In this document: one piece after another, positions 1-64,000 of the stretch | How the letters are laid out: every line of letters starts with the position of its first letter | Position numbering within the stretch: position 1 is the stretch's first letter | Source of the DNA: Planctomycetota bacterium | Lineage (GTDB): Bacteria; Planctomycetota; UBA1135; UBA2386 | Assembly (NCBI GenBank): GCA_965228735.1 | Contig: OZ245838.1 | Location: 4,960,001-5,024,000, forward strand | DNA: 64,000 bases | Reading direction: 5' to 3' | The notes under the pieces: generated by a model | Databases searched by the model: none | What the model saw: the letters and a program-made list of their open reading frames with translations, nothing else | What the model was told of the DNA's origin: nothing | Position numbers and translations under genes: made by a program

Positions 1-406
1 CGACGACTCGTTCGTGGGTTGCTGCCGCGAGCGCGATGAGGCGTTCTTCGGCGGGCATCGGACCCGGGTCCTCGATCGCCTCGATCTGCGCGCGGACCGT
101 GGCCGTAGTGATCGCGATCGCCTGCGGGTCCTGGCCAGTGTCGCCCGTGGGCCCAGCCGGGGGTGCCGCCCGGGTCGTGGCACCCGAATGCTCGAGCCAC
201 GCGACGCCGAACACCGCGGTCGCGCCGAGCAGCAGGGCCGCGGCCGGCAGCAGAACCGAACGGCGGCGACGCGGCGCTTCGGCGCCGCACGCGCTGCGGA
301 TCGTTGCCGCGAGCCCGGCCGGCGTGCCGCGACCGCACGCAGCCTCGAGCGCGGCATCGAGTTCGCGCGTGCGGACCGTGTCGAGAGTCGATTGGGCGTC
401 GTTCAT
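1..406 (-). CDS. Putative anti-sigma/membrane sensor protein, N-terminal part (runs off the window edge)
   Basis: ATG at 406 directly abuts the ECF sigma stop codon. Translates MNDAQSTLDTVRTRELDAALEAACG...SVLLPAAALLLGATAVFGVAW, with one TM helix; N-terminus resembles that of 50142-51818. Confidence 0.65.
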   Translation of the reverse strand, partial: MNDAQSTLDTVRTRELDAALEAACGRGTPAGLAATIRSACGAEAPRRRRSVLLPAAALLLGATAVFGVAWLEHSGATTRAAPPAGPTGDTGQDPQAIAITTATVRAQIEAIEDPGPMPAEERLIALAAATHERVV

Positions 407-1021
407 TCAGTCGTCTCCGAGGCTCTGGCGAATGCAGGCGGCGAGCCACCGGCGGGTGCGGGCGAGCAGCGTCTTCACTCCGTTCTGCGCGAGGCCGAGC
501 GTAGTCGCGATCTCCGCGCGGCCGCGACCTTCGCCGTAACTCAGCTGCACGGCGCGCGCGGCCCGACCCTCGAGCCTGGCGACGCAGCGCCGGGCGGCGG
601 CGACCAGGGCGTCTTCGGAATCCGGTTCGTGGCCGCCGTCGGCCAGTGCGGTCCGTTCGACCCAGCGTTGCTCGGTCAGTGCCGCGATCGCGGCTTCGGC
701 GCGCCGATCACTGCGCCGCGTCTGCAGCCAGAGAAAGCGGACCGACTTGCGCAGGAACGTCGCGAGCGCGCCGGGCGGCAGGTCGTGCTTGCCCTTGCGC
801 CACGCGACGACGAACGCCTCCTGCGTGAGGTCGGCCGCGAGCTCACGGTCCGCGCCGAGCGTCCGCGCGAAGCGGTAGATCGCGTCGACGTGCCGCCCGA
901 TCGGGTCGGCGTCGCTGGCCTTGGAAAGGGGGCCGCGCGACGCCGCGGCGTCGTCAGGTTCGGGTTCGGAGCGGCGCGCGCTGCGTTCGAGCTCGCCCGC
1001 ATCGATCGAGAAGACCTGCAT
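407..1021 (-). CDS. ECF-type sigma-70 factor
   Basis: Region 2 (AADLTQEAFVVAWR) and region 4 (EIATTLGLAQNGVKTLLARTR) motifs; exact start uncertain. Confidence 0.9.
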   Translation of the reverse strand: MQVFSIDAGELERSARRSEPEPDDAAASRGPLSKASDADPIGRHVDAIYRFARTLGADRELAADLTQEAFVVAWRKGKHDLPPGALATFLRKSVRFLWLQTRRSDRRAEAAIAALTEQRWVERTALADGGHEPDSEDALVAAARRCVARLEGRAARAVQLSYGEGRGRAEIATTLGLAQNGVKTLLARTRRWLAACIRQSLGDD

Positions 1022-1105
1022 CCTGCGAATACCTGCCGAAACGGCGCCAGGGTATCCGCGTTTCCCCGAAATCGCCGTGAACGAACCGAACCCGGTATCT
1101 TCGTC

Positions 1106-1522
1106 TCAGCGCACGACGACGTCGTAGACCTGAATCCGCGCGGCCGCCGGGGAGAGCACTTCGTCCACGGCGCGCTGATGCACCGGGTGCACGATGTAGT
1201 CGGCGAGCGCCTGAGCGTTGCGGAAGCGCATGACGAACGCGATGTCGAAGCTGTCGTCGACGACCTCGTTGTCGTTCGGCAGCGGCGGCCCGGCACTCAT
1301 CGAAACGATTCCCGGGATCTCGGCCGCGAGTTCGTCGCCGGCGGCCCGGATGCGCGCGAGCGCCGCCTCGTCGCCCGGCTGCTTCAGCCACATGAGCACG
1401 ACGTGCTCGACCTGGAACGCCGCGGGCCGGTGCGGGCCGAACGCCGAGCACGCGCCGAGTGCCGAGCAGGCGAGGAACAGGGCCGCGAGTACCGAGAGCC
1501 GAGCGAGGCGAGCCAACTTCAT
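1106..1522 (-). CDS. Dabb (stress-responsive A/B barrel) family lipoprotein
   Basis: HVVLMWLK...IPGI...FD...F...L..Y..HP.H pattern; N-terminal signal with lipobox-like LGAC. Confidence 0.85.
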   Translation of the reverse strand: MKLARLARLSVLAALFLACSALGACSAFGPHRPAAFQVEHVVLMWLKQPGDEAALARIRAAGDELAAEIPGIVSMSAGPPLPNDNEVVDDSFDIAFVMRFRNAQALADYIVHPVHQRAVDEVLSPAAARIQVYDVVVR

Positions 1523-1543
1523 CGCCGGGACTCTACAAGCAGA

Positions 1544-1658
1544 TGGCGGTGCCGAACCCGCTTCAAATCCGCCACGCTGTCGGTGCCGCAACCCGCGGTC
1601 CCGCAGTCGCCACGGCGCGTCGACGGGCGGCGGATTCGAAGCGGGTTCGGTACCGCCA
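1544..1658. repeat. REP-like inverted doublet, copy 1 (115 bp)
   Basis: Arms 1544-1574 TGGCGGTGCCGAACCCGCTTCAAATCCGCCA and 1628-1658 (reverse complement, 3 mismatches); 53-bp spacer. Confidence 0.85.
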
Positions 1659-1675
1659 AGTCGTATCGCCGTTCT

Positions 1676-3340
1676 CTACAGGCCGACCACGGATGCGAGC
1701 CACATCGCGCCGATCGTCAGCAGCAGCAGCTGGACCATGAGCGGCAGGATGAAGCGGATCCAGCGGCCATAGGGCACGCGGCCGAGCGCGAGCATGCCCA
1801 TGAGCAGCGCGTTCGTCGGGACGACCATGTTCATGAAGCCGTCGCCCGTCTGGTATGCGAGCACCGCGGTCTGGCGCGAGACGCCCGTGACTTCGGCGAG
1901 CGGCGCCATGATCGGCATCGTGACGTAGGCCTGCCCCGACCCGGAGGGAATGAAGAAGTTGGTCACGCACTGCACGCCCAGCATGCCGATCGACGCGACG
2001 AACGCGCCGGCGCCGTCAATGGTCTCGGCGATGCCGTGGATCACCGTGTCGATGACCTGGCCGTCGGAGAGCACGACCTCGATCGTGCGCGCGACGCCGA
2101 TGAGCAGCGCGGTCGTCGTCATCTCCGCGGCACCTTCGCAGAACTTGCGGGCGACGAGGTTGGGGCTGAGCGTGCCGACGACCGCGGCGGCGATGCCGAG
2201 GCCGACGAAGACGGCCATGAGTTCGGTGAAGTACCAGCCCTGCTCGGCGACCCCGTAAACGATCAGCACGATCGCGCCGACGAACAGGCCGAGGACGACG
2301 AGTCGTTGCGGCGTCAGCGCCGTGTCCTCGGGGATCGCGTAGCCCTCCGAGTAGTCGACGTCGCGCACGAGGCTGCGTTCCGGGTCGGCCTGGACCCGTC
2401 GCGCGTAGCGGGTGATGTGAAGCACGCCGAGCACGACCGCCGCGAGCATGAACACGACGCGGAACTCCCAGCCGGAGGCCGGTTCGACTCCCGCGATGTC
2501 CTGCGCGATCAGCACGGTGAACGGGTTGAGGGCCGCGCACCCGTAGCCGACGCCAGCGCCGATGTAGACGATGCCGAGCGCGACAACCGCGTCCATCTTC
2601 AGCGCGAGACTCAATGTCACGAGCAGCGGAATGAACGGCATGTACTCCTCGGCCATGCCGATCGTCGACGAGCCGATTGCGAACAGCAGCGTCATCACCG
2701 CGATGAGCGCGACCGGGCGGGTCGCGAAGTTGCGGATCGCCTGGCCGATGAGCGCATCGATCGCGCCGGTGGCGCGCAGGACCGCGATCACACCCCCGAC
2801 GATGAAAACGAAGAAGATGATGAGCGACGTATCCTCGTCACTGAGCGCTTTCGGCAGCAGCGAGAGCGCGGCGTGCCACGGCAGGTGTTCGCCGCCCTCG
2901 ACCGTGTGGTACGAGTCAGGCAGCACGCGCGCCTTGCCGCCGATGCTGCTCTTCCAGGCCTGGACCTGTGCTGGCGTCGGGGTCGTTTCGGTCTCGATCC
3001 AGGCGTGGAGCAGCGCCCCGACGGCGGCTTCGATGTGACTCCCCGGTCGCCAGGACTCGCCTGCGGTGCGCGGACCCGCCTCCCATTGTGCGACCGTGTC
3101 CTCGGACACCGCGAAGATGCCCGCGACGTCCGCGATCGACAACTCGCGTTCGGCGCGCGCCGCGGCCAGCCGCTCCCGCAGCGGCGCCTTGCCCGCGACC
3201 TCGGTGTAGGCCGAGCCCTTGCTCGGCATCGGCTCCTTCTCGAACTTGCCCTGCGGCAGGAGGTAGGTCGCGATCTGCGCCAGGACGACCATGGCGAAGA
3301 TCAAGACCAGCGGGTGCGGAAACCGGCTCGGCGTGTTCAC
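1676..3340 (-). CDS. YfcC/DcuC-like (TIGR00366-type) membrane transporter with an inserted HTH-like segment
   Basis: [45 protein letters not shown] and YQ.GDGF.N motifs; multiple TM helices. Start is GTG 3340 or ATG 3382. Confidence 0.9.
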
Positions 3341-3480
3341 GGCCGCATCATGGACGAGCCGCGTTCCTGTGTCATGCGTCATGGCTTCGGTGGGTTGCGC
3401 GCGGTAGAACTGCCGGATCGCGCTCCGATGCGCCTTGCCCTGCCGATGGCCACGCTTCCCCATTTCCCCGGTCCGCGACG

Positions 3481-4548
3481 ATGAGTCGGCGCCACGAAGA
3501 TCAGTCGCCGGCCGGTCGCAAGAAGCGCGGCAAGGTCGGTTCGACGCGCCCGACGAAGAAAGGGCCCGCGAAGAAGGGCCCAACCACGAAGGGTCCGGCC
3601 AAGAAGAGTCCGGCCACGAAGGGTCCGGCCAAGAAGGGTCCGACGAAGAAGGGTCCAACCAAGAAGGGTCCGGCCAAGAAGGCTTGGACGAAGAAGCCGT
3701 CGCCGGCGCAGCGCAGTTCGACGACGCGTCGCATGGGCAGCGCGCGGCGGCAGACCGGTCTCGTCGTCACGAGCGCCGGACCCGCGGCGGCGAAGACGGC
3801 GAGCGACGGCAAGGTTCGGCTCAACCAGTTCCTCGCGCAGTGCGGCATCGCGAGCCGGCGCGGTGCGGACGAGCTCATCGCAGCGGGCCGTATCGAGCTC
3901 AACGGCGAGATCGTGCGCGAGCTCGGCACCCGCGTCGACCCGCAGGGCGACGAGGTGCTCTACGACGGCAAGCCCGTGCGCCAGGAGAAGGCGGTCTACG
4001 TGCTCTTCAACAAGCCGAAGGGCGTCGTGTGCACCAATTCACGGCAGGAGCAGAAGAAGCGCGTCATCGACTTCATGCCGACGGTGCGCGGCCGGCTCTT
4101 CACCGTCGGGCGGCTCGACCTCGACAGCGAGGGCGCGATCCTACTGACGAACGACGGCCCGTTCGCGCAGGAGATGACGCACCCGCGCTATGGCGTTCCC
4201 AAGCTCTACAACGTGATCCTGCGCGGGCGCGTGAGCCAGGAAGAGCTGCAGCGTGCGCGCGGTGGCGTGTGGCTCAGCGAAGGCCCGACCGCCGGGATGC
4301 AGCTGCGGGTCGCACGCGCGACGCGCGACAAGACCTACCTCAAGGTCACGCTGCGCGAGGGCAAGAATCGTGAGATCCGACGGGTGTTCGCCAAGCTCGG
4401 CTTCCCCGTCGTCACCCTGAAGCGGATCCGGATCGGCGAGCTGACGCTGCACGGCCTCGGGGTCGGCAAGTGGCGATTCGTTCAGCTGCACGAGATCCAG
4501 GAACTCCGACAACTGGCGCGCCGCGACGAGCTGCCCGCCGAGGAATGA
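3481..4548 (+). CDS. RsuA/RluB-family pseudouridine synthase with S4 domain and Lys-rich N-terminal repeats
   Basis: [15 protein letters not shown] (S4), NKPKG, catalytic [14 protein letters not shown]. Confidence 0.93.
3553..3684 (+). repeat. Imperfect 15-bp tandem repeats encoding (KKGPA/T)n
   Basis: About 8 copies of aagaagggtccggcc-like units. Confidence 0.8.
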
Positions 4549-6005
4549 ACATGACGGATGCGTTGATGCTCCCGGACGTCCGGGAGGTCGAACTCGACAA
4601 CGGCTTTCGCGCGTTGCTCGTGCAGCGCGGCCCGCTGCCCGTGGTCGCGTCGGTGCTCTGGTATGCGGTCGGTGCGCGCGACGAGCGCACGGGCGAGACC
4701 GGGGTCTCGCACTTCCTCGAACACATGATGTTCAAGGGCACCGAGCACTTCAAGAAGGGCGAGATCGACCTGCTCACGAGCAAGATGGGCGGCAGCAACA
4801 ATGCGTTCACCGACAACGACAGCACGGCGTACTACTTCACGCTCGCGTCGGATCGGTGGGAGACCGCGCTCGAGATCGAGTCGAGCCGGATGCGCAGCTG
4901 TCTGCTCGACCCGCAAGAGTTCGCGAGCGAGAAGAACGTCGTGCTCGAAGAGCTCGCGATGGGCGAGGACGAGCCGTGGCGGCCGTTGTTCCAGGCCTGC
5001 GAGGGGCTGCTGTGGCAGGTGCATCCGTATCACCACCCCGTGATCGGGTACCGCGAGGACCTGGAGCGGCTCGGGCCGGCGGGCATGCGCGACTACTACG
5101 ACCGGAACTACGGGCCCAACCGCGCGTTCCTCACGGTCGTCGGCGCGATCGACGAGCAGCGCACGATCGATCGGATCCAGGAGCTGTTCGGCGGCCTGCC
5201 GCGCGCGCAGGACCGGACGTCGCCGCTCAAGGAGCCGGCGCCGGCCGGTGAGCGGCGCGGGATGTTGCGGACGCCGCACTCGGTGACGCGTTTCTGCATC
5301 GGCTTCCCGACGTGTCGCATGGGCGAGCGCGACGACTACGCGCTCGACCTGCTCGCGCACGATCTCGGCAACAGCAAGAACAGCCGGCTCTACAAGCGCC
5401 TCGTGCTGCAGGACGAGCTCGTCACGGACATCAGCGTGATCAACGAGACGCGGCAGGATCCGGGCGGTCTGTTCATCATGGGCGAGCTGCGCCAGGGCGC
5501 CGATCCGCAGCAGGTCGAGAGCGCGATCCGCGAAGAGGTCGCGCAGCAGATTGAGGCCGGCGTCAAGAAGTCTGACCTGCAGCGGATCCGGACGCAGATC
5601 ACCGCGTCGTTCTTGTTCCAGGACGAGTCGGTGCTCGATCAGGCGATGAAGATCGCGCGGTTCCAGGCCGGCACGCCGGGTGGGTATCGCACGCTCGAGG
5701 ACGTGCTGCCGACCTATGAATCGCTCACGGCGCGTGAGCTGAAGCAGGTCGCGGCGCGGTATCTCGACTTCGATCACGCGGCGGTCGTCTGGGCCTTGCC
5801 GGCGCGTCCGCCGGCGCCGGTGCAGAACGGCCGCGCTGCCCGATCCCCGAGCCGCAAGCGGCCGGCAGCGTCCAAGCCGAAGGCCAAGCCCAAGCCCAAA
5901 GCCAAGGCGAAGCCCAAGGCCAAGGCGAAGAAGCCGACCTCGAAGTCGGCCAAGAAGACCGCGAAGAAGTCGTCCAGGAAGACGGCGAAGAAGGTGCGGC
6001 GATGA
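4545..6005 (+). CDS. M16 (pitrilysin/insulinase) family zinc peptidase, active subunit, with Lys-rich C-terminal tail
   Basis: HFLEHMMFKGT (HxxEH), NAFT, HPY.HPVIG; start overlaps the upstream stop (ATGA). Confidence 0.93.
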   Translation: MNMTDALMLPDVREVELDNGFRALLVQRGPLPVVASVLWYAVGARDERTGETGVSHFLEHMMFKGTEHFKKGEIDLLTSKMGGSNNAFTDNDSTAYYFTLASDRWETALEIESSRMRSCLLDPQEFASEKNVVLEELAMGEDEPWRPLFQACEGLLWQVHPYHHPVIGYREDLERLGPAGMRDYYDRNYGPNRAFLTVVGAIDEQRTIDRIQELFGGLPRAQDRTSPLKEPAPAGERRGMLRTPHSVTRFCIGFPTCRMGERDDYALDLLAHDLGNSKNSRLYKRLVLQDELVTDISVINETRQDPGGLFIMGELRQGADPQQVESAIREEVAQQIEAGVKKSDLQRIRTQITASFLFQDESVLDQAMKIARFQAGTPGGYRTLEDVLPTYESLTARELKQVAARYLDFDHAAVVWALPARPPAPVQNGRAARSPSRKRPAASKPKAKPKPKAKAKPKAKAKKPTSKSAKKTAKKSSRKTAKKVRR

Positions 6006-7252
6006 GGGCGGACATCCAGCTCGAGATCGGGGAGCGGCAGCTGAAGAACGGCCTGACGCTCCTCGCGGTGCGCAACGAGCGAGTGCAGACGTTCGCCAGC
6101 GTGGTATCGCTCGATGTGCGTGCGGCCGACGAGCCCGAGGATCGCTGCGGGCTCGCGAGCCTCGTCGGTTCCTGCCTCGACGAAGGCACGGCGAAGTACG
6201 ACGATCTCGCATTCGCGAAGGCGGCGGAGGCATGCGGCGCGTCCCTGGATGGCAGCAGCTCGGGCGGCGTCGTGATGGCGCCGGCGACGGCGCAGAAGCC
6301 GGCGCTCGCGTTGCTGCGCGAGATGGTGCTGCGGCCGACGTTCCCGAGTCGCGAGTGCAAGCGCGTGCAGGCCGAGACGCTGACCGAACTGGCGGCGGAG
6401 GCCGACGACCCGCGCTCGGTCGCGGCGCGACGCTTTCGCAAGCAGGTCTACGGTGACCATCCGCACGGGCGGCCGTCGCAGGGCACGCCCGACACCGTTG
6501 CCGCGCTGCAGCCGAAGCATCTGCGGGCGTTTCACAAGAGTTGGTTCCAGCCGCACGGCGGCTACGTCGCGATCTCGGCGCCGGACGAGGTCGAGGCCTC
6601 GCTCGATCGCCTGGAGAAGACGTTCAAGAACTTTCGCGGCGGGCCGGTCGAGCATCCGGAGTACCCCGCGGTCGAGCTGCCGGCCGAGCCGTTCAACATG
6701 CACGTCGCGATGCCGCGCGAGCAGGTGCACGTCTTTCTCGGGCACCTCGGCCTGAAGCGCACGGATCCGGACTTCTACGTGCTGTCGGTGATGGACCACA
6801 TCCTCGGGACCGGCCCCGGCTTCACCTCGCGGTGTGCGCGCAAGCTGCGTGACGAGCAGGGCCTGTGCTACGCGGTGAGCGCGGGTATCACGCCGAGCGC
6901 GGGGTTGCAGCCCGGCACGTTCACGGCCTACATCGGCACGTCGCCGGAGCACCGCCAGCGCGCGATCGACGGCTTCCTCGCGGAGATCGATCGCATCCGG
7001 CGCGAGCCGCCGACCGAGCAGGAGCTGCAGGACGTGAAGCAATACCTGACCGGCAGCTTCGTGTTCGCCCTCGAACGCAACAGCAACCTCGCGTCCTACG
7101 CGGTGCGGGCGAAGCGCTTCGGGCTCGGCTTCGACTTCATCCATCGTTACCCCGACCTCGTGCGATCGGTGACCGTCGAGCAGGTGCGGGAGGCCGCCGA
7201 GCGGCATCTGCATCCGGATCGCATTGCGGTGATCAGCGCGGGGGCGAGTTGA
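6002..7252 (+). CDS. M16 family peptidase, non-catalytic partner subunit
   Basis: M16 fold motifs (GDHPHGRP, SR...KLRDEQGLCY) without HxxEH; ATGA-coupled to the previous gene. Confidence 0.88.
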   Translation: MRADIQLEIGERQLKNGLTLLAVRNERVQTFASVVSLDVRAADEPEDRCGLASLVGSCLDEGTAKYDDLAFAKAAEACGASLDGSSSGGVVMAPATAQKPALALLREMVLRPTFPSRECKRVQAETLTELAAEADDPRSVAARRFRKQVYGDHPHGRPSQGTPDTVAALQPKHLRAFHKSWFQPHGGYVAISAPDEVEASLDRLEKTFKNFRGGPVEHPEYPAVELPAEPFNMHVAMPREQVHVFLGHLGLKRTDPDFYVLSVMDHILGTGPGFTSRCARKLRDEQGLCYAVSAGITPSAGLQPGTFTAYIGTSPEHRQRAIDGFLAEIDRIRREPPTEQELQDVKQYLTGSFVFALERNSNLASYAVRAKRFGLGFDFIHRYPDLVRSVTVEQVREAAERHLHPDRIAVISAGAS

Positions 7253-8073
7253 TGGCGGTGAGCAAGCGAGGCGCGGCGCGGGCGCCGCTGCCGCCGCTCG
7301 CGCGGGTGCTCGCGGCGATGGGGGAGATCGCACCGCTCGAGCTCGCGGCCGAGTGGGACAACGTCGGCCTGCTCGTCGATCCGCGCGGACTCAACAAGCG
7401 CGTGGAGCGGGTGATGCTGACGATCGACCTCACGGACGACGTCGTGGCCGAGGCGAGCCGCGCTCGCGCCGATCTCGTCATCGCCTATCACCCGGCGATC
7501 TTTCGGCCGCTGCGCCGGCTCACGCAGGGTGACGGCAAGGAACGCGCGGTGCTCAACGCGATCGCTGCGGGCTTCTCGGTCTACTCGCCGCACACCGCGC
7601 TCGACGGTGTGTCGGGCGGCATCGCCGACTGGCTCGCGGACGGCGTGCTCGACGGTGATACGGCGAAGGACCGCTGGCCGTGCGGCGAGGGTGACTTCGG
7701 CCGCGTCGTCGAACTGCCGAAAGCGATCTCGTTCGCGCGCCTCGTCGGTCGCGTGAAGCAACACCTGGGTCGCAAGCACCTGCAGATCGCGCGCCCGCGC
7801 GGGCAGAAGTCGATTCGCCGTGTCGCCGTCGCGGCGGGCGCTGGCAGCAGCATCGTGCGCGATGAACCGGTCGACGCGATCGTCACCGGTGAGATGTCAC
7901 ACCATGACGCGCTCGCGGCAACCGCCGCCGGCACCTCGGTCCTGCTCGCGGGCCACAGCAACACCGAACGTGGCTACCTCCGCATCCTCCGCCGCCGCCT
8001 GAAGAAGGCCCTCGGTCCTCAGGTCCGCATCGAGATCAGCAAGAGCGACCGCGACCCCCTCACCACGACGTGA
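7252..8073 (+). CDS. Nif3-like dinuclear metal-centre protein (YbgI family)
   Basis: WDNVGLL, YHP.IF, SPHTALD, TGEMSHH, GHSNTER. Confidence 0.92.
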   Translation: MAVSKRGAARAPLPPLARVLAAMGEIAPLELAAEWDNVGLLVDPRGLNKRVERVMLTIDLTDDVVAEASRARADLVIAYHPAIFRPLRRLTQGDGKERAVLNAIAAGFSVYSPHTALDGVSGGIADWLADGVLDGDTAKDRWPCGEGDFGRVVELPKAISFARLVGRVKQHLGRKHLQIARPRGQKSIRRVAVAAGAGSSIVRDEPVDAIVTGEMSHHDALAATAAGTSVLLAGHSNTERGYLRILRRRLKKALGPQVRIEISKSDRDPLTTT

Positions 8074-8074
8074 A

Positions 8075-8113
8075 CGACGTTGGGTACGGTGCCGGGCACC
8101 GTACCCAACGTCG
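8075..8113. terminator. Perfect 19-bp inverted repeat between convergent genes (bidirectional terminator-like)
   Basis: CGACGTTGGGTACGGTGCC-G-GGCACCGTACCCAACGTCG; no U tract. Confidence 0.65.
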
Positions 8114-8115
8114 GT

Positions 8116-9504
8116 TCACGTTCCTGAGGGTTTCTGTTCGGGGAAGCGGATGGCGTGGCGCCAGATGTAGTTGACGATCGGGATGCCGAGGAGGAGGCCC
8201 CAGACGCCGAACAGTTTGCCGCCGACGGTCAGCACGATGAGCACGACCACCGGGTTCATGTGCATGTGGTGGCCGTAGATCTGCGGATTGAGGATGTAGG
8301 TCTCGATCGCGTGGATGATCGCGATCAGCAGGATCGCGAGGAGCATCGCCGTCACACCGTCCTGCTGCAGCGCGACGAGGCAGATCGGCGTCGAACTGAT
8401 GAACGTGCCCGCAACCGGGATGAAGCTGCAGAAGAACACGATCGCGGACAGCACGAGCATGTTGGGCAGCCCCATCATCCACACGCCGATCGCGGTGAGC
8501 ATCGTGTTGACGACGGCGATCAGGAGCTGCGCCTCGAGCGCACGGCCGAGCACGCGGCCGAAGCCGGAGATGTTGTCGGCGACCTCGTCGTAGATGAAGC
8601 CGACGCGCGTGCGCGCGAGGCCCGTGACACCGCGCCGGATCTTCGGCAGGTCGAGCACGATCAGGAACGAGAACAACAAGGCGAGCAGGAACGCCGACGC
8701 GTAGCCCAGAACGGACTGGCCGATCGCCAGCGAACTGTCGGTGACGAATTTGCCGAGCGTCTGGAACAGGTCCGCCACGAACGTCAGCGGTTCGCGGGGC
8801 TTGTCCTCGTCGGCGCCGTTCTCCCCGTCAGCCGGGTTCTCTCCGTCGGCCGCGTTCTCCCGGTCGGCGGGTTCACCGTCGCCGGGCTTGCCGCCGGGGT
8901 CTTGCGATGCGCCGCTCTCCCGGTCGGCCCGCTGCTGCCCACCCGTGTCCTCCTTCGGCGCGTTGCCCGGCTCGGCAGGCTGCTGCTCGCCGGGCTTGCC
9001 GGCCGCTTCGTCCCCGTTCTCGGTCGAGGTCTCACCCTCACCCCCTTCATCGATCTTCGGCACGAACGAGCCCTGATTGGCCGCGCGCAGCTGATTCTGG
9101 TGCTGCAGCAGCGAATCGTGAATGGCCGGCCACTGCGCCAGGAACTTGTTGAGCTCCGCGTCGGCTTGCGCGATGTAGGTGTCGCGGTTCTGCCAGAACG
9201 TCTGCCCCTGCTTCATGACCTGCGGCGCGAGCGTGAAGCCGGTCGCGAACAGCGTGCCGAGGAACACGAGGCCGACGATCACGACCCGCAGCGGTCGGCT
9301 CCGGATCCGATGCGCGAGGCCGTCCACGCCGTGCGCCTGGATGTAGGCGAACACGAACGTCAGGAAGATCAGCAGCAGGAACGGCGACAGGATCCACAGG
9401 ACCGCGATCAGGAGGCCCCAGACGAACGTGCGGGTCGCGAGCGAGAAGATGCGATCCCACGGTGGCGGCAGGCTCTTCTCCTGATTGTCGGTTCCGGGCG
9501 CCAT
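8116..9504 (-). CDS. AI-2E (PerM/UPF0118) family transporter with an acidic low-complexity insertion
   Basis: Hydrophobic helices; FIPVAG, E.YILNPQIYG, MNPV, FGVWGLLLGIP. Confidence 0.9.
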   Translation of the reverse strand: MAPGTDNQEKSLPPPWDRIFSLATRTFVWGLLIAVLWILSPFLLLIFLTFVFAYIQAHGVDGLAHRIRSRPLRVVIVGLVFLGTLFATGFTLAPQVMKQGQTFWQNRDTYIAQADAELNKFLAQWPAIHDSLLQHQNQLRAANQGSFVPKIDEGGEGETSTENGDEAAGKPGEQQPAEPGNAPKEDTGGQQRADRESGASQDPGGKPGDGEPADRENAADGENPADGENGADEDKPREPLTFVADLFQTLGKFVTDSSLAIGQSVLGYASAFLLALLFSFLIVLDLPKIRRGVTGLARTRVGFIYDEVADNISGFGRVLGRALEAQLLIAVVNTMLTAIGVWMMGLPNMLVLSAIVFFCSFIPVAGTFISSTPICLVALQQDGVTAMLLAILLIAIIHAIETYILNPQIYGHHMHMNPVVVLIVLTVGGKLFGVWGLLLGIPIVNYIWRHAIRFPEQKPSGT

Positions 9505-9622
9505 GCGTCCCGCACGGTAGGAAGTGGAGCCGGCCGACGCCAGCCGGTGGGGCGGGAGATTGTGGACCCTCGCCGGCTCGTAGCCGCTGGGCAGTCGCGG
9601 CGCTTGTCGCCATGATGCTCGG

Positions 9623-12600
9623 ATGCGTGGTCTGGTTCCGATCTCGATCGTCGCCCTTGTCGGTGCGACGAGCTGCACGGACGACGAGCCGGCCGGCGGC
9701 CCCGCGCGGCCGGCCGGGCCGGCCCTCGTGGCCACGCCGCTGCCGGCGCGCGCGGCCGTCGACGGTCCGCGCTTTCGCCGGCTCGGCGCCGATCGGACCG
9801 GACTCGAGTTCGCGAACGTGCTGCGGCCGAACAACCGCTACGCCTACGTCTACACCGGTTCGGGCGCGGCGGTCGGCGACTACGACGGCGACGGTCGACC
9901 GGACGTCTACCTCGTCTGCCGCGACGGCCCCAACAAGCTGTTCCGCCAGACGGGGCCGCTCCGGTTCGAGGACGTCACCGCGGCCGCGGGCGGCCTCGAT
10001 GGCGGCGATGCGTGGGGCACGGCGGCTGCGTTCGTCGATGTCGACAACGACGGCGACCTCGACCTCTACGTCGCCAACCTCGAGTCGCGCAACCTGCTCT
10101 ACCTCAACCGCGGCGACGGCACGTTCCGCGAGGCCGGCGGGCCGCGCGGGCTCGGCGTCGTGCGCGCCACCGAGGGCGCGGCGTTCGCCGACTACGACAA
10201 CGACGGCGACCTCGACCTCTACCTCGTCACCAACCGCCTGCTCGGCACGCAGATTCCGCAGGAGATCGTCGCCGAGATGCGGTTGCCGGGCGCGATCGAG
10301 AAGAGCAAGCGCGAGCTGTTCCCGCCGTATCCGCGCTTCGGCAAGGACGGCGACGGCCTCGTGGTGCCGGCGGGCTACGAGGATTTCTTCTTCACGATCG
10401 GCGAACGCATCTACCCGGCCGGGCAGTGCGACGTCCTGTTGCGCAACGATGACGGCGTGTTCGTCGACGTGACCGCCGAAGCCGGGATCCGCGACCAGGC
10501 CAACGGCCTCAGCGCGGTGTTCTGGGACTTCGACAACGACGGCGACCTCGACCTCTACGTCAGCAACGACCTGCAGTCGCCCGACGTGCTCTACGAGAAC
10601 CAGGGCGACGGCACGTTCGAGAACGTGACCGACCGGCTGCCGTGCGTCGCGTTCTTCGGGATGGGTTGCGACTTCGGCGACTTCGACCGCGACGGCCGGC
10701 TGGATCTCTACGTCGCCGACATGTCGAGCACGACGCACTACATGGGCAAGATGCTCATGGGCAACATGGACCAGCACCGGTGGCTCCTGATGAACGGCGA
10801 GCCGCTGCAGCAGATGCGCAACGTGCTGTTCATGAACCGCGGCGTGGGGTTCACCGAGAACGGGCGCATCGCGGGCCTCAGCAGCACGGACTGGACGTGG
10901 AGCGTGCGCTTCGCCGACTTCGACGAGGACGGCTGGCTCGACATGCACGCGACCAACGGCATCCCGATCTTCACGGACAATCCGGATGCCGGCCGCGAGT
11001 TCGATCAGCTGTGGGCGCACGGCGCCAAGAAGCGCGCGCTCGAGCTCTATCGCGAGCTGCCGCGCGTCCTGGAGAAGAACGTCGCGCGTCGCGGCGTGGG
11101 GCCGTTGCAGTTCGAGGATGTCGGCACCGAGTGGGGGCTCGACGAGGAATCGGTCGGGCAGGGCGCCGTCGTCAGCGACCTCGATCGCGACGGCGACCTC
11201 GACGTGCTCGTGAACAACCTCAACGATCCCATGAGCCTGTTCGAGAACCGCACCGCGGGCACGCACCGGGTGCTCGTCGAGCTGCGGGGCGTGACGAGCA
11301 ACCGCTTCGGCATCGGCGCGCGCATCACGATCCGGTCTGGTGAGGTCGAGCAGACGCGGCTCGTGATGGGCACGCGCGGCTACATGAGCGCCGGCGAAGC
11401 CGTCGAGCACTTCGGGCTCGGGGCCGCGACGAAGATCGATGTGCTCGAGGTGCGATGGCCGAGCGGCAACGTGCAGGTCTTCCGGGATCTCGCCGCGGAT
11501 CAGCGACTCGTCATCGAGGAGCGCGCGGATGGCGAGCCGGAGTCGAGCCTGCGGCCGGCTGACCCGCGGTCCCGGGACGGGATGCACTTCACCGCGATGA
11601 CCAGCTCCGGCGGCAGTCACGAGGAGGCCGACTTCGACGACTACGCGCAGCAACCGCTGCTGCCGCATCGACTGTCCCGTCTCGGACCCGGGGTCGCCAT
11701 CGGCGATTACGACGGCGACGGCCGGCCGGACTTCTGGCGTGGCGGCGCGACCGGCCAGCCGGGCGAGCTCTGTCGGTGGGACGGCGAGCAGGGCGCGTTC
11801 GTGCCCGATACGCGGCAGCAGGCCCTGCCGGCCGACAGCGTCAGCGAGGATCTCGGCGCCGCGTTCTTCGACGCCGATGGGGACGGCGACCTCGACCTCT
11901 ACGTTGCGAGCGGCGGCATCGAGCACGACGCGGGCCACGAGGCGTATCGCGACCGACTCTACCGCAACGTCGGGAACGGTCGGTTCGACCGCGACCCGGC
12001 CGCGTTGCCCGACCTGCGGCGCAGCAGCAGCTGTGTCGTCCCGCACGACTTCGACGGCGACGGTGACATCGATCTCTTCGTCGGGACGCGCGTCGTGCCC
12101 GGCCGCTTCCCGCACAGCGAGTCGAGCGTGCTGCTCGAGAACGTCGACGGCAAGTTCGTCGACGCCACGGCGACGATCGCGCCGGGCCTCGCGGAGGCCG
12201 GCATGGTGACGTCGGCGTGCTGGACCGATCTGAATGGTGACGGCGTCGCCGAGCTCGTCGTCGCGGCGCAGTGGCAGCCGCTGCGCGTGTTCGGCCGCGG
12301 CGCCGAAGGCACGTTCACGGATCGAACGGTGGCGCTCGGGATCGACGCCATCCGCGGGCAGTGGAACGCGGTCGCGGCCGGCGACCTCGACGGTGATGGC
12401 GACCAGGACCTCGTCGCCGGCAACCTCGGGCTCAACTCCAAGTATCACGCCGACCCCGAGCACCCGCTGCGGCTCTACGCGCGCGACTTCGACGGCAACG
12501 GCTCGTTCGACGTCGTCGAGGCCAAGACGAAGGGCAGCACCGAGCTGCCGGTGCGCGGCCTGAGCTGCAGCAGCGGCGCGATGCCCTACCTGCGGCAGAA

Positions 12601-13078
12601 GTTCGATACCTACGACAAGTTCGCGCGCGCGACGCTCGGCGACATCTACGGCGACAAGCTCAGCGGGTGCCTCGAGCTGTCCTGCAACGAACTGCGTCAC
12701 CTGGTGTTCGAGAACGACGGCGGCAAGCTCGTGCCGCGCCCGCTGCCGCGGCGCGCGCAGGGGTCGATCGTCAACGCCATCGGCGTGCTCGACGCGGACG
12801 GCGACGGCGCGCTCGACCTCGTGCTGGGCCAGAACTCGGATGCGCCGGAGCCCGAGACCGGGCCGCTGCGCGGCGAGCTCGCGCTCATGCTGCGTGGCTC
12901 ACCGGCCGGGGACCTCGCGTTCGCGGTCGACCCGACGGCGCCGTTCTTCGCGGACCTGCCGCGACCCGTGATGGCGATCGCCGTGGCGGACCTCGATGGT
13001 GACGGCGTGAGCGACTTCGTCGCCGCGACCAACTCGGGGCCGGTCCACGTCATGCGCGGCACGAGGGCCGACAAGTGA
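9623..13078 (+). CDS. FG-GAP/VCBS repeat lipoprotein with central ASPIC/UnbV domain (CRTAC1-like)
   Basis: Many DxDxDGDLDLYV repeats; SNRFGIGARI...HFGLG...VRWPSG; lipobox-like ATSC. Confidence 0.9.
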   Translation: MRGLVPISIVALVGATSCTDDEPAGGPARPAGPALVATPLPARAAVDGPRFRRLGADRTGLEFANVLRPNNRYAYVYTGSGAAVGDYDGDGRPDVYLVCRDGPNKLFRQTGPLRFEDVTAAAGGLDGGDAWGTAAAFVDVDNDGDLDLYVANLESRNLLYLNRGDGTFREAGGPRGLGVVRATEGAAFADYDNDGDLDLYLVTNRLLGTQIPQEIVAEMRLPGAIEKSKRELFPPYPRFGKDGDGLVVPAGYEDFFFTIGERIYPAGQCDVLLRNDDGVFVDVTAEAGIRDQANGLSAVFWDFDNDGDLDLYVSNDLQSPDVLYENQGDGTFENVTDRLPCVAFFGMGCDFGDFDRDGRLDLYVADMSSTTHYMGKMLMGNMDQHRWLLMNGEPLQQMRNVLFMNRGVGFTENGRIAGLSSTDWTWSVRFADFDEDGWLDMHATNGIPIFTDNPDAGREFDQLWAHGAKKRALELYRELPRVLEKNVARRGVGPLQFEDVGTEWGLDEESVGQGAVVSDLDRDGDLDVLVNNLNDPMSLFENRTAGTHRVLVELRGVTSNRFGIGARITIRSGEVEQTRLVMGTRGYMSAGEAVEHFGLGAATKIDVLEVRWPSGNVQVFRDLAADQRLVIEERADGEPESSLRPADPRSRDGMHFTAMTSSGGSHEEADFDDYAQQPLLPHRLSRLGPGVAIGDYDGDGRPDFWRGGATGQPGELCRWDGEQGAFVPDTRQQALPADSVSEDLGAAFFDADGDGDLDLYVASGGIEHDAGHEAYRDRLYRNVGNGRFDRDPAALPDLRRSSSCVVPHDFDGDGDIDLFVGTRVVPGRFPHSESSVLLENVDGKFVDATATIAPGLAEAGMVTSACWTDLNGDGVAELVVAAQWQPLRVFGRGAEGTFTDRTVALGIDAIRGQWNAVAAGDLDGDGDQDLVAGNLGLNSKYHADPEHPLRLYARDFDGNGSFDVVEAKTKGSTELPVRGLSCSSGAMPYLRQKFDTYDKFARATLGDIYGDKLSGCLELSCNELRHLVFENDGGKLVPRPLPRRAQGSIVNAIGVLDADGDGALDLVLGQNSDAPEPETGPLRGELALMLRGSPAGDLAFAVDPTAPFFADLPRPVMAIAVADLDGDGVSDFVAATNSGPVHVMRGTRADK

Positions 13079-15363
13079 GGCTCATCGGCATCGTTCTCGC
13101 GGTGAGCATGACCGCGGGGTGCTCGAGGGATGTGCCCGCGCCAACGCCAACTCCTGCGCCGGCCGCGGAAGTGAGCGACCTGCCCGACGAGCTGCCAGAG
13201 GAACTGCCCGAGGACCTGCCAGAGGACCTGCCGCAGCCGGTGGAGGTCCCGGAACCGGAACCCGTCGACAGCCACGAACGCATGGTCGCGACCCTCGCCG
13301 CGATCAGTCGGCAGGCGGCGGTCGACAACCCGTTCTTCGGCAGCGGCCGGGTCGCGCAACTGCGCGCGCGGGTCGAGGCTGCGGGTGCCGCACCACCGTG
13401 GCGCCTGCTGCTCGACACCGGACTGGCGGAACTGCAGCTCGGCGAAGAACGCGAGGGCATCGCGACGCTCACGCGTCTGCGCGACGGCCTGCGTGCGGGT
13501 CGCATCCGCGGCGACTTCGTCGCCAACCTGTCGGCGAGCTTCTACCTCGGGGTTGCGTGGCTGCGGCTCGCCGAGACGGAGAACTGCTGCCGGCAGGCCA
13601 ACGCGGACAGCTGCATCCTGCCGTTCGCCGAGGCGGCGTTGCACACGGAGTCCGAGGGTTCGAAGGCAGCGGCGCAGTGCTTCCTCGTCGTGCTCGCGAA
13701 CACCGAGCCGAACGACCGGTTCCACCTCGCCGCGCGCTGGCTCTTCAACCTCGCGCACATGTCGCTCGGCAGTCACCCGGACGGCGTGCCCGAGCGGTTT
13801 CGACTGCCGGCCAGCCTGTTCGATCCCGGCGCGGCAGAGCGTTTCCGCAACGTGGCGATCGAGCGCGGGCTCGCGTCGTTCAGCAATTCGGGCGGCGTCG
13901 TCGTCGACGACCTCACGGGTGACGACCGCTTCGACATCCTCGTGTCCGATTGGCGGCCGGACGGCGCGATGCAGCTCTTCGTGCAGCAGCCGGACGGGGC
14001 GTTCGTCGAGCGCTCGGCCGCGGCGGGGCTCACCGGGATCACGGGCGGGCTCAACCTGCTGCAGGCGGACTACGACAACGACGGCGACCTCGACGTGCTC
14101 GTGCTGCGCGGCGCGTGGTGGTTCGATCACGGCCGGCATCCCAACTCGCTGCTGCAGAACGACGGCAGCGGCAACTTCCGCGACGTGACCTTCGACGCCG
14201 GGCTCGCGGTGGTGGACTACCCGACGCAGACGGCGGGCTGGGCGGACTTCGACCTCGACGGCGACCTCGACCTCTACATCGGCAACGAGCACAGCGAGCT
14301 CGCCCATGCGCCGAGCCAGCTCTTCGAGAACGACGGCGACGGCACATTCACCGACATCGCGGCTGCCGCCGGGGTGACCAACCTGCTCGGCGCCAAGGCG
14401 GTGCACTGGGGCGACATCGACAACGACGGCGACCCCGATCTCTACGTCAGCAACCGTGACGGTAGTAACCGCCTGTATCGAAACGACGGCGATGGCACGT
14501 TCACCGACGTCGCGAAGGAGCGCGGGGTCACGCATCCGATCGAGGGTTTCCCGGCGTTCTTCTTCGACCGCGACAACGACGGCGATCTCGACCTCTTCGC
14601 GTCGAACTACAACACGGGCATCTCGCACGTCACGGCGCACCTCGTCGGCGCGCAGCTGCCGTACGAGCGGCCGCGGCTCTACGACAACGACGGCAGCGGC
14701 CGCTTTACCGACGTCGCCAAGGCGCAAGGCCTCACGTATCCGAGCCTGCCGATGGGCAGCAACTTCGGTGACCTCGACAACGACGGCTGGCTCGACCTCT
14801 ACCTCGGCACGGGCGACACCGACTACGAGACGCTGCTGCCCAACCTCGCGTATCGCAACGACGGCGGGGCGCGCTTCGTCGACGTCACGATGGCGACCGG
14901 TCTCGGCCACCTGCAGAAGGGGCACGGCATCGCGTTCGCCGACATCGACGGCGACGGTGACCAGGACATCTTCGCGGAGATGGGCGGCGCGTATCCCGGT
15001 GATGCGTACGGCAACGCGCTGTTCGACAACCCGGGGAACGGCAACCACTGGCTCACGGTGCACCTCGTCGGCACGACGTCGAACCGGTGCGCGATCGGCG
15101 CGCGGATCCGCGTCGTCGCGCGCGAAGGCGGCGAGGACCGTTCGATCTGGCGCGACGTGAACAGCGGCGGCACGTTCGGCGCGAGCCCGCTGCGCCAGGC
15201 GATCGGACTCGGGAGCGCCGACGAGGTCGTGCGCATCGAGATCCGCTGGCCGCGGTCGAGTAGCAGGGCCGCGGCCGACGATCTCCAGATCGTCGAAGCG
15301 CCCCCGCTCGACGCCACGATCCGCGTCGTCGAGGGCGAAGACGGTTTCACGCGCCTTCCCTGA
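13075..15363 (+). CDS. CRTAC1-family FG-GAP + ASPIC/UnbV lipoprotein
   Basis: DYDNDGDLD repeats, LQKGHG, SNRCAIGARI; lipobox TAGC; GTGA overlap with the upstream gene. Confidence 0.9.
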   Translation: MRLIGIVLAVSMTAGCSRDVPAPTPTPAPAAEVSDLPDELPEELPEDLPEDLPQPVEVPEPEPVDSHERMVATLAAISRQAAVDNPFFGSGRVAQLRARVEAAGAAPPWRLLLDTGLAELQLGEEREGIATLTRLRDGLRAGRIRGDFVANLSASFYLGVAWLRLAETENCCRQANADSCILPFAEAALHTESEGSKAAAQCFLVVLANTEPNDRFHLAARWLFNLAHMSLGSHPDGVPERFRLPASLFDPGAAERFRNVAIERGLASFSNSGGVVVDDLTGDDRFDILVSDWRPDGAMQLFVQQPDGAFVERSAAAGLTGITGGLNLLQADYDNDGDLDVLVLRGAWWFDHGRHPNSLLQNDGSGNFRDVTFDAGLAVVDYPTQTAGWADFDLDGDLDLYIGNEHSELAHAPSQLFENDGDGTFTDIAAAAGVTNLLGAKAVHWGDIDNDGDPDLYVSNRDGSNRLYRNDGDGTFTDVAKERGVTHPIEGFPAFFFDRDNDGDLDLFASNYNTGISHVTAHLVGAQLPYERPRLYDNDGSGRFTDVAKAQGLTYPSLPMGSNFGDLDNDGWLDLYLGTGDTDYETLLPNLAYRNDGGARFVDVTMATGLGHLQKGHGIAFADIDGDGDQDIFAEMGGAYPGDAYGNALFDNPGNGNHWLTVHLVGTTSNRCAIGARIRVVAREGGEDRSIWRDVNSGGTFGASPLRQAIGLGSADEVVRIEIRWPRSSSRAAADDLQIVEAPPLDATIRVVEGEDGFTRLP

Positions 15364-15389
15364 CGCAGGCCACACGCTAAGACAAGGGC

Positions 15390-16754
15390 GTGAAGCTGCT
15401 CGTCGTCATCGCCGTCGGACTGCGGCCCAAGGACCTCGCTCACGCGCCCGTGCTCCGCGGGCTCGGTGAACACGGATTCATGGCGCCGCTCGACACCGTC
15501 TTCCCGGCCGTGACGTGCACGGCGCAGGCGACGTTCCTCACGGGCCTGCCCGCGTCGGGGCACGGCGTCGTGGCCAACGGGTGGTACTTCCGTGATCTCG
15601 CGCAGATCATGTTCTGGCGGCAGAGCAACCACCTCGTGAACGGCGACAAGCTCTACGACGTCGCGCGCGAACGGTTCGGTGCGCGCACGGCCAAGATGTT
15701 CTGGTGGTGGAACATGTACAGCGGCGCGGACTTCAGCGTCACGCCGCGGCCCGAGTATCACGCCGACGGGCTCAAGAAGCCGGGCATCTACAGCGACCCA
15801 GCCGATCTCGCGGGCAGCCTGCAGGACGAGCTCGGGCCGTTCCCGTTGTTCGACTTCTGGGGGCCGCGCGCGGGCATCAAGAGCTCGCAGTGGATCAAGA
15901 ACTCGGCGCTGTCGGTGATGCGGCGCCACGATCCGGAGGTCGTGCTCGTCTACCTGCCGCACCTCGACTACGACCATCAACGCTTCGGCCCGGACGACCC
16001 GCGCAGCGTGCAGGCCGTGCGGGATCTCGACGCGGAGATGCCGGCGCTGATCGATGCGGCGCGCGAACGCGACGCGCACGTCGTCGTGCTGTCCGAGTAC
16101 GGCATCGAGGACGCGAGCACGCCGATCTTCCTCAACCGGCTGCTGCACGAGCGTGGGTTGCTCGCCGTGCAGGAGACGAGTCACGGGCAGCTGCTCGACG
16201 CGGGCGCGAGCCGCGCGTTCGTCGTCGCCGACCATCAGTGCGCGCACGTCTACGTCAACGCGGAGTCGGAGTTCGGCGCCGTCCGCCAGCTGCTCGAGAA
16301 GCACCCCGGCATCGCGCGCGTGCTCGATCGGGAGCAGCAGAAGGAGCTCGGCATCGATCACGAACGCAGCGGCGAGCTCGTCTGCGTCGCCGAGGCCGGC
16401 CACTGGTTTGCCTATCACTACTGGCTCGACGAGGCCCGGCGGCCCGACTTCGCGCCGACCGTCGACATCCACCGCAAGCCCGGTTACGACCCGGCGGAAT
16501 TGTTCGTCGACCCCGCGATCCGCTTCCCCAGGCTGCGCGTCGCGAAGACGTTGGCGAAGAAGATGCTCGGCTTCCGCTACCTCATGGACGTGATTCCGAC
16601 GGATCCGTCGCAGGTCCGCGGCAGCCACGGCCGGCTCTACGAGGACGACGACGCCGGGCCGATCTTCCTCTGCAGCGACCGGTCGCTCGCGCGCGATCGG
16701 GTCGCTGCCACGGAGGTCAGGGACCTCCTGCTCGGGCTGCTCGGGCCGCGCTAG
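15390..16754 (+). CDS. Alkaline phosphatase superfamily nucleotide pyrophosphatase/phosphodiesterase (EboF-like)
   Basis: PAVTCTAQAT, HG.V.NGW, YLPHLDY, SEYG, VDIHRKPGYDP.ELF, GSHG. Confidence 0.88.
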   Translation: MKLLVVIAVGLRPKDLAHAPVLRGLGEHGFMAPLDTVFPAVTCTAQATFLTGLPASGHGVVANGWYFRDLAQIMFWRQSNHLVNGDKLYDVARERFGARTAKMFWWWNMYSGADFSVTPRPEYHADGLKKPGIYSDPADLAGSLQDELGPFPLFDFWGPRAGIKSSQWIKNSALSVMRRHDPEVVLVYLPHLDYDHQRFGPDDPRSVQAVRDLDAEMPALIDAARERDAHVVVLSEYGIEDASTPIFLNRLLHERGLLAVQETSHGQLLDAGASRAFVVADHQCAHVYVNAESEFGAVRQLLEKHPGIARVLDREQQKELGIDHERSGELVCVAEAGHWFAYHYWLDEARRPDFAPTVDIHRKPGYDPAELFVDPAIRFPRLRVAKTLAKKMLGFRYLMDVIPTDPSQVRGSHGRLYEDDDAGPIFLCSDRSLARDRVAATEVRDLLLGLLGPR

Positions 16755-16860
16755 GCGGGGCTCGCCGGGCGATTACTGGCGGCGCGTCCCGATTCGTTCC
16801 GGCGCCGGGCGGCGCGCGGGCAACCAAGCAGGTCGAGCCCCGCGTTATCCTGTAGTCGCC

Positions 16861-19449
16861 GTGAGACCCTTCCCGACCCCCGCCCCGCGCGCCCGCCGCG
16901 CGCTCGTTGCGGCAGTCCTCGCGCTGACGACCACCGCGGTCGGGCAGGCGGGGCTGCGCCACGAGGTCGGCTGGCTGCCGGAGCCGAACGGGCCGATCGT
17001 CGCCACGCGGTTCGCGGACCTCGACGGGGACACGTTCCAGGACCTCGTGCGGCTGCGGCCGCGCGCCGTCGAGATGCTGCTGCAGGATCCGACGACCGGT
17101 CGGTTCACGCGCGTCGACTCGGTGGCGCTCGGCACGAGCGCGATGCCCGACCTGCAGGACATCGCGATCGGGCGCCTCGATCCGTCGGGCGATCCGTGGC
17201 CCGACGTCGCGGTCCTGTGGAGCGACGGGCAACTCGACCTGCTGGTGAACAACGCGGGCGCCGGGCTCACCCGCGCCGTGCCGCGGCCCGTGCCCGCGTT
17301 GCCAGCCGCGTCGGCGCAGGCGATCTTCGCGGCCGACCTCGACGGCGATCTGACCGACGATCTGCTCGTGCTGCAGGAGGCGACGCCGCCGCAGCTGATC
17401 ACGCGCCAACCCGCCGGCGGGTTCACCAACGTGACGGCGACGAACATGCCGGCCGCGATCGCCTACCCGCGGCCGCGCGGTACGCTCGCCGATACGGACG
17501 GCGACGGTGACCTCGACCTCATCGTTGCCTCGGTCAATCCGCTGCCGCCGACGCTGCTCAGGAATCAGGGTGGCACGTTCACGCGGGTCGCGAGCGCGTT
17601 CGCCAACAACGCGTTGCCGACGAGCGCGGTCCTCGCGATCGACCTCGCGGGCACGCCGCTGCCGGAGCTCGTGTTCGGTCGGCCCGGAACGGCGAACAAC
17701 GCGCCGATCGTCCTCGCCAACGTCGGCGGTGTGTTCAACAGCGTGATGATCCCGCAGTCGCTGCGCGTGCGCGGCGTGCGCGCGCTGCTCGCGGCGGACA
17801 TCGACCAGAACGGCCACGACGACGTCGTCGTGCTCGAGTCGACGGGGCGCCTCGGGTTCGCGCTGCGCGGCAATGGCGGTCTGCTCGCGGGGCGACCCAC
17901 GAGCACCGCGAACGTGACCGAGACCGTGCCGCTGCTGCCGATCCATCCGGGCCGCGTCGCCGTTGCCGTGGCGGACCTCGAGAACGACGGCGACGACGAC
18001 CTCGTCGCGGGCGGTGACGCGCCCGACAGCCTGCTCGTGCACGGCCCGGGCGTCGAGTTCCACGACGCCGAACGCTTCGCGTTCGAGGCCGGCGCACGCG
18101 TGCGCGACTACGCCGCGACGCTCGCGGACCGCGACCTCGACGGCAACCGCGACCTGATCGGGCTCGAGCCGAACGGCGGGTGGCTCACGTTCGACAACGA
18201 CGGTTCGGGCTACTTCACCGCGTCGACGCCCGCGGTCTCGGTCTTGCCGGCGTTGCCCGCGGTGACGATCTGGGAGCGCGTGTTCGCGATGTCGGTCCAG
18301 ACGCCGGGGCAGCTCGACCTGCTCGCGTTCGGCGACGGCAGCGGTGTCGCGGATCAGGTCGCCGTGCTGCGCAAGACGGCGGGCGGCTGGGTCGACGAGA
18401 CGCAGGTGCGCTTCGGCGGGGCGCAGACCGGCGTCATCGCGGCCGTCGCCGGCTACGAGAACGGCTCGGGGCTCGAGGATCTCATCGTCGGCACGTTCAC
18501 CGGCGAGCTCGAGTTCCACGCCAACGTCGGTGGCATCTTCACCTACCAGCCGGGCCGGTTCCCGAGCGGTCTCGGCCTGTTCAACCTGACCCAGATCCTC
18601 GTTGCGGACTTCACGGGCGACGGCAACAACGACGTGCTCGCGCTGCAGGGCAACGGCCAGCGGCCGCGACTGCTCGTGGCGACGCCGGTCGGCTTCGCGC
18701 CAGCGACGTTCGCGGTGCCGCTCGCGGCGGACGGCGATTTCGGCACGGTCGGCGACGTCGATCAGGACGGCGATCCCGACGTCGTGTTGCGCACGACGGG
18801 GCAGGTCGGCGTGACCGTGCTGCGCTGGCAGGCCGCGACCGGGTCGTTCGCGATGGCCAGCCTCGGCGCCATCGTCGCCGTCAACTTCGAGCCGCGCGAC
18901 ATCGCCGTGCTCACCGTCGACGGCGCCCCGCGAATCGTGCTCGCACGCGATGACGGCCCCGACGCGATCTACGCGTGGAACGGCAGCAGCTACGTCGGCC
19001 CGCTCTCACTCGGCTACCGCGGCACGGTCGCGACCCGCGGCTTCCTGCTCGGCGACGTCGACCGCGACCGCGACCAGGACGTGCTCGTTCTGCGCGCGGG
19101 CCTCGACCCGGCGCTGCTGATGAACGAGACGACGCTCGTCCAGCCGCTCGGCCCCGTGCAGAGCGGTCGCGCCAACCAGGTGCTCCTGCGCGCGCCGGAG
19201 CCCGGTTCGCTCGCGTTCATCGCCTACGGCCTGCCGCGCGACACGCTCACCCCGTGGGGTCTGCTCCGGCTCGACCCGGCGACGATCGGTTCGCTGTTCC
19301 TCGGCGTGCCCCCGGGCCGCGAAACGGCCTGGAACATCCCGCTCGGGCCCGGCCTCCCGTGGATCCGCTTCCCGATCCAGGCTGCATGGATCACGCCGGG
19401 CAACGAGGTGTTCCTCTCCGGCCTGAACCACCTCGTGATCCTGCCGTGA
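16861..19449 (+). CDS. Secreted VCBS/FG-GAP repeat protein
   Basis: Signal peptide; repeated D.DGDGD.D motifs. Confidence 0.8.
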   Translation: MRPFPTPAPRARRALVAAVLALTTTAVGQAGLRHEVGWLPEPNGPIVATRFADLDGDTFQDLVRLRPRAVEMLLQDPTTGRFTRVDSVALGTSAMPDLQDIAIGRLDPSGDPWPDVAVLWSDGQLDLLVNNAGAGLTRAVPRPVPALPAASAQAIFAADLDGDLTDDLLVLQEATPPQLITRQPAGGFTNVTATNMPAAIAYPRPRGTLADTDGDGDLDLIVASVNPLPPTLLRNQGGTFTRVASAFANNALPTSAVLAIDLAGTPLPELVFGRPGTANNAPIVLANVGGVFNSVMIPQSLRVRGVRALLAADIDQNGHDDVVVLESTGRLGFALRGNGGLLAGRPTSTANVTETVPLLPIHPGRVAVAVADLENDGDDDLVAGGDAPDSLLVHGPGVEFHDAERFAFEAGARVRDYAATLADRDLDGNRDLIGLEPNGGWLTFDNDGSGYFTASTPAVSVLPALPAVTIWERVFAMSVQTPGQLDLLAFGDGSGVADQVAVLRKTAGGWVDETQVRFGGAQTGVIAAVAGYENGSGLEDLIVGTFTGELEFHANVGGIFTYQPGRFPSGLGLFNLTQILVADFTGDGNNDVLALQGNGQRPRLLVATPVGFAPATFAVPLAADGDFGTVGDVDQDGDPDVVLRTTGQVGVTVLRWQAATGSFAMASLGAIVAVNFEPRDIAVLTVDGAPRIVLARDDGPDAIYAWNGSSYVGPLSLGYRGTVATRGFLLGDVDRDRDQDVLVLRAGLDPALLMNETTLVQPLGPVQSGRANQVLLRAPEPGSLAFIAYGLPRDTLTPWGLLRLDPATIGSLFLGVPPGRETAWNIPLGPGLPWIRFPIQAAWITPGNEVFLSGLNHLVILP

Positions 19450-19931
19450 CACTGCGCACGACCGGGTTCCGTTTCGTGACTCTGGGCGCTCTCGTTGCGC
19501 TGACCGCGTGTGCTGCGCGGGTCGCTGCGCCGCCTCCGGCGGTCGCTGCGATTCGTTACCGCATCGAGGTCGTGGAGGGCACGTTCGACATCGTGCGCGG
19601 CTTCACGCGCTGGATCGACGAGATCTACCTGCCGGAGCACGGCGTTGCGTGCAACCTCGAGTGGTTGCCGCGGGTCGCCGACAACGGCGAGGTCGATCTC
19701 ATGAACGACGTGCCGAGGTTGCGAGCGTTCTTCGTCCCCGCGTCCAGGCTCGACACGGTCACGGATCGCCGCGACGTGCAACTGCCCCGCGAACTCGCGC
19801 AACACATCGTCGACGTCGCCTCCAAGCGCAAGGACGTCGCCAGCCAGCTGGTCGCCCGCGGGCTACTGCCAGCCCCGGATCATGGCGTTACCGAACCCGT
19901 TTCGAATCCGTCACCCGGCGTGAACCGTTGA
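19446..19931 (+). CDS. Hypothetical lipoprotein
   Basis: GTG overlaps the upstream TGA; LVALTAC lipobox; C-terminal codons run through the REP-like arm. Confidence 0.55.
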   Translation: MTLRTTGFRFVTLGALVALTACAARVAAPPPAVAAIRYRIEVVEGTFDIVRGFTRWIDEIYLPEHGVACNLEWLPRVADNGEVDLMNDVPRLRAFFVPASRLDTVTDRRDVQLPRELAQHIVDVASKRKDVASQLVARGLLPAPDHGVTEPVSNPSPGVNR

Positions 19932-20320
19932 CTCAGGCCCGCGTTGCCCGGGGAATGACCCGGCGGCTGCAGTTGGTGGTTCTGGCGCTCCTCTTGGTGT
20001 CCTCGCTCGGGAACGTGTTCCAGCTGCTCTGGGCGAACGCCGGGCATCGCATCGAGAACGTCACGCGCGGGCAGTTCGACGCGGAGGTCGAGCGTGCCAA
20101 GGTGCTCTCCGGATCGGCGGCGTGGCACTCCGTGCATGTCGACCGCGAGGGTCTGGCGATCCTCGAGACGGGGACGTTGCTGAACTTCCGGAGTCTGCTC
20201 GGGCAGACGCAGGCTTGTCGGCGGGTGTTCATCTGCACCGAGTGACGGTCGCGTCGCCTTGCGGTTTGAACCGCGTACCGTACGCCGGGTGGCGGAATCG
20301 AAACGGGTTCCGTACCGCCA
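19883..20320. repeat. REP-like inverted doublet, copy 2, enclosing a 360-bp insert
   Basis: 39-bp imperfect inverted arms at 19883-19921 and 20282-20320 with the same 31-bp core as copies 1 and 3. Confidence 0.85.
19955..20245 (+). CDS. Small hypothetical protein (96 aa) with N-terminal signal/TM segment
   Basis: MTRRLQLVVLALLLVSSLGN...; lies entirely between the repeat arms. Confidence 0.55.
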   Translation: MTRRLQLVVLALLLVSSLGNVFQLLWANAGHRIENVTRGQFDAEVERAKVLSGSAAWHSVHVDREGLAILETGTLLNFRSLLGQTQACRRVFICTE

Positions 20321-20326
20321 ACCGCT

Positions 20327-20608
20327 TCACGGTTGGGTGTCTCTTTCCCAGCGCTCGAGGATCGCCAGCGCTTCTTCGCGCGTGTTGCCGCACATCGCGC
20401 GGGATGGGCGCAGGTTGCTGCAGCATTGCGGGCGTTCGGGTTGCCCGAAGATCGCGCACGTGAGGTCGGCGGTGAGGTGAACGCAGCGGACCCCGGCCGG
20501 TTTGCCTGCTGGCATGCCCGGGAACGGTTCGACGATCGATGGCGCGATGCAGCACGCGCCGCAGTCGGGTCGGCAGTCGCCGTTGTCGACGTCCGGGACG
20601 GCTGGCAC
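20327..20608 (-). CDS. YkgJ/YeiW-family cysteine-cluster protein
   Basis: CRPDCGACCIAPSI...GKPAGVRCVHL...C.IFG.PERP.CC...MCG. Confidence 0.88.
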   Translation of the reverse strand: MPAVPDVDNGDCRPDCGACCIAPSIVEPFPGMPAGKPAGVRCVHLTADLTCAIFGQPERPQCCSNLRPSRAMCGNTREEALAILERWERDTQP

Positions 20609-20703
20609 GGCGCGATGCTACGACAACGGCCCGGCCGCGCGAGCGCGCGACCGGGCCGTTGCCAGGGTCTCGGGGTCCAGGGACCGGGAGGCAGTGGCGC
20701 TGG

Positions 20704-22386
<1,683 letters not shown>

Positions 22387-22440
22387 GGTGGGGATACTCC
22401 GGGGGAATGTTGGGTTGGGTTCGCGAGCGAGCCGGTGGGA

Positions 22441-22746
22441 CTAGTCGATCACGGCGAGGATCTCGTCCTCACCGAGAATGAGCAGGTCGTCGCCGTCGAG
22501 CTTGATCTCCGAGCCCGCGTAGGACGAGAACAGCACGCGGTCCTTCTTCTTGACCGTCATCGCCTGGCGCGAACCGTTGTCGAGCATGCGGCCGGCGCCG
22601 ACGGCGACGACGATGCCTTCCTTCGGCTTCTCCTTCGCGGTGTCGGGCAGGATGATGCCGCCCTTGGTCTTCTCGTCGGCTTCGACGCGCTTCACGAGGA
22701 CCCGATCGCCGAGGGGGGTAACGGTCGCGGACTTGGTCTTGGACAT
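22441..22746 (-). CDS. groS: Co-chaperonin GroES
   Basis: [23 protein letters not shown]; immediately upstream of groL. Confidence 0.98.
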
Positions 22747-22831
22747 TGCTTTGCGTGTGGTTCGGCCAGGCACTGGCTGGCTGCGGGGAATGGTTGTTGA
22801 GACGGAAAGGGAGACCGAGAGCGCGCGCGGG

Positions 22832-23329
22832 TTACGGGCCGCGCGGCGGCTGCTGCGGTGAAGAGGGGAAGTTCGGCCGGCCCAACTGGGAGCCCGGCAA
22901 CTGGGAGCCCGGCAGCTGGCCGCCGGGCAATTGGGGCGGCAACATGGTGAGCGGGCCACCGAAGTGCGTGCGGATCAGCTGCTCGACCGTGCGGCGCAGC
23001 TGGCCGAGCTCGAGCGGCTTGCGCAAGAACGCGAAGAAGCCGGCCGAGCGGGCGGCCATCGCCTCTTCGGACGACGCCAGGCCCGACATCAGGATCGCCG
23101 GCAGCGGCCGCACGCTGGCAAACTGGTGGAACAGCTCGAGGCCGGTCGCGCCGGGCAGATGGAAGTCGAGGATCGAGAAGTCGAACCGCTGCCGATAGAC
23201 CAGGTTCATCGCTTCGTCCGCGGCGCTGGTGGCCGCGACCGCCCAGCCCTCGGAGGCCAGGAACTCGCTGAGACAGACTCGCAGCGAGTCGTCGTCTTCT
23301 ACCAGCAGGATGCGGAACGTCTGAGCCAT
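22832..23329 (-). CDS. Stand-alone response regulator receiver protein with Pro/Gln-rich tail
   Basis: [24 protein letters not shown]. Confidence 0.9.
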
Positions 23330-23356
23330 GGACCGGGTCGGTGGGCCCGGGCCTGA

Positions 23357-23372
23357 TGCAAGGCTCGTGCCG
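23357..23372 (-). promoter_or_regulatory. Sigma-54 (-24/-12) promoter candidate
   Basis: Minus strand reads CGGCACG-AGCC-TTGCA versus consensus TGGCACG-N4-TTGCW; ends 27 nt before the ATG. Confidence 0.65.
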
Positions 23373-23582
23373 CGGCCCGCAGGCCGGCGGAAGTGACGCT
23401 ACTGCAAAGGGTTTGGCCGGCGCCTCCGGTCTTGGGTGCGGCCCGGCGCTGCCATATTGGCCGCCGCGATCGACGCCGGACTGTCATCTTGTCGGCCCAA
23501 CCCGGCAGCTCAGCCCGGCAGCCCAACCTGGCCTCCCGGCGCTGAACTGGCCGAAGCGCTCCGCGCTCACCAGCCGGGGCGC

Positions 23583-23918
23583 TCAGCGCGCCTCGTCGTC
23601 GTCCCCGTCCCCGTCCTCGTCCCCGTCGTCGTCGAGGTCGTCGTCCATGTCGTCGTCGAAGTCGTCGTCGTCGTCATCGACGTCGTCCAGGTCCGCTTCG
23701 TCGTCGCCGTCGTCGCCGTCTTCCCAATCGTCGTCGTCCTCGTCCTCGTCGATGTCGCCGTCGTCGTCCTCGTACGACGCCAGGATCCGGTCCCAGTCCG
23801 CCACCTCGATGGTGCTGTTGCAGACCATGCAGACACTGTCGTTGTCACGTAGGTCCTCGAGCTCTTCGAGGTCCCGGTAGACCTTGCCGCATTCTCGGCA
23901 CTTGACGATCTTGCCCAT
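23583..23918 (-). CDS. Small zinc-ribbon protein with a long Asp/Glu tail
   Basis: CRECG...CMVC followed by about 60 mostly D/E residues. Confidence 0.75.
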   Translation of the reverse strand: MGKIVKCRECGKVYRDLEELEDLRDNDSVCMVCNSTIEVADWDRILASYEDDDGDIDEDEDDDDWEDGDDGDDEADLDDVDDDDDDFDDDMDDDLDDDGDEDGDGDDDEAR

Positions 23919-24051
23919 GGTTCGGTGGTTTCGTTGGGGGTTGGGTGGGTTCCCGGGAGGGACGACCGCGATGTCTACCGGCTCGCCCGGGCAAGGCAAT
24001 GCCCGGCCGCGTTTCTTTTGGCCCGGCGCCCGATTCGCCGATAGGACCCGC

Positions 24052-24582
24052 GTGTCCAAGTCTCCGGTGATCGTAGGCGCGATCGGGCTGGCTGGCTGCG
24101 TCGCCCTGAGCTTCATGATGCGCTCGGCCCTGTCGGTGCAGCAGCAGCGTCAGCGCGACCCCCTCGCCGACGAACTCGAGGCCCGCTTCGGCCGTCGCCT
24201 CGACGGCCCGGTCGAGGTCGGTCGCCGGCTCGTCGACGGCAAGAACCGGCTGGTGATCCAGTTGCGGGTGCATGCCGGCCTGCGCAAGTCGCGCTTCGTC
24301 AAGCCCGCTGGCATCACGGCATGGAACCGCAAGCTCGGCGCCGGGGAACTCCCCGACGAGATCGAGGTCGAGGTGGTCACGCTCGAGCCGCGGGAGACGG
24401 TGAGCCGGCTCGTCGACCCGCCGTGGCCGACGCAACCCGGGTCGTCGGAGCCGTGGTTCGAGCCCCCGAAGGTGGACCCGGGCAAGGCCGAGGACGACCC
24501 CGAGGGCAAGGCCGGCGAGGTGAAAGGCGCCGCGGACGAGAACGCGCCGGCGGCACGGCCCGCCGGGTCACCCGCCAAGTAG
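24052..24582 (+). CDS. Hypothetical membrane-anchored protein
   Basis: GTG start, N-terminal hydrophobic helix, GC3-rich codons. Confidence 0.6.
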   Translation: MSKSPVIVGAIGLAGCVALSFMMRSALSVQQQRQRDPLADELEARFGRRLDGPVEVGRRLVDGKNRLVIQLRVHAGLRKSRFVKPAGITAWNRKLGAGELPDEIEVEVVTLEPRETVSRLVDPPWPTQPGSSEPWFEPPKVDPGKAEDDPEGKAGEVKGAADENAPAARPAGSPAK

Positions 24583-24609
24583 ACGGGGCCCGGCCGAGCC
24601 ATCGGCACC

Positions 24610-25647
24610 TCAGTTCGAGACGCCGAGCTTCTTCGCAGTGGCCTCGAGTTCTTCGAGGGTCTTCTGCGCGTTGGTGATCGCCTCCTCGAGGCGGCCACGC
24701 ATCTGCTCGTTGTCCTTGTAGCGCGGCCGGTAGCCCTCGAGCATCTCGACGCGTTCCTTGCGGCTCTCGTGGACGCGCGCGTACGCGTACTTGAACGCGT
24801 CACTGTCGTTGTGCTCCTGCGCGGCCTCGATCAGCATCTCGTCGACGAACGCCTGTGGGCTCGACTCGGCCGGCAGGCGCTTGCCCGCCTGGAACGCGGC
24901 GTAGACCTTGCCGCGCGCTTCGGCCATGTCCTCTTCGGACACGCCGCGGCGCTGCACCGACTTCTGCACCTCGCCCATCTCGATGATGAACGCGTTCTGC
25001 ATGGCCGTCTTCTTGGCGTCGCCCTTCAGGCCGAGACGCTCGATCTCGGCGTAGGCCTCGGCCGCCTCGATCTCACCGAGGTCGATCCGCGCCATGAGGT
25101 AGGCCTGCTCGTCGTAGTCCTTGCCGGCCTCCTTGAGCTTGTCGAGCTTGGCGAACGCGCCCGCGGCGGTCACGTAGCGCTTCATCGACGGCAGGTCGCG
25201 CGGCACGCTCTTGGTGAGCGCGTCACCGCTGCTGTCGAGCACGGCGAGCGACGGGAAGCCGCGGAAGCCGTAGGTGCGCAGCAGATCGTCGTCCTCGCGG
25301 CCTTCGATCTTGGTCATGACCGCGGCGAACGGAATCGCGTTGTCCTTGACCCAGCTCTGGAAGTCGTCGGTGGAGAACACCCGGTTCTCCAGGGCGATGC
25401 ACGGCGGTCAAGGGGAGTACGTGCGCGTGAAGTACGCGAAGATCGGCTTGCCGGTCTGCTCGGCTTGCGCCTTCGCGGCGGCGAAGTCCGTGATCCAGGC
25501 ACCACCAGTGAACCACTGGTGTTCCTGCATCGCGGCGTAGTTCGCCTTCATCTTGTCCTGGTCGTAGGTGCGCTGCGCCGCGAGCTCGGGCGCCATGAGC
25601 GCGAGCACCGGGGCGAGCGCCAGGGCGCTGGGAATCAGTCTCGTCAT
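24610..25647 (-). CDS. Exported thioredoxin-fold selenoprotein (UxxC), 345 aa, Sec at residue 80
   Basis: ORFs 25408-25647 and 24610-25380 are in frame. Read-through gives WITDFAAAKAQAEQTGKPIFAYFTRTYSP-U-PPC-IALENRVFST...YGFRGFPSLAVLD; signal peptide; hairpin follows the TGA. Confidence 0.88.
25371..25391 (-). promoter_or_regulatory. Candidate bacterial SECIS element
   Basis: mRNA UGGAGAAC-CGGGU-GUUCUCCA: perfect 8-bp stem, G-rich loop, starting 16 nt after the UGA. Confidence 0.7.
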
Positions 25648-25872
25648 TTGGGTTCGATTCTGCTGACGTGTCGGTTGGGGATCGCGCGGAACGGACCGCG
25701 CGTCGGGACTTGCTACGCGAGACTAGGGCGCAGGTGCCTGGCTCATAGGCGTGGATCGGGGCTGGTCTATACCTGTTACAAACCAGGCGCCCGGCCCCGG
25801 GCGAACCCGCCGATGGCATCGAACCCTCGGCCCGGTCTTGGGGTTATCCACGGTGAGAGCCGATGTTCGAGC

Positions 25873-27576
25873 ATGGTCGAGGCCATCGTCTACGCCTTCG
25901 CGATCGCCGATGGGCTCGAGCCCGTGGTGGGGGCGGCGCCATACGACGTGCTGTCACGGCAACTTCCGCGCCTGCTCGTCGTGCGGCTCAACGACGACGG
26001 GGATCGCGGCGCGCGCTTCTTCCCGCTGCTCGGCACCGCCGGCGGCAAGCGCGGCTTCCTGCGGTTGACGACGCCGTTCGACCCGGCCCAGCTCATCGCG
26101 CTGCACAAGCAGCAGGACGTGCGGTACGTCTGCGATGGCTGGCTGCGCGCCGGCGAACTGACCTTTCGCTGTCTCGACGGCAGCACCGGCAAGGTGCTGC
26201 GCGAACTGACGCTGCCGTTCGACCCGCGCACGCCGACGGCCGTGCTCGCGCGGCTGCAGTTCGAGCTCATGGACCTGCTCGGCTGGAGCGGGCGACCGAC
26301 GCCGGAGCTGCCGTTCGACGGCGAGCTGCTCGGGTGGTTCCTGATCCTCAAGGACACGGTGTTGCGACTCGAGGCCGGGCTCGACGCCGACGTGGAACAC
26401 GCGGTGCGGGCCGCAGAGCGTTGCTTCGAACTCGACGGCGGCAACCTCGAGATCGTCGACGTCGTGACCGACGTCGCGGCCCACGTTCTCAAGCAGCGCG
26501 AGCATCGCGACTCGATCGCCGCGATGCTGCGGCCGCTCGTCGACAGCAACGAGCTGCCGGCCGACCGGTTCGAGCGGCTCGGTGCGCTGCTGCTGGCCGC
26601 CGGTGACGAACGGTCCGCCGCGACCGCGACGCTGCGCGCGGCGCGTTCGGCGATCGAGCGCGAGGAGCTCGTGGAGCGCTGCGTCGGGTTGCTCTTTCGC
26701 CTCGAGCGCTACGAAGAAGCGGCCGACCTCGTCGAGCTCGCGCGCGAGCGTGGCACCGCGAGCGTCACCGCGCTCGCGCAATACGCCGCGTGCTGCGATC
26801 GCCTCGGTCGCGCCGAGCTCCGCACCGAGCTCTGCGACGAGATGCTCGCGGTGCACGACCTGCCGGTGACCGTCGCGCGCCTGCTCGTCTCGTTCTTGCT
26901 CGAGGACGATCGCGCCGAGCGCGCACGTGCCGTTGCCGAACGCGCGCTAGCAGTCGACCCGACGCAGTCGGTGATGCATCTCGAGCTCGGGCGCGCATGC
27001 CTCGACCTCGACGACAGCGAGCACGCGGCGGCGGCGCTGACCCAGGCGCTGGAGCGCGGCCTGCCGCCCGAGCACGAACACCGCGCGCGCCGGCTCCTGC
27101 GTCTCGCGTCGCAGCCCGGACTGTGGCGCGACGCGCAGAACGTCGAGACCGCGCTCGCGGAGGACGATCTCGACCGCGCGTTCCGTTCGGCGGTGCAGCT
27201 CGCCAAGAACTGGCGCCACTTCGCGGAGGCGTGGTTCCTCGTCGGGCTCGTGCGTCACAAGCGCGGCGAGGACCAGCGCGCCGAGTGCGCTCTGCGCCGC
27301 GCGATCCGCCTCGACGACGCCTTGCCCGACGCGCACAACCGCCTCGGCATCCTGCTCGTCGGCAAGGGCCGGGTCGAAGCCGGTCTCGAGCACCTCGAAC
27401 GCGCCCACGCGCTCGCGCCGACCGAACCGTCGCCGATGCTCCACCTCGCCCAGGGCCTGGCCGCAGCCGGCCGCCACGACGAAGCCCGCCGCTTCATCGA
27501 CCTCGCCGCCCAGAACGGCGCCGAACCCGGCCTCATCGCCGCCGTCCGCCGCGAGATCGAACCGACCCGCCGCTGA
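25873..27576 (+). CDS. Tetratricopeptide repeat protein
   Basis: C-terminal TPR motifs (AEAWFLVG, PDAHNRLG, A.ALAP). Confidence 0.8.
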   Translation: MVEAIVYAFAIADGLEPVVGAAPYDVLSRQLPRLLVVRLNDDGDRGARFFPLLGTAGGKRGFLRLTTPFDPAQLIALHKQQDVRYVCDGWLRAGELTFRCLDGSTGKVLRELTLPFDPRTPTAVLARLQFELMDLLGWSGRPTPELPFDGELLGWFLILKDTVLRLEAGLDADVEHAVRAAERCFELDGGNLEIVDVVTDVAAHVLKQREHRDSIAAMLRPLVDSNELPADRFERLGALLLAAGDERSAATATLRAARSAIEREELVERCVGLLFRLERYEEAADLVELARERGTASVTALAQYAACCDRLGRAELRTELCDEMLAVHDLPVTVARLLVSFLLEDDRAERARAVAERALAVDPTQSVMHLELGRACLDLDDSEHAAAALTQALERGLPPEHEHRARRLLRLASQPGLWRDAQNVETALAEDDLDRAFRSAVQLAKNWRHFAEAWFLVGLVRHKRGEDQRAECALRRAIRLDDALPDAHNRLGILLVGKGRVEAGLEHLERAHALAPTEPSPMLHLAQGLAAAGRHDEARRFIDLAAQNGAEPGLIAAVRREIEPTRR

Positions 27577-27578
27577 CC

Positions 27579-27693
27579 TGGCGCTACCGAACCCGTTTCA
27601 AATCCGCCATCCCGCCAGCCCGCGATCCGCCCGGGGCGACGCGAGTTGTGGCGAGTCGGCGGTGGCGGAATCGAAACGGGTTCGGTACCGCCA
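27579..27693. repeat. REP-like inverted doublet, copy 3 (115 bp)
   Basis: Arms 27579-27609 and 27663-27693; 53-bp spacer, same length as copy 1. Confidence 0.85.
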
Positions 27694-27721
27694 CGATCCT
27701 CGGTAGAACGGTTGTCCCGCG

Positions 27722-28921
27722 ATGAGCCTCGACGACCGCCTGCTGTCCTACCGCGACCGTTTTCCGATCCTGGAACGGAGCAACTACCTGATCAACAACT
27801 CGCTCGGGGCCGTGCCGGCCGCGACGCGGGACGAGCTCGGGCAGTTCTTCGACGAATGGCAGACGCGCGGCGTGCGGTCGTGGGGTGACGGCTGGTGGAC
27901 GATGCAAGAACGCGTCGGTGACACGATCGCGTCGGTCCTCGGCATGCCGGCCGGCACCGTGTCGATGCACCAGAACATCGCGGTCGCGCTCGAGATGATC
28001 CTCTCGTGCTTCCGCTTCGACGGTCCGCGCAACGGCATCGTCTACTCGGCGCTCAACTTCCCGAGCGATCAGTACATCTACGAAGCCCGCGAACGCCGCG
28101 GCGCGCGGCTCGTGCGCACGCCCGCGAGTGCGGACGGACTCGTGACCGATGCAAACGCGATGATCGACGCGATCGACGACACGACGCTGCTCGTCGCGAT
28201 CGATCACGTGATGTTCCGCAGCTCGGCGATCGTCGACGTCGCGCCGATCGTCGAACGTGCGCGCAAGGTCGGCGCGTTCGTCATCCTCGACGTCTTTCAT
28301 TCGGTCGGCACTGTGCCGCTGCGGCTGCACGATCTCGGCGTGCACGCCGTCGTCGGCGGCGCGCTCAAGTGGATGTGCGGCGGCCCGGGCAACTGCTTCC
28401 TCGCCGTCCACCCCGACGAGATCGCGGGGCTCGAACCGACGTTCACCGGCTGGGCCGCGCACCGCGACCCGTTCGCGTTCTCGCCCAACGGGCAGGAGTA
28501 TCGCGACGACGGCGGGCGGTTCTTCACCGGCACGCCCAACGTGCCCGCGCTCTACGCCGGCAAGGCCGGCATCGAACTCGTCGCGGATGTCACGGTCGAT
28601 GCGATCCGCGAACGCAGCCAGCGCCTCACGACGAAGCTCGTCGAAGAAGCGCAGAGCGCCGGCCTCGCCCTGCGCTCGCCGGCCGACGCGATGGCGCGTG
28701 GTGGCCACGTCGCACTCGACGTGCCCGACGGCTACGCGGTCTGCCAGGCGCTGAGCGCGCGCGAGATCGTCGTCGACTTCCGCCCCGACGCGGGCCTGCG
28801 CATCGCCCCGCACTTCTACAACACCGAGGCCGAGGTCGTGACCGCCGTGCGCGCGATCCGCGAGATCCTGGACACCAACGAGCACCAACCGTTCCTCACC
28901 GGCGAACGGAGGCCCGGATGA
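27722..28921 (+). CDS. kynU: Kynureninase (class V PLP enzyme)
   Basis: YL.NNSLG, FPSD.Y, D..HS.G, KW.CGGPG, RGGHV, DFRP; coupled to kynB. Confidence 0.8.
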   Translation: MSLDDRLLSYRDRFPILERSNYLINNSLGAVPAATRDELGQFFDEWQTRGVRSWGDGWWTMQERVGDTIASVLGMPAGTVSMHQNIAVALEMILSCFRFDGPRNGIVYSALNFPSDQYIYEARERRGARLVRTPASADGLVTDANAMIDAIDDTTLLVAIDHVMFRSSAIVDVAPIVERARKVGAFVILDVFHSVGTVPLRLHDLGVHAVVGGALKWMCGGPGNCFLAVHPDEIAGLEPTFTGWAAHRDPFAFSPNGQEYRDDGGRFFTGTPNVPALYAGKAGIELVADVTVDAIRERSQRLTTKLVEEAQSAGLALRSPADAMARGGHVALDVPDGYAVCQALSAREIVVDFRPDAGLRIAPHFYNTEAEVVTAVRAIREILDTNEHQPFLTGERRPG

Positions 28922-29574
28922 GCGACCCGTCGTCGAACGGTCGCCGGATCTGGGACATCAGCGAGCCGATCGAACCGAAGACGGCGCCGTTCCCGGGTGA
29001 CACCGCGTTCTCGCAGGAGTGGGTGATGCGCCAGGAGAACGGCGCGTCCTGCAACGTCAGCACGATTCGCATGTCGGTGCACGTCGGCACGCATACGGAT
29101 TCGCCGCTGCACTTCGACGTCGCGGGTCGTGACATCGCCTCGGTGGATCTCACCGCGTACCTCGGCCGCTGCCGCGTCGTCGACGTCGAGGGTGTCGGCG
29201 ATCCGTCGCTGATCCCCGCGAGCGCGATCACGAGTGCCGTGACCGACGGCGCCGAGCGCGTGTTGTTCCGCACGAGCAAGAACCACGACCACACGACGTT
29301 CGACAACGGCTTCACCGCGGTTGGTCCCGAAGCTGCGAAGGCGCTGGTCGCCGCCGGCATCCAGCTCGTTGGCATCGACACGCCGAGCATGGACCACAGC
29401 ACGGCCAAGGAACTCGACGGCCACCTCGTGCTCTACGACGGTGGTGTCGCGATCCTGGAGAACATCGATCTCACCGATGTGCCGGCGGGGGATTACGAGC
29501 TCATCGCGTTGCCGTTGAAGATCGTGGACGGCGACAGCAGCCCGGTGCGCGCGATCCTGCGGGAGTTGGCTTAG
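28918..29574 (+). CDS. kynB: Kynurenine formamidase / cyclase family
   Basis: WDIS, HVGTHTDSPLHF, GIDTPS.D, LIALPLK...D.SPVRA.LR. Confidence 0.88.
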   Translation: MSDPSSNGRRIWDISEPIEPKTAPFPGDTAFSQEWVMRQENGASCNVSTIRMSVHVGTHTDSPLHFDVAGRDIASVDLTAYLGRCRVVDVEGVGDPSLIPASAITSAVTDGAERVLFRTSKNHDHTTFDNGFTAVGPEAAKALVAAGIQLVGIDTPSMDHSTAKELDGHLVLYDGGVAILENIDLTDVPAGDYELIALPLKIVDGDSSPVRAILRELA

Positions 29575-29649
29575 GCGATCAGAAGGCACGCGCGGCGAGT
29601 TTCGGCCGCCGGGTTGCCATACAGCGGCCGTCGAGACAAGCTTTGGCGG

Positions 29650-29952
29650 ATGGCGCGCACCCTCTCCACGGACCTCGACGACCCGGACGCGCGTCCGTAT
29701 TTTGTTTGGGACGAAGACCTGACCGTGGCGGAGCTCCGTGATCACTTGGCATCGCCAGATCGTCGGGTGCGGGCTCTGTGGATGGCCCGGGTGATGCGCG
29801 AAGCTCGATACCAGGACGTCTGGAAGCTGCTGCGACTGCGTGATGTCGTCGCCGACTTCGCCGCGATCCAGCCGCACCTCGGTCGGATGCGAGACTTCTG
29901 GAATTGGCTGTTCGACGGCTGGCGCGACGATGGATTCCTCCCCCGGACTTAG
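29650..29952 (+). CDS. Putative small antitoxin partner of an AbiEii-type toxin
   Basis: 100-aa ORF (RPYFVWD) overlapping the start of the nucleotidyltransferase gene. Confidence 0.65.
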   Translation: MARTLSTDLDDPDARPYFVWDEDLTVAELRDHLASPDRRVRALWMARVMREARYQDVWKLLRLRDVVADFAAIQPHLGRMRDFWNWLFDGWRDDGFLPRT

Positions 29953-30583
29953 CCCGCTGCAGCAAGACGTGCTGCGCGAGTTCTTTGCGCGCGAACGTCG
30001 CTTCGTGCTCACCGGCGGTGGCGCGCTGGTCGGCTACCACTTGCGACACCGAACGAGCGACGACCTGGATCTGTTCGCCAAGCCACCGGTGCCGATCGAC
30101 GAGGCACGGCACGCCATGGCGGCCGCCGCCGAAGCGTTGGGCGCGTCGTTGGAATCGCTGCGCACGTACCCGGACTTCGTGCGCTTGCTCGTTCGTCGGG
30201 GTGACGAGAGCGCGATTGTCGACCTGGTGATCGACCGCGCCCCCGACGTTGATGAGGCGGCCGAGATGGCCGACGGCGTGCGCGTTCATTCGCTGCGCGA
30301 GATCGCCTCGAACAAGGTCTGCACGCTGCTCGGCCGTGGCGAGATTCGCGACTTGGTTGATCTGCGGGCCATCCTCCAGCGCGGTGTTTCGCTGGGGACC
30401 GCTGTCGCCGATGCCGAGAAGAAGGACGGCGGCGTCTCGGCAGCGACGCTGGCTTGGATCCTGGATCAGGTCGCGATCGGCGCGCAAGCGAAGCTGCCAG
30501 GTGTCACCAGCGACGAACTCGAGCAGTTCCGCCGTGAGCTGGTCGAGAAGCTGCGCACGATGGCTCGCCCGGGGCAGGGTTGA
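29930..30583 (+). CDS. AbiEii/AbiGii-family nucleotidyltransferase toxin
   Basis: LTGGGAL...HR.SDDLDLF...NK...GR...RD.VDL. Confidence 0.88.
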   Translation: MDSSPGLSPLQQDVLREFFARERRFVLTGGGALVGYHLRHRTSDDLDLFAKPPVPIDEARHAMAAAAEALGASLESLRTYPDFVRLLVRRGDESAIVDLVIDRAPDVDEAAEMADGVRVHSLREIASNKVCTLLGRGEIRDLVDLRAILQRGVSLGTAVADAEKKDGGVSAATLAWILDQVAIGAQAKLPGVTSDELEQFRRELVEKLRTMARPGQG

Positions 30584-30677
30584 CGAGTGCCCTGGTCGCG
30601 TTGTGGCCCATTTCGTTGCATGCGGACGACTCAGCCGAATGATCGACTGTTCGCTGCCTTTCCCCAGAGGTTCCCGA

Positions 30678-31082
30678 GTGACCAAACGCCCCATCAACCC
30701 CGCAGAACTCGCGCCACCCATCGGCTTTCAACACGGCTGGCTCGTCGAGAACGCTACCCAGCGCACGCTGTACCTCGCGGGCCAGTGCGGCTACGACCAG
30801 GCCGGCAAGGTCGAATCGCCCGGTGACCTCGTCGCGCAACTCGATCGCGCACTCAGCAACATCGGCCTGATCCTGCGCGACGCGGAGATGTCCTACGAGG
30901 ACGTCGTGCAGCTCAACTTCTACGTCACGAGTCGCGACGACTACATGGCGGCGCGCAAGGCGATCGGGCAGGTCTGGAAGGCGCACTGCGGGAAGCACTT
31001 TCCGGGCATGGCGATGTTCCAGATCGTTTCGCTCCTCGATCCGGAAGCGCGGGTCGAGGTGCAGGGGATCGCGGCGCGATGA
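30678..31082 (+). CDS. RidA/YjgF family protein
   Basis: LYLAGQ, DVV....YV, FP...L.P...VEV.GIA. Confidence 0.9.
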   Translation: MTKRPINPAELAPPIGFQHGWLVENATQRTLYLAGQCGYDQAGKVESPGDLVAQLDRALSNIGLILRDAEMSYEDVVQLNFYVTSRDDYMAARKAIGQVWKAHCGKHFPGMAMFQIVSLLDPEARVEVQGIAAR

Positions 31083-31435
31083 GTGCGCGAGTTGTCACGG
31101 TCGCCGCGCTGCTCGCGTTCGCGACCACCTCCACCAGCTGCTCATTCGCACCGGTGAACACCGACGTCGACCCGGCCGCGATCGTCGAGATCCGTGTGCA
31201 CGGCGACGGCTTCGTCGAGTTCGAGGGCGAACGCGTCCCGCTCGAAGCCGCCGTCCTCACGATGCGACAACGCTTCCGCCCGATGGCCGTGAGCGAACGC
31301 GCGGGTATCGTCGTGCAGCTCAACCGCGCGCCCGTCGCGGACACTCCCGCAGTGCACGCGGCCATCGCCGCCGACTTCAACCGACTGCTCGAGCAGTGTC
31401 AGATCATGGGCGTGCAGCACGCCCGCGTCCTATGA
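31079..31435 (+). CDS. Hypothetical lipoprotein (ExbD-like periplasmic fold possible)
   Basis: Signal peptide plus Cys; ATGA-coupled on both sides. Confidence 0.6.
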   Translation: MSARVVTVAALLAFATTSTSCSFAPVNTDVDPAAIVEIRVHGDGFVEFEGERVPLEAAVLTMRQRFRPMAVSERAGIVVQLNRAPVADTPAVHAAIAADFNRLLEQCQIMGVQHARVL

Positions 31436-32133
31436 CCGAACGCCTCGCCGCTCACGTTCCGCCCGACCTCGTCGTCTTCGACTGCGACGGCACGCTGCAC
31501 GACACGTTTCGCTGGTGGGCGCCGATCATCCGCGCCGGGCTGCAGCGCTTCGCCGACGCCGAAGGGATGGACGTCACGATGCCGACCGACGCCGAGGCCG
31601 AGGCCGTTGTCGGCATGCGGGACGCCGGCGTGTGGGCGCCGTTCCTCCCCGAGGGTCACAAGGACCGCTGGTTCGATCTGCGCTCGGTCGTGCTGCCGAT
31701 GGAGGTCGCGGAGATCAGTTCGGGCACGGACTACCTCTTTCCCGGCATCCGGGAGCTGCTGCCGCATCTGCGACGGAGCGGCGTGACGGTCGCGCTCGCG
31801 AGCAACTGCCGCAGCCAGTACATGGGCGGCATGCTCGACGGGCAGGGGCTCCGGCAGCTCAGCGACCACGCGTTCTGCCTCGACTCGGAGAACGTCGACA
31901 GCAAGACCGACATGCTGCGCGAGGCGCAGCGCGTGACCGGCGCGACCCGGCCCGTGATGGTCGGGGATCGGGAGCCGGACCACGAGGCAGCGGTGGCTCT
32001 CGGATGGCCGTTCCTGTGGCGCGAAAACAGCCGCTGCAGCATCCCGGACGCCGACTTCGCGTGGTCGGGCGATCCGGCGCAATTCCTGTCGGTATTGGAG
32101 CTTCCGGCGATGCCATCCGGGGCTCCGGAGTAG
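31432..32133 (+). CDS. HAD-family hydrolase
   Basis: VFDCDGTL, ASN, MVGDR..D. Confidence 0.9.
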   Translation: MTERLAAHVPPDLVVFDCDGTLHDTFRWWAPIIRAGLQRFADAEGMDVTMPTDAEAEAVVGMRDAGVWAPFLPEGHKDRWFDLRSVVLPMEVAEISSGTDYLFPGIRELLPHLRRSGVTVALASNCRSQYMGGMLDGQGLRQLSDHAFCLDSENVDSKTDMLREAQRVTGATRPVMVGDREPDHEAAVALGWPFLWRENSRCSIPDADFAWSGDPAQFLSVLELPAMPSGAPE

Positions 32134-32229
32134 CTGCCGGCACGGGGCCCGATTCTCGAATAGTCTGGTCCGGCGGCCGTATCCGCCGCCCGGTCCCCAA
32201 TGCTCTCCTTCTTCTTCAGAGGCATCGCG

Positions 32230-32625
32230 ATGGAACTCTTGATCATCATCGGTGGCATCGCCCTCGTCTGGACGGTGCTGTCGCTCATCGAGTCGCGGCG
32301 CAAGCGCCAGTCCGAGAACACGCAGCTGCTGCAGGAGGCGCTCAAGAACCCGGCGCTCGATCGGGCGACGCTCGAGACCCTGACGTATCAGCTCACGGGC
32401 AAGAAGCCGCTGCGCAGCCTCAACAAGGGCAGCAAGTTCCTCGGGTTCCTGCTCGGGATCGGCTGGCTCGGCCTGTTCACGGGCATCGGCCTCCTCGTCG
32501 GCGGCGAGCTCGAGAACGAACGCGAGCTCACGACTGCGGGTTGGATCGTCGGCCTCAGCGGCTTCGGCCTCGTGACGTATCCGTTCGCGCTGCGCGAGCT
32601 CGATGCTCGCCGCGCGTCGCAGTAG
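32230..32625 (+). CDS. Hypothetical 3-TM membrane protein
   Basis: Three hydrophobic helices; paralog of the next gene. Confidence 0.7.
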   Translation: MELLIIIGGIALVWTVLSLIESRRKRQSENTQLLQEALKNPALDRATLETLTYQLTGKKPLRSLNKGSKFLGFLLGIGWLGLFTGIGLLVGGELENERELTTAGWIVGLSGFGLVTYPFALRELDARRASQ

Positions 32626-32680
32626 CGCCGACGCGCCCGACCGACGAGCCCAGCCGTAAAGCCACAATCGGATTCGATCC

Positions 32681-33136
32681 ATGAACGACGAAGCCATCCT
32701 CGCCATCGTCCTGACCGGCTGCGGTGCCGGCGCCCTGATCACCATCGTCAGCATCTGGGGATCCCGCCACAACGCCGAGCGGATGAAGCGGCTCGACGTG
32801 ATGCAGAAGGCGCTCGAGCAGCCGGATCTCGATCATGAATCGCGGCGTCACCTGCTCGCCCAACTCGCGGCGGATCAGCAGGAGCAGAAGATCACGAGCG
32901 GCGAGCGCCTCGCCCAGCTGCGGCGCTTCGCGCGCCTGGTCCTCGTCGGCGGTGGCTGGTGTCTCTTCATGTTCTGCGGCGCGATGCTGGCGATGATGGA
33001 GATGTTCAACGTCATGCGCTGGATGCCGTACGAACCGCTCGTGACGTTCCTGATCATCGGCTTCGTCGCGATGACGCTGCCGGTCGCCACGCGCGAGCTC
33101 ATGGCGCGCAGCGATCCCGAGACCGCGCAGCGCTGA
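32681..33136 (+). CDS. Hypothetical 3-TM membrane protein
   Basis: Shares AL..P.LD and P.A.REL.AR motifs with the previous gene. Confidence 0.7.
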   Translation: MNDEAILAIVLTGCGAGALITIVSIWGSRHNAERMKRLDVMQKALEQPDLDHESRRHLLAQLAADQQEQKITSGERLAQLRRFARLVLVGGGWCLFMFCGAMLAMMEMFNVMRWMPYEPLVTFLIIGFVAMTLPVATRELMARSDPETAQR

Positions 33137-33177
33137 TTCACGGCACTCGGGCGACACGCTGCGCGCGCCGTGCTTCA

Positions 33178-33753
33178 ATGCACCGCGTGACCCTGCCGCC
33201 GATCGCCGACCTGCTGCGCCGCGTCGAGGACGTGTTCGCGCTGTGGCGCGTCAAGGACCGCGCGATCGAGGTCGCCTACAACCGCCGGTTGCGCACGTGC
33301 GCGGGGCGCGCGTTCGTCGAATCGGGGCGCATCGAGCTCAACCCCAACGTGCTCGAACCCGTGCCGCACGAGGTCGACGCCGTGCTCGTGCACGAAGCGG
33401 CGCACGTCGCGGCGTGGCGGCTCTTCGGCGCGGCCGCCGAGGCGCACGGCCGCCATTGGCGCGCGCTCATGCGGCTCGCTGGCGCGCCGACCGAGATCAC
33501 CCACGACCTGCCGCTGCCGAAGCCGCGCAGCAAGCAGCGGCGCCGGACCTATCTCTACGCCCGCTTCTGCGCCGAGTGCGGCGACCGCCAGATCCTGATG
33601 AACGTGCGCTACGGCCGCTGCCACGGCTGCGGCGAACGGGACGCCTACCTCGTGCTGCGCGCGCCGCGGTCGGCCGCCGGGCGCGCCGCGCTGCAACGTT
33701 TGTCCCTGGCGGATGCGCGCGCGCGCTGCAGCGACATAATGGGCGGCGTCTGA
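33178..33753 (+). CDS. SprT-like zinc metalloprotease
   Basis: N.RLR..AGRA, IELNP, HEAAH, HG..W, C-terminal CxxC pairs. Confidence 0.85.
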   Translation: MHRVTLPPIADLLRRVEDVFALWRVKDRAIEVAYNRRLRTCAGRAFVESGRIELNPNVLEPVPHEVDAVLVHEAAHVAAWRLFGAAAEAHGRHWRALMRLAGAPTEITHDLPLPKPRSKQRRRTYLYARFCAECGDRQILMNVRYGRCHGCGERDAYLVLRAPRSAAGRAALQRLSLADARARCSDIMGGV

Positions 33754-33811
33754 TCCCGCCGATTTCGGGCTGCGCGTCGCGGCCCGCCTCGCCAGCCCTT
33801 CTCCGCCGTTC

Positions 33812-34708
33812 ATGAGCAGCGACCGCGACATCGACAGCAACGACATCTTCGAGCAGCTCGTGCGGCTGCGGCGCGCCGGCATCCCGGCGGCGCTCGCGAC
33901 GATCGTCGGCACCCGCGGCTCGACGCCGGGGCGCACGTCGATGCGGCTGCTCGTGCAGGCCGACGGCACGTTCGTCGGCACGGTCGGCGGCGGCTGCCTC
34001 GAGGCCGAGGTCTACGACACGGCGATGCAGGTGATCGAGGACGAGCAGCCGCGGTCGCTGCAGTTCCGACTGACCGAGCAGGATTCTCCCGACAGCGGCC
34101 TGATGTGCGGCGGCGAGGTGACGATCTTCGTGGAACCGATCACGACTCCGAGTCTCTGGATCTTCGGCGGCGGGCACGTGAGCAAGGCGCTCTGCCAGGT
34201 CGCCGCGCTCGCCGGCTTCCGCGTCACGATCGCCGACGATCGCCCCGCGTTCGCGACGACCGAACGCTTCCCCGAGGCGCACGCGGCCGTGAGCAAGCCG
34301 TATCCCGAGGCGGTCGCGGAGCTCCCGATCCGGCAGAACACCTATGCGATCGTCGTGACGCGCGGCCACCACGACGACGGCGTCGTGATCGAGGCGCTGG
34401 GTCGCCGGCACGCCGAGGGCGACGAGCTGCGGTTCTGCGGCATGATCGGCAGCAAGACCAAGCAGGCGTTGCTGTGGAAGCAGCTGCGGGAGAGCGGCGT
34501 GTCGGACGCGTTCCTCGATACCGTGCGCACGCCGATGGGGGCCTACCTCGGCGGCAAGACGCACGAGGAGATCGCGGTGTCGGTCGTGGCCGAGCTGATC
34601 TCGGTGCGGCGGACCGGCGAGGATCTCGAGGCGACCTGGGAACGCAAGCCGCGCAAGATCCGCGGCGGCGCCGAGGGCGTGCGCGAGCTGCCTGCGGCCG
34701 AAGCCTGA
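33812..34708 (+). CDS. XdhC/CoxI-family molybdoenzyme accessory protein
   Basis: GSTP, GTVGGGCLEA, CGG, IFGGGHV, VTRGH..D, MIGS..K, EEIAVS..AELI. Confidence 0.92.
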   Translation: MSSDRDIDSNDIFEQLVRLRRAGIPAALATIVGTRGSTPGRTSMRLLVQADGTFVGTVGGGCLEAEVYDTAMQVIEDEQPRSLQFRLTEQDSPDSGLMCGGEVTIFVEPITTPSLWIFGGGHVSKALCQVAALAGFRVTIADDRPAFATTERFPEAHAAVSKPYPEAVAELPIRQNTYAIVVTRGHHDDGVVIEALGRRHAEGDELRFCGMIGSKTKQALLWKQLRESGVSDAFLDTVRTPMGAYLGGKTHEEIAVSVVAELISVRRTGEDLEATWERKPRKIRGGAEGVRELPAAEA

Positions 34709-34729
34709 GGCGGCTCCGGCCCGCGCCGT

Positions 34730-34788
34730 CGAATCGGGTGCTGGCGAATCGGGGCTGTCGAATCGGGGCTGGGCGAATCGGGTGCTGG
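34730..34788. repeat. Four tandem 14-15 bp intergenic repeats
   Basis: CGAATCGGG(T)GCTG units starting at 34730, 34745, 34759 and 34774. Confidence 0.75.
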
Positions 34789-34993
34789 CGCCCGTTTCCG
34801 GGCGATTCGACCGGCTGTGGTCGGCGTCCGGCCGGTAGCCCCGAGGATCGACCGAACCTCCAGCGCTCTCCGTCGTTGTCACCACGGGGGGCTGTCGGCA
34901 TGATGTTTCGCCCGGTCCCTCCCGCCGGCCCGTTCGAACCGGCCGGAGTCCGAGACTCCGCCGACCCCTCGCAGACCCAATTCGCTGAACTCG

Positions 34994-36028
34994 ATGAAGT
35001 CGTACTGCCTAGCTGCCCTCCTGCTCACTGTTCCGGCCCTGGCCCAGGGCGATCGCGTGTTCACGGTCGACGGCAAGTCGATCGATGACGTCGCCGTCAC
35101 CAGCTGGGACGTGCGGCAACTGAAGTACAAGAAGGGCGGTCGCGAGCAGACGCTCTCGGGCGATCAGGTCGTGCGCGTCGAGCTCGAGGATTTCCGCGAC
35201 GTGTTCCGGCTCGGGCTCAGCGATTCCGACCTGATGCTGACGAAGACGCGCGAGCAGCTCGCGGAGAAGAACAACTTGATGGCGCAGATCGGCTTCGTCC
35301 GCGCGTCGTCGATGTTCTTCGACGAAGGGCGCCCGCAGGAGGCGTCGGCCGCGCTCGACGAGCTCGCGAAGTCGATCGACGACGCCGGCACGCTGCCGGA
35401 GATCTACCGCCAGAAGTTCGAGTACTACATGGGTCTCGACCAGCGCGGCGCCTCGAGCGCCGGCACCGTCGCGAAGAAGTACATCACGGAGGCGCAGGGC
35501 AACGCGTGGCCGCAGGGCTACGTCGTCGAGGCCGAGTTCTTCCAGGCGCTCGCGGAGCGCGCCGCCGGCGGCGATCCGAAGGCGTTCCAGGCCAACCTCG
35601 AGGGGATCGTGCAGCGCGCCGCCGCGGTGCCGATGGTGCAGAACCGCGCGAACGTGCAGCTCGCCAACAGCCTGCTGCAGACCAACGACAATGCCAAGGC
35701 GCGGGCGATCTACGAGCGCATCGCCAAGCAGGACGGCGTCGACGACGCCTCGCTCGGCGGCGCCTACCTCGGGCTCGGTCTGCTGACGACGGCCGAGGCC
35801 ACCGACCAGGAGCAGCACAAGCGCGCGCTGCTGTGGTTCCTGCGCGTTCACCTCGAGACGGAGAAGGCGTGGCCGCACATCAAGGCCGAGGCCCTCTACA
35901 ACGCGGTGCAGGCGGCCGGCAAGTGGCGCGGCCCGCGCTACCAGTACATCCAGGCGCGCTGCCGCGGTGCGCTCAAGGCCGAGTTCCCCGACTCCAACTG
36001 GACCGAACGCGCCCTGCAGGGGCGCTGA
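34994..36028 (+). CDS. Secreted helical-repeat (TPR-like) hypothetical protein
   Basis: Signal peptide ending PALAQ; TPR-like helices; strong codon bias. Confidence 0.75.
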   Translation: MKSYCLAALLLTVPALAQGDRVFTVDGKSIDDVAVTSWDVRQLKYKKGGREQTLSGDQVVRVELEDFRDVFRLGLSDSDLMLTKTREQLAEKNNLMAQIGFVRASSMFFDEGRPQEASAALDELAKSIDDAGTLPEIYRQKFEYYMGLDQRGASSAGTVAKKYITEAQGNAWPQGYVVEAEFFQALAERAAGGDPKAFQANLEGIVQRAAAVPMVQNRANVQLANSLLQTNDNAKARAIYERIAKQDGVDDASLGGAYLGLGLLTTAEATDQEQHKRALLWFLRVHLETEKAWPHIKAEALYNAVQAAGKWRGPRYQYIQARCRGALKAEFPDSNWTERALQGR

Positions 36029-36049
36029 TGCGCGCGAGCGAGCCCATCC

Positions 36050-36787
36050 GTGGGTGAGGGTCGCGAACCGAACGCGTCGGGGGGCGCGGGGGACCCGGCG
36101 ACGCCGTTCCCGACGGCGCCCCAGGGTCGGCTGAGCAACGCACTGTTCTGGGTGCTGTGGTTCATGGTCCGGTTGGCGCTTCGGCTCTATTGTCGCTTCC
36201 GCGTCGAAGGAGAGCTGCCGCAGGGCGCGTACGTGGTCGCGGCCAACCACGCGTCGTTCTTCGACCCGATCGTGCTCGGGGCGGCCGTGCCGCGGCGCGT
36301 CGTGTTCCTGATGACCGAGGTGGTCTACCGGTCGCGCACGATGGGCTGGTTCTATCGCTGGAACCGCGCGATCCCGCTGTCGACGCGCTTCCCCAACCGC
36401 GAATCGATGCGGGTGGCGCGCCAGGCACTGAAGCGGGGGCGCGCCGTCGGCATCTACCCCGAGGGCGGCATCAGTCGCGACGGCAAGCCGCTGCTCGGCA
36501 GTCCGGGTGCCGTCTCGCTCGTGCTCAACGAAGGCGTGCCGATCATCCCGGTCGGTCTCGTGGGCACGCACGGGTTGTTGCCGCCCGGGGCCGTCTTCCC
36601 ACGGCCGTGCCGGGTTACGGTGCGCTTCGGCAAACCGATCACGCCGGCCGAGCTCGCGGCCGTGCCGGGCGGGCGGCGCGAACGGTTGCAGGGCGCGACC
36701 AAGCTCATCATGGCGCGCATCGCCGAACTGACCGGGCACGAGCCGCGCGAGGCCGAGCTCGAACGCGCGTTCACCGAGTCGGCGTAG
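36050..36787 (+). CDS. Lysophospholipid acyltransferase (PlsC family)
   Basis: NHASFFD, YPEGG, PIIPV. Confidence 0.92.
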   Translation: MGEGREPNASGGAGDPATPFPTAPQGRLSNALFWVLWFMVRLALRLYCRFRVEGELPQGAYVVAANHASFFDPIVLGAAVPRRVVFLMTEVVYRSRTMGWFYRWNRAIPLSTRFPNRESMRVARQALKRGRAVGIYPEGGISRDGKPLLGSPGAVSLVLNEGVPIIPVGLVGTHGLLPPGAVFPRPCRVTVRFGKPITPAELAAVPGGRRERLQGATKLIMARIAELTGHEPREAELERAFTESA

Positions 36788-36914
36788 GAGCCGATCAGGC
36801 GCTGCGGCTGGCACGTCGCCGCTGGGATGTCGCGTTCGGCACGTCGCGGTTGGGGTGGGCGAACGGGAAAGTCGGACGAACGTCGCGTTTTGACGGGCGT
36901 CGCGCCACGTAGGC

Positions 36915-37493
36915 GTGAACCCGACGACCGAGACCCCGCGGCTCAGTGAGCTGTCGGACGATGTCGTGTGCCGACTTGCGCACCGACACGCCCGGCGGTT
37001 CTTGCGGCGCTTCGACGACCCGACGACGCGGGCGGAGCTCGACGACCTCGTGCAGGAGAGCGCGGTCGCGGCGTGGCGGTGGGCGGATGCGATGCGCTAC
37101 CCCGAGCGCTTCGCTGCGGCGGTGCGGACGATCGCGCGCCGGCATCGGCAGCGGGCGATCGCCGCGCGCCGCAAGCGCCACGACCAGGAGTCGGCGGCCG
37201 CGGAGCTCGGTGGGCCGTCGGGGCGAAAGCCGCTCTGGATCGCCGGGCAAACGGTGCCGCACGGTTGGGCGATGCAGCGGCTCGGGCGCGCGCTGCGGCG
37301 GCTGCAGCCGACGGACCGGTGCGTGCTGCTCGCGTTCCAGGAGGGGTTCTGCATCAAGGAGATCGCGACGCGCTACGGCATGTCGGTGCCCAACGTGAAG
37401 GTGCGGGCGCACCGGGCGCGCCGGCGCGTGCGGCAGGAGATCGAGGCGGCGGCGCAGGATGCCGCGGCCGGCGATGGGTTCGAGTTGTGGTGA
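36915..37493 (+). CDS. ECF-type sigma-70 factor
   Basis: DDLVQE; EIA...GMS..NVKVRAHRARR. Confidence 0.8.
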   Translation: MNPTTETPRLSELSDDVVCRLAHRHARRFLRRFDDPTTRAELDDLVQESAVAAWRWADAMRYPERFAAAVRTIARRHRQRAIAARRKRHDQESAAAELGGPSGRKPLWIAGQTVPHGWAMQRLGRALRRLQPTDRCVLLAFQEGFCIKEIATRYGMSVPNVKVRAHRARRRVRQEIEAAAQDAAAGDGFELW

Positions 37494-37522
37494 ATCAGGC
37501 GCAAGCCGAGGAGGAACGACGG

Positions 37523-38632
37523 ATGGCAGATCGAAGGATGGCAGGGCAAAGGATGGCAGAGCAGTTGGTGTGGGTCGTCGGGTTGGTCGCCGTGCTGATG
37601 GTGCCGGGGCTTCCGGGCGGTCGGCTGCCGGCGCAATCGGAGGCGACTGCGAGGCCCGCGGCGAAGGTGGTGCCGAACGAGTCGGCCGATCCGGCGGCGG
37701 CGGCGCCGAAGGCGGCCGAGGTCAGCTCGGCCCGACCGAGCCCGGCGGGGCGCGACGCGCTCCGCAGGTGTCGGACACTGCGCGACGCCGCGCTCGCGCA
37801 GCGCGGCAAGGCGCGGTTCGCGGCGTTGGCCGAGGCGGCGTCGAACTACGACCGCGTCGCGGCCGGGTTCGCGGCGGAGCCAGCGGTCGCCGGCGTCGCG
37901 GCGTTCGGCGCGGCCGAGCTGTGGCGGCGGCACGGCAGCCCGGCGTTCGCCGAACGGGGCTATCTGCTCGCGGCGGCCCGCCTGCCCGCGCGGTTCGGGG
38001 CGCGCGGTCTCGTCGCGGCCGGAGACATGCAGCGTCGCCTCGGGCGTTCGGCGGACGCGCTCGCGACGTACGCGCGGGCGATCACGAAGGCGCCCGCGAG
38101 CAGTCACGCGCAGGCGGCCCGGCTCGCGCGCGTGCGGCTCCTGCGAGATGCGGGCCGGATGGACGCGGCGCTGCGCGCAGCGCAACTCGCGCTCGAGTGC
38201 GCCCGGCCGGGGTCGCAGGAAGTCGCCGCGTGCAACCTGCTCGCGTTGCTGCAGATTCAACGCGGTGACCTCGACGCCGCGGAGCGCGCGCTCGATTGCG
38301 CGCGTGACTCGCTCGAGGACATCGACCCGGTCGATCGCGCGCTGCTCGAGCGGCGCCGGCGGGCCGTGCAGGCGATGTCGGGCTGGCGCGCGCTGCAGCG
38401 CGCGCGCGATCGGGCGAACGGCACCGTCGGTGACGCGGTGCGGTTCGACGCCGATCGGCGATGTGGCACTTCGGAGGGGATCGACCCCGCGCCGGAGTCT
38501 CGACCCCAGCCGCAATCTCAGCCGCAATCTCGGCCGCAACGCGAGTCTCAACCCCAGCCACAGCCCCAGCCCCAGCCGAAGGCGAAGACACCCCCGGGCG
38601 GGAAGGCGAACGAGCTGGCGGATGGCCGTTGA
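37523..38632 (+). CDS. Secreted TPR-like protein with PQ-rich tail
   Basis: Hydrophobic N-terminus and TPR-like helices; three alternative ATGs on a 15-bp repeat. Confidence 0.6.
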   Translation: MADRRMAGQRMAEQLVWVVGLVAVLMVPGLPGGRLPAQSEATARPAAKVVPNESADPAAAAPKAAEVSSARPSPAGRDALRRCRTLRDAALAQRGKARFAALAEAASNYDRVAAGFAAEPAVAGVAAFGAAELWRRHGSPAFAERGYLLAAARLPARFGARGLVAAGDMQRRLGRSADALATYARAITKAPASSHAQAARLARVRLLRDAGRMDAALRAAQLALECARPGSQEVAACNLLALLQIQRGDLDAAERALDCARDSLEDIDPVDRALLERRRRAVQAMSGWRALQRARDRANGTVGDAVRFDADRRCGTSEGIDPAPESRPQPQSQPQSRPQRESQPQPQPQPQPKAKTPPGGKANELADGR

Positions 38633-38662
38633 CTGCGGCGGGGCGCGGTCGAGAATCGGGGC

Positions 38663-39205
38663 ATGATCCGTCGGACCATCGTGCAGGCCACGCTCCTTGC
38701 CGTGCTGCTGCCGTCCTTCAGCGGTGGTTGCGCGGTCGCTCACGGGATCGACACGCTCGCGAGCGCGTGCCCGCCGGCAGAGTTCGGGCGGCCGCTCTAC
38801 GTGCGGGCGTTCGCCGGCACGGGTGCCTGGATCGGCGGCATCGCGGGCGGCATCGCGTCGGTCGTGATCCTGCCGATCACCTACCCGATCAGTCTGCTCG
38901 CCGATGACGGGCTCGGCGAGAACGGCCAGGCCGAGTTCTTGTTCGCGCCGGCGCTCGGCGGCGCCTCGGTCGGGCACGCGTTGCTCGGTGGAGCCGCGGA
39001 CGTGGTCGACTACACGTTCCGGCGCGCGTGGGTCGGCGAGAACGAGGTGATCACGAGCTACGAGTTCGTACCCGCGGCGGGTCCGGGCCTGCCGCCGGGC
39101 GGTCCGGGCCTGCCGCCGGGCGGTCCGGGCCTGCCGCCGGGCGGTCCGGGCCTGCCGCCGGGCGGTCCCGGTTCGCCGCCTGCCGAGCCCGACTCCTCAC
39201 GCTGA
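38663..39205 (+). CDS. Hypothetical membrane lipoprotein with GPGLPPG repeats
   Basis: Signal peptide plus GGC; Gly-rich hydrophobic segments. Confidence 0.7.
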   Translation: MIRRTIVQATLLAVLLPSFSGGCAVAHGIDTLASACPPAEFGRPLYVRAFAGTGAWIGGIAGGIASVVILPITYPISLLADDGLGENGQAEFLFAPALGGASVGHALLGGAADVVDYTFRRAWVGENEVITSYEFVPAAGPGLPPGGPGLPPGGPGLPPGGPGLPPGGPGSPPAEPDSSR

Positions 39206-40425
39206 GCTGCGGAGGGCGGCCTGGTCGCAGCGACTGCGGTGCCTCGCTCCGTACCGGCGGGTTCGTTTGCCGCATCGATTCCTGGCAGGCGGATGCTGAA
39301 CGTCGCGCCGATCGCGGAGTCGCTGGTCCCATCAGTGAGCGGATCGACGAGCGCGAGTTCGCCGCCGTGCTGTCGAATGATGCCGTGAGACGTGGACAGC
39401 CCGAGGCCCGTGCCCTTCGCCTTGGTCGTGTAGAACGGCTCGAACAGCCGATCGCGCGTCGGGCCGGGGATGCCGGGACCCGAGTCCGCGACCCGGATCT
39501 CGATCCAGCGCGTGGCGTCCGCTGCAGGGCCGGGTGGTCGACCCTCACCGACCCGATCGGGCGGCGGCGGCGCCAGGCGCTTGCCGGTGATGTGGATCGC
39601 GCCCTGTGAGTCCATCGCGTCCTTGGCGTTGGCCACGAGGTTCATGAACACCTGCTCGAGCTGCGAGCGGTTGGCGCGGACCGCCGGGAGAGACTCGTCC
39701 AGGTCCAGTTCGAGATGGACGTGGTTGCCGGCGAGGCGGCGGAGCAACGGTTGGAGTTCGCGCAGGAACGCGCCGACGTCGAGCGGCACGCTGCGTCCGC
39801 TCTGGTGCCGCGCGAACGTGAGGAGCTGGCGCGTGAGTTCACGGCCACGTTCGGCGGCGCCCTCGATGTTGTCGAGACTCGCGAGCGTCTTGTTCGAGAC
39901 GTCCTCGTGCAGGCGACAGCACTGCGCTTCACCGCGAATCACGGTGAGCACGTTGTTGAAGTCGTGGGCCAGGCCGCCCGCGAGGTGGCCCATGCTCTCC
40001 ATCTTCTGGGCCTGCCGCAGTTGCGCTTCGAGCAGCTTCGTCGCCGTGATGTCGGCGATCGTGCCGATGACGCCGGCCACGGCGCCGATCTCGTCGAGCC
40101 GGGCTTCGCCGGTACATCGCACCCACCGGTCGTCCGCCGTGCGCACGCGGCAGTCGACCGCGAAGTGCTGGTCCGTGCCGGTCAGCGTCGCCTCGACGTG
40201 CCGCTGCAGCACGGTCATGTCGACTTCGTCGATGCGGTGCAGGAAGCCGGCGAACCGCGTCGGTCCTGGCGCGTCCGGCAGCCCGAGAAGCGGGCCTGCG
40301 TCACCGGACCAGGTCAGCTCGTCGGATGCTGCAGACCATTCCCACACGGCGAGTTGCGCCGCCCGGGCCGCGACCCGCAGCCGTTCCGTTGCGGAGACTT
40401 CGCTCCTCTCTCGAGCCATGGACAC
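39058..40425 (-). CDS. PAS-domain sensor histidine kinase
   Basis: QAQKMES.G.LAGG.AHDFNN, NL..NA.DAM, D.G.GI, FEPFYTTK..GTGLGLS. Confidence 0.92.
   Translation of the reverse strand: MSMARERSEVSATERLRVAARAAQLAVWEWSAASDELTWSGDAGPLLGLPDAPGPTRFAGFLHRIDEVDMTVLQRHVEATLTGTDQHFAVDCRVRTADDRWVRCTGEARLDEIGAVAGVIGTIADITATKLLEAQLRQAQKMESMGHLAGGLAHDFNNVLTVIRGEAQCCRLHEDVSNKTLASLDNIEGAAERGRELTRQLLTFARHQSGRSVPLDVGAFLRELQPLLRRLAGNHVHLELDLDESLPAVRANRSQLEQVFMNLVANAKDAMDSQGAIHITGKRLAPPPPDRVGEGRPPGPAADATRWIEIRVADSGPGIPGPTRDRLFEPFYTTKAKGTGLGLSTSHGIIRQHGGELALVDPLTDGTSDSAIGATFSIRLPGIDAANEPAGTERGTAVAATRPPSAAQREESGSAGGEPGPPGGRPGPPGGRPGPPGGRPGPPGGRPGPAAGTNS
39080..39180. repeat. 21-bp tandem repeat, about 5 copies
   Basis: ggtccgggcctgccgccgggc repeated. 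Confidence 0.9.
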
Positions 40426-40680
40426 CCTCCTGGGTTGGGTGGAACTTGCTCAATGCGGCCCCCTTGCACGGGGGCCGACTCCTCAGCACTTCACCGTAGC
40501 TGGCATGTGGCGTGCCGCAACCGGGCCGCGGGCGGGTTGTCGCCGCTCAGGCTCGGCCGGTCGCCCATCGGGTGCGGCTACGGTTTGGCTGATCCCAGGA
40601 TTTCTAAACTCTAGCTAGCGTTTGGCAAAGCGAGATGGGCGCGCGGACCGGCAATCCGCCGCGCGCGGAAACGGCCGCGA

Positions 40681-42756
40681 TCAACGCCCGTTCTTCGAAC
40701 TCGTCGCCGCGGCGGCGTCCCGGTCGTTGCGATAGCGCTCGAACCAGCCGCGCACGTAGAGGATCCGCCGCAGCCGGTTGCTCATGTGCCGGCCGGCTGC
40801 GCCATGGTACTCGTCGGGCACCCGGACCATCACGGAGTCGACCTTCCGCAGCCGCAGCGCCTGGTAGTACTCCTCGGTCTGCGCCATCGGCGTGCGCAGA
40901 TCGAGTTCGCCCGTGATCAGCATCGTCGGCGTCGTCACGTTGCCGACGAGCCGCAGCGGCGAGCGCTGCCAGTGCTCCTCGATGCTCTCCCACGGCAGCT
41001 TCTCGAAGTTGGTGTACCAGTACGGCCCGTCGGTCGTGCCGACGAAGCTGATCCAGTTGGTCACGGGGAACATCGACACCGCGGCGCGGAAGCGATCCGT
41101 CATGCCGACGATCCAGCACGTCAGCACGCCGCCGCCGCTGCCGCCGTAGACGAACAGCTCGTCCTCGTCGATGTAGCCCTGACCGATCACGTGATCGACG
41201 CACGCCATCAGGTCGTCGTAGTCGCGGCCGGGGTAGGCGTTGTCGATCTGGTTGCCGAACGCCTTGCCGTAGCCGAGCGAGCCGCGCGGGTTGGTGTAGA
41301 CGACGACGTAGCCGTTGGCTGCGTGGTTCTGGCGTTCGAAGCTGAAGTCGACGCCGTACATGCCGTGCGGGCCGCCGTGGATCTGCAGGATCAGCGGGTA
41401 CTTCTTCGTCGGGTCGAAGTGCGGCGGCTTGACGATCCAGCCCTGCACCTTCAGCCCGTCGCTCGATTCGGTCCAGAAGCCTTCGACCGAGCCGAGCTTC
41501 ACGTCGGCGAGCACGTCGCTGTGCACGTCGGTCAGGCGTCGCATCACGCCGTCGAACAACGTGATGTCGGCTGGCTGCTGCGGGCCGGTCATCGTGCCGA
41601 GCACCGCGCCGCGCGCGTCGACGTCGCTGAGGCGGAACTGCAGGCCGCCGCGCGTGACCGGCGTGACCGTGCCGGCGGGATCGACGCGATACACGTGTGA
41701 CATCCCGCGATCGCGCACCGTGTAGAGCAGCGTCGAGCCGTCCTTGCTCCACATCAGGCTGCCGGGCCGCCGGTCCTGCTCCTTGTTGAGCTCGCGCTTG
41801 TCACTGCCGTCGCGCCGCATGAGCCAGATCGACGCGACGTTGTAGGTGTCCGTCGTCTTGTCGTGACCCGTGTAGGCGATCCACTCGCCGTCGGGCGAGA
41901 CGACCGGGCCGCCGTCCGGGCCCTCGCGATCGGTCAGCTGGCGCACGTCGCCCGACTCGACGTCGAGCGCGTAGACTTCCGACTCCTGTACCTGCCAGTC
42001 CGCGTCCTCGACGCGCAGACCCGAGAACAGGATCTCCTGGCCGTCCGGCGTCCACTCGGGTGAGCCGTGGTCGTAGTCCCCGTTCGTGAGCTGCTTCGGC
42101 GTGCCGCCGGTCGCGCTCACGAGGAAGATGTGGCGGTGACCGCTCGGCCGGTAGCCGCTGCGGTCGCGCCGGTAGCTGAGGCGCGTGATGACGGTCGGTT
42201 CGGGCGCCCACTTCGCGCCCTTGGGGCGCTTCGGCAGCTTGATCGGGAAACCCTTCTTCTCGGGCACCTGCATCGTGAACGCGAGCTGCTTGCCGTCGGG
42301 TGACCACCGCACGCTGCCCGGGCTCTCGCTGACGTGCGTGATCTGCGTCACGGAGCGATCGTCGAGGTGCAGCACGTGGATCTGGCTGCCCTTCGGCTCG
42401 CCGCTCCGCGTGAACGCGATGCGCGTGCCGTCGGGCGACCAGCGCGGTGAACTGCCCGTGGTCAGGAAGCGTTGCCGGCCGCCGTCGCGATCCATGATCC
42501 AGAGCTCGCTCTGCATGCGGTCGTTGACCTGATCGGTCCAAGAGCGCGAGTAGACGATCTGCTGGCCGTCGGGCGAGAACCGCGGGCTGCCGACGCGCTC
42601 CCAGTCGAGCATCTTGTCGAGCGTGAGCGTGCCCTCATCGGCGTGGTCCTTGGCCGGATCATCGGCGGCGCCGCCTTGCGCGAGCACCGCGGGTGATGCG
42701 ACGAGCGCGGTGGCGGCGGTCAGCAGAACGGAACGAAACGAGCGACGGCGACGCAT
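40681..42756 (-). CDS. S9 family peptidase (prolyl oligopeptidase/acylaminoacyl peptidase), secreted
   Basis: WSPDG propeller repeats, IHGGP, GGSGGG nucleophile elbow, GE.D.R, E.H. Confidence 0.93.
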   Translation of the reverse strand: MRRRRSFRSVLLTAATALVASPAVLAQGGAADDPAKDHADEGTLTLDKMLDWERVGSPRFSPDGQQIVYSRSWTDQVNDRMQSELWIMDRDGGRQRFLTTGSSPRWSPDGTRIAFTRSGEPKGSQIHVLHLDDRSVTQITHVSESPGSVRWSPDGKQLAFTMQVPEKKGFPIKLPKRPKGAKWAPEPTVITRLSYRRDRSGYRPSGHRHIFLVSATGGTPKQLTNGDYDHGSPEWTPDGQEILFSGLRVEDADWQVQESEVYALDVESGDVRQLTDREGPDGGPVVSPDGEWIAYTGHDKTTDTYNVASIWLMRRDGSDKRELNKEQDRRPGSLMWSKDGSTLLYTVRDRGMSHVYRVDPAGTVTPVTRGGLQFRLSDVDARGAVLGTMTGPQQPADITLFDGVMRRLTDVHSDVLADVKLGSVEGFWTESSDGLKVQGWIVKPPHFDPTKKYPLILQIHGGPHGMYGVDFSFERQNHAANGYVVVYTNPRGSLGYGKAFGNQIDNAYPGRDYDDLMACVDHVIGQGYIDEDELFVYGGSGGGVLTCWIVGMTDRFRAAVSMFPVTNWISFVGTTDGPYWYTNFEKLPWESIEEHWQRSPLRLVGNVTTPTMLITGELDLRTPMAQTEEYYQALRLRKVDSVMVRVPDEYHGAAGRHMSNRLRRILYVRGWFERYRNDRDAAAATSSKNGR

Positions 42757-43045
42757 GGCGGACTCCTGGGGCGGCGGATTGCCGGGCCACTCGTTGTACG
42801 GAATCGAGGATTCGAGGGAACGGCCGGGCGCGGTTCTGCGTCCGGTGTTACTCCCCGGACACGTACCGGGGCGCAGAACGGGGGCACGCGCACCGGGGGG
42901 CTTCCCCGCCGGTTCACCGGGCGTTCACCCGTGCCACCGGCTCTTGCGGTATCGCCGACGCAGCCGGCCGGGCATCGAATCGGGCCGTTGCTCGTCGGAG
43001 GCCTTCCGCCGCTGCCGCTTTTGCACCAAACTGTCGCCGAGTCGC

Positions 43046-43645
43046 ATGACCATTTCCGTGCTCGCACAACCGACGCTGGTTCTCAACCGGTCCTGGGTCG
43101 CCATCGACACCACGACCGTGCTGGGGGCGATGCGTCTGCTCTTCAAGGGCACCGCGGTCGCGGTGCAGCCGGAGAGCTACGAGACGCACGAGTTCGAGTC
43201 GTGGGCCGACCTCGCTGTCGCGCCGCACGAGCCGCACATCCGCACGCCGCGGCTGCGCATCCGCGTGCCCGAGATCATCGCGCTGACCGGCTACGACAAG
43301 GTGCCGCGGCGCGCGGTGCCGTTCACGCGACGCAACCTGTTCGACCGCGATCGGCGTGCGTGTCAATACTGCGGGCGGCGGCCGGGCACGGCCGAACTCA
43401 CGATCGATCACGTGCTGCCGCGTTCGCGCGGGGGGCTGTCGACCTGGACCAACTGCGTGCTCGCGTGTGTCGCGTGCAATCGTCGCAAGGCGGATCGCAC
43501 GCCGGCCGAGGCCAACATGCGTCTGCTCGCCGAGCCGCGCGCGCCGCGCTGGCGCCCGACGCTCGACGTGCCGCTGGGTCGCGTGCGGCAGTCGTGGCAG
43601 AAGTTCGTCAGCGATCGTTACTGGAACGTCGCGCTCGAGCCGTAG
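43046..43645 (+). CDS. HNH endonuclease (McrA-like)
   Basis: LVLN, RD...CQYCG, TIDHVLPRSRGG..TW.N.V.AC..CN..K. Confidence 0.93.
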   Translation: MTISVLAQPTLVLNRSWVAIDTTTVLGAMRLLFKGTAVAVQPESYETHEFESWADLAVAPHEPHIRTPRLRIRVPEIIALTGYDKVPRRAVPFTRRNLFDRDRRACQYCGRRPGTAELTIDHVLPRSRGGLSTWTNCVLACVACNRRKADRTPAEANMRLLAEPRAPRWRPTLDVPLGRVRQSWQKFVSDRYWNVALEP

Positions 43646-43669
43646 GGCCGCTGACGGCGAACGCGCGGG

Positions 43670-44467
43670 ATGGCGACGATCGATCCAGAACGCCTGCAGC
43701 GGCTGCGGTACGTGACCGTGGCCGACCCCGCGCGCATAGCTGGGATGACGGCGCCCGACTTCGTGCTCGCGGGGCCGCAGCGCACGGGTTCGACCTGGCT
43801 CTTCAACGTGCTCGCCGAGCACCCCGAGCTGCAGCTCTCCGACCCGAAGGAGATCTACTACTGGAACACCGTCGACAAGCCCGACCACTTCCAGCACGTC
43901 ACGACGGAGCTGGCCTGGTATCTCGTGCATTTCGCGACCGCGGGTGGGCGGACCTGCGGTGAAGCCACCGCGAGCTACGCCGCGATGCCCGACGAGCTCA
44001 TCGAGAACGTGACGACCCTGTTGCCCGATCTGCGCGTCGTGATCACCGTCCGCCATCCGATCGAGCGGCTGTGGTCCCACGCCAAGCACGAGTTCGCGCT
44101 CGATGGCCGCGGCGGCATCGGCACCGCGACGGAGGACGAGCTCATCGAGTTCGGCAACAGTCCGTATCACCGGCGCTGCGGCATGTACTCGACGATGATC
44201 GAGCAGTGGTCGCGCCACCTGCGGCCCGGGCATCTGCACGTCGGCCTGTTCGACGACATCGCGCGGCGGCCGCTCGAGTTTGCCCGCGACGTCGCGCGCT
44301 TCCTCGGAGTGAGCGACGACCCGCGTCACATCGAACGCCGCATCGACCACAACCCCAACCCGACGCCGCCCGACGCGAGCTTCCCCGAACGCTTCCGCCC
44401 GGAACTCGAAGCGCTGTATCGCGACGAGATCGAGTGGCTGCGCTCGCGGTTCGACGTGCCGTGGTAG
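43670..44467 (+). CDS. Sulfotransferase
   Basis: PAPS-binding GPQRTGSTWL, KEI.Y, GEAT..Y, R.P..R.WS. Confidence 0.88.
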   Translation: MATIDPERLQRLRYVTVADPARIAGMTAPDFVLAGPQRTGSTWLFNVLAEHPELQLSDPKEIYYWNTVDKPDHFQHVTTELAWYLVHFATAGGRTCGEATASYAAMPDELIENVTTLLPDLRVVITVRHPIERLWSHAKHEFALDGRGGIGTATEDELIEFGNSPYHRRCGMYSTMIEQWSRHLRPGHLHVGLFDDIARRPLEFARDVARFLGVSDDPRHIERRIDHNPNPTPPDASFPERFRPELEALYRDEIEWLRSRFDVPW

Positions 44468-44480
44468 CGCGGGCCGCGCG

Positions 44481-44933
44481 CTAAAGGCCGAGGTCGTCGA
44501 GCAGATCACGATCGAGCGTGCCGTGCGCCGCGAGCGCGTCGGCGACGCGGCAGAGCGATTCCCAGACCGCAGCGTCCTGCAGCAGCTGCACGACTTCGCG
44601 GGTCCATTCGTGCAAGGTGATCTGTCGTTCTGCCGCGGGTGCGAGCTCACCGAGCGCCGCCTCGATCTCACCTGCGTCGTCGGCCCACGCGGAGGGCCCG
44701 TCGAACGGCCCGTCCTCACCGCGCCACATCGCCTCGCCGATCGGTCCCGCGAGCGCGGCCAACGCCGAACGTCGCGTCCGTTCGCGGACCGCGAACCCGC
44801 GCCATTCGACGGTCGTGCGGCCCATGTGCCCCTCGACCTCGGCCTCGATCGTCGATTCGAGCACGCGCCCGCCGAGCAGATGCGCGACGAGCACGTGCCC
44901 GGCTTCGTGATAGGCGCTGGTGTCGTCGATCAT
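44481..44933 (-). CDS. Small M41/M50-like zinc metallopeptidase domain protein
   Basis: AYHEAGH...LAGP.GE. Confidence 0.75.
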   Translation of the reverse strand: MIDDTSAYHEAGHVLVAHLLGGRVLESTIEAEVEGHMGRTTVEWRGFAVRERTRRSALAALAGPIGEAMWRGEDGPFDGPSAWADDAGEIEAALGELAPAAERQITLHEWTREVVQLLQDAAVWESLCRVADALAAHGTLDRDLLDDLGL

Positions 44934-45029
44934 GCGACTGCTCGCACGAGCATCGCCGTCGGGCCGGCGCACCGCAACGGCATCGAGATGACCGTCGGGA
45001 TTCGCTGACCCCGTGGTAGCCTGGGACGC

Positions 45030-45290
45030 GTGAGTGAGTCCAGCAAGCGCGTCCGGATCGAGTATCCGGCCGGCCCGGCGAGTCAGCCCGTGCTCTACCC
45101 GTTGAGTCACGAGCACGACGTCCGCATCAACATCCGTCGCGCGGAGATCGCCGAGGACGGCGGCTTCCTCGAGGTCGAGATGGCCGGCGGCGAGGCCGCG
45201 ATCGCGGCGGTCTGTGCGGCGCTGCGCGCCGAGGGCTGCACCGTTGTCGAGGACGGCGTGGACGAGGCGCCGTCGACCGCCGACGAGTGA
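45030..45290 (+). CDS. Stand-alone NIL domain protein
   Basis: YP.....PV.Y.L....DV..NIRRA.I....G pattern. Confidence 0.75.
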   Translation: MSESSKRVRIEYPAGPASQPVLYPLSHEHDVRINIRRAEIAEDGGFLEVEMAGGEAAIAAVCAALRAEGCTVVEDGVDEAPSTADE

Positions 45291-46783
45291 TCGCGGTTCA
45301 GGCCAGTGGCGCCGGCGCCAGTACCGGCACCCGCCGCGCGCGGCAAGCTCTCTGGTTGATCGTCTGGCTGCTCCTGGCCGGCTGGCTCGCGTACTCGCAT
45401 CGGTTCGCGGCGGCGGATGATGTCTACATCGTTCATCGCTACGTCCTCAACCTGCTCGAGGGGCACGGCTGGGTCTACAACGTCGGCGAACCCGTGCAGG
45501 GCTCGACGTCGCCGGCCAACACGCTCGCGCTGCTCGTCGCCGCTCTGTTGTGCGGGCGCGACTACGACGCCGCGCACGCGCTCGTCTATGCGATTGCGAT
45601 CGGATGCGCGTGCTGGTTCGTGCAGGAGGCGTTGCGCCGACTCGATGGCGCGGTCACCGCGTTGGTCTGTGCGCTGTTCGTCCTGAGTTCGCCCGTGCTC
45701 GTGTCGACGATCGGACTCGAGTCGTGCCTGCTCGTTCTCGCGATGTGCGCCGGTTTCTGGGCGCTCGTCACCGAACGGCCCATGCTCGCGGCCGCTGCGG
45801 TCGGGTGCCTGACGCTCGTGCGACCCGAAGGCGTGCTGTTCGGCCTCGTGCTGCTCGCCGACGTCGCGCGGAAGCGGAACGAACGACCGCTCGCCTCGCT
45901 GCCGTGGGGCCGCATGGTCGCGGTTGCTGCGGCGCCGATGCTCGTGTGGTGCGCGTTCTCGATCTGGCAGTTCGGTTCGCCGCTGCCGTCCACGCTCGAG
46001 GGCAAGCAGGCGCAGGCGGCGTCGGGTTGGTGGGGCACGGGCGATCTCTACTGGCGGGGTCTGCGCCGGTCGTTCGCCGCGCTCGACGCGGGCGGCTGGC
46101 TCGTCTCGTGGCTGGGTGACGACAAGCCCGTCTACCGCGGTCTGCTCGGCGGAGCTGTCGTGCTGTGGCTCGGCCTGCTCGTGCGACCGCACCGTGCGCT
46201 CGTGTTCGTCGGGTTCGCCGTGCTGCACACGGCCGCGTACGCGGCATTGAACGTGCCGTACTACCATTGGTACGGAGCGCCGGTGCATCTCGCGTTCGCG
46301 ATCGCGCTCGGGATCTGGCTCGGCCGCCTGCACGGGGTCTGCTCGCGTCGTGGCAACGCCCGCCTGGCGGCCGTGGTCACTGCCACCGCGACCGTCCTCC
46401 TGCTGCTGCTGTTCGGCGCGCGGCCTTGGGGTCGCGCGCCCCACTACCCGCACTACGAACGCGCCGCCGAGTTCGTCGCCGCGCGCGCTCCCGACGACGC
46501 GTCGGTCGGCACGGTCGAGATCGGGGTCCTCGGCCTCGCGCTCTGGCCGCGGCCGATCGTCGACGCCGCCGGCCTCGTGCACCCCGACGGCCCGGCCAAC
46601 CTGCGCGTGGGTCGCCTCGGGTGGTGGATCGAGGACGAGGCCGCTGACTGGATCATCGCGCACGATCCGCTGTGGTCGGGCTTCGAGGCCGAGCCGCTCG
46701 AACGCGCCGTTGCCGCCGGGCGCTACGTCCGGGTCGACGATGGCGCGATCGCGCGGATCCGGGTGTATCGCCGCTCGCCGTAG
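45287..46783 (+). CDS. Polytopic membrane protein, GT-C glycosyltransferase-like
   Basis: DD.YI..RY..N...G.G.VYN.GE.V.G.TSP, GLE, RPEG, EIG. Confidence 0.75.
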   Translation: MIAVQASGAGASTGTRRARQALWLIVWLLLAGWLAYSHRFAAADDVYIVHRYVLNLLEGHGWVYNVGEPVQGSTSPANTLALLVAALLCGRDYDAAHALVYAIAIGCACWFVQEALRRLDGAVTALVCALFVLSSPVLVSTIGLESCLLVLAMCAGFWALVTERPMLAAAAVGCLTLVRPEGVLFGLVLLADVARKRNERPLASLPWGRMVAVAAAPMLVWCAFSIWQFGSPLPSTLEGKQAQAASGWWGTGDLYWRGLRRSFAALDAGGWLVSWLGDDKPVYRGLLGGAVVLWLGLLVRPHRALVFVGFAVLHTAAYAALNVPYYHWYGAPVHLAFAIALGIWLGRLHGVCSRRGNARLAAVVTATATVLLLLLFGARPWGRAPHYPHYERAAEFVAARAPDDASVGTVEIGVLGLALWPRPIVDAAGLVHPDGPANLRVGRLGWWIEDEAADWIIAHDPLWSGFEAEPLERAVAAGRYVRVDDGAIARIRVYRRSP

Positions 46784-46941
46784 CGGCCCGCGGCCGGGTG
46801 CTGGGTCGTACGATCGAAGGCCCGCGATTGTACTGCAGCGTCGTGATCTGCAGCGTCGTGACCTTCGGCGGCAGCCAGCCCGGGTGGCCGACCCGTTGGT
46901 CGCGAGCGGGAGCGCCGCGCGCGTTACCCGCGCAACGGCAG

Positions 46942-47415
46942 CTACGGCGCCGCCCAGACGGCCAGCTCGTTGCCCGACGGATCCGTGAAGTGAAAGCGCC
47001 GACCGCCCGGGAACGAAAACGGCGGCGTCGTGATCGCGCCACCCGCGGCTTCGACCGCGGCGACGCTCGCCGCGAGATCGTCGGAGTAGAGCACCACGAG
47101 CACGCCCCCGCGCGTGACGTTCGTGTCCAGCCGCATACCGCCGACCTCGCCTTCGCCCGACGCGCGCTGGATGCCCGCGTAGTCGGGGCCGTAGTCGGTG
47201 AACTGCCAGTCGAACGCCGCAGTGTAGAACCGCTTTGCCGCGGCCATGTCGGTGACGGTGAACTCGATGTAGTCGATCGTGTGGTGGACTTGGTGGCGAT
47301 GCATGGTCGCAATGGAGGTCGAGGATTCGCGGTTGCCGTCGATTGCGCAGCTCGCCAGTGCGGCGACGAGAGCGCTGGCGCAGAGGCGCGAGAGGCCGCG
47401 GCGTGGGCAGGTCAT
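46942..47415 (-). CDS. VOC/glyoxalase family protein, possibly with a lipoprotein signal
   Basis: IDYIEF, FTDYGPDY, FPGGRRFHF.DPSGNELAVW. Start is ATG 47415 (followed by VAALASC) or ATG 47304. Confidence 0.88.
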   Translation of the reverse strand: MTCPRRGLSRLCASALVAALASCAIDGNRESSTSIATMHRHQVHHTIDYIEFTVTDMAAAKRFYTAAFDWQFTDYGPDYAGIQRASGEGEVGGMRLDTNVTRGGVLVVLYSDDLAASVAAVEAAGGAITTPPFSFPGGRRFHFTDPSGNELAVWAAP

Positions 47416-47435
47416 GACTCGAAGCCTAGCCGAGG

Positions 47436-47460
47436 CCTCCTGCCACCGTGGTGTCAGCAG
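47436..47460 (-). promoter_or_regulatory. Palindromic operator, copy A (putative WYL-regulator site)
   Basis: CTGCTGACACCACGGTGGCAGGAGG; 23/25 identical to 62057-62081. Confidence 0.7.
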
Positions 47461-47650
47461 GGTTGGCAGCGCCGGGCGGCGCGGCGCCAGCGCTTTCGCC
47501 TTTCGCTTTCGTTCGAGCAGCTCGTCCGAGCCCCCCATGCCGATCGAGAAGACTTGCTCGATCGAGGGGTTCGCGCCGAGAATAGCCCCGGAATCCGCGA
47601 GTCGATCGTCGGAACGCTCCGTCCCGCGCAAGCCGCTACTCCCGAAGTCG

Positions 47651-48013
47651 ATGGCACCCCGATCCACCACAGCCGAACGCATGGCGAAGCTGTCCTTCGC
47701 CGCCGTCTACCCACACTACGTCAACAAGGTCGTCAAGAAGGGCCGCACGGAGGAAGAGCTGCGCGAGGTCATCACGTGGCTCACGGGCTTCAGCGACGCC
47801 CGAATCGACAAGTTCATCGCCGCGGACGCGACGTTCGAGCAGTTCTTCGACAAGGCCAAGATCAACCCGAACGCGAACAAGATCACGGGCGTGATCTGCG
47901 GCTACCGCGTCGAAGAGATCGAAGACCCGCTGGAGCAGAAGGGCCGCTACCTCGACAAGCTGGTCGACGAACTCGCCAAGGGCAAGGCGATGGCGAAGAT
48001 CCTGCGGTCGTAG
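47651..48013 (+). CDS. DUF2200 family protein
   Basis: F..VYPHY..KV.KKGRT, I.WLTG, ITGVICGYRVEEI, RYLDKLVDELAKGK. Confidence 0.88.
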   Translation: MAPRSTTAERMAKLSFAAVYPHYVNKVVKKGRTEEELREVITWLTGFSDARIDKFIAADATFEQFFDKAKINPNANKITGVICGYRVEEIEDPLEQKGRYLDKLVDELAKGKAMAKILRS

Positions 48014-48039
48014 CCTGCAGTTGGCTTCCGCGACCCGGC

Positions 48040-49365
48040 CTATTCACTGGATCGGAATCGGTCGCGCACGACCGTCTCCAGGTCGCGTGTGGGAGAGAAA
48101 AACATGCGGCCTTTGCGCGTCTCGCCTTCGAGCAGGCCGAGCTCGACGAGTCCGAGGATGTCCGTTCGTGCAGTCTGGTAGGCGACGCCGTGCGCGTTCT
48201 GCTGAGACCGGAAGGTGTAGATCGTGGCCGGGTCTCGGATCGCGTTTCTGATCAGCTCGACCTGCCTGTGGTTGAGGTCGCTTCCGGGGCGCAGGAGAGC
48301 ACCCAGTTCCTGTAGTTCTCTCGTTTTCTGCGTCATGTAGTTCTCGAGGCTCGTGAGCGCCCGCTGCATGACGGCCAGTTGATGCATCAAGAAGTAGGTC
48401 ATGTCTTCGCCGTCCGTTTCCGAATAGAGGTACGACCTTGCATACTGCGATGGCCCTCTTCGTAGGATCGTCGAGATCGAGACGTACTCCCAAAGCCAGT
48501 AGCCTTGGCGGAGCATCGACCAGTAGAAGAGCGTCCGTGCAGTTCGCCCGTTGCCATCCGTGAACGGGTGCAGGTAGCCGATCCAGAAGTGCAGCGTCAC
48601 CGCCCGGACGACCGGGTGCACGAACGCGGCTCCGTCGGCTGTGTCGTTCGCGAACGCGCACAGTGCCTCCAGGCCCCGCTCGACTTCGGAAGCCGGAGGA
48701 GGCTGGTGCAGGATCTCGCCCGTTGACACCTGGACGACGTTGACGTCGTCGTCATCCGTCCGAATCCTCTCGTCGGGGTCGAGCACCTGGTGAATCTCGA
48801 GGATCATTGCGGGTGTCAGGCGCTTCTTCGCCATCCTGCCGACCGCCTGCATGGCGTGATAGTTGCGCAGGATCATCCGCTCGCTCGGGTCGGTTGGCTT
48901 CCTGCCCGTCCGGATCATCTCCTTGGCGATCGTGCGGGTCGTGCTCGCGCCTTCGAGTTGCGACGACGTGATCGCTTCTTCGGCCAGGCTCGAGAGGATG
49001 TAACGGCTCTTCGTAGCCTTGCCGCGGAGTTGTGGTTCGAACGTCTTGACGTGTCCGCTGCGTCGGTCGATCTCGTGCAGTTTCTGCGCGACGACGCCGT
49101 GTGGCATGAACCAGAACGGGTCGCCGCGCTTGGATCGGAATGGCAAGTCCTGGCGCGCTGCTCGCCTTGCCATCTTCATCCCGAGCCACCACTCGCGATG
49201 AGTGAGGTTTGCTGGCGGCGTGATGTGGCGCACCTTGTCCCAGTGGAGGTACTTCGATTCGTGCGTCGGTCCCTGTCTCAGGATGAGATCGAGCTTCTCC
49301 GGCGCCGTCTCCGGCAGCATGGCGGTCAGTTCGGCGAGCTGTGGGGCAGTTCGGGGGATCCGCAT
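48040..49365 (-). CDS. Fic family protein with C-terminal winged HTH
   Basis: HPFTDGNGRTAR; inhibitory motif SSQLEG; C-terminal YQTARTD...LV..G.L. Confidence 0.93.
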   Translation of the reverse strand: MRIPRTAPQLAELTAMLPETAPEKLDLILRQGPTHESKYLHWDKVRHITPPANLTHREWWLGMKMARRAARQDLPFRSKRGDPFWFMPHGVVAQKLHEIDRRSGHVKTFEPQLRGKATKSRYILSSLAEEAITSSQLEGASTTRTIAKEMIRTGRKPTDPSERMILRNYHAMQAVGRMAKKRLTPAMILEIHQVLDPDERIRTDDDDVNVVQVSTGEILHQPPPASEVERGLEALCAFANDTADGAAFVHPVVRAVTLHFWIGYLHPFTDGNGRTARTLFYWSMLRQGYWLWEYVSISTILRRGPSQYARSYLYSETDGEDMTYFLMHQLAVMQRALTSLENYMTQKTRELQELGALLRPGSDLNHRQVELIRNAIRDPATIYTFRSQQNAHGVAYQTARTDILGLVELGLLEGETRKGRMFFSPTRDLETVVRDRFRSSE

Positions 49366-49376
49366 GGCGTGTCGAG

Positions 49377-49408
49377 AACCTACTAATCATGTGTCAGATT
49401 AGTAGGTT
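49377..49408. promoter_or_regulatory. 12-8-12 inverted repeat upstream of fic
   Basis: AACCTACTAATC-ATGTGTCA-GATTAGTAGGTT; extra half-site AACTTACTAATT at 49428-49439. Confidence 0.65.
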
Positions 49409-49503
49409 GGGCGCTCCCGTGCTCGCGAACTTACTAATTCAAGATCACTTTAGCACGTCTTCGACAAGCCATGATCAAGCATAAATAACTGCATATCCGT
49501 AGT

Positions 49504-50142
49504 TTATGGGAATGTTTGGGCGAGACGTGAAGATCGGCCCACCGATGAACCCAGGTCACTGAGCTCCATGAACGCAAGACAGAGCCGGCGGAAGCCGTCC
49601 CCAGGACCGGGCTCGGGCGAGTTCTGCTCGAAGCAATGGTAGTCGTCACCCTGCACGCCCTCGAGCAGCCAGCTCGAACCATCGAAGTCGAGACTGATCT
49701 CGTGTTCGAGCTCCCAGAACCCGATGCGTTCGGCGCCCTGCTCGATGCTGCGCCATTCCGCGTCGGTCAGACTGCGCGCCACTCGCTCGACCACGACACC
49801 CGGCTCGTACCCGCCCGCGCCCGAGAGCACGATCGCCTCGAGGACGATCCCGTCCGCGCGCGATTCGATCCGGACCATGACCGGTCGGTCGAACGAAGGG
49901 AGCAAGGTGAAACGAAACGCCTTGTTCGCTCGCGTCGCGACCGCGGTCATCGCGGGTTCTGCCATCGCGCGGAGGTGCGCATCGAACAGAACGTCGAAGT
50001 AACACGGCTTGATCGGGAAGTACGAGCCGGTGGGAGGGGCAAGGCTCGGTGCGTTCGTGGTCGTGCAGGCGCCGAACATTGTCAACAGGGCGGCGAGCGC
50101 CGGGAGCTTCGCGCGTACCGATCGATGGGAAGTGCGGAGCAT
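49504..50142 (-). CDS. Hypothetical lipoprotein
   Basis: TGATG-coupled to the upstream gene; FGAC lipobox. Confidence 0.65.
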   Translation of the reverse strand: MLRTSHRSVRAKLPALAALLTMFGACTTTNAPSLAPPTGSYFPIKPCYFDVLFDAHLRAMAEPAMTAVATRANKAFRFTLLPSFDRPVMVRIESRADGIVLEAIVLSGAGGYEPGVVVERVARSLTDAEWRSIEQGAERIGFWELEHEISLDFDGSSWLLEGVQGDDYHCFEQNSPEPGPGDGFRRLCLAFMELSDLGSSVGRSSRLAQTFP

Positions 50143-51818
50143 CAGCGCAGAGACGGGTACCACATCAGTTCGACGCCAGGCCACAGTCGCTGCAGCGCGT
50201 CGAGGTCCTTCGTCTCGTCGTCGTAGCGCACGTCGACCCACGCGAGCTGCAGCACGTCGAGCGGCTGCTCGGCCAGCGCGCGCAGGGCGGCGACGTCGAT
50301 CGGTTCCGCGGTGTTGAGGACGAGATGGCGCAGCCGCGGCAGAGTTTGCAGGTGGCGAACGCCAGCCGACGTCACGGCGATCGGCCCGCCGGTCTCGCCG
50401 TCGCCGATTGGCACCGGGTCGCGATCCGGGTAGCTGCCGACGTCGAGTTCTTCGAGCTGCTTCAGGTTCGCGAACTCACCCAAGGCGTCGTCGTCGATCC
50501 ATGACTGGCCGCGCAGCCGCAGGACCGTGAGGCCCTCGTGCCGAGCGATCGATGCGACGCACGCCGGCGTCAGAGCCGGGCAGTCCGACAGGTCGAGTTG
50601 CTCGAGCGTCGGCCGTTCGCCGAGCTCACGAACGTCATTGTCGTCGATGCGCCAGCAGTAGCGCAGATCGAGTCGTTGGAGCTGCGTCAGATGCGCCGGG
50701 ATGCGGTCGACCTCGGGGCACTCGGTGAGCGTCAGGCGCTGCAGCGAGGCAGGCAACGCGTCGAGTCCGGCGGCGGTCACCTGATGGCATCGCGGCACGT
50801 TGAGCTCCTCGAGTTGCTCCGCGCGCGCGAGGTGCCGCAGCCCCCGATCGCTGATCGCGCGCCGACTGCCGACCGACAGCTCGCGCAGCAGCGGCAGCCT
50901 GGCGATCACCTCGAGCACAGCGTCGGTGACGGCGTCCGTGCTGGCGTTGGGCCATGCGCCCTCGACGGTCCCGCGTCGTTCGCCCGCGAGATACCACGGC
51001 GCCGACAGGTCGAGCACCTGCAGCGTCGCGTGCTGCGCGAGCGCGAGATAGCCGGCCTCGGTCAGCCGATACGTGCCGCGCAGCCGCAGCTCGTCCAGCC
51101 GCATGCGGTCGAGCAGGCTGGCGAGCGCGCGATCGTCGACGTCGCCGCGGGCCTCGAGGCAGAGTCGCCGAACGCCGCCGAGCTGCGCGATCGCGTCGAT
51201 GTGGTCGCGAGAGAGCACGTCCACGCGACGCACCGACAGCTCCCCGAGGTTGGGCAGTTGCCGCAACGCCTCGATCACCTCGACCGCGAACTCGTCGAGC
51301 GCGACGAAGTGTACGGCGCGCAGTCGGGGCAGGTGCTCGAACACCTCCGTGACGGCGCTCGGCATCGGATACGGACGGAACCACATGCCGCCGTCGTCCA
51401 TGACCCCACTGATGGTCAGCGTCTCGATTCGCGGCAGCTCGCGGAGCAGCGCGTAGTCGTCCCGTCGCAGGCGACGGCACTCGACGTTCGTCGCGTCGCG
51501 CGGCAGCTCGCGGATCTCGGCGGCCGAGTGCACCACGGACGCGCCCGGCGTGGCGGGCGGTCCCTGCGTCGACTGCCACGACGGCCGCGTGACCGGTTGC
51601 GCGGTTCTTCGGTCCGTGCTGACCGCGACGCCGTAGACGGCAGCGATCGCGAGCAGCATCGAGATCGCGGCGAACAACCGTGGAGATCGCGTCTGCGCCG
51701 ACCGCATGGTGTCGCTGCGGCGCGTCTCACCCGGCTGCATGCCGGCCGACCCGCGCAGGACTTCCTCCAGCGTGATCTCGAGGTGCCGGTCGTAGACCTC
51801 GTCTTCGATCGTCTTCAT
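50142..51818 (-). CDS. Membrane-anchored leucine-rich repeat protein (putative anti-sigma)
   Basis: One TM helix, then LxxLxL..C..V/I.D.GL repeats; ATGA-coupled to the ECF sigma gene. Confidence 0.82.
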   Translation of the reverse strand: MKTIEDEVYDRHLEITLEEVLRGSAGMQPGETRRSDTMRSAQTRSPRLFAAISMLLAIAAVYGVAVSTDRRTAQPVTRPSWQSTQGPPATPGASVVHSAAEIRELPRDATNVECRRLRRDDYALLRELPRIETLTISGVMDDGGMWFRPYPMPSAVTEVFEHLPRLRAVHFVALDEFAVEVIEALRQLPNLGELSVRRVDVLSRDHIDAIAQLGGVRRLCLEARGDVDDRALASLLDRMRLDELRLRGTYRLTEAGYLALAQHATLQVLDLSAPWYLAGERRGTVEGAWPNASTDAVTDAVLEVIARLPLLRELSVGSRRAISDRGLRHLARAEQLEELNVPRCHQVTAAGLDALPASLQRLTLTECPEVDRIPAHLTQLQRLDLRYCWRIDDNDVRELGERPTLEQLDLSDCPALTPACVASIARHEGLTVLRLRGQSWIDDDALGEFANLKQLEELDVGSYPDRDPVPIGDGETGGPIAVTSAGVRHLQTLPRLRHLVLNTAEPIDVAALRALAEQPLDVLQLAWVDVRYDDETKDLDALQRLWPGVELMWYPSLR

Positions 51819-52357
51819 GCGTCTTCTCCTGGGTGGCGACGAACGCCGACCCGCTGCTCGATGCACGCTCGCAGCGCGGTTCGGGCCCGCCGCAGCAACG
51901 TCTTGATCCCGTTCCGCCGCAGCCCGAGAACGGCCGCGGCCTCGTCGTGTGACAGGCGATCCCGATACACCGCATCGACCGCCCGCCGGGCCCGGTCCCC
52001 GAGCTGTTCGGTGCAGCGACGAACCGCATCGAGCCACGCGTCGTTCGCCGGCAGCCGTTCGAAGTGCGACTCGACGGCATCGAGCCAGGCCGGATCCGCG
52101 ACGGCAACGCGCCGCCGCCCACGCCGTGCTTCTTCGAGCAGCAGGAATCGAGCCGACCGCCGGAGCCAGGTTCGTGCCTGTGCCGTCGTCGCGAACGTGA
52201 CCTGCTTGCGAACGGCCAACAACAGGGTCTCCTGCGTCAGATCCGCGGCGAGCTCTTCATCGGCACCAGCGACCCGCAGAAAGCGCCGCATCTCGCCCGC
52301 ATGGGCAGCGAGGCCGGCGGCCTCGATCGGCGGATGGGGGGAGCGGGTGGCGGACAT
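51815..52357 (-). CDS. ECF-type sigma-70 factor
   Basis: AADLTQET; LGLRRNGIKTLLRRAR; paralog of 407-1021. Confidence 0.88.
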   Translation of the reverse strand: MSATRSPHPPIEAAGLAAHAGEMRRFLRVAGADEELAADLTQETLLLAVRKQVTFATTAQARTWLRRSARFLLLEEARRGRRRVAVADPAWLDAVESHFERLPANDAWLDAVRRCTEQLGDRARRAVDAVYRDRLSHDEAAAVLGLRRNGIKTLLRRARTALRACIEQRVGVRRHPGEDA

Positions 52358-52474
52358 GTCGGTTCGGTGGCGACCGGTATTGGGATGACCGAAACCGGCG
52401 GCGAGGGGTTCAACGAAATCCGGGTTCGTTCCGCCCGTAACGCCGGTGATCGCCACGGCTATGACCGAGGTCGG

Positions 52475-53992
52475 ATGCGAGAGTCACATTGCAGCGATGC
52501 CAGAAGGTGGGAACCGGCGACCGCTTCGAGCTGGTCGCTGTTCGTCACGGTCGGGATCGTTGCTGCTGGTGCTGCGGCCTTGCATGAGCGGTCGCCGGCA
52601 TTCGCTATTGCCGCCGCGGCCGCCGTTGCCGTTGCCAACGCTGCCGGCGCGATTCTGTTGCGGCGGCGTAGGCCGGCCGAACTCGGATCACTGCGCGTCC
52701 TGCGTTTGCTGGTCTACGTCTGGCTCGGGGCGGTCGGTGTTGCCTCGCTCGCTGTCGCGTCGGGTTGGCTTGCTGCGGACAAGTACGACGAGCGGGTAGT
52801 CGTCCTGACGGTCGCCGGCACTCTCCACGCGGGCGTGCTGCTCGGCGCGACCTTGTGGCCCGGCATCGTTCGCGCCTGTTTCGGTCGGCTGCGGCCCGTC
52901 GACGTCGCGCTGAGCACTTGCGCCATCGCGCTGATCGGTCTCGAGCTGGCGCTGGTTCTCTGGGGTCGACTGTGGCCGTCACCGTTGGTCTGGGACGAGG
53001 CCTCGGCCGTCGCGCGGTTGGAGGCCGAACGGCTGCCGCCGGGCACGCGACTGTTCGGCTTTCCCGTGAACAGTCGCGGGTATCACGATGAGGAGTTCTT
53101 CGTTCGAAGGCCGGGCGACCTGGTTGCATGCGTGGTGGCGGATTCGTTCGGGGTCGGCGTCGTGCCGTACGACCACAACTTCGTCACGGTCGCCGAACGT
53201 CGACTCGCGGACGCAGTGGGGCCGAGCTTCGATCGTGTCGCGCTGCACAACTTCGGCGTCGCGTCGATCGGAGTGCAGCAGTACGTCCATCTGGTCGACC
53301 ACGAAGTGCTCGACCTGGACCCGGATCTCGTCGTCGTCGCCCTCTTCATCGGCAACGACGTTCTCCACGGCGGCCTCCGGAACGAGCCGCGCAAGTATTC
53401 GACGTTTCAGCGCTGGGCAATCTGGCGAGTCTGGACGCGGCTGCTGCAGCGGCAGCGCGTCATGCGGGAGGAGCCGGCGCTCGCCGAGATCGGTAGAAAG
53501 AAGATCACGAACCCGCCGTTCCTCGCGGACCCCGAGCTCGAGCAGCCGCACATGTCCGAGGCGCGGTTCCTCACGCTCGAGCGCGAACGTTTCGACGTCG
53601 TTCGGGTCGATCGCCCGGACGTCGCCGCGAAGTACGACCGGCTCTTCGTTGCGCTCGACTACTTGCGTGATCGCCTGCCGGATCGACTCCTCGTCCTGCT
53701 GATTCCCGACGAGTTCCAGATCAACGATGCCCTCTATCGTGACATCGTCGCCGCGGACCCGAGTGCTTCGCAGTGCGATCGCCAGGCGCCGAATCGCCGC
53801 ATCGCCGACTACTGCGCGCAGTTGGGTGTGCCGGTCCTGGATCTGTTGCCGGCGCTACGCGAGCACGTTCGCGCGGGTGGGGCGCGTCCGTATCACCTGC
53901 GCGATACGCACTGGAACGCGATCGGCAATCGGGTCGCCGGGGACGCTCTGGCTGCCTGGATCGCTGCCTGGGTGCGGTCGCGGTCGAAGTAG
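52475..53992 (+). CDS. Membrane-anchored SGNH/GDSL hydrolase (AlgX/AlgJ-like)
   Basis: N-terminal TM helices; ADSF, N.GV, GND, DTHWN..G. Confidence 0.8.
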   Translation: MRESHCSDARRWEPATASSWSLFVTVGIVAAGAAALHERSPAFAIAAAAAVAVANAAGAILLRRRRPAELGSLRVLRLLVYVWLGAVGVASLAVASGWLAADKYDERVVVLTVAGTLHAGVLLGATLWPGIVRACFGRLRPVDVALSTCAIALIGLELALVLWGRLWPSPLVWDEASAVARLEAERLPPGTRLFGFPVNSRGYHDEEFFVRRPGDLVACVVADSFGVGVVPYDHNFVTVAERRLADAVGPSFDRVALHNFGVASIGVQQYVHLVDHEVLDLDPDLVVVALFIGNDVLHGGLRNEPRKYSTFQRWAIWRVWTRLLQRQRVMREEPALAEIGRKKITNPPFLADPELEQPHMSEARFLTLERERFDVVRVDRPDVAAKYDRLFVALDYLRDRLPDRLLVLLIPDEFQINDALYRDIVAADPSASQCDRQAPNRRIADYCAQLGVPVLDLLPALREHVRAGGARPYHLRDTHWNAIGNRVAGDALAAWIAAWVRSRSK

Positions 53993-54008
53993 TGTTCGAA
54001 CCTGCACG

Positions 54009-54086
54009 TGGTACGCCCGGAGGGACTCGAACCCCCGACATCCTCCTTGTAAGGGAGGCGCTCTGAACCAACTGAGCTACGGGCGT
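54009..54086 (-). tRNA. tRNA-Val(TAC)
   Basis: ACGCCCGTAGCTCAGTTGGTTCAGAGCGCCTCCCTTACAAGGAGGATGTCGGGGGTTCGAGTCCCTCCGGGCGTACCA; cloverleaf with encoded CCA. Confidence 0.96.
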
Positions 54087-54148
54087 GCGCGCGGCAGAGC
54101 GTAGCCACGCGCGCGCCGATCAACTAGCTCGGATCGATTCGAGATCGG

Positions 54149-54430
54149 TCAGTCCGTGCGCTTGGGCACGAGCTGGGTCGACGAATCGCCCCACCAGGGC
54201 CAGACGCCGAACGCGGCCTGGAACGGGAAGGTGACGCAGTCGAACGCGAAGCCGCCGACGATGACCGGGAGGCCGACGATCGCGCGGAAGCCGTAGGACT
54301 CGGCGGCGTCGTCCGGCTTGTCGTAGATCGACGGCTGGTTGTAGGCCCAGCGCACGCCGTTGACGGTGCCGCACGCCGGCAGGGTGAAGAGCGCGAGCAG
54401 GAGCAGCGCGGGGTAGATTCGGGTTTTCAT
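54149..54430 (-). CDS. Small lipoprotein
   Basis: Signal peptide with LPAC; D...FP motif reminiscent of YceK/YidQ-like proteins. Confidence 0.7.
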   Translation of the reverse strand: MKTRIYPALLLLALFTLPACGTVNGVRWAYNQPSIYDKPDDAAESYGFRAIVGLPVIVGGFAFDCVTFPFQAAFGVWPWWGDSSTQLVPKRTD

Positions 54431-54620
54431 CGGTAGGCTCGTTGCCGTCGGTTTTGGCGGCTTCTCGGGTCCTTCGGCGCCGATGTTTCGGGGGCTTGAT
54501 CCGGTCCGTCCAGGCGCCGTGACATGGGCGCTTGGGGACCGGGGGCCGAGGGCCGCGATCTCGAATCGATACGAAAGCTCGACGGTCGATCCAGCCCGGT
54601 CCAGCCGGCGACTGGGCCGA

Positions 54621-55460
54621 CTAACCGAAGCGGCCTTCGATGTAGTCCGACGTCTCCTTCTGCTGCGGCGCCACGAACATCTGTTCGGTCGCGGTGTGCT
54701 CGACGACCTTGCCGAGCAGCATGAACACGCACTCGTCGCTGGCGCGGCGGGCCTGGGCCATGTTGTGCGTGACGATCAGGATCGAGTACTTGCCGCGCAG
54801 CTCCCAGATGAGCTCTTCGACGGCGGCGGTCGCCTCGGGGTCGAGCGCCGAGCACGGCTCGTCCATGAGCAGCAGGGTGGGCTTGGTCGGCAGCAGGCGC
54901 GCGATGCAGAGCTTCTGCTGCTCTTCGAGCGACAGGCTCGTGGCCTTGGTCGACAGCCGGTCCTTGACGCGGTCCCAGAGCAGCACCTGGCGCAGCGCCT
55001 GCTCGACGAGCGCGTCCTCGTCGGCGCGCGTGCACTTCGCGGTGCGGTGCAGGCGGTGACCGAAGAGCACGTTGTCGCGCACGGACAGCGGCAGCGGGTT
55101 GGGGCGCTGGAACACCATGCCGATGTGGCGACGCACCTGGATGGGTGAACTGTGCGGGCCGTAGATGTCCTCGCCGTGCACCCGGATCGTGCCGGTCGTG
55201 CGCACGTAGCCGAGGCGTTCGTTGATCCGGTTGACGCTGCGGAGCAGGGTGGACTTGCCGCAGCCCGACGGGCCGATCATCGACGTGACGATGCCGGGGC
55301 GAATGTCGAGGTTGACGTCGTGCAGCGCCTGGAAGTCGCCGTACCAGAGGTTCATGTCCCGGACCTCGATCGCGGCGTGCTCCTGACGGGTCGCGCTCGC
55401 GTTGGCCTTGCCGGTGGCAATCGCCGGCTCGGTGGCGGGTTGGAATTCGGGATCAGCCAA
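54621..55460 (-). CDS. pstB: Phosphate ABC transporter ATPase (degenerate signature motif)
   Basis: GPSGCGKST, FQRPNP, MDEPCSALDP, VTHNMAQA, YIEGRFG. Confidence 0.92.
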   Translation of the reverse strand: MADPEFQPATEPAIATGKANASATRQEHAAIEVRDMNLWYGDFQALHDVNLDIRPGIVTSMIGPSGCGKSTLLRSVNRINERLGYVRTTGTIRVHGEDIYGPHSSPIQVRRHIGMVFQRPNPLPLSVRDNVLFGHRLHRTAKCTRADEDALVEQALRQVLLWDRVKDRLSTKATSLSLEEQQKLCIARLLPTKPTLLLMDEPCSALDPEATAAVEELIWELRGKYSILIVTHNMAQARRASDECVFMLLGKVVEHTATEQMFVAPQQKETSDYIEGRFG

Positions 55461-56250
55461 AACGGCCCTCCAGGTAGTCCTTGGTGCGCTGGTCCTGGTC
55501 GCGCCCTTGGAACAACGCTTCGGTGTCGTCGACCTCGACGCATTCCCCCTTGAGGAAGAACGCGGTCCGGTTGGCGAGGCGGCGAGCCTGCTGCACGAGG
55601 TTGGTGACGAGCACGATGGTCATCTCCTGGCGCAGCTGCTTGAGGACCTCCTCGATGCGCATCGTCGTGACCGGGTCGACCGCGATCGAGAACTCGTCGA
55701 GCAACAGCAGCTCCGGGTCCTGCGACAGCGCGCGCGCGATCGTCAGGCGTTGCTGCTGGCCGCCGCTGAGCAGCGAACCGAGGCTCTTGAGGCGGTCCTT
55801 CACCTCGTCCCAGAGTGCTGCGCGGGTGAGGCAACGTTCGACGATGGTGTTGAGCTCGGCCTTCTTGCGCACGCCTCGCAGGCGGGGCGCCAGAGCGACG
55901 TTGTCGTAGATCGACAGCGGCAGGCCGACCGGCAGCGGGAAGACCACGCCGATCATCCGCCGCAGGGCGTAGAGGTTGCGAACGGTCGAGATGTCACGCC
56001 CGGCGAACGTGATGCGGCCGCCGACGCGCATGCCGTGCTCGAACTCGTCCATGCGGTTGAGCGCGCGCAGGAACGACGTCTTGCCGGAGTTGGCCGGGCC
56101 GATGATCCCGAAGATCTCGTTGCGGCGGACCTCGAAGTCGACGCCCGCGAGCGCCGTCTTGTTGCCGTAGTGGATCGAGAGGTCCTCGACGCGCAGCAGC
56201 GTGTCGTGGTCCGCTGCCGGCCGGTCGGGTGCGTTGGCAGTGGCTACCAC
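55453..56250 (-). CDS. pstB: Phosphate ABC transporter ATPase (degenerate Q-loop and H-switch)
   Basis: GPANSGKTS, LSGGQQQRL, LWDEVKDRL, YLEGRFG. Confidence 0.9.
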   Translation of the reverse strand: MVATANAPDRPAADHDTLLRVEDLSIHYGNKTALAGVDFEVRRNEIFGIIGPANSGKTSFLRALNRMDEFEHGMRVGGRITFAGRDISTVRNLYALRRMIGVVFPLPVGLPLSIYDNVALAPRLRGVRKKAELNTIVERCLTRAALWDEVKDRLKSLGSLLSGGQQQRLTIARALSQDPELLLLDEFSIAVDPVTTMRIEEVLKQLRQEMTIVLVTNLVQQARRLANRTAFFLKGECVEVDDTEALFQGRDQDQRTKDYLEGRFG

Positions 56251-57152
56251 TTCTTCTTCCCCCGGAGCTTCATGCGGAAGTAGATCGCCACCGCGTTCAT
56301 CGACAGGACCACGAGGATCAGCGTGAGCGCGACGGTGAACGGGATGTGATCCGGCACACCCTTGACGTGCATGGACACGCTGTAGAGGTGGTAGGACAGC
56401 GCCATCGACTTGTCGAAGAGGCTGCTCGGATAGAACTGCCGGAAGAACACCGCGCCCGTGAACATGATCGGCGCGGTCTCGCCGACGGCGCGGCAGACCA
56501 CGAGGATCAGGCCGGTGAGGATGCCGGAGCCCGAGTTGGGCAGCACGATCTTCCAGATCGTCTGCCAGCGGGTCGCGCCCATGTTCCAGCACGCGTCGCG
56601 GAACGCGTGCGGGACGGCCTGCAGTGACTCGCGCGTCGACACGATCACCACCGGCAGGGTCATGACCGCGAGCGTGCAGCCGGCCGCGAGCACCGATTTG
56701 CCGAACTGCATGAAGTAGACGAACGCGCCGATGCCGAACAGCGCGTGCACGATCGACGGCACGCCCGCGAGGTTGACGATCGCGATGTTGATCGTGCGGG
56801 TCAGCCAGTTGTCGCGCGCGTACTCGCTGAGGTAGATCGCGGCGGCGACGCCGAGCGGCAGCGAGAACGCCAACGCCACGGCCGTCATCCAGACCGTGCC
56901 GACGAGCGCCGTCGAGATGCCGCCCGCGGCGCCGTTGTCGGTTGGCTTGGTCGTGAGGAACTCCCAGGTCAGCCCGGGCGCGCCCTCGACGACCAGCACC
57001 GCGAGGATGCCGGCGGCCGGGATCAGCAGCAGCAGTGTGACGGCGAGGAAACCGAGCCGCACGAGCCGCTGGACGCTGAGCGCCTTCGTCTCGTTGGCGG
57101 AGGCGGCGAACACCCGTTCGGTGGTCGCGCCGGAGGCGTCGATGCTGGTCAT
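56244..57152 (-). CDS. pstA: Phosphate ABC transporter permease PstA
   Basis: AAIYLSEYA, NLAGVPSIV, GATRWQTI, GETAP. Confidence 0.95.
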   Translation of the reverse strand: MTSIDASGATTERVFAASANETKALSVQRLVRLGFLAVTLLLLIPAAGILAVLVVEGAPGLTWEFLTTKPTDNGAAGGISTALVGTVWMTAVALAFSLPLGVAAAIYLSEYARDNWLTRTINIAIVNLAGVPSIVHALFGIGAFVYFMQFGKSVLAAGCTLAVMTLPVVIVSTRESLQAVPHAFRDACWNMGATRWQTIWKIVLPNSGSGILTGLILVVCRAVGETAPIMFTGAVFFRQFYPSSLFDKSMALSYHLYSVSMHVKGVPDHIPFTVALTLILVVLSMNAVAIYFRMKLRGKKKW

Positions 57153-58132
57153 TTGGCGCTCCTCCGCCCGCGGACGATGCGATCGGCGATCAGGTTGACG
57201 CTGAACGTGATCAGGAACAGCAGCAGGCCGAGAACGAACAGGACCTGGTAGTGGTCGCTGCCGACGGCGGCCTCGCCGAGTTCGGCGGCGATCGTCGCGG
57301 TCAGCGTCGCGGCCGAGTCGAAGACGTCGTCGGGAATCATCAGGCGGTGGCCGGAGGCCATGAGCACGGCGATCGTCTCGCCGAACGCGCGGCCGACACC
57401 GAGCAGCACGGCGGCCGACAGGCCCGGGCGAGCGTGCGGCAGGACCACCTTGCGGATGACCTGCCAGCGCGTGGCGCCGAGCGACTCGGCGGCTTCGCGG
57501 TGGCTCTCGGGGACCGCTTTGAGCGCGTCCTCCGCGATCGTCGCGATGATCGGCGCCGCCATCAGGCCGAGGATGATGCCCGCGTTGAGCACGTTCAGGC
57601 CGATCTGCACGTCGAAGACGTCCTCGATGATCGGCTTCATCACGTAGAGGCCGATCACGCCCCAGACGACCGACGGGATCGCGGCGAGGATCTCGATGCC
57701 GATCTTGAGCCACTCGCGCTGGCGGCCGCGCGCGAACTCGCCGACGTAGACCGCGGCGGCGAACGCCAGCGGCACGCCGATGATCATGGCGACGGCCGTG
57801 ATCCAGACCGTGCCCATGATCAGCGGGGCGGCGCCGTATTCCGGAGGTTCGACCGTCGGCTCCCAGCGCCCGCCGAACAGCAGGTCGCCGAGGTCCATCC
57901 GGTTCACCATGAACTCCAGGCCCTCCGTGGTGATGAACAGGAAGATCGCGCCGATGAACAGGATCGCGGAGATGCCGCCCAGCAGCACCAGGACGCGCGC
58001 CGCCATGTCGGTGATCCAGGCGCGGTCGCGGCGGTCGAGCGCATCCGCCCAGGCCGCGTCCGCGCTGCTTTGGTCGGCACTGCGCAACAACTCCGGGGTC
58101 GGAGCCTGCGTGGCCTTGGGCTTCTTGTGCAT
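57149..58132 (-). CDS. pstC: Phosphate ABC transporter permease PstC
   Basis: LAAIPSVV.G, EAA..LGATRW, GRA.GET.AV, TATIA.E.GE. Confidence 0.95.
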   Translation of the reverse strand: MHKKPKATQAPTPELLRSADQSSADAAWADALDRRDRAWITDMAARVLVLLGGISAILFIGAIFLFITTEGLEFMVNRMDLGDLLFGGRWEPTVEPPEYGAAPLIMGTVWITAVAMIIGVPLAFAAAVYVGEFARGRQREWLKIGIEILAAIPSVVWGVIGLYVMKPIIEDVFDVQIGLNVLNAGIILGLMAAPIIATIAEDALKAVPESHREAAESLGATRWQVIRKVVLPHARPGLSAAVLLGVGRAFGETIAVLMASGHRLMIPDDVFDSAATLTATIAAELGEAAVGSDHYQVLFVLGLLLFLITFSVNLIADRIVRGRRSAK

Positions 58133-58149
58133 GAGTGGTGCCGTCACGG

Positions 58150-59214
58150 TCAGCTGGCCTGGTCTCCGCGCAGGCGCTCCATGAGTTCGCGCAGTTGCGG
58201 GGTGAGCTGGCGGTAGACGAGCTCGGGGCTGGCCGAGGTCTCGATGTCCCAGGCGAGCGCCGTCGTGTGGAACGGCAGGCGCGGCAGGTGTTCGAACGCG
58301 GCTGGCGTCAGGCAGACCACGACGTCGTAGTCGTCGAGCTGCGGCGTGCGTGCCTGCAGGTCCGTGGGCCACGCCGCGCTGAGGTCGAGACCGACGGTCT
58401 CGGCGAAGCGCACGAACGCGGGCGCCACCTCCTCGGCGGGCGACCAGCCGGCGCTCTCGTACTGACCGCTGTTGGGGAACGCCTTCTGCGCGAAGTGTTC
58501 GGCCAGCTGACTCGCGCCGTCGTTGCTCTCGTCGAGGAAGAGCATGCGGAAGGTCTTCTCGCCCTTGGACTGACCCGAAACGACGAAGACCGTCTCTTCG
58601 CAGACGTTCTTGGCCTGGTGGATGACGCGCTCGAGTCGATTGAGCGTGGCCATCAGGCTGAACAGGTCCTTGACCGGGCGGCTTCCGGCCTCGCCCTCGC
58701 GCGCGAGGTCGTCGAACACGCGATCGAAGTAGGGCGCGAACTGGCGCGCCGTCGACAGCACCTTCTTGGCGAGGTTGACGTCGCGTTCGTGGAAGCTGCG
58801 CAGACCGTCGGCGAGCAGACCGCGCGCCTGCTCGCTCATCGTGTTGATGTCGCGCGCGACGGTCTCCGGCGGGCGGTCGGACAGCTGGGCGGCGGTGCGC
58901 GAGATCGTCGCCGCGTAGTCGCCGATGCGCTCGAGCACGATCGCGAGTCGCAGGACCGAGGACACGAGACGCAGGTGGCCGGCGCTCGGCAGATGGCGCG
59001 CGACGAACGCGTGGCAGAGCCGGTCCAGCTCGCGGGTCTGGCGGTTGATCGTGAAGTCGCCGAGGACCGTCTCGGCCGCGAGCTGGCGATCGAGATTCAG
59101 GACCGAGCTGCAGGCGTCGTCGATCGTCGACAGCAGTTGATGGCCGATCTGCTCGACCAGGGTGCGGATCCAGTCGAGATCGCGCTGGAGTCGTTCTTCG
59201 TAGTGGGAGGACAA
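58150..59214 (-). CDS. phoU: PhoU fused to an ArsC/LMW-PTP-like domain
   Basis: LERIGDYA and LERV...AKN.CE (PhoU repeats), then MLFLDESNDGASQLAE...SAG..P...D.VV.L...W.I; TTG start inferred. Confidence 0.85.
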   Translation of the reverse strand: MSSHYEERLQRDLDWIRTLVEQIGHQLLSTIDDACSSVLNLDRQLAAETVLGDFTINRQTRELDRLCHAFVARHLPSAGHLRLVSSVLRLAIVLERIGDYAATISRTAAQLSDRPPETVARDINTMSEQARGLLADGLRSFHERDVNLAKKVLSTARQFAPYFDRVFDDLAREGEAGSRPVKDLFSLMATLNRLERVIHQAKNVCEETVFVVSGQSKGEKTFRMLFLDESNDGASQLAEHFAQKAFPNSGQYESAGWSPAEEVAPAFVRFAETVGLDLSAAWPTDLQARTPQLDDYDVVVCLTPAAFEHLPRLPFHTTALAWDIETSASPELVYRQLTPQLRELMERLRGDQAS

Positions 59215-59368
59215 CGGCCGGGCTCCATGAGGGGCGATGAGGGCGAGCCGGAATGAGAGTCGATGGCTGCTGCGAAAGCCAGCCAGGCGGGCCGGATGGC
59301 GGGATCTGAGCGGCCCGCCATGCGGCGGGGCGTTTCGGCGCGGCCCCGCGAGCGCGCGCAGGCGCGGG

Positions 59369-60232
59369 CTACTTCTTGAGCGGCACGTAGCCCTTGTCAC
59401 GCAGCACGGCCTGGCCGTCCGTGCCCTTGATCCAGCCGAGGTAGTCGCCGATCGTGCCGGTGGGCTCGCCGTTCGTGTACATGAACAGCGGGCGCGCGAT
59501 CGGGTAGGTCCCGGCCTGCACCGTTTCGATGGTCGGGGCGATCGGGTCCGCACCCGCGCTCGGCGCGATCGGCACGATGCGCACGTCGTCGGTCTTGTAC
59601 GCGAGGCCGCTGTAGCCGATCGCGCTCTTCGAAGCGGCGCAGAACTCGACGACGTCCTTGCTGCCGTTGAGGTTGTTGCAACGCTGCTTGAAGCGCCCCT
59701 TCTTGCCGAGCACCTTCTCGCGGAAGCACTCGTAGGTGCCGCTGTTGTTCTGGCGGCTGCCGAGCTGGATCACGTTGGTGGCGTCGCTGCCCATGTCCAG
59801 GCCGAGGTCCTTCCACGACTCGATCGCGCCGCCCTCACCGAACAGCGCCTTGAGCTGGTCCATCGTCAGCGACTCGAGCGGGTTGTCCTTGTGGACGAAC
59901 ACCGCGATGCCGTCGAAGCCGATCGTGTGCTGCACGGGCTCGACGCCGTTCTTCTGCGCGTTCGCGATCTCCTTGTCCTTGAGCGGGCGGCTGCAGTTGG
60001 CGATCTCGCAGTCGTTGGCGATCAGCGCCGCGACGCCGACACCCGAGCCACCACCCGAGACCGAGATCGGCACTTCGGGGTGGATCGTGCCGTACTTCTC
60101 GGCGAGCGCGCCGGCAACTTCGAGCAGCGTGTCCGAACCGATGTTCTCGATCTCGGCAGCGGCGTTGCTCTCACCGCAGGAAGGCAAAAAGGCGGTCGAG
60201 GCGACCAGGGCGTAGGCGAACAGGTTCTTCAT
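59369..60232 (-). CDS. pstS: Phosphate-binding lipoprotein PstS
   Basis: GSDT, GGGSG.G, SR, R..NSGT, AIGY, YPIARPLF.Y; lipobox LPSC. Confidence 0.95.
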   Translation of the reverse strand: MKNLFAYALVASTAFLPSCGESNAAAEIENIGSDTLLEVAGALAEKYGTIHPEVPISVSGGGSGVGVAALIANDCEIANCSRPLKDKEIANAQKNGVEPVQHTIGFDGIAVFVHKDNPLESLTMDQLKALFGEGGAIESWKDLGLDMGSDATNVIQLGSRQNNSGTYECFREKVLGKKGRFKQRCNNLNGSKDVVEFCAASKSAIGYSGLAYKTDDVRIVPIAPSAGADPIAPTIETVQAGTYPIARPLFMYTNGEPTGTIGDYLGWIKGTDGQAVLRDKGYVPLKK

Positions 60233-60295
60233 GGCAGTTCTCTGGGGGCCGGATTGGCGGCCCGGTTCTTCACGCGAGAAGAGGACAGCCGGCTC

Positions 60296-60334
60296 GTGAA
60301 GGTGATGCGTGGCTTCCGTTAAGGGAATGTAAAG
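60296..60334 (-). promoter_or_regulatory. Pho-box-like 11-bp direct repeats upstream of pstS
   Basis: CTTTAC, CTTAAC, CCACGC, CTTCAC at an exact 11-bp period. Confidence 0.65.
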
Positions 60335-60509
60335 AGCGCGGGTTTCGCCGGGCGGCGGGGGGTTGGCCGAATGCCGGCGAGTGGCGGCCGAACGCCGCCG
60401 GAATGGCCGATCGAGGCCATCCGGAGAGCCAGCCCAGGGCCGCGAAGTCGGTCTACGGTATTGCCGAAGTGCACTCTGGCGACCTCGGGTTCGCGGCGAT
60501 GTCCGCCAT

Positions 60510-60564
60510 CTTCACGGAACCGCAACGGTGCCTTAACCGAATCTGCATACCGGCTTCATAAAGA
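60510..60564 (+). promoter_or_regulatory. Pho-box-like 11-bp direct repeats upstream of the porin
   Basis: CTTCAC, CGCAAC, CTTAAC, CTGCAT, CTTCAT at an exact 11-bp period. Confidence 0.7.
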
Positions 60565-60613
60565 CCACGCTCGGCTGACTCTAACCACCCTGTGTCAACG
60601 GTCTGCGAAGTTG

Positions 60614-61945
60614 ATGTCAAGATCCCGAGCGTGCGCCCTCTCTCTCCTCTCCACCTGTGGAGCCGTGCTGGCTCAGCAGGACCCGACCCCTGCCCCCGAC
60701 CAGCCGGGAGCGCCGACCGAGGCGCAGCTGGACGCCGCGGTCGAGCGGTACATGCAGAAGAACTCGATGGTGAACGCCACCTACGGCAGCAAGGGGTTCC
60801 GCCTCGAGACCGCCGACGGCAACTACCAGACCAACCTGCAGTGGCGGGCGCAGCTCCGCTTCACCGACCCGTATCGCGGCGATCCGCGGCAGGTCGATGA
60901 GTTCGAGGGCTCCGAACGCACCACGTTCGAGGCGCGCCGGGTCCGCATGAAGATCGGCGGTCACGGCTACCAGCCGTGGCTGAAGTACTACTTCGAGGTC
61001 GACCTCCAGCCGACGCGGTCGTCGTCGAGCTCGAGCGCGAACTCGAGCGCGCGCGTCATCGACTGGCGCATCGACGTCGCCAAGTGGGAGGCCTTCGGCA
61101 TCCGCGTTGGCCAATGGAAGATCGACTACAACCGCGAGCGTGTCGACTCCTCCGGTCGCCAGCAGTTCGTCGAGCGGTCGATCGTCAACCGGATCTTCAC
61201 GATCGACCGCCAGGTCGGCGCGAGCTTTCGCGGTCACCTCTTCAAGGGCACGGCCGCGGACTTCCGCTACTACCTCGGCGCGTTCACCGGCGAGGGGCGC
61301 GGCGTCGCCAACGACGATCAGCGGCTGATGTACGTCACCCGCCTGCAGTGGAACTTCCTCGGCCGGGATCTCGCGTTGCGGCAGACGGACGTCGAGCGCA
61401 CCGAGAAGCCCACGGGCAGCTTCGCGATCGGTGGCGCCACCCACACCGGTCGGGCGACGCGCTGGTCGTCCGGCGGCGGCGGCAACCTCGACGGCTTCGA
61501 CAGCGTGTCGAACGCGATGAACGGGCAGCACCGCATCTACCAGGCGGTCGCCGAGTTCGCGTTCAAGTACCAGGGGTTCTCGACGCAGAACGAGTTCCAC
61601 TGGAAGAGCATCACCGACAAGAGCATCCCGCACGGCGCGCTCGGTCGGGACAGCGACCTCTACGGTCTCTACTCGCAGGTCGGCTACTTCTTCCACGAGA
61701 TGTTCCCGAGCTTCCCCGAGCCGCTCGAGCTCGCGGCGCGCTACGCCTGGCTGCGTGAGCCGAACGAGAACGTGCGCACGGTGGATAACGAGCGCCAGGA
61801 GTTCACGATCGCCGCGAACTGGTTCTTCGCGGGTCACAACAACAAGCTCACGCTCGACTACTCGTACCTGACGATCGACGACGACGTCCTGGCGATGGAC
61901 GAGTCGGGGAGTCGCATCCGCCTGCAGTGGGACATCTCCTTCTGA
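60614..61945 (+). CDS. Phosphate-selective porin (OprO/OprP-like)
   Basis: Signal peptide, RR.R...G, VGQ.K, alternating beta strands, C-terminal Phe; divergent from pstS. Confidence 0.85.
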   Translation: MSRSRACALSLLSTCGAVLAQQDPTPAPDQPGAPTEAQLDAAVERYMQKNSMVNATYGSKGFRLETADGNYQTNLQWRAQLRFTDPYRGDPRQVDEFEGSERTTFEARRVRMKIGGHGYQPWLKYYFEVDLQPTRSSSSSSANSSARVIDWRIDVAKWEAFGIRVGQWKIDYNRERVDSSGRQQFVERSIVNRIFTIDRQVGASFRGHLFKGTAADFRYYLGAFTGEGRGVANDDQRLMYVTRLQWNFLGRDLALRQTDVERTEKPTGSFAIGGATHTGRATRWSSGGGGNLDGFDSVSNAMNGQHRIYQAVAEFAFKYQGFSTQNEFHWKSITDKSIPHGALGRDSDLYGLYSQVGYFFHEMFPSFPEPLELAARYAWLREPNENVRTVDNERQEFTIAANWFFAGHNNKLTLDYSYLTIDDDVLAMDESGSRIRLQWDISF

Positions 61946-61980
61946 GCGAGTTTGCCCGCGAAGCGGGCAAACTCGCTCAG
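61942..61980 (+). terminator. Perfect 18-bp stem-loop after the porin
   Basis: CTGAGCGAGTTTGCCCGC-GAA-GCGGGCAAACTCGCTCAG. Confidence 0.7.
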
Positions 61981-62056
61981 GACCTTGCCGCGCTCCTTCG
62001 GAGCGCCGCTCCGGTTCTGAGCTGGCTTCTTCTGGTCTCGAAGCGATAGGTCGGTG

Positions 62057-62081
62057 CTGCTGCCACCACGGTGGCAGCAGG
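62057..62081 (+). promoter_or_regulatory. Palindromic operator, copy B (putative WYL-regulator site)
   Basis: CTGCTGCCACCACGGTGGCAGCAGG, ending 20 nt before the DinB-family ATG. Confidence 0.72.
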
Positions 62082-62101
62082 GGGTCGGTAACTACTTGCG
62101 C

Positions 62102-62665
62102 ATGAGCAAGCCCACTGTTGCCAGTCTTCTCCTCACCGACCTCGACCGCGAAGCGGTCCTCACTCGCCGTGTCCTGCGGGCCGCGCCGGCCGCGCACTAC
62201 GACTTCCGGCCGCACGAGAAGTCCATGACGCTCGGCCAGCTGGCCAGCCACCTCGCCGAGACGCCGTCGTGGGTCGAAGGGATGCAGCCCGACGTCCTCG
62301 ACATGGCGGAGGTCATGGCCGACTACCGCCCGTTCGTCGCGACGACGACGGCGGAGGTGATCGCGACCCACGACCGCAACTTCGCCAAGTGCCGCGCGGT
62401 CGCGGACCAGAGCGACGACTTCCTGCTCAGTGAGTGGCGGATGGTGCGCGGCGACGTGGAGCTGCTGGCCTTGCCGCGCCACCTCGCGATTCGCGACTTC
62501 GCGCTGCTGCACCAGGCCCACCATCGCGGTCAGCTGACCGTCTACCTGCGGCTGCTCGGCGTGCCCGTGCCGCAGACCTACGGGCCGACGGCGGATCTGC
62601 CCGATTGGTCGCCCGGCGTCGACACCGAGACGGGCGCCGCTGACGCCACGGCGGCGAACGCGTAA
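62102..62665 (+). CDS. DinB/YfiT superfamily protein
   Basis: PHEKSM.LG.LA.HLA, H..HHRGQL.VYLR.L..PVP..YGP. Confidence 0.9.
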   Translation: MSKPTVASLLLTDLDREAVLTRRVLRAAPAAHYDFRPHEKSMTLGQLASHLAETPSWVEGMQPDVLDMAEVMADYRPFVATTTAEVIATHDRNFAKCRAVADQSDDFLLSEWRMVRGDVELLALPRHLAIRDFALLHQAHHRGQLTVYLRLLGVPVPQTYGPTADLPDWSPGVDTETGAADATAANA

Positions 62666-62674
62666 CGTCGCCCC

Positions 62675-63373
62675 ATGCGCCGCGCCGATCGCCTCTTCCA
62701 ACTCGTGCAGCTGCTGCGGTCGCGCGACGTCGTGACCGCGCGCGAGATCGCCGGTGAGCTCGAGGTGTCACTGCGCACCGTGTATCGCGACGTCGCCGAT
62801 CTCAGCGCGAGCGGTGTGCCGATCGACGGCGAGGCCGGGGTCGGCTACGCGCTCGGCCAGGGTTTCGACCTGCCGCCACTGATGTTCGATCGCGAGGAGA
62901 TCGGCGCGCTCGTGCTCGGCGCCCGCATGGTGCAGGCGTTCGGTGACGACGCGCTCGCCGACCGGGCGAAGAGCGTGCTCGAGAAGGTCGCGCTCGTCGT
63001 GCCCGAACCGCTGCGCGCCGGCTTCGACCGCGAGGACATCGGCGTTCCTGTCGGCCTCGAGGCCGAAACCAGGGCGCGACTGCAGAGCTTGCGCGAGGCG
63101 ATCGACGGTCGTCGCAAGATCCGCTGCCGCTACCGCAGCGTGCAGGACCAGGTCAGCGAGCGCACGCTGCGCCCGCTGACCCTCGCGTTCTTCGGTTCGG
63201 TGTGGCTGCTCGGCTCGTGGTGCGAACTGCGCGCCGACTTCCGCACGTTTCGGCCCGACCGATTCGAGAGTCTGGAGGTGCTCGACGAGCAGGTGCCGGA
63301 CGAGCCGGAACGGTCGCTCCAGGCCTATCTCCGGTTGGTCCACGAACGCATGAGCCGCGCCGGCGAGTGTTGA
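62675..63373 (+). CDS. YafY-type HTH-WYL transcriptional regulator
   Basis: MRRADRLFQ, LEVS.RT.YRD, GEAGVGY, WLL..WCELR.DFR.FR.DR. Confidence 0.93.
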   Translation: MRRADRLFQLVQLLRSRDVVTAREIAGELEVSLRTVYRDVADLSASGVPIDGEAGVGYALGQGFDLPPLMFDREEIGALVLGARMVQAFGDDALADRAKSVLEKVALVVPEPLRAGFDREDIGVPVGLEAETRARLQSLREAIDGRRKIRCRYRSVQDQVSERTLRPLTLAFFGSVWLLGSWCELRADFRTFRPDRFESLEVLDEQVPDEPERSLQAYLRLVHERMSRAGEC

Positions 63374-63398
63374 GCGGATCTTGCGTTACAGTTCGCGC

Positions 63399-64000
63399 GT
63401 GGATCGCCGCGCCCGGATCCTGAGCCTCGCACTCGTCGCGCTGACCGCGCTCGTGGTCGTCGTCGCGTGGGGCAGCGACGGCGAGCCTGGTCCGCCCGCG
63501 GGTTCGAACTCGACCGCCCGGTCGGGCGACGCGACGACGATGGCGGCGGCCAGTGATGCCGCCGCGTCCCGGGCCGACGCGGTCGCGGCAGAGCGCTCGG
63601 TCGTCGAGGTCGAACCGTCGCGCTACGCCCAGCTGCTGCGCGCAACGGCGACCGGCTACACCGGGCGCGTCGTCACCGCGCGCGGCGAGGTCGTGCCCGG
63701 CATCGGCGTCACGCTGCTGCGGGTGGCCGCGACGGCCGCGTTCCCGGCGAAGCTCGATCTGTTCGACGTGCAGCCGGCCGAGCCGCAAGTCGTCGCGGCC
63801 GAGGCTTCGACGGATGCCCGCGGGCGCTTCGTGCTCGACGGTGTCGCGCCGCGCGGTGTGTGCTTCCTGCGCCTCGCGTTCGAGGACCCGGACACGGCGC
63901 CGGCGCGGTTTCGTTCCGGGCAACGCACCTACGTGCCGGTCGAGCGCGCGCCGGCGCCCGGCGAGGTGGTCGATCTCGGCGACGTCATGCTCAAGGTCGG
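63399..64000 (+). CDS. Membrane-anchored protein with carboxypeptidase-regulatory-like domain (partial)
   Basis: GTG start, N-terminal TM helix, GRVV...G..V.G, TDARGRFVL; open to the window end. Confidence 0.7.
   Translation, partial: MDRRARILSLALVALTALVVVVAWGSDGEPGPPAGSNSTARSGDATTMAAASDAAASRADAVAAERSVVEVEPSRYAQLLRATATGYTGRVVTARGEVVPGIGVTLLRVAATAAFPAKLDLFDVQPAEPQVVAAEASTDARGRFVLDGVAPRGVCFLRLAFEDPDTAPARFRSGQRTYVPVERAPAPGEVVDLGDVMLKV

Follow-up and report, generated by a model that had tools for sequence, protein, structure and literature searches.

Chlamydia DsbH (PDB 2ju5; NF043050) is an exported protein of about 150 aa with a Thioredoxin_7-type fold and a C-M-W-C active site, and the part of PMC5193440 that was available describes it as helping to keep the periplasm reducing. 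Among selenoproteins, thioredoxin-fold chemistry with a UxxC motif is a kind that is already known. For example, the table of PMC13188914, as available, lists generic UxxC thioredoxin-fold rows, including a "Thiol:disulfide interchange protein" row that is defined just by its domain (PF13098), its motif (UxxC) and a representative (WP_011366075.1). Curated models also describe the Trx7/PDZ (NF041199), VPGUxxT type 2 (NF041383) and TsoB (NF045694) selenoproteins, which carry selenocysteine (Sec) near the active site of a thioredoxin-like domain. A thioredoxin domain followed by an all-helical domain is seen in CnoX/YbbN (PDB 3qou, 3qdn), which is cytoplasmic and TPR-based. Finally, the accessible text of Kim et al. 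2016 (PMC4807772) reports the Sec machinery and 13 split-annotated candidates in two Planctomycetes genomes, including two "thiol-disulfide isomerase-like thioredoxins".

In the window, i.e., the whole 64,000-nucleotide stretch of Planctomycetota DNA that was analyzed, a minus-strand gene is predicted to encode an exported thioredoxin-fold selenoprotein whose family and architecture are uncatalogued in the sources available. Its features are as follows.

24610..25647, minus strand: whole gene, 345 aa plus stop, with one TGA read through (translation, homologues)
25576..25647, minus strand: predicted signal peptide, residues 1-24, with cleavage likely after LAA, leaving Gln25 (sequence, hydropathy, low pLDDT)
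25153..25518, minus strand: thioredoxin-fold domain, about residues 44-165, Thioredoxin_7 / DsbH-like (Pfam, model, structure and profile matches)
25408..25410, minus strand: in-frame TGA predicted to encode selenocysteine (U80), which opens the U-P-P-C motif (conservation)
25399..25401, minus strand: Cys83, predicted resolving cysteine and sole Cys of the protein (Cys in 48 of 49 full-length rows)
25371..25391, minus strand: predicted bacterial SECIS hairpin with an 8-bp stem and a 5-nt loop (G second), the loop lying 24 nt after the UGA (folding, covariation)
25252..25254, minus strand: Pro132 in the G-F-P loop, at the cis-Pro position of thioredoxins, with cis geometry suggested by the fold (conservation)
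24613..25152, minus strand: all-helical C-terminal domain, about residues 166-345, with a long helical hairpin at its end (model)

The frame is interrupted solely by the TGA at 25408-25410 (residue 80, in the context FAYFTRTYSP-U-PPC) and closes with a TGA at 24610-24612. The preliminary description had joined the 79-aa and 256-aa ORFs of standard gene calling into one frame split by this codon alone, and had placed U at the first position of a thioredoxin CxxC motif in a 345-aa read-through protein; translation confirms the shared frame, and the codon is indeed U80 of U-P-P-C. In the protein collection, the 256-aa piece is stored as the product of the 24610-25647 gene, and a gene caller can begin this ORF at a GTG at 25380. 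With a dicodon model trained on the genome, both halves score as coding (0.19 and 0.38), relative to -0.36 for the overlapping frame of the opposite strand. On this coding score, a 935-aa opposite-strand ORF was rejected as a real gene over 24610-25647, and its Pfam TPR matches are confined to the portion beyond 25864. A promoter scan found no sigma-70 site, and an Rfam search of the window returned a tRNA and nothing else.

Sequencing error was addressed by aligning contigs from four public runs to the gene. The contigs of two runs are identical to it throughout, and these may be the source of the same DNA. Another contig, assembled in a separate study of a coral metagenome, matches 25344-25724 letter for letter, and a diverged strain shows 33 differences over 1301 letters, of which the 30 listed include none in the TGA codon or the hairpin. 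As both the separate coral contig and the diverged strain keep the TGA, an error at this position was rejected; the TGC or TGT that the preliminary description had proposed looking for is absent from these independent contigs.

Several comparisons place the read-through protein beside DsbH. Pfam Thioredoxin_7 (PF13899) spans residues 50-138 across the TGA with 41.6 bits (cut-off 27), and the profile score, the fold, a UxxC at the start of a helix and the conserved Pro loop together assign the protein to this family. The same Pfam search gave no TPR match in the 345-aa protein. An AlphaFold2 model, built from an 80-row alignment with Cys substituted for Sec (pLDDT 93.7), runs from a disordered signal region through a short helix into a thioredoxin fold and then an all-helical tail. 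Chlamydia DsbH comes first among solved structures in Foldseek and VIA-align, where it aligns over 112 residues with Z 12.9 and rmsd 2.2, and it also leads the profile search of the PDB at E 1.5e-9. The two proteins share the W..D/..A...A...K lead-in and the G-F-P loop; the window protein has U-P-P-C as its motif, carries an additional helix on the N-terminal side and ends in a helical tail of 180 aa, and it scores 29.7 bits against the cut-off of 190 for the DsbH equivalog NF043050. Likewise, a Cys homologue has as its ESM Atlas neighbors "DsbH family" clusters, 313-336 aa long and for the most part from Planctomycetota where the source is known. Pro132 is invariant in the homologue alignment and present in 149 of the 150 best representatives of a large protein library described below. 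Full-length homologues usually begin with a hydrophobic N-terminus (46/49) followed by an x-x-[AG]-Q cleavage-like site (44/49), the signal-peptide calls having been made by a simple hydropathy rule and not by SignalP. The signal peptide, thioredoxin fold, cis-Pro loop and long helical C-terminal domain proposed in the preliminary description are therefore borne out by the homologue N-termini, the model and the invariant proline.

The remaining described systems fit less well. The Trx7/PDZ, VPGUxxT and TsoB models are matched at E 3e-6 to 6e-5, with 22-25 bits against cut-offs of 275-805, and these proteins differ in their motifs (CxxU, VPGU and UxxxxU) and partner domains; no NCBIfam model reaches its cut-off with the window protein. 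The PF13098/UxxC row of PMC13188914 is matched in domain (33.5 bits against a gathering score of 27) and motif, a likeness at the level of description, and Table 1 of that paper (119 families), as available, has no row for this architecture, nor are Planctomycetes mentioned in the available text. The two thioredoxin-like candidates and their companions in PMC4807772, compared by description only and from the accessible part of that paper, differ in having Cys proteins of Singulisphaera as their closest matches and in lacking a detected SECIS. A literature search found no description of the U-P-P-C family, and a word search of the available deep-Sep text and Saltatorellota preprint gave no relevant passage; BSepDB covered planctomycete genomes (752 planctomycete mentions in its genome list, as available), and it may hold members of the family under a generic name. 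As far as these sources extend, the preliminary description, which did not recognize the protein as a characterized bacterial selenoprotein family, has stood up on this point.

The family is widespread among relatives. Of 151 genomes in the same order, 106 contain a match to the read-through protein, with exactly one TGA in 137 of the 150 matches listed and none in the other 13 (72 further matches lie beyond those listed). A single genome can hold as many as 10 copies, and a family profile detected members in 52 of 201 genomes sampled throughout the phylum. One hundred genes were extracted, two of which are of a more distant C-G-W-C type and served as the outgroup. In the remaining 98, the residue-80 column holds TGA in 78, Cys in 12, Ser in 5, Leu in 2 and Asn in 1, shares that do not reflect family frequencies as non-TGA genes were over-sampled on purpose. 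Because the codon is TGA in 78 of the 98 despite this deliberate addition, its conservation goes far beyond chance. In a library of 1.84 billion proteins clustered at 50% identity, 587 representatives match at E<=1e-30; of the best 150, 57 start downstream of the Sec column, as expected of genes cut at the TGA, and among the 93 that span it, Cys is found in 62 and CxxC in 55. The homologue search suggested in the preliminary description has thus returned TGA or Cys at this column. Homologue source names point to Planctomycetota; a search for related loci gave no match with the window protein, and with a relative's protein gave two loci, one of them titled Planctomycetota. Family members frequently occur in tandem pairs (L025, L032, L049, L056, L126, L141, L149), and at L049 a Sec gene adjoins a Ser gene. 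In one genome, a close homologue (L022, G023:C180) is apparently frameshifted right at the active site, and a second contig (L050, G023:C176) ends just past an intact U-P-P-C, possibly an assembly break.

The hairpin lies at +20 to +40 from the UGA (-10.7 kcal/mol) and fits the bacterial SECIS model given in the available text of PMC13188914. In a genome of 69% GC, its single-sequence folding z-score is 0.15-0.59, which is not significant, and a loose SECIS model is passed by 188 of 400 random TGA sites of the genome; since the single-sequence test is this weak, the case rests on covariation. Within the order, and leaving aside one frameshifted gene and one at a contig end, at least seven of the eight pairs are kept in 39/39 TGA genes versus 2/12 Cys/Ser/Asn genes, and the loop reads G[G/U] in 37/39 versus 2/12. 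Both partners of pair 21-39 are third codon positions where the changes are synonymous; 27 genes have G-C there and 12 have C-G, and in none is the pair broken. Overall, 95.8% of pairing cells are paired, relative to 86.4% in shuffles (0/500 reach the observed value) and 38-64% with slid partners, tests that are inflated by the relatedness of the sequences. In more distant genomes, the same stem register is seen in just 18 of 39 TGA genes; the loose model still places a hairpin in each of the 39, in most cases shifted by one base, and with a free register 76 of the 78 TGA genes pass versus 6 of the 20 non-TGA genes. One Ser gene retains the full stem. Taken as a whole, the hairpin very likely behaves like a SECIS element.

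The genome is equipped to use such an element. Profile searches place tRNA-Sec, selA, selB and selD each above the curated cut-off, so that the lack of a Sec machinery, which the preliminary description had offered as grounds for dropping its proposal, does not apply. The selD gene itself contains one TGA, and selA is present in 144 of 151 related genomes, including 62 of 62 near-complete ones. It is worth asking whether the TGA might instead be a true stop, a pseudogene break, or a codon read as Trp, Gly or Cys. The GTG at 25380 would indeed allow the 256-aa ORF to start on its own. Global recoding was rejected, as TGA closes 2280 of 3399 long coding frames, making it the main stop of the genome, and release factor 2 is present. 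A true stop is also hard to reconcile with a TGA, an upstream signal peptide and a hairpin that are all kept across the phylum, and with a hairpin that decays where the codon is Cys or Ser. These alternatives are very improbable, and the TGA at 25408-25410 is almost certainly decoded as Sec, as judged from the conservation of the codon and its hairpin.

As for function, the protein is on balance probably an exported, dithiol-type periplasmic disulfide reductase, with Sec80 as its predicted nucleophile, Cys83 as its resolving residue and DsbD as its electron source. SelB would bind the hairpin and insert Sec at residue 80, a step strongly suggested by the foregoing. The signal peptide would export the protein and be cut before Gln25, and the exported product would presumably be soluble, as it has no second hydrophobic helix. 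By thioredoxin chemistry, the Sec80 selenolate would attack a substrate disulfide or an oxidized cysteine, and Cys83 would resolve the Sec80 adduct as a selenenylsulfide. The single DsbD of the genome would plausibly re-reduce the U-P-P-C protein from cytoplasmic thioredoxin, and the helical tail might conceivably select or hold protein substrates. The DsbD gene (L170; G000:C1:4263182-4265600, minus strand) encodes DsbD_N, a two-Cys membrane part (DsbD_TM) and a thioredoxin gamma domain with U-G-S-C, its N-terminus consisting of two tandem DsbD-alpha-like repeats with one Cys pair each. DsbD is therefore itself a predicted selenoprotein; a TGA is found in 28 of 32 gamma-domain matches in relatives, counted without checking each position singly.

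The same selenoprotein could act differently. As a disulfide isomerase or redox chaperone of the DsbC/DsbG or CnoX/YbbN type, it would bind unfolded exported proteins through its tail, and their cysteines would be shuffled or shielded by Sec80. A thioredoxin domain followed by helices is reminiscent of YbbN (Foldseek ranks 2, 3 and 8), and the presence of up to 10 copies per genome would suit such a role, as would paralogues that lack one or both active-site residues (SxxC, CxxS, SxxS) yet keep Pro132, part of the family perhaps working without redox chemistry. The helical parts fail to superpose on those of CnoX/YbbN, however (rmsd near 20, TM about 0.2). Searched alone, using a single-sequence model (pTM 0.53), the tail has no Foldseek match at E<=0.001, its best hit being a designed three-helix bundle (Z 8.4), an absence that does not show a new fold. 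Moreover, the retention of Cys83 by 48 of 49 full-length rows is in keeping with a dithiol cycle, and we consider an isomerase or chaperone unlikely. Still less probable is a DsbA-like, disulfide-forming oxidase. The protein is predicted to be exported, as such an oxidase would be, and its active-site P-P dipeptide might make the redox potential higher; the model, however, lacks the DsbA helical insert, the nearest structures are of the DsbH and DsbD-gamma types, and no DsbB was found in the genome, which at 93% completeness does not establish its absence (DsbB alone was sought among oxidases). The reductase reading is thus the one that we carry forward.

Many replacements of Sec by Cys or Ser appear to have taken place in genomes that retain selA. 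At least 14 changes of Sec state are required on a 98-row FastTree phylogeny and at least 9 on a 44-row IQ-TREE phylogeny, and in many cases Cys or Ser genes branch beside or within groups of Sec genes at strongly supported nodes; the window gene falls inside an all-Sec clade. A single Sec clade was rejected (AU p 1.7e-130 under LG+G4). Repeated loss of Sec is the simplest reading, albeit on a tree rooted with two outgroup rows and with a poorly resolved backbone. PMC13188914, in the part available, states that the change from Sec to Cys is rare in bacteria.

The window gene has many candidate companions. A scan of the genome for TGA codons with coding signal on both sides yielded 26 sites at a redox or catalytic Cys of a recognizable family, assigned through profile hits and motifs, and 14 further sites, spread over 13 genes, that no family model covers, a group that was partly chosen by its hairpin. 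The scan overlooked at least two others, so that the total of about 40 genes, many of them for predicted exported proteins, is a lower bound. Four other candidates (L058, L061, L078, L091) were rejected as gene junctions.

Among the candidates with thioredoxin-like folds, four TlpA/ResA-like proteins share W-U-[GP]-P-C and have the hairpin at the same place, 31 nt away and with a GGTC loop, and a fifth candidate has U-G-H-C (G000:C1:848558, 3714212, 3976156, 6546711 and 4643014). Two Thioredoxin_7 candidates carry, respectively, U-P-H-C fused to HEAT repeats (L077, G000:C1:4375233) and VPGUxxT in a frame shorter than the family's full length (L093, G000:C1:6694255). Two AhpD-like candidates have C-x-Y-U (G000:C1:4838102 and 1424409, the latter not picked up by the scan). 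Of the less familiar types, four paralogues with G-H-P-L-G-[C/Q]-T-U, mostly signal-bearing, have no Pfam or NCBIfam match (L060, L083, L074 and L085; G000:C1:3484699, 4855623, 6929513 and 7087946); TGA is found in 29 of 30 matches to this family in relatives, and L073 and L075 look like remoter kin. Three FG-GAP repeat proteins have a U-C dyad with a hairpin 19 nt downstream (L076, L081 and L089; G000:C1:3065085, 5872224 and 406817), and one of them has TGA in 23 of 23 matches in relatives. From their sequences, these are predicted to be two uncatalogued exported families; FG-GAP/ASPIC candidates listed in the accessible part of Kim et al. 2016 (PMC4807772) are possibly related to the latter. 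Finally, a signal-bearing 200-aa frame without a family match contains two in-frame TGAs, in G-G-U and L-G-U, with a hairpin downstream of each (L090, G000:C1:1929-2561, minus strand), and two further signal-bearing frames with hairpins, W-L-U-M-C (L079, G000:C1:5150736) and Q-A-U-G-M-C (L092, G000:C1:7165651), have no family match at E<=1e-4.

Gene neighborhood, compared across the window and 21 loci, shows no conservation beyond genus-level synteny, and tandem paralogues are the sole recurring context; context therefore names no substrate or partner. The divergent upstream gene (25864-27576, plus strand) encodes C-terminal TPR repeats and is syntenic within the genus only. On the other side lie a gene for a small protein with two CxxC pairs, a long Asp/Glu-rich tail and no Pfam match (23583-24116, minus strand), which also occurs at the same-genus locus L100, and a groES-groEL pair (20704-22959, minus strand). 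Further upstream is a kynureninase gene followed by what we take to be a kynurenine formamidase-like gene (27722-29574, plus strand).

It is tempting to suggest, if only tentatively, that the window protein is one arm of a selenium-based periplasmic reducing relay in oxygen-respiring Planctomycetota, in which a Sec-containing DsbD would feed many exported Sec oxidoreductases, with about 40 selenoproteins per genome and repeated loss of Sec. The proposed members would be the U-P-P-C family, the four or five TlpA/ResA-like proteins, peroxiredoxins, deiodinase-like proteins and several uncatalogued families. The genome encodes heme-copper oxidase subunits, and the available text of PMC13188914 holds that aerobic bacteria rarely retain selenoproteins, a statement against which such a relay, if real, would run. 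In that case, some 40 selenoproteins per genome would also be near the top of known bacteria (the top ten of BSepDB, as available, have 46-63 selenoprotein genes), in a lineage unmentioned in the accessible part of PMC13188914.

The findings correct the annotation of a large family, whose Sec members are filed as N-terminally truncated hypothetical proteins without signal peptide or active site. The coexistence of Sec and Cys/Ser paralogues in genomes that keep selA also amounts to a natural experiment on the gain and decay of SECIS elements. Finally, a predicted Sec-DsbD and about 40 other candidates suggest that environmental Planctomycetota with heme-copper oxidases use selenium heavily in their cell envelope, and this bears on why and where bacteria use selenium.
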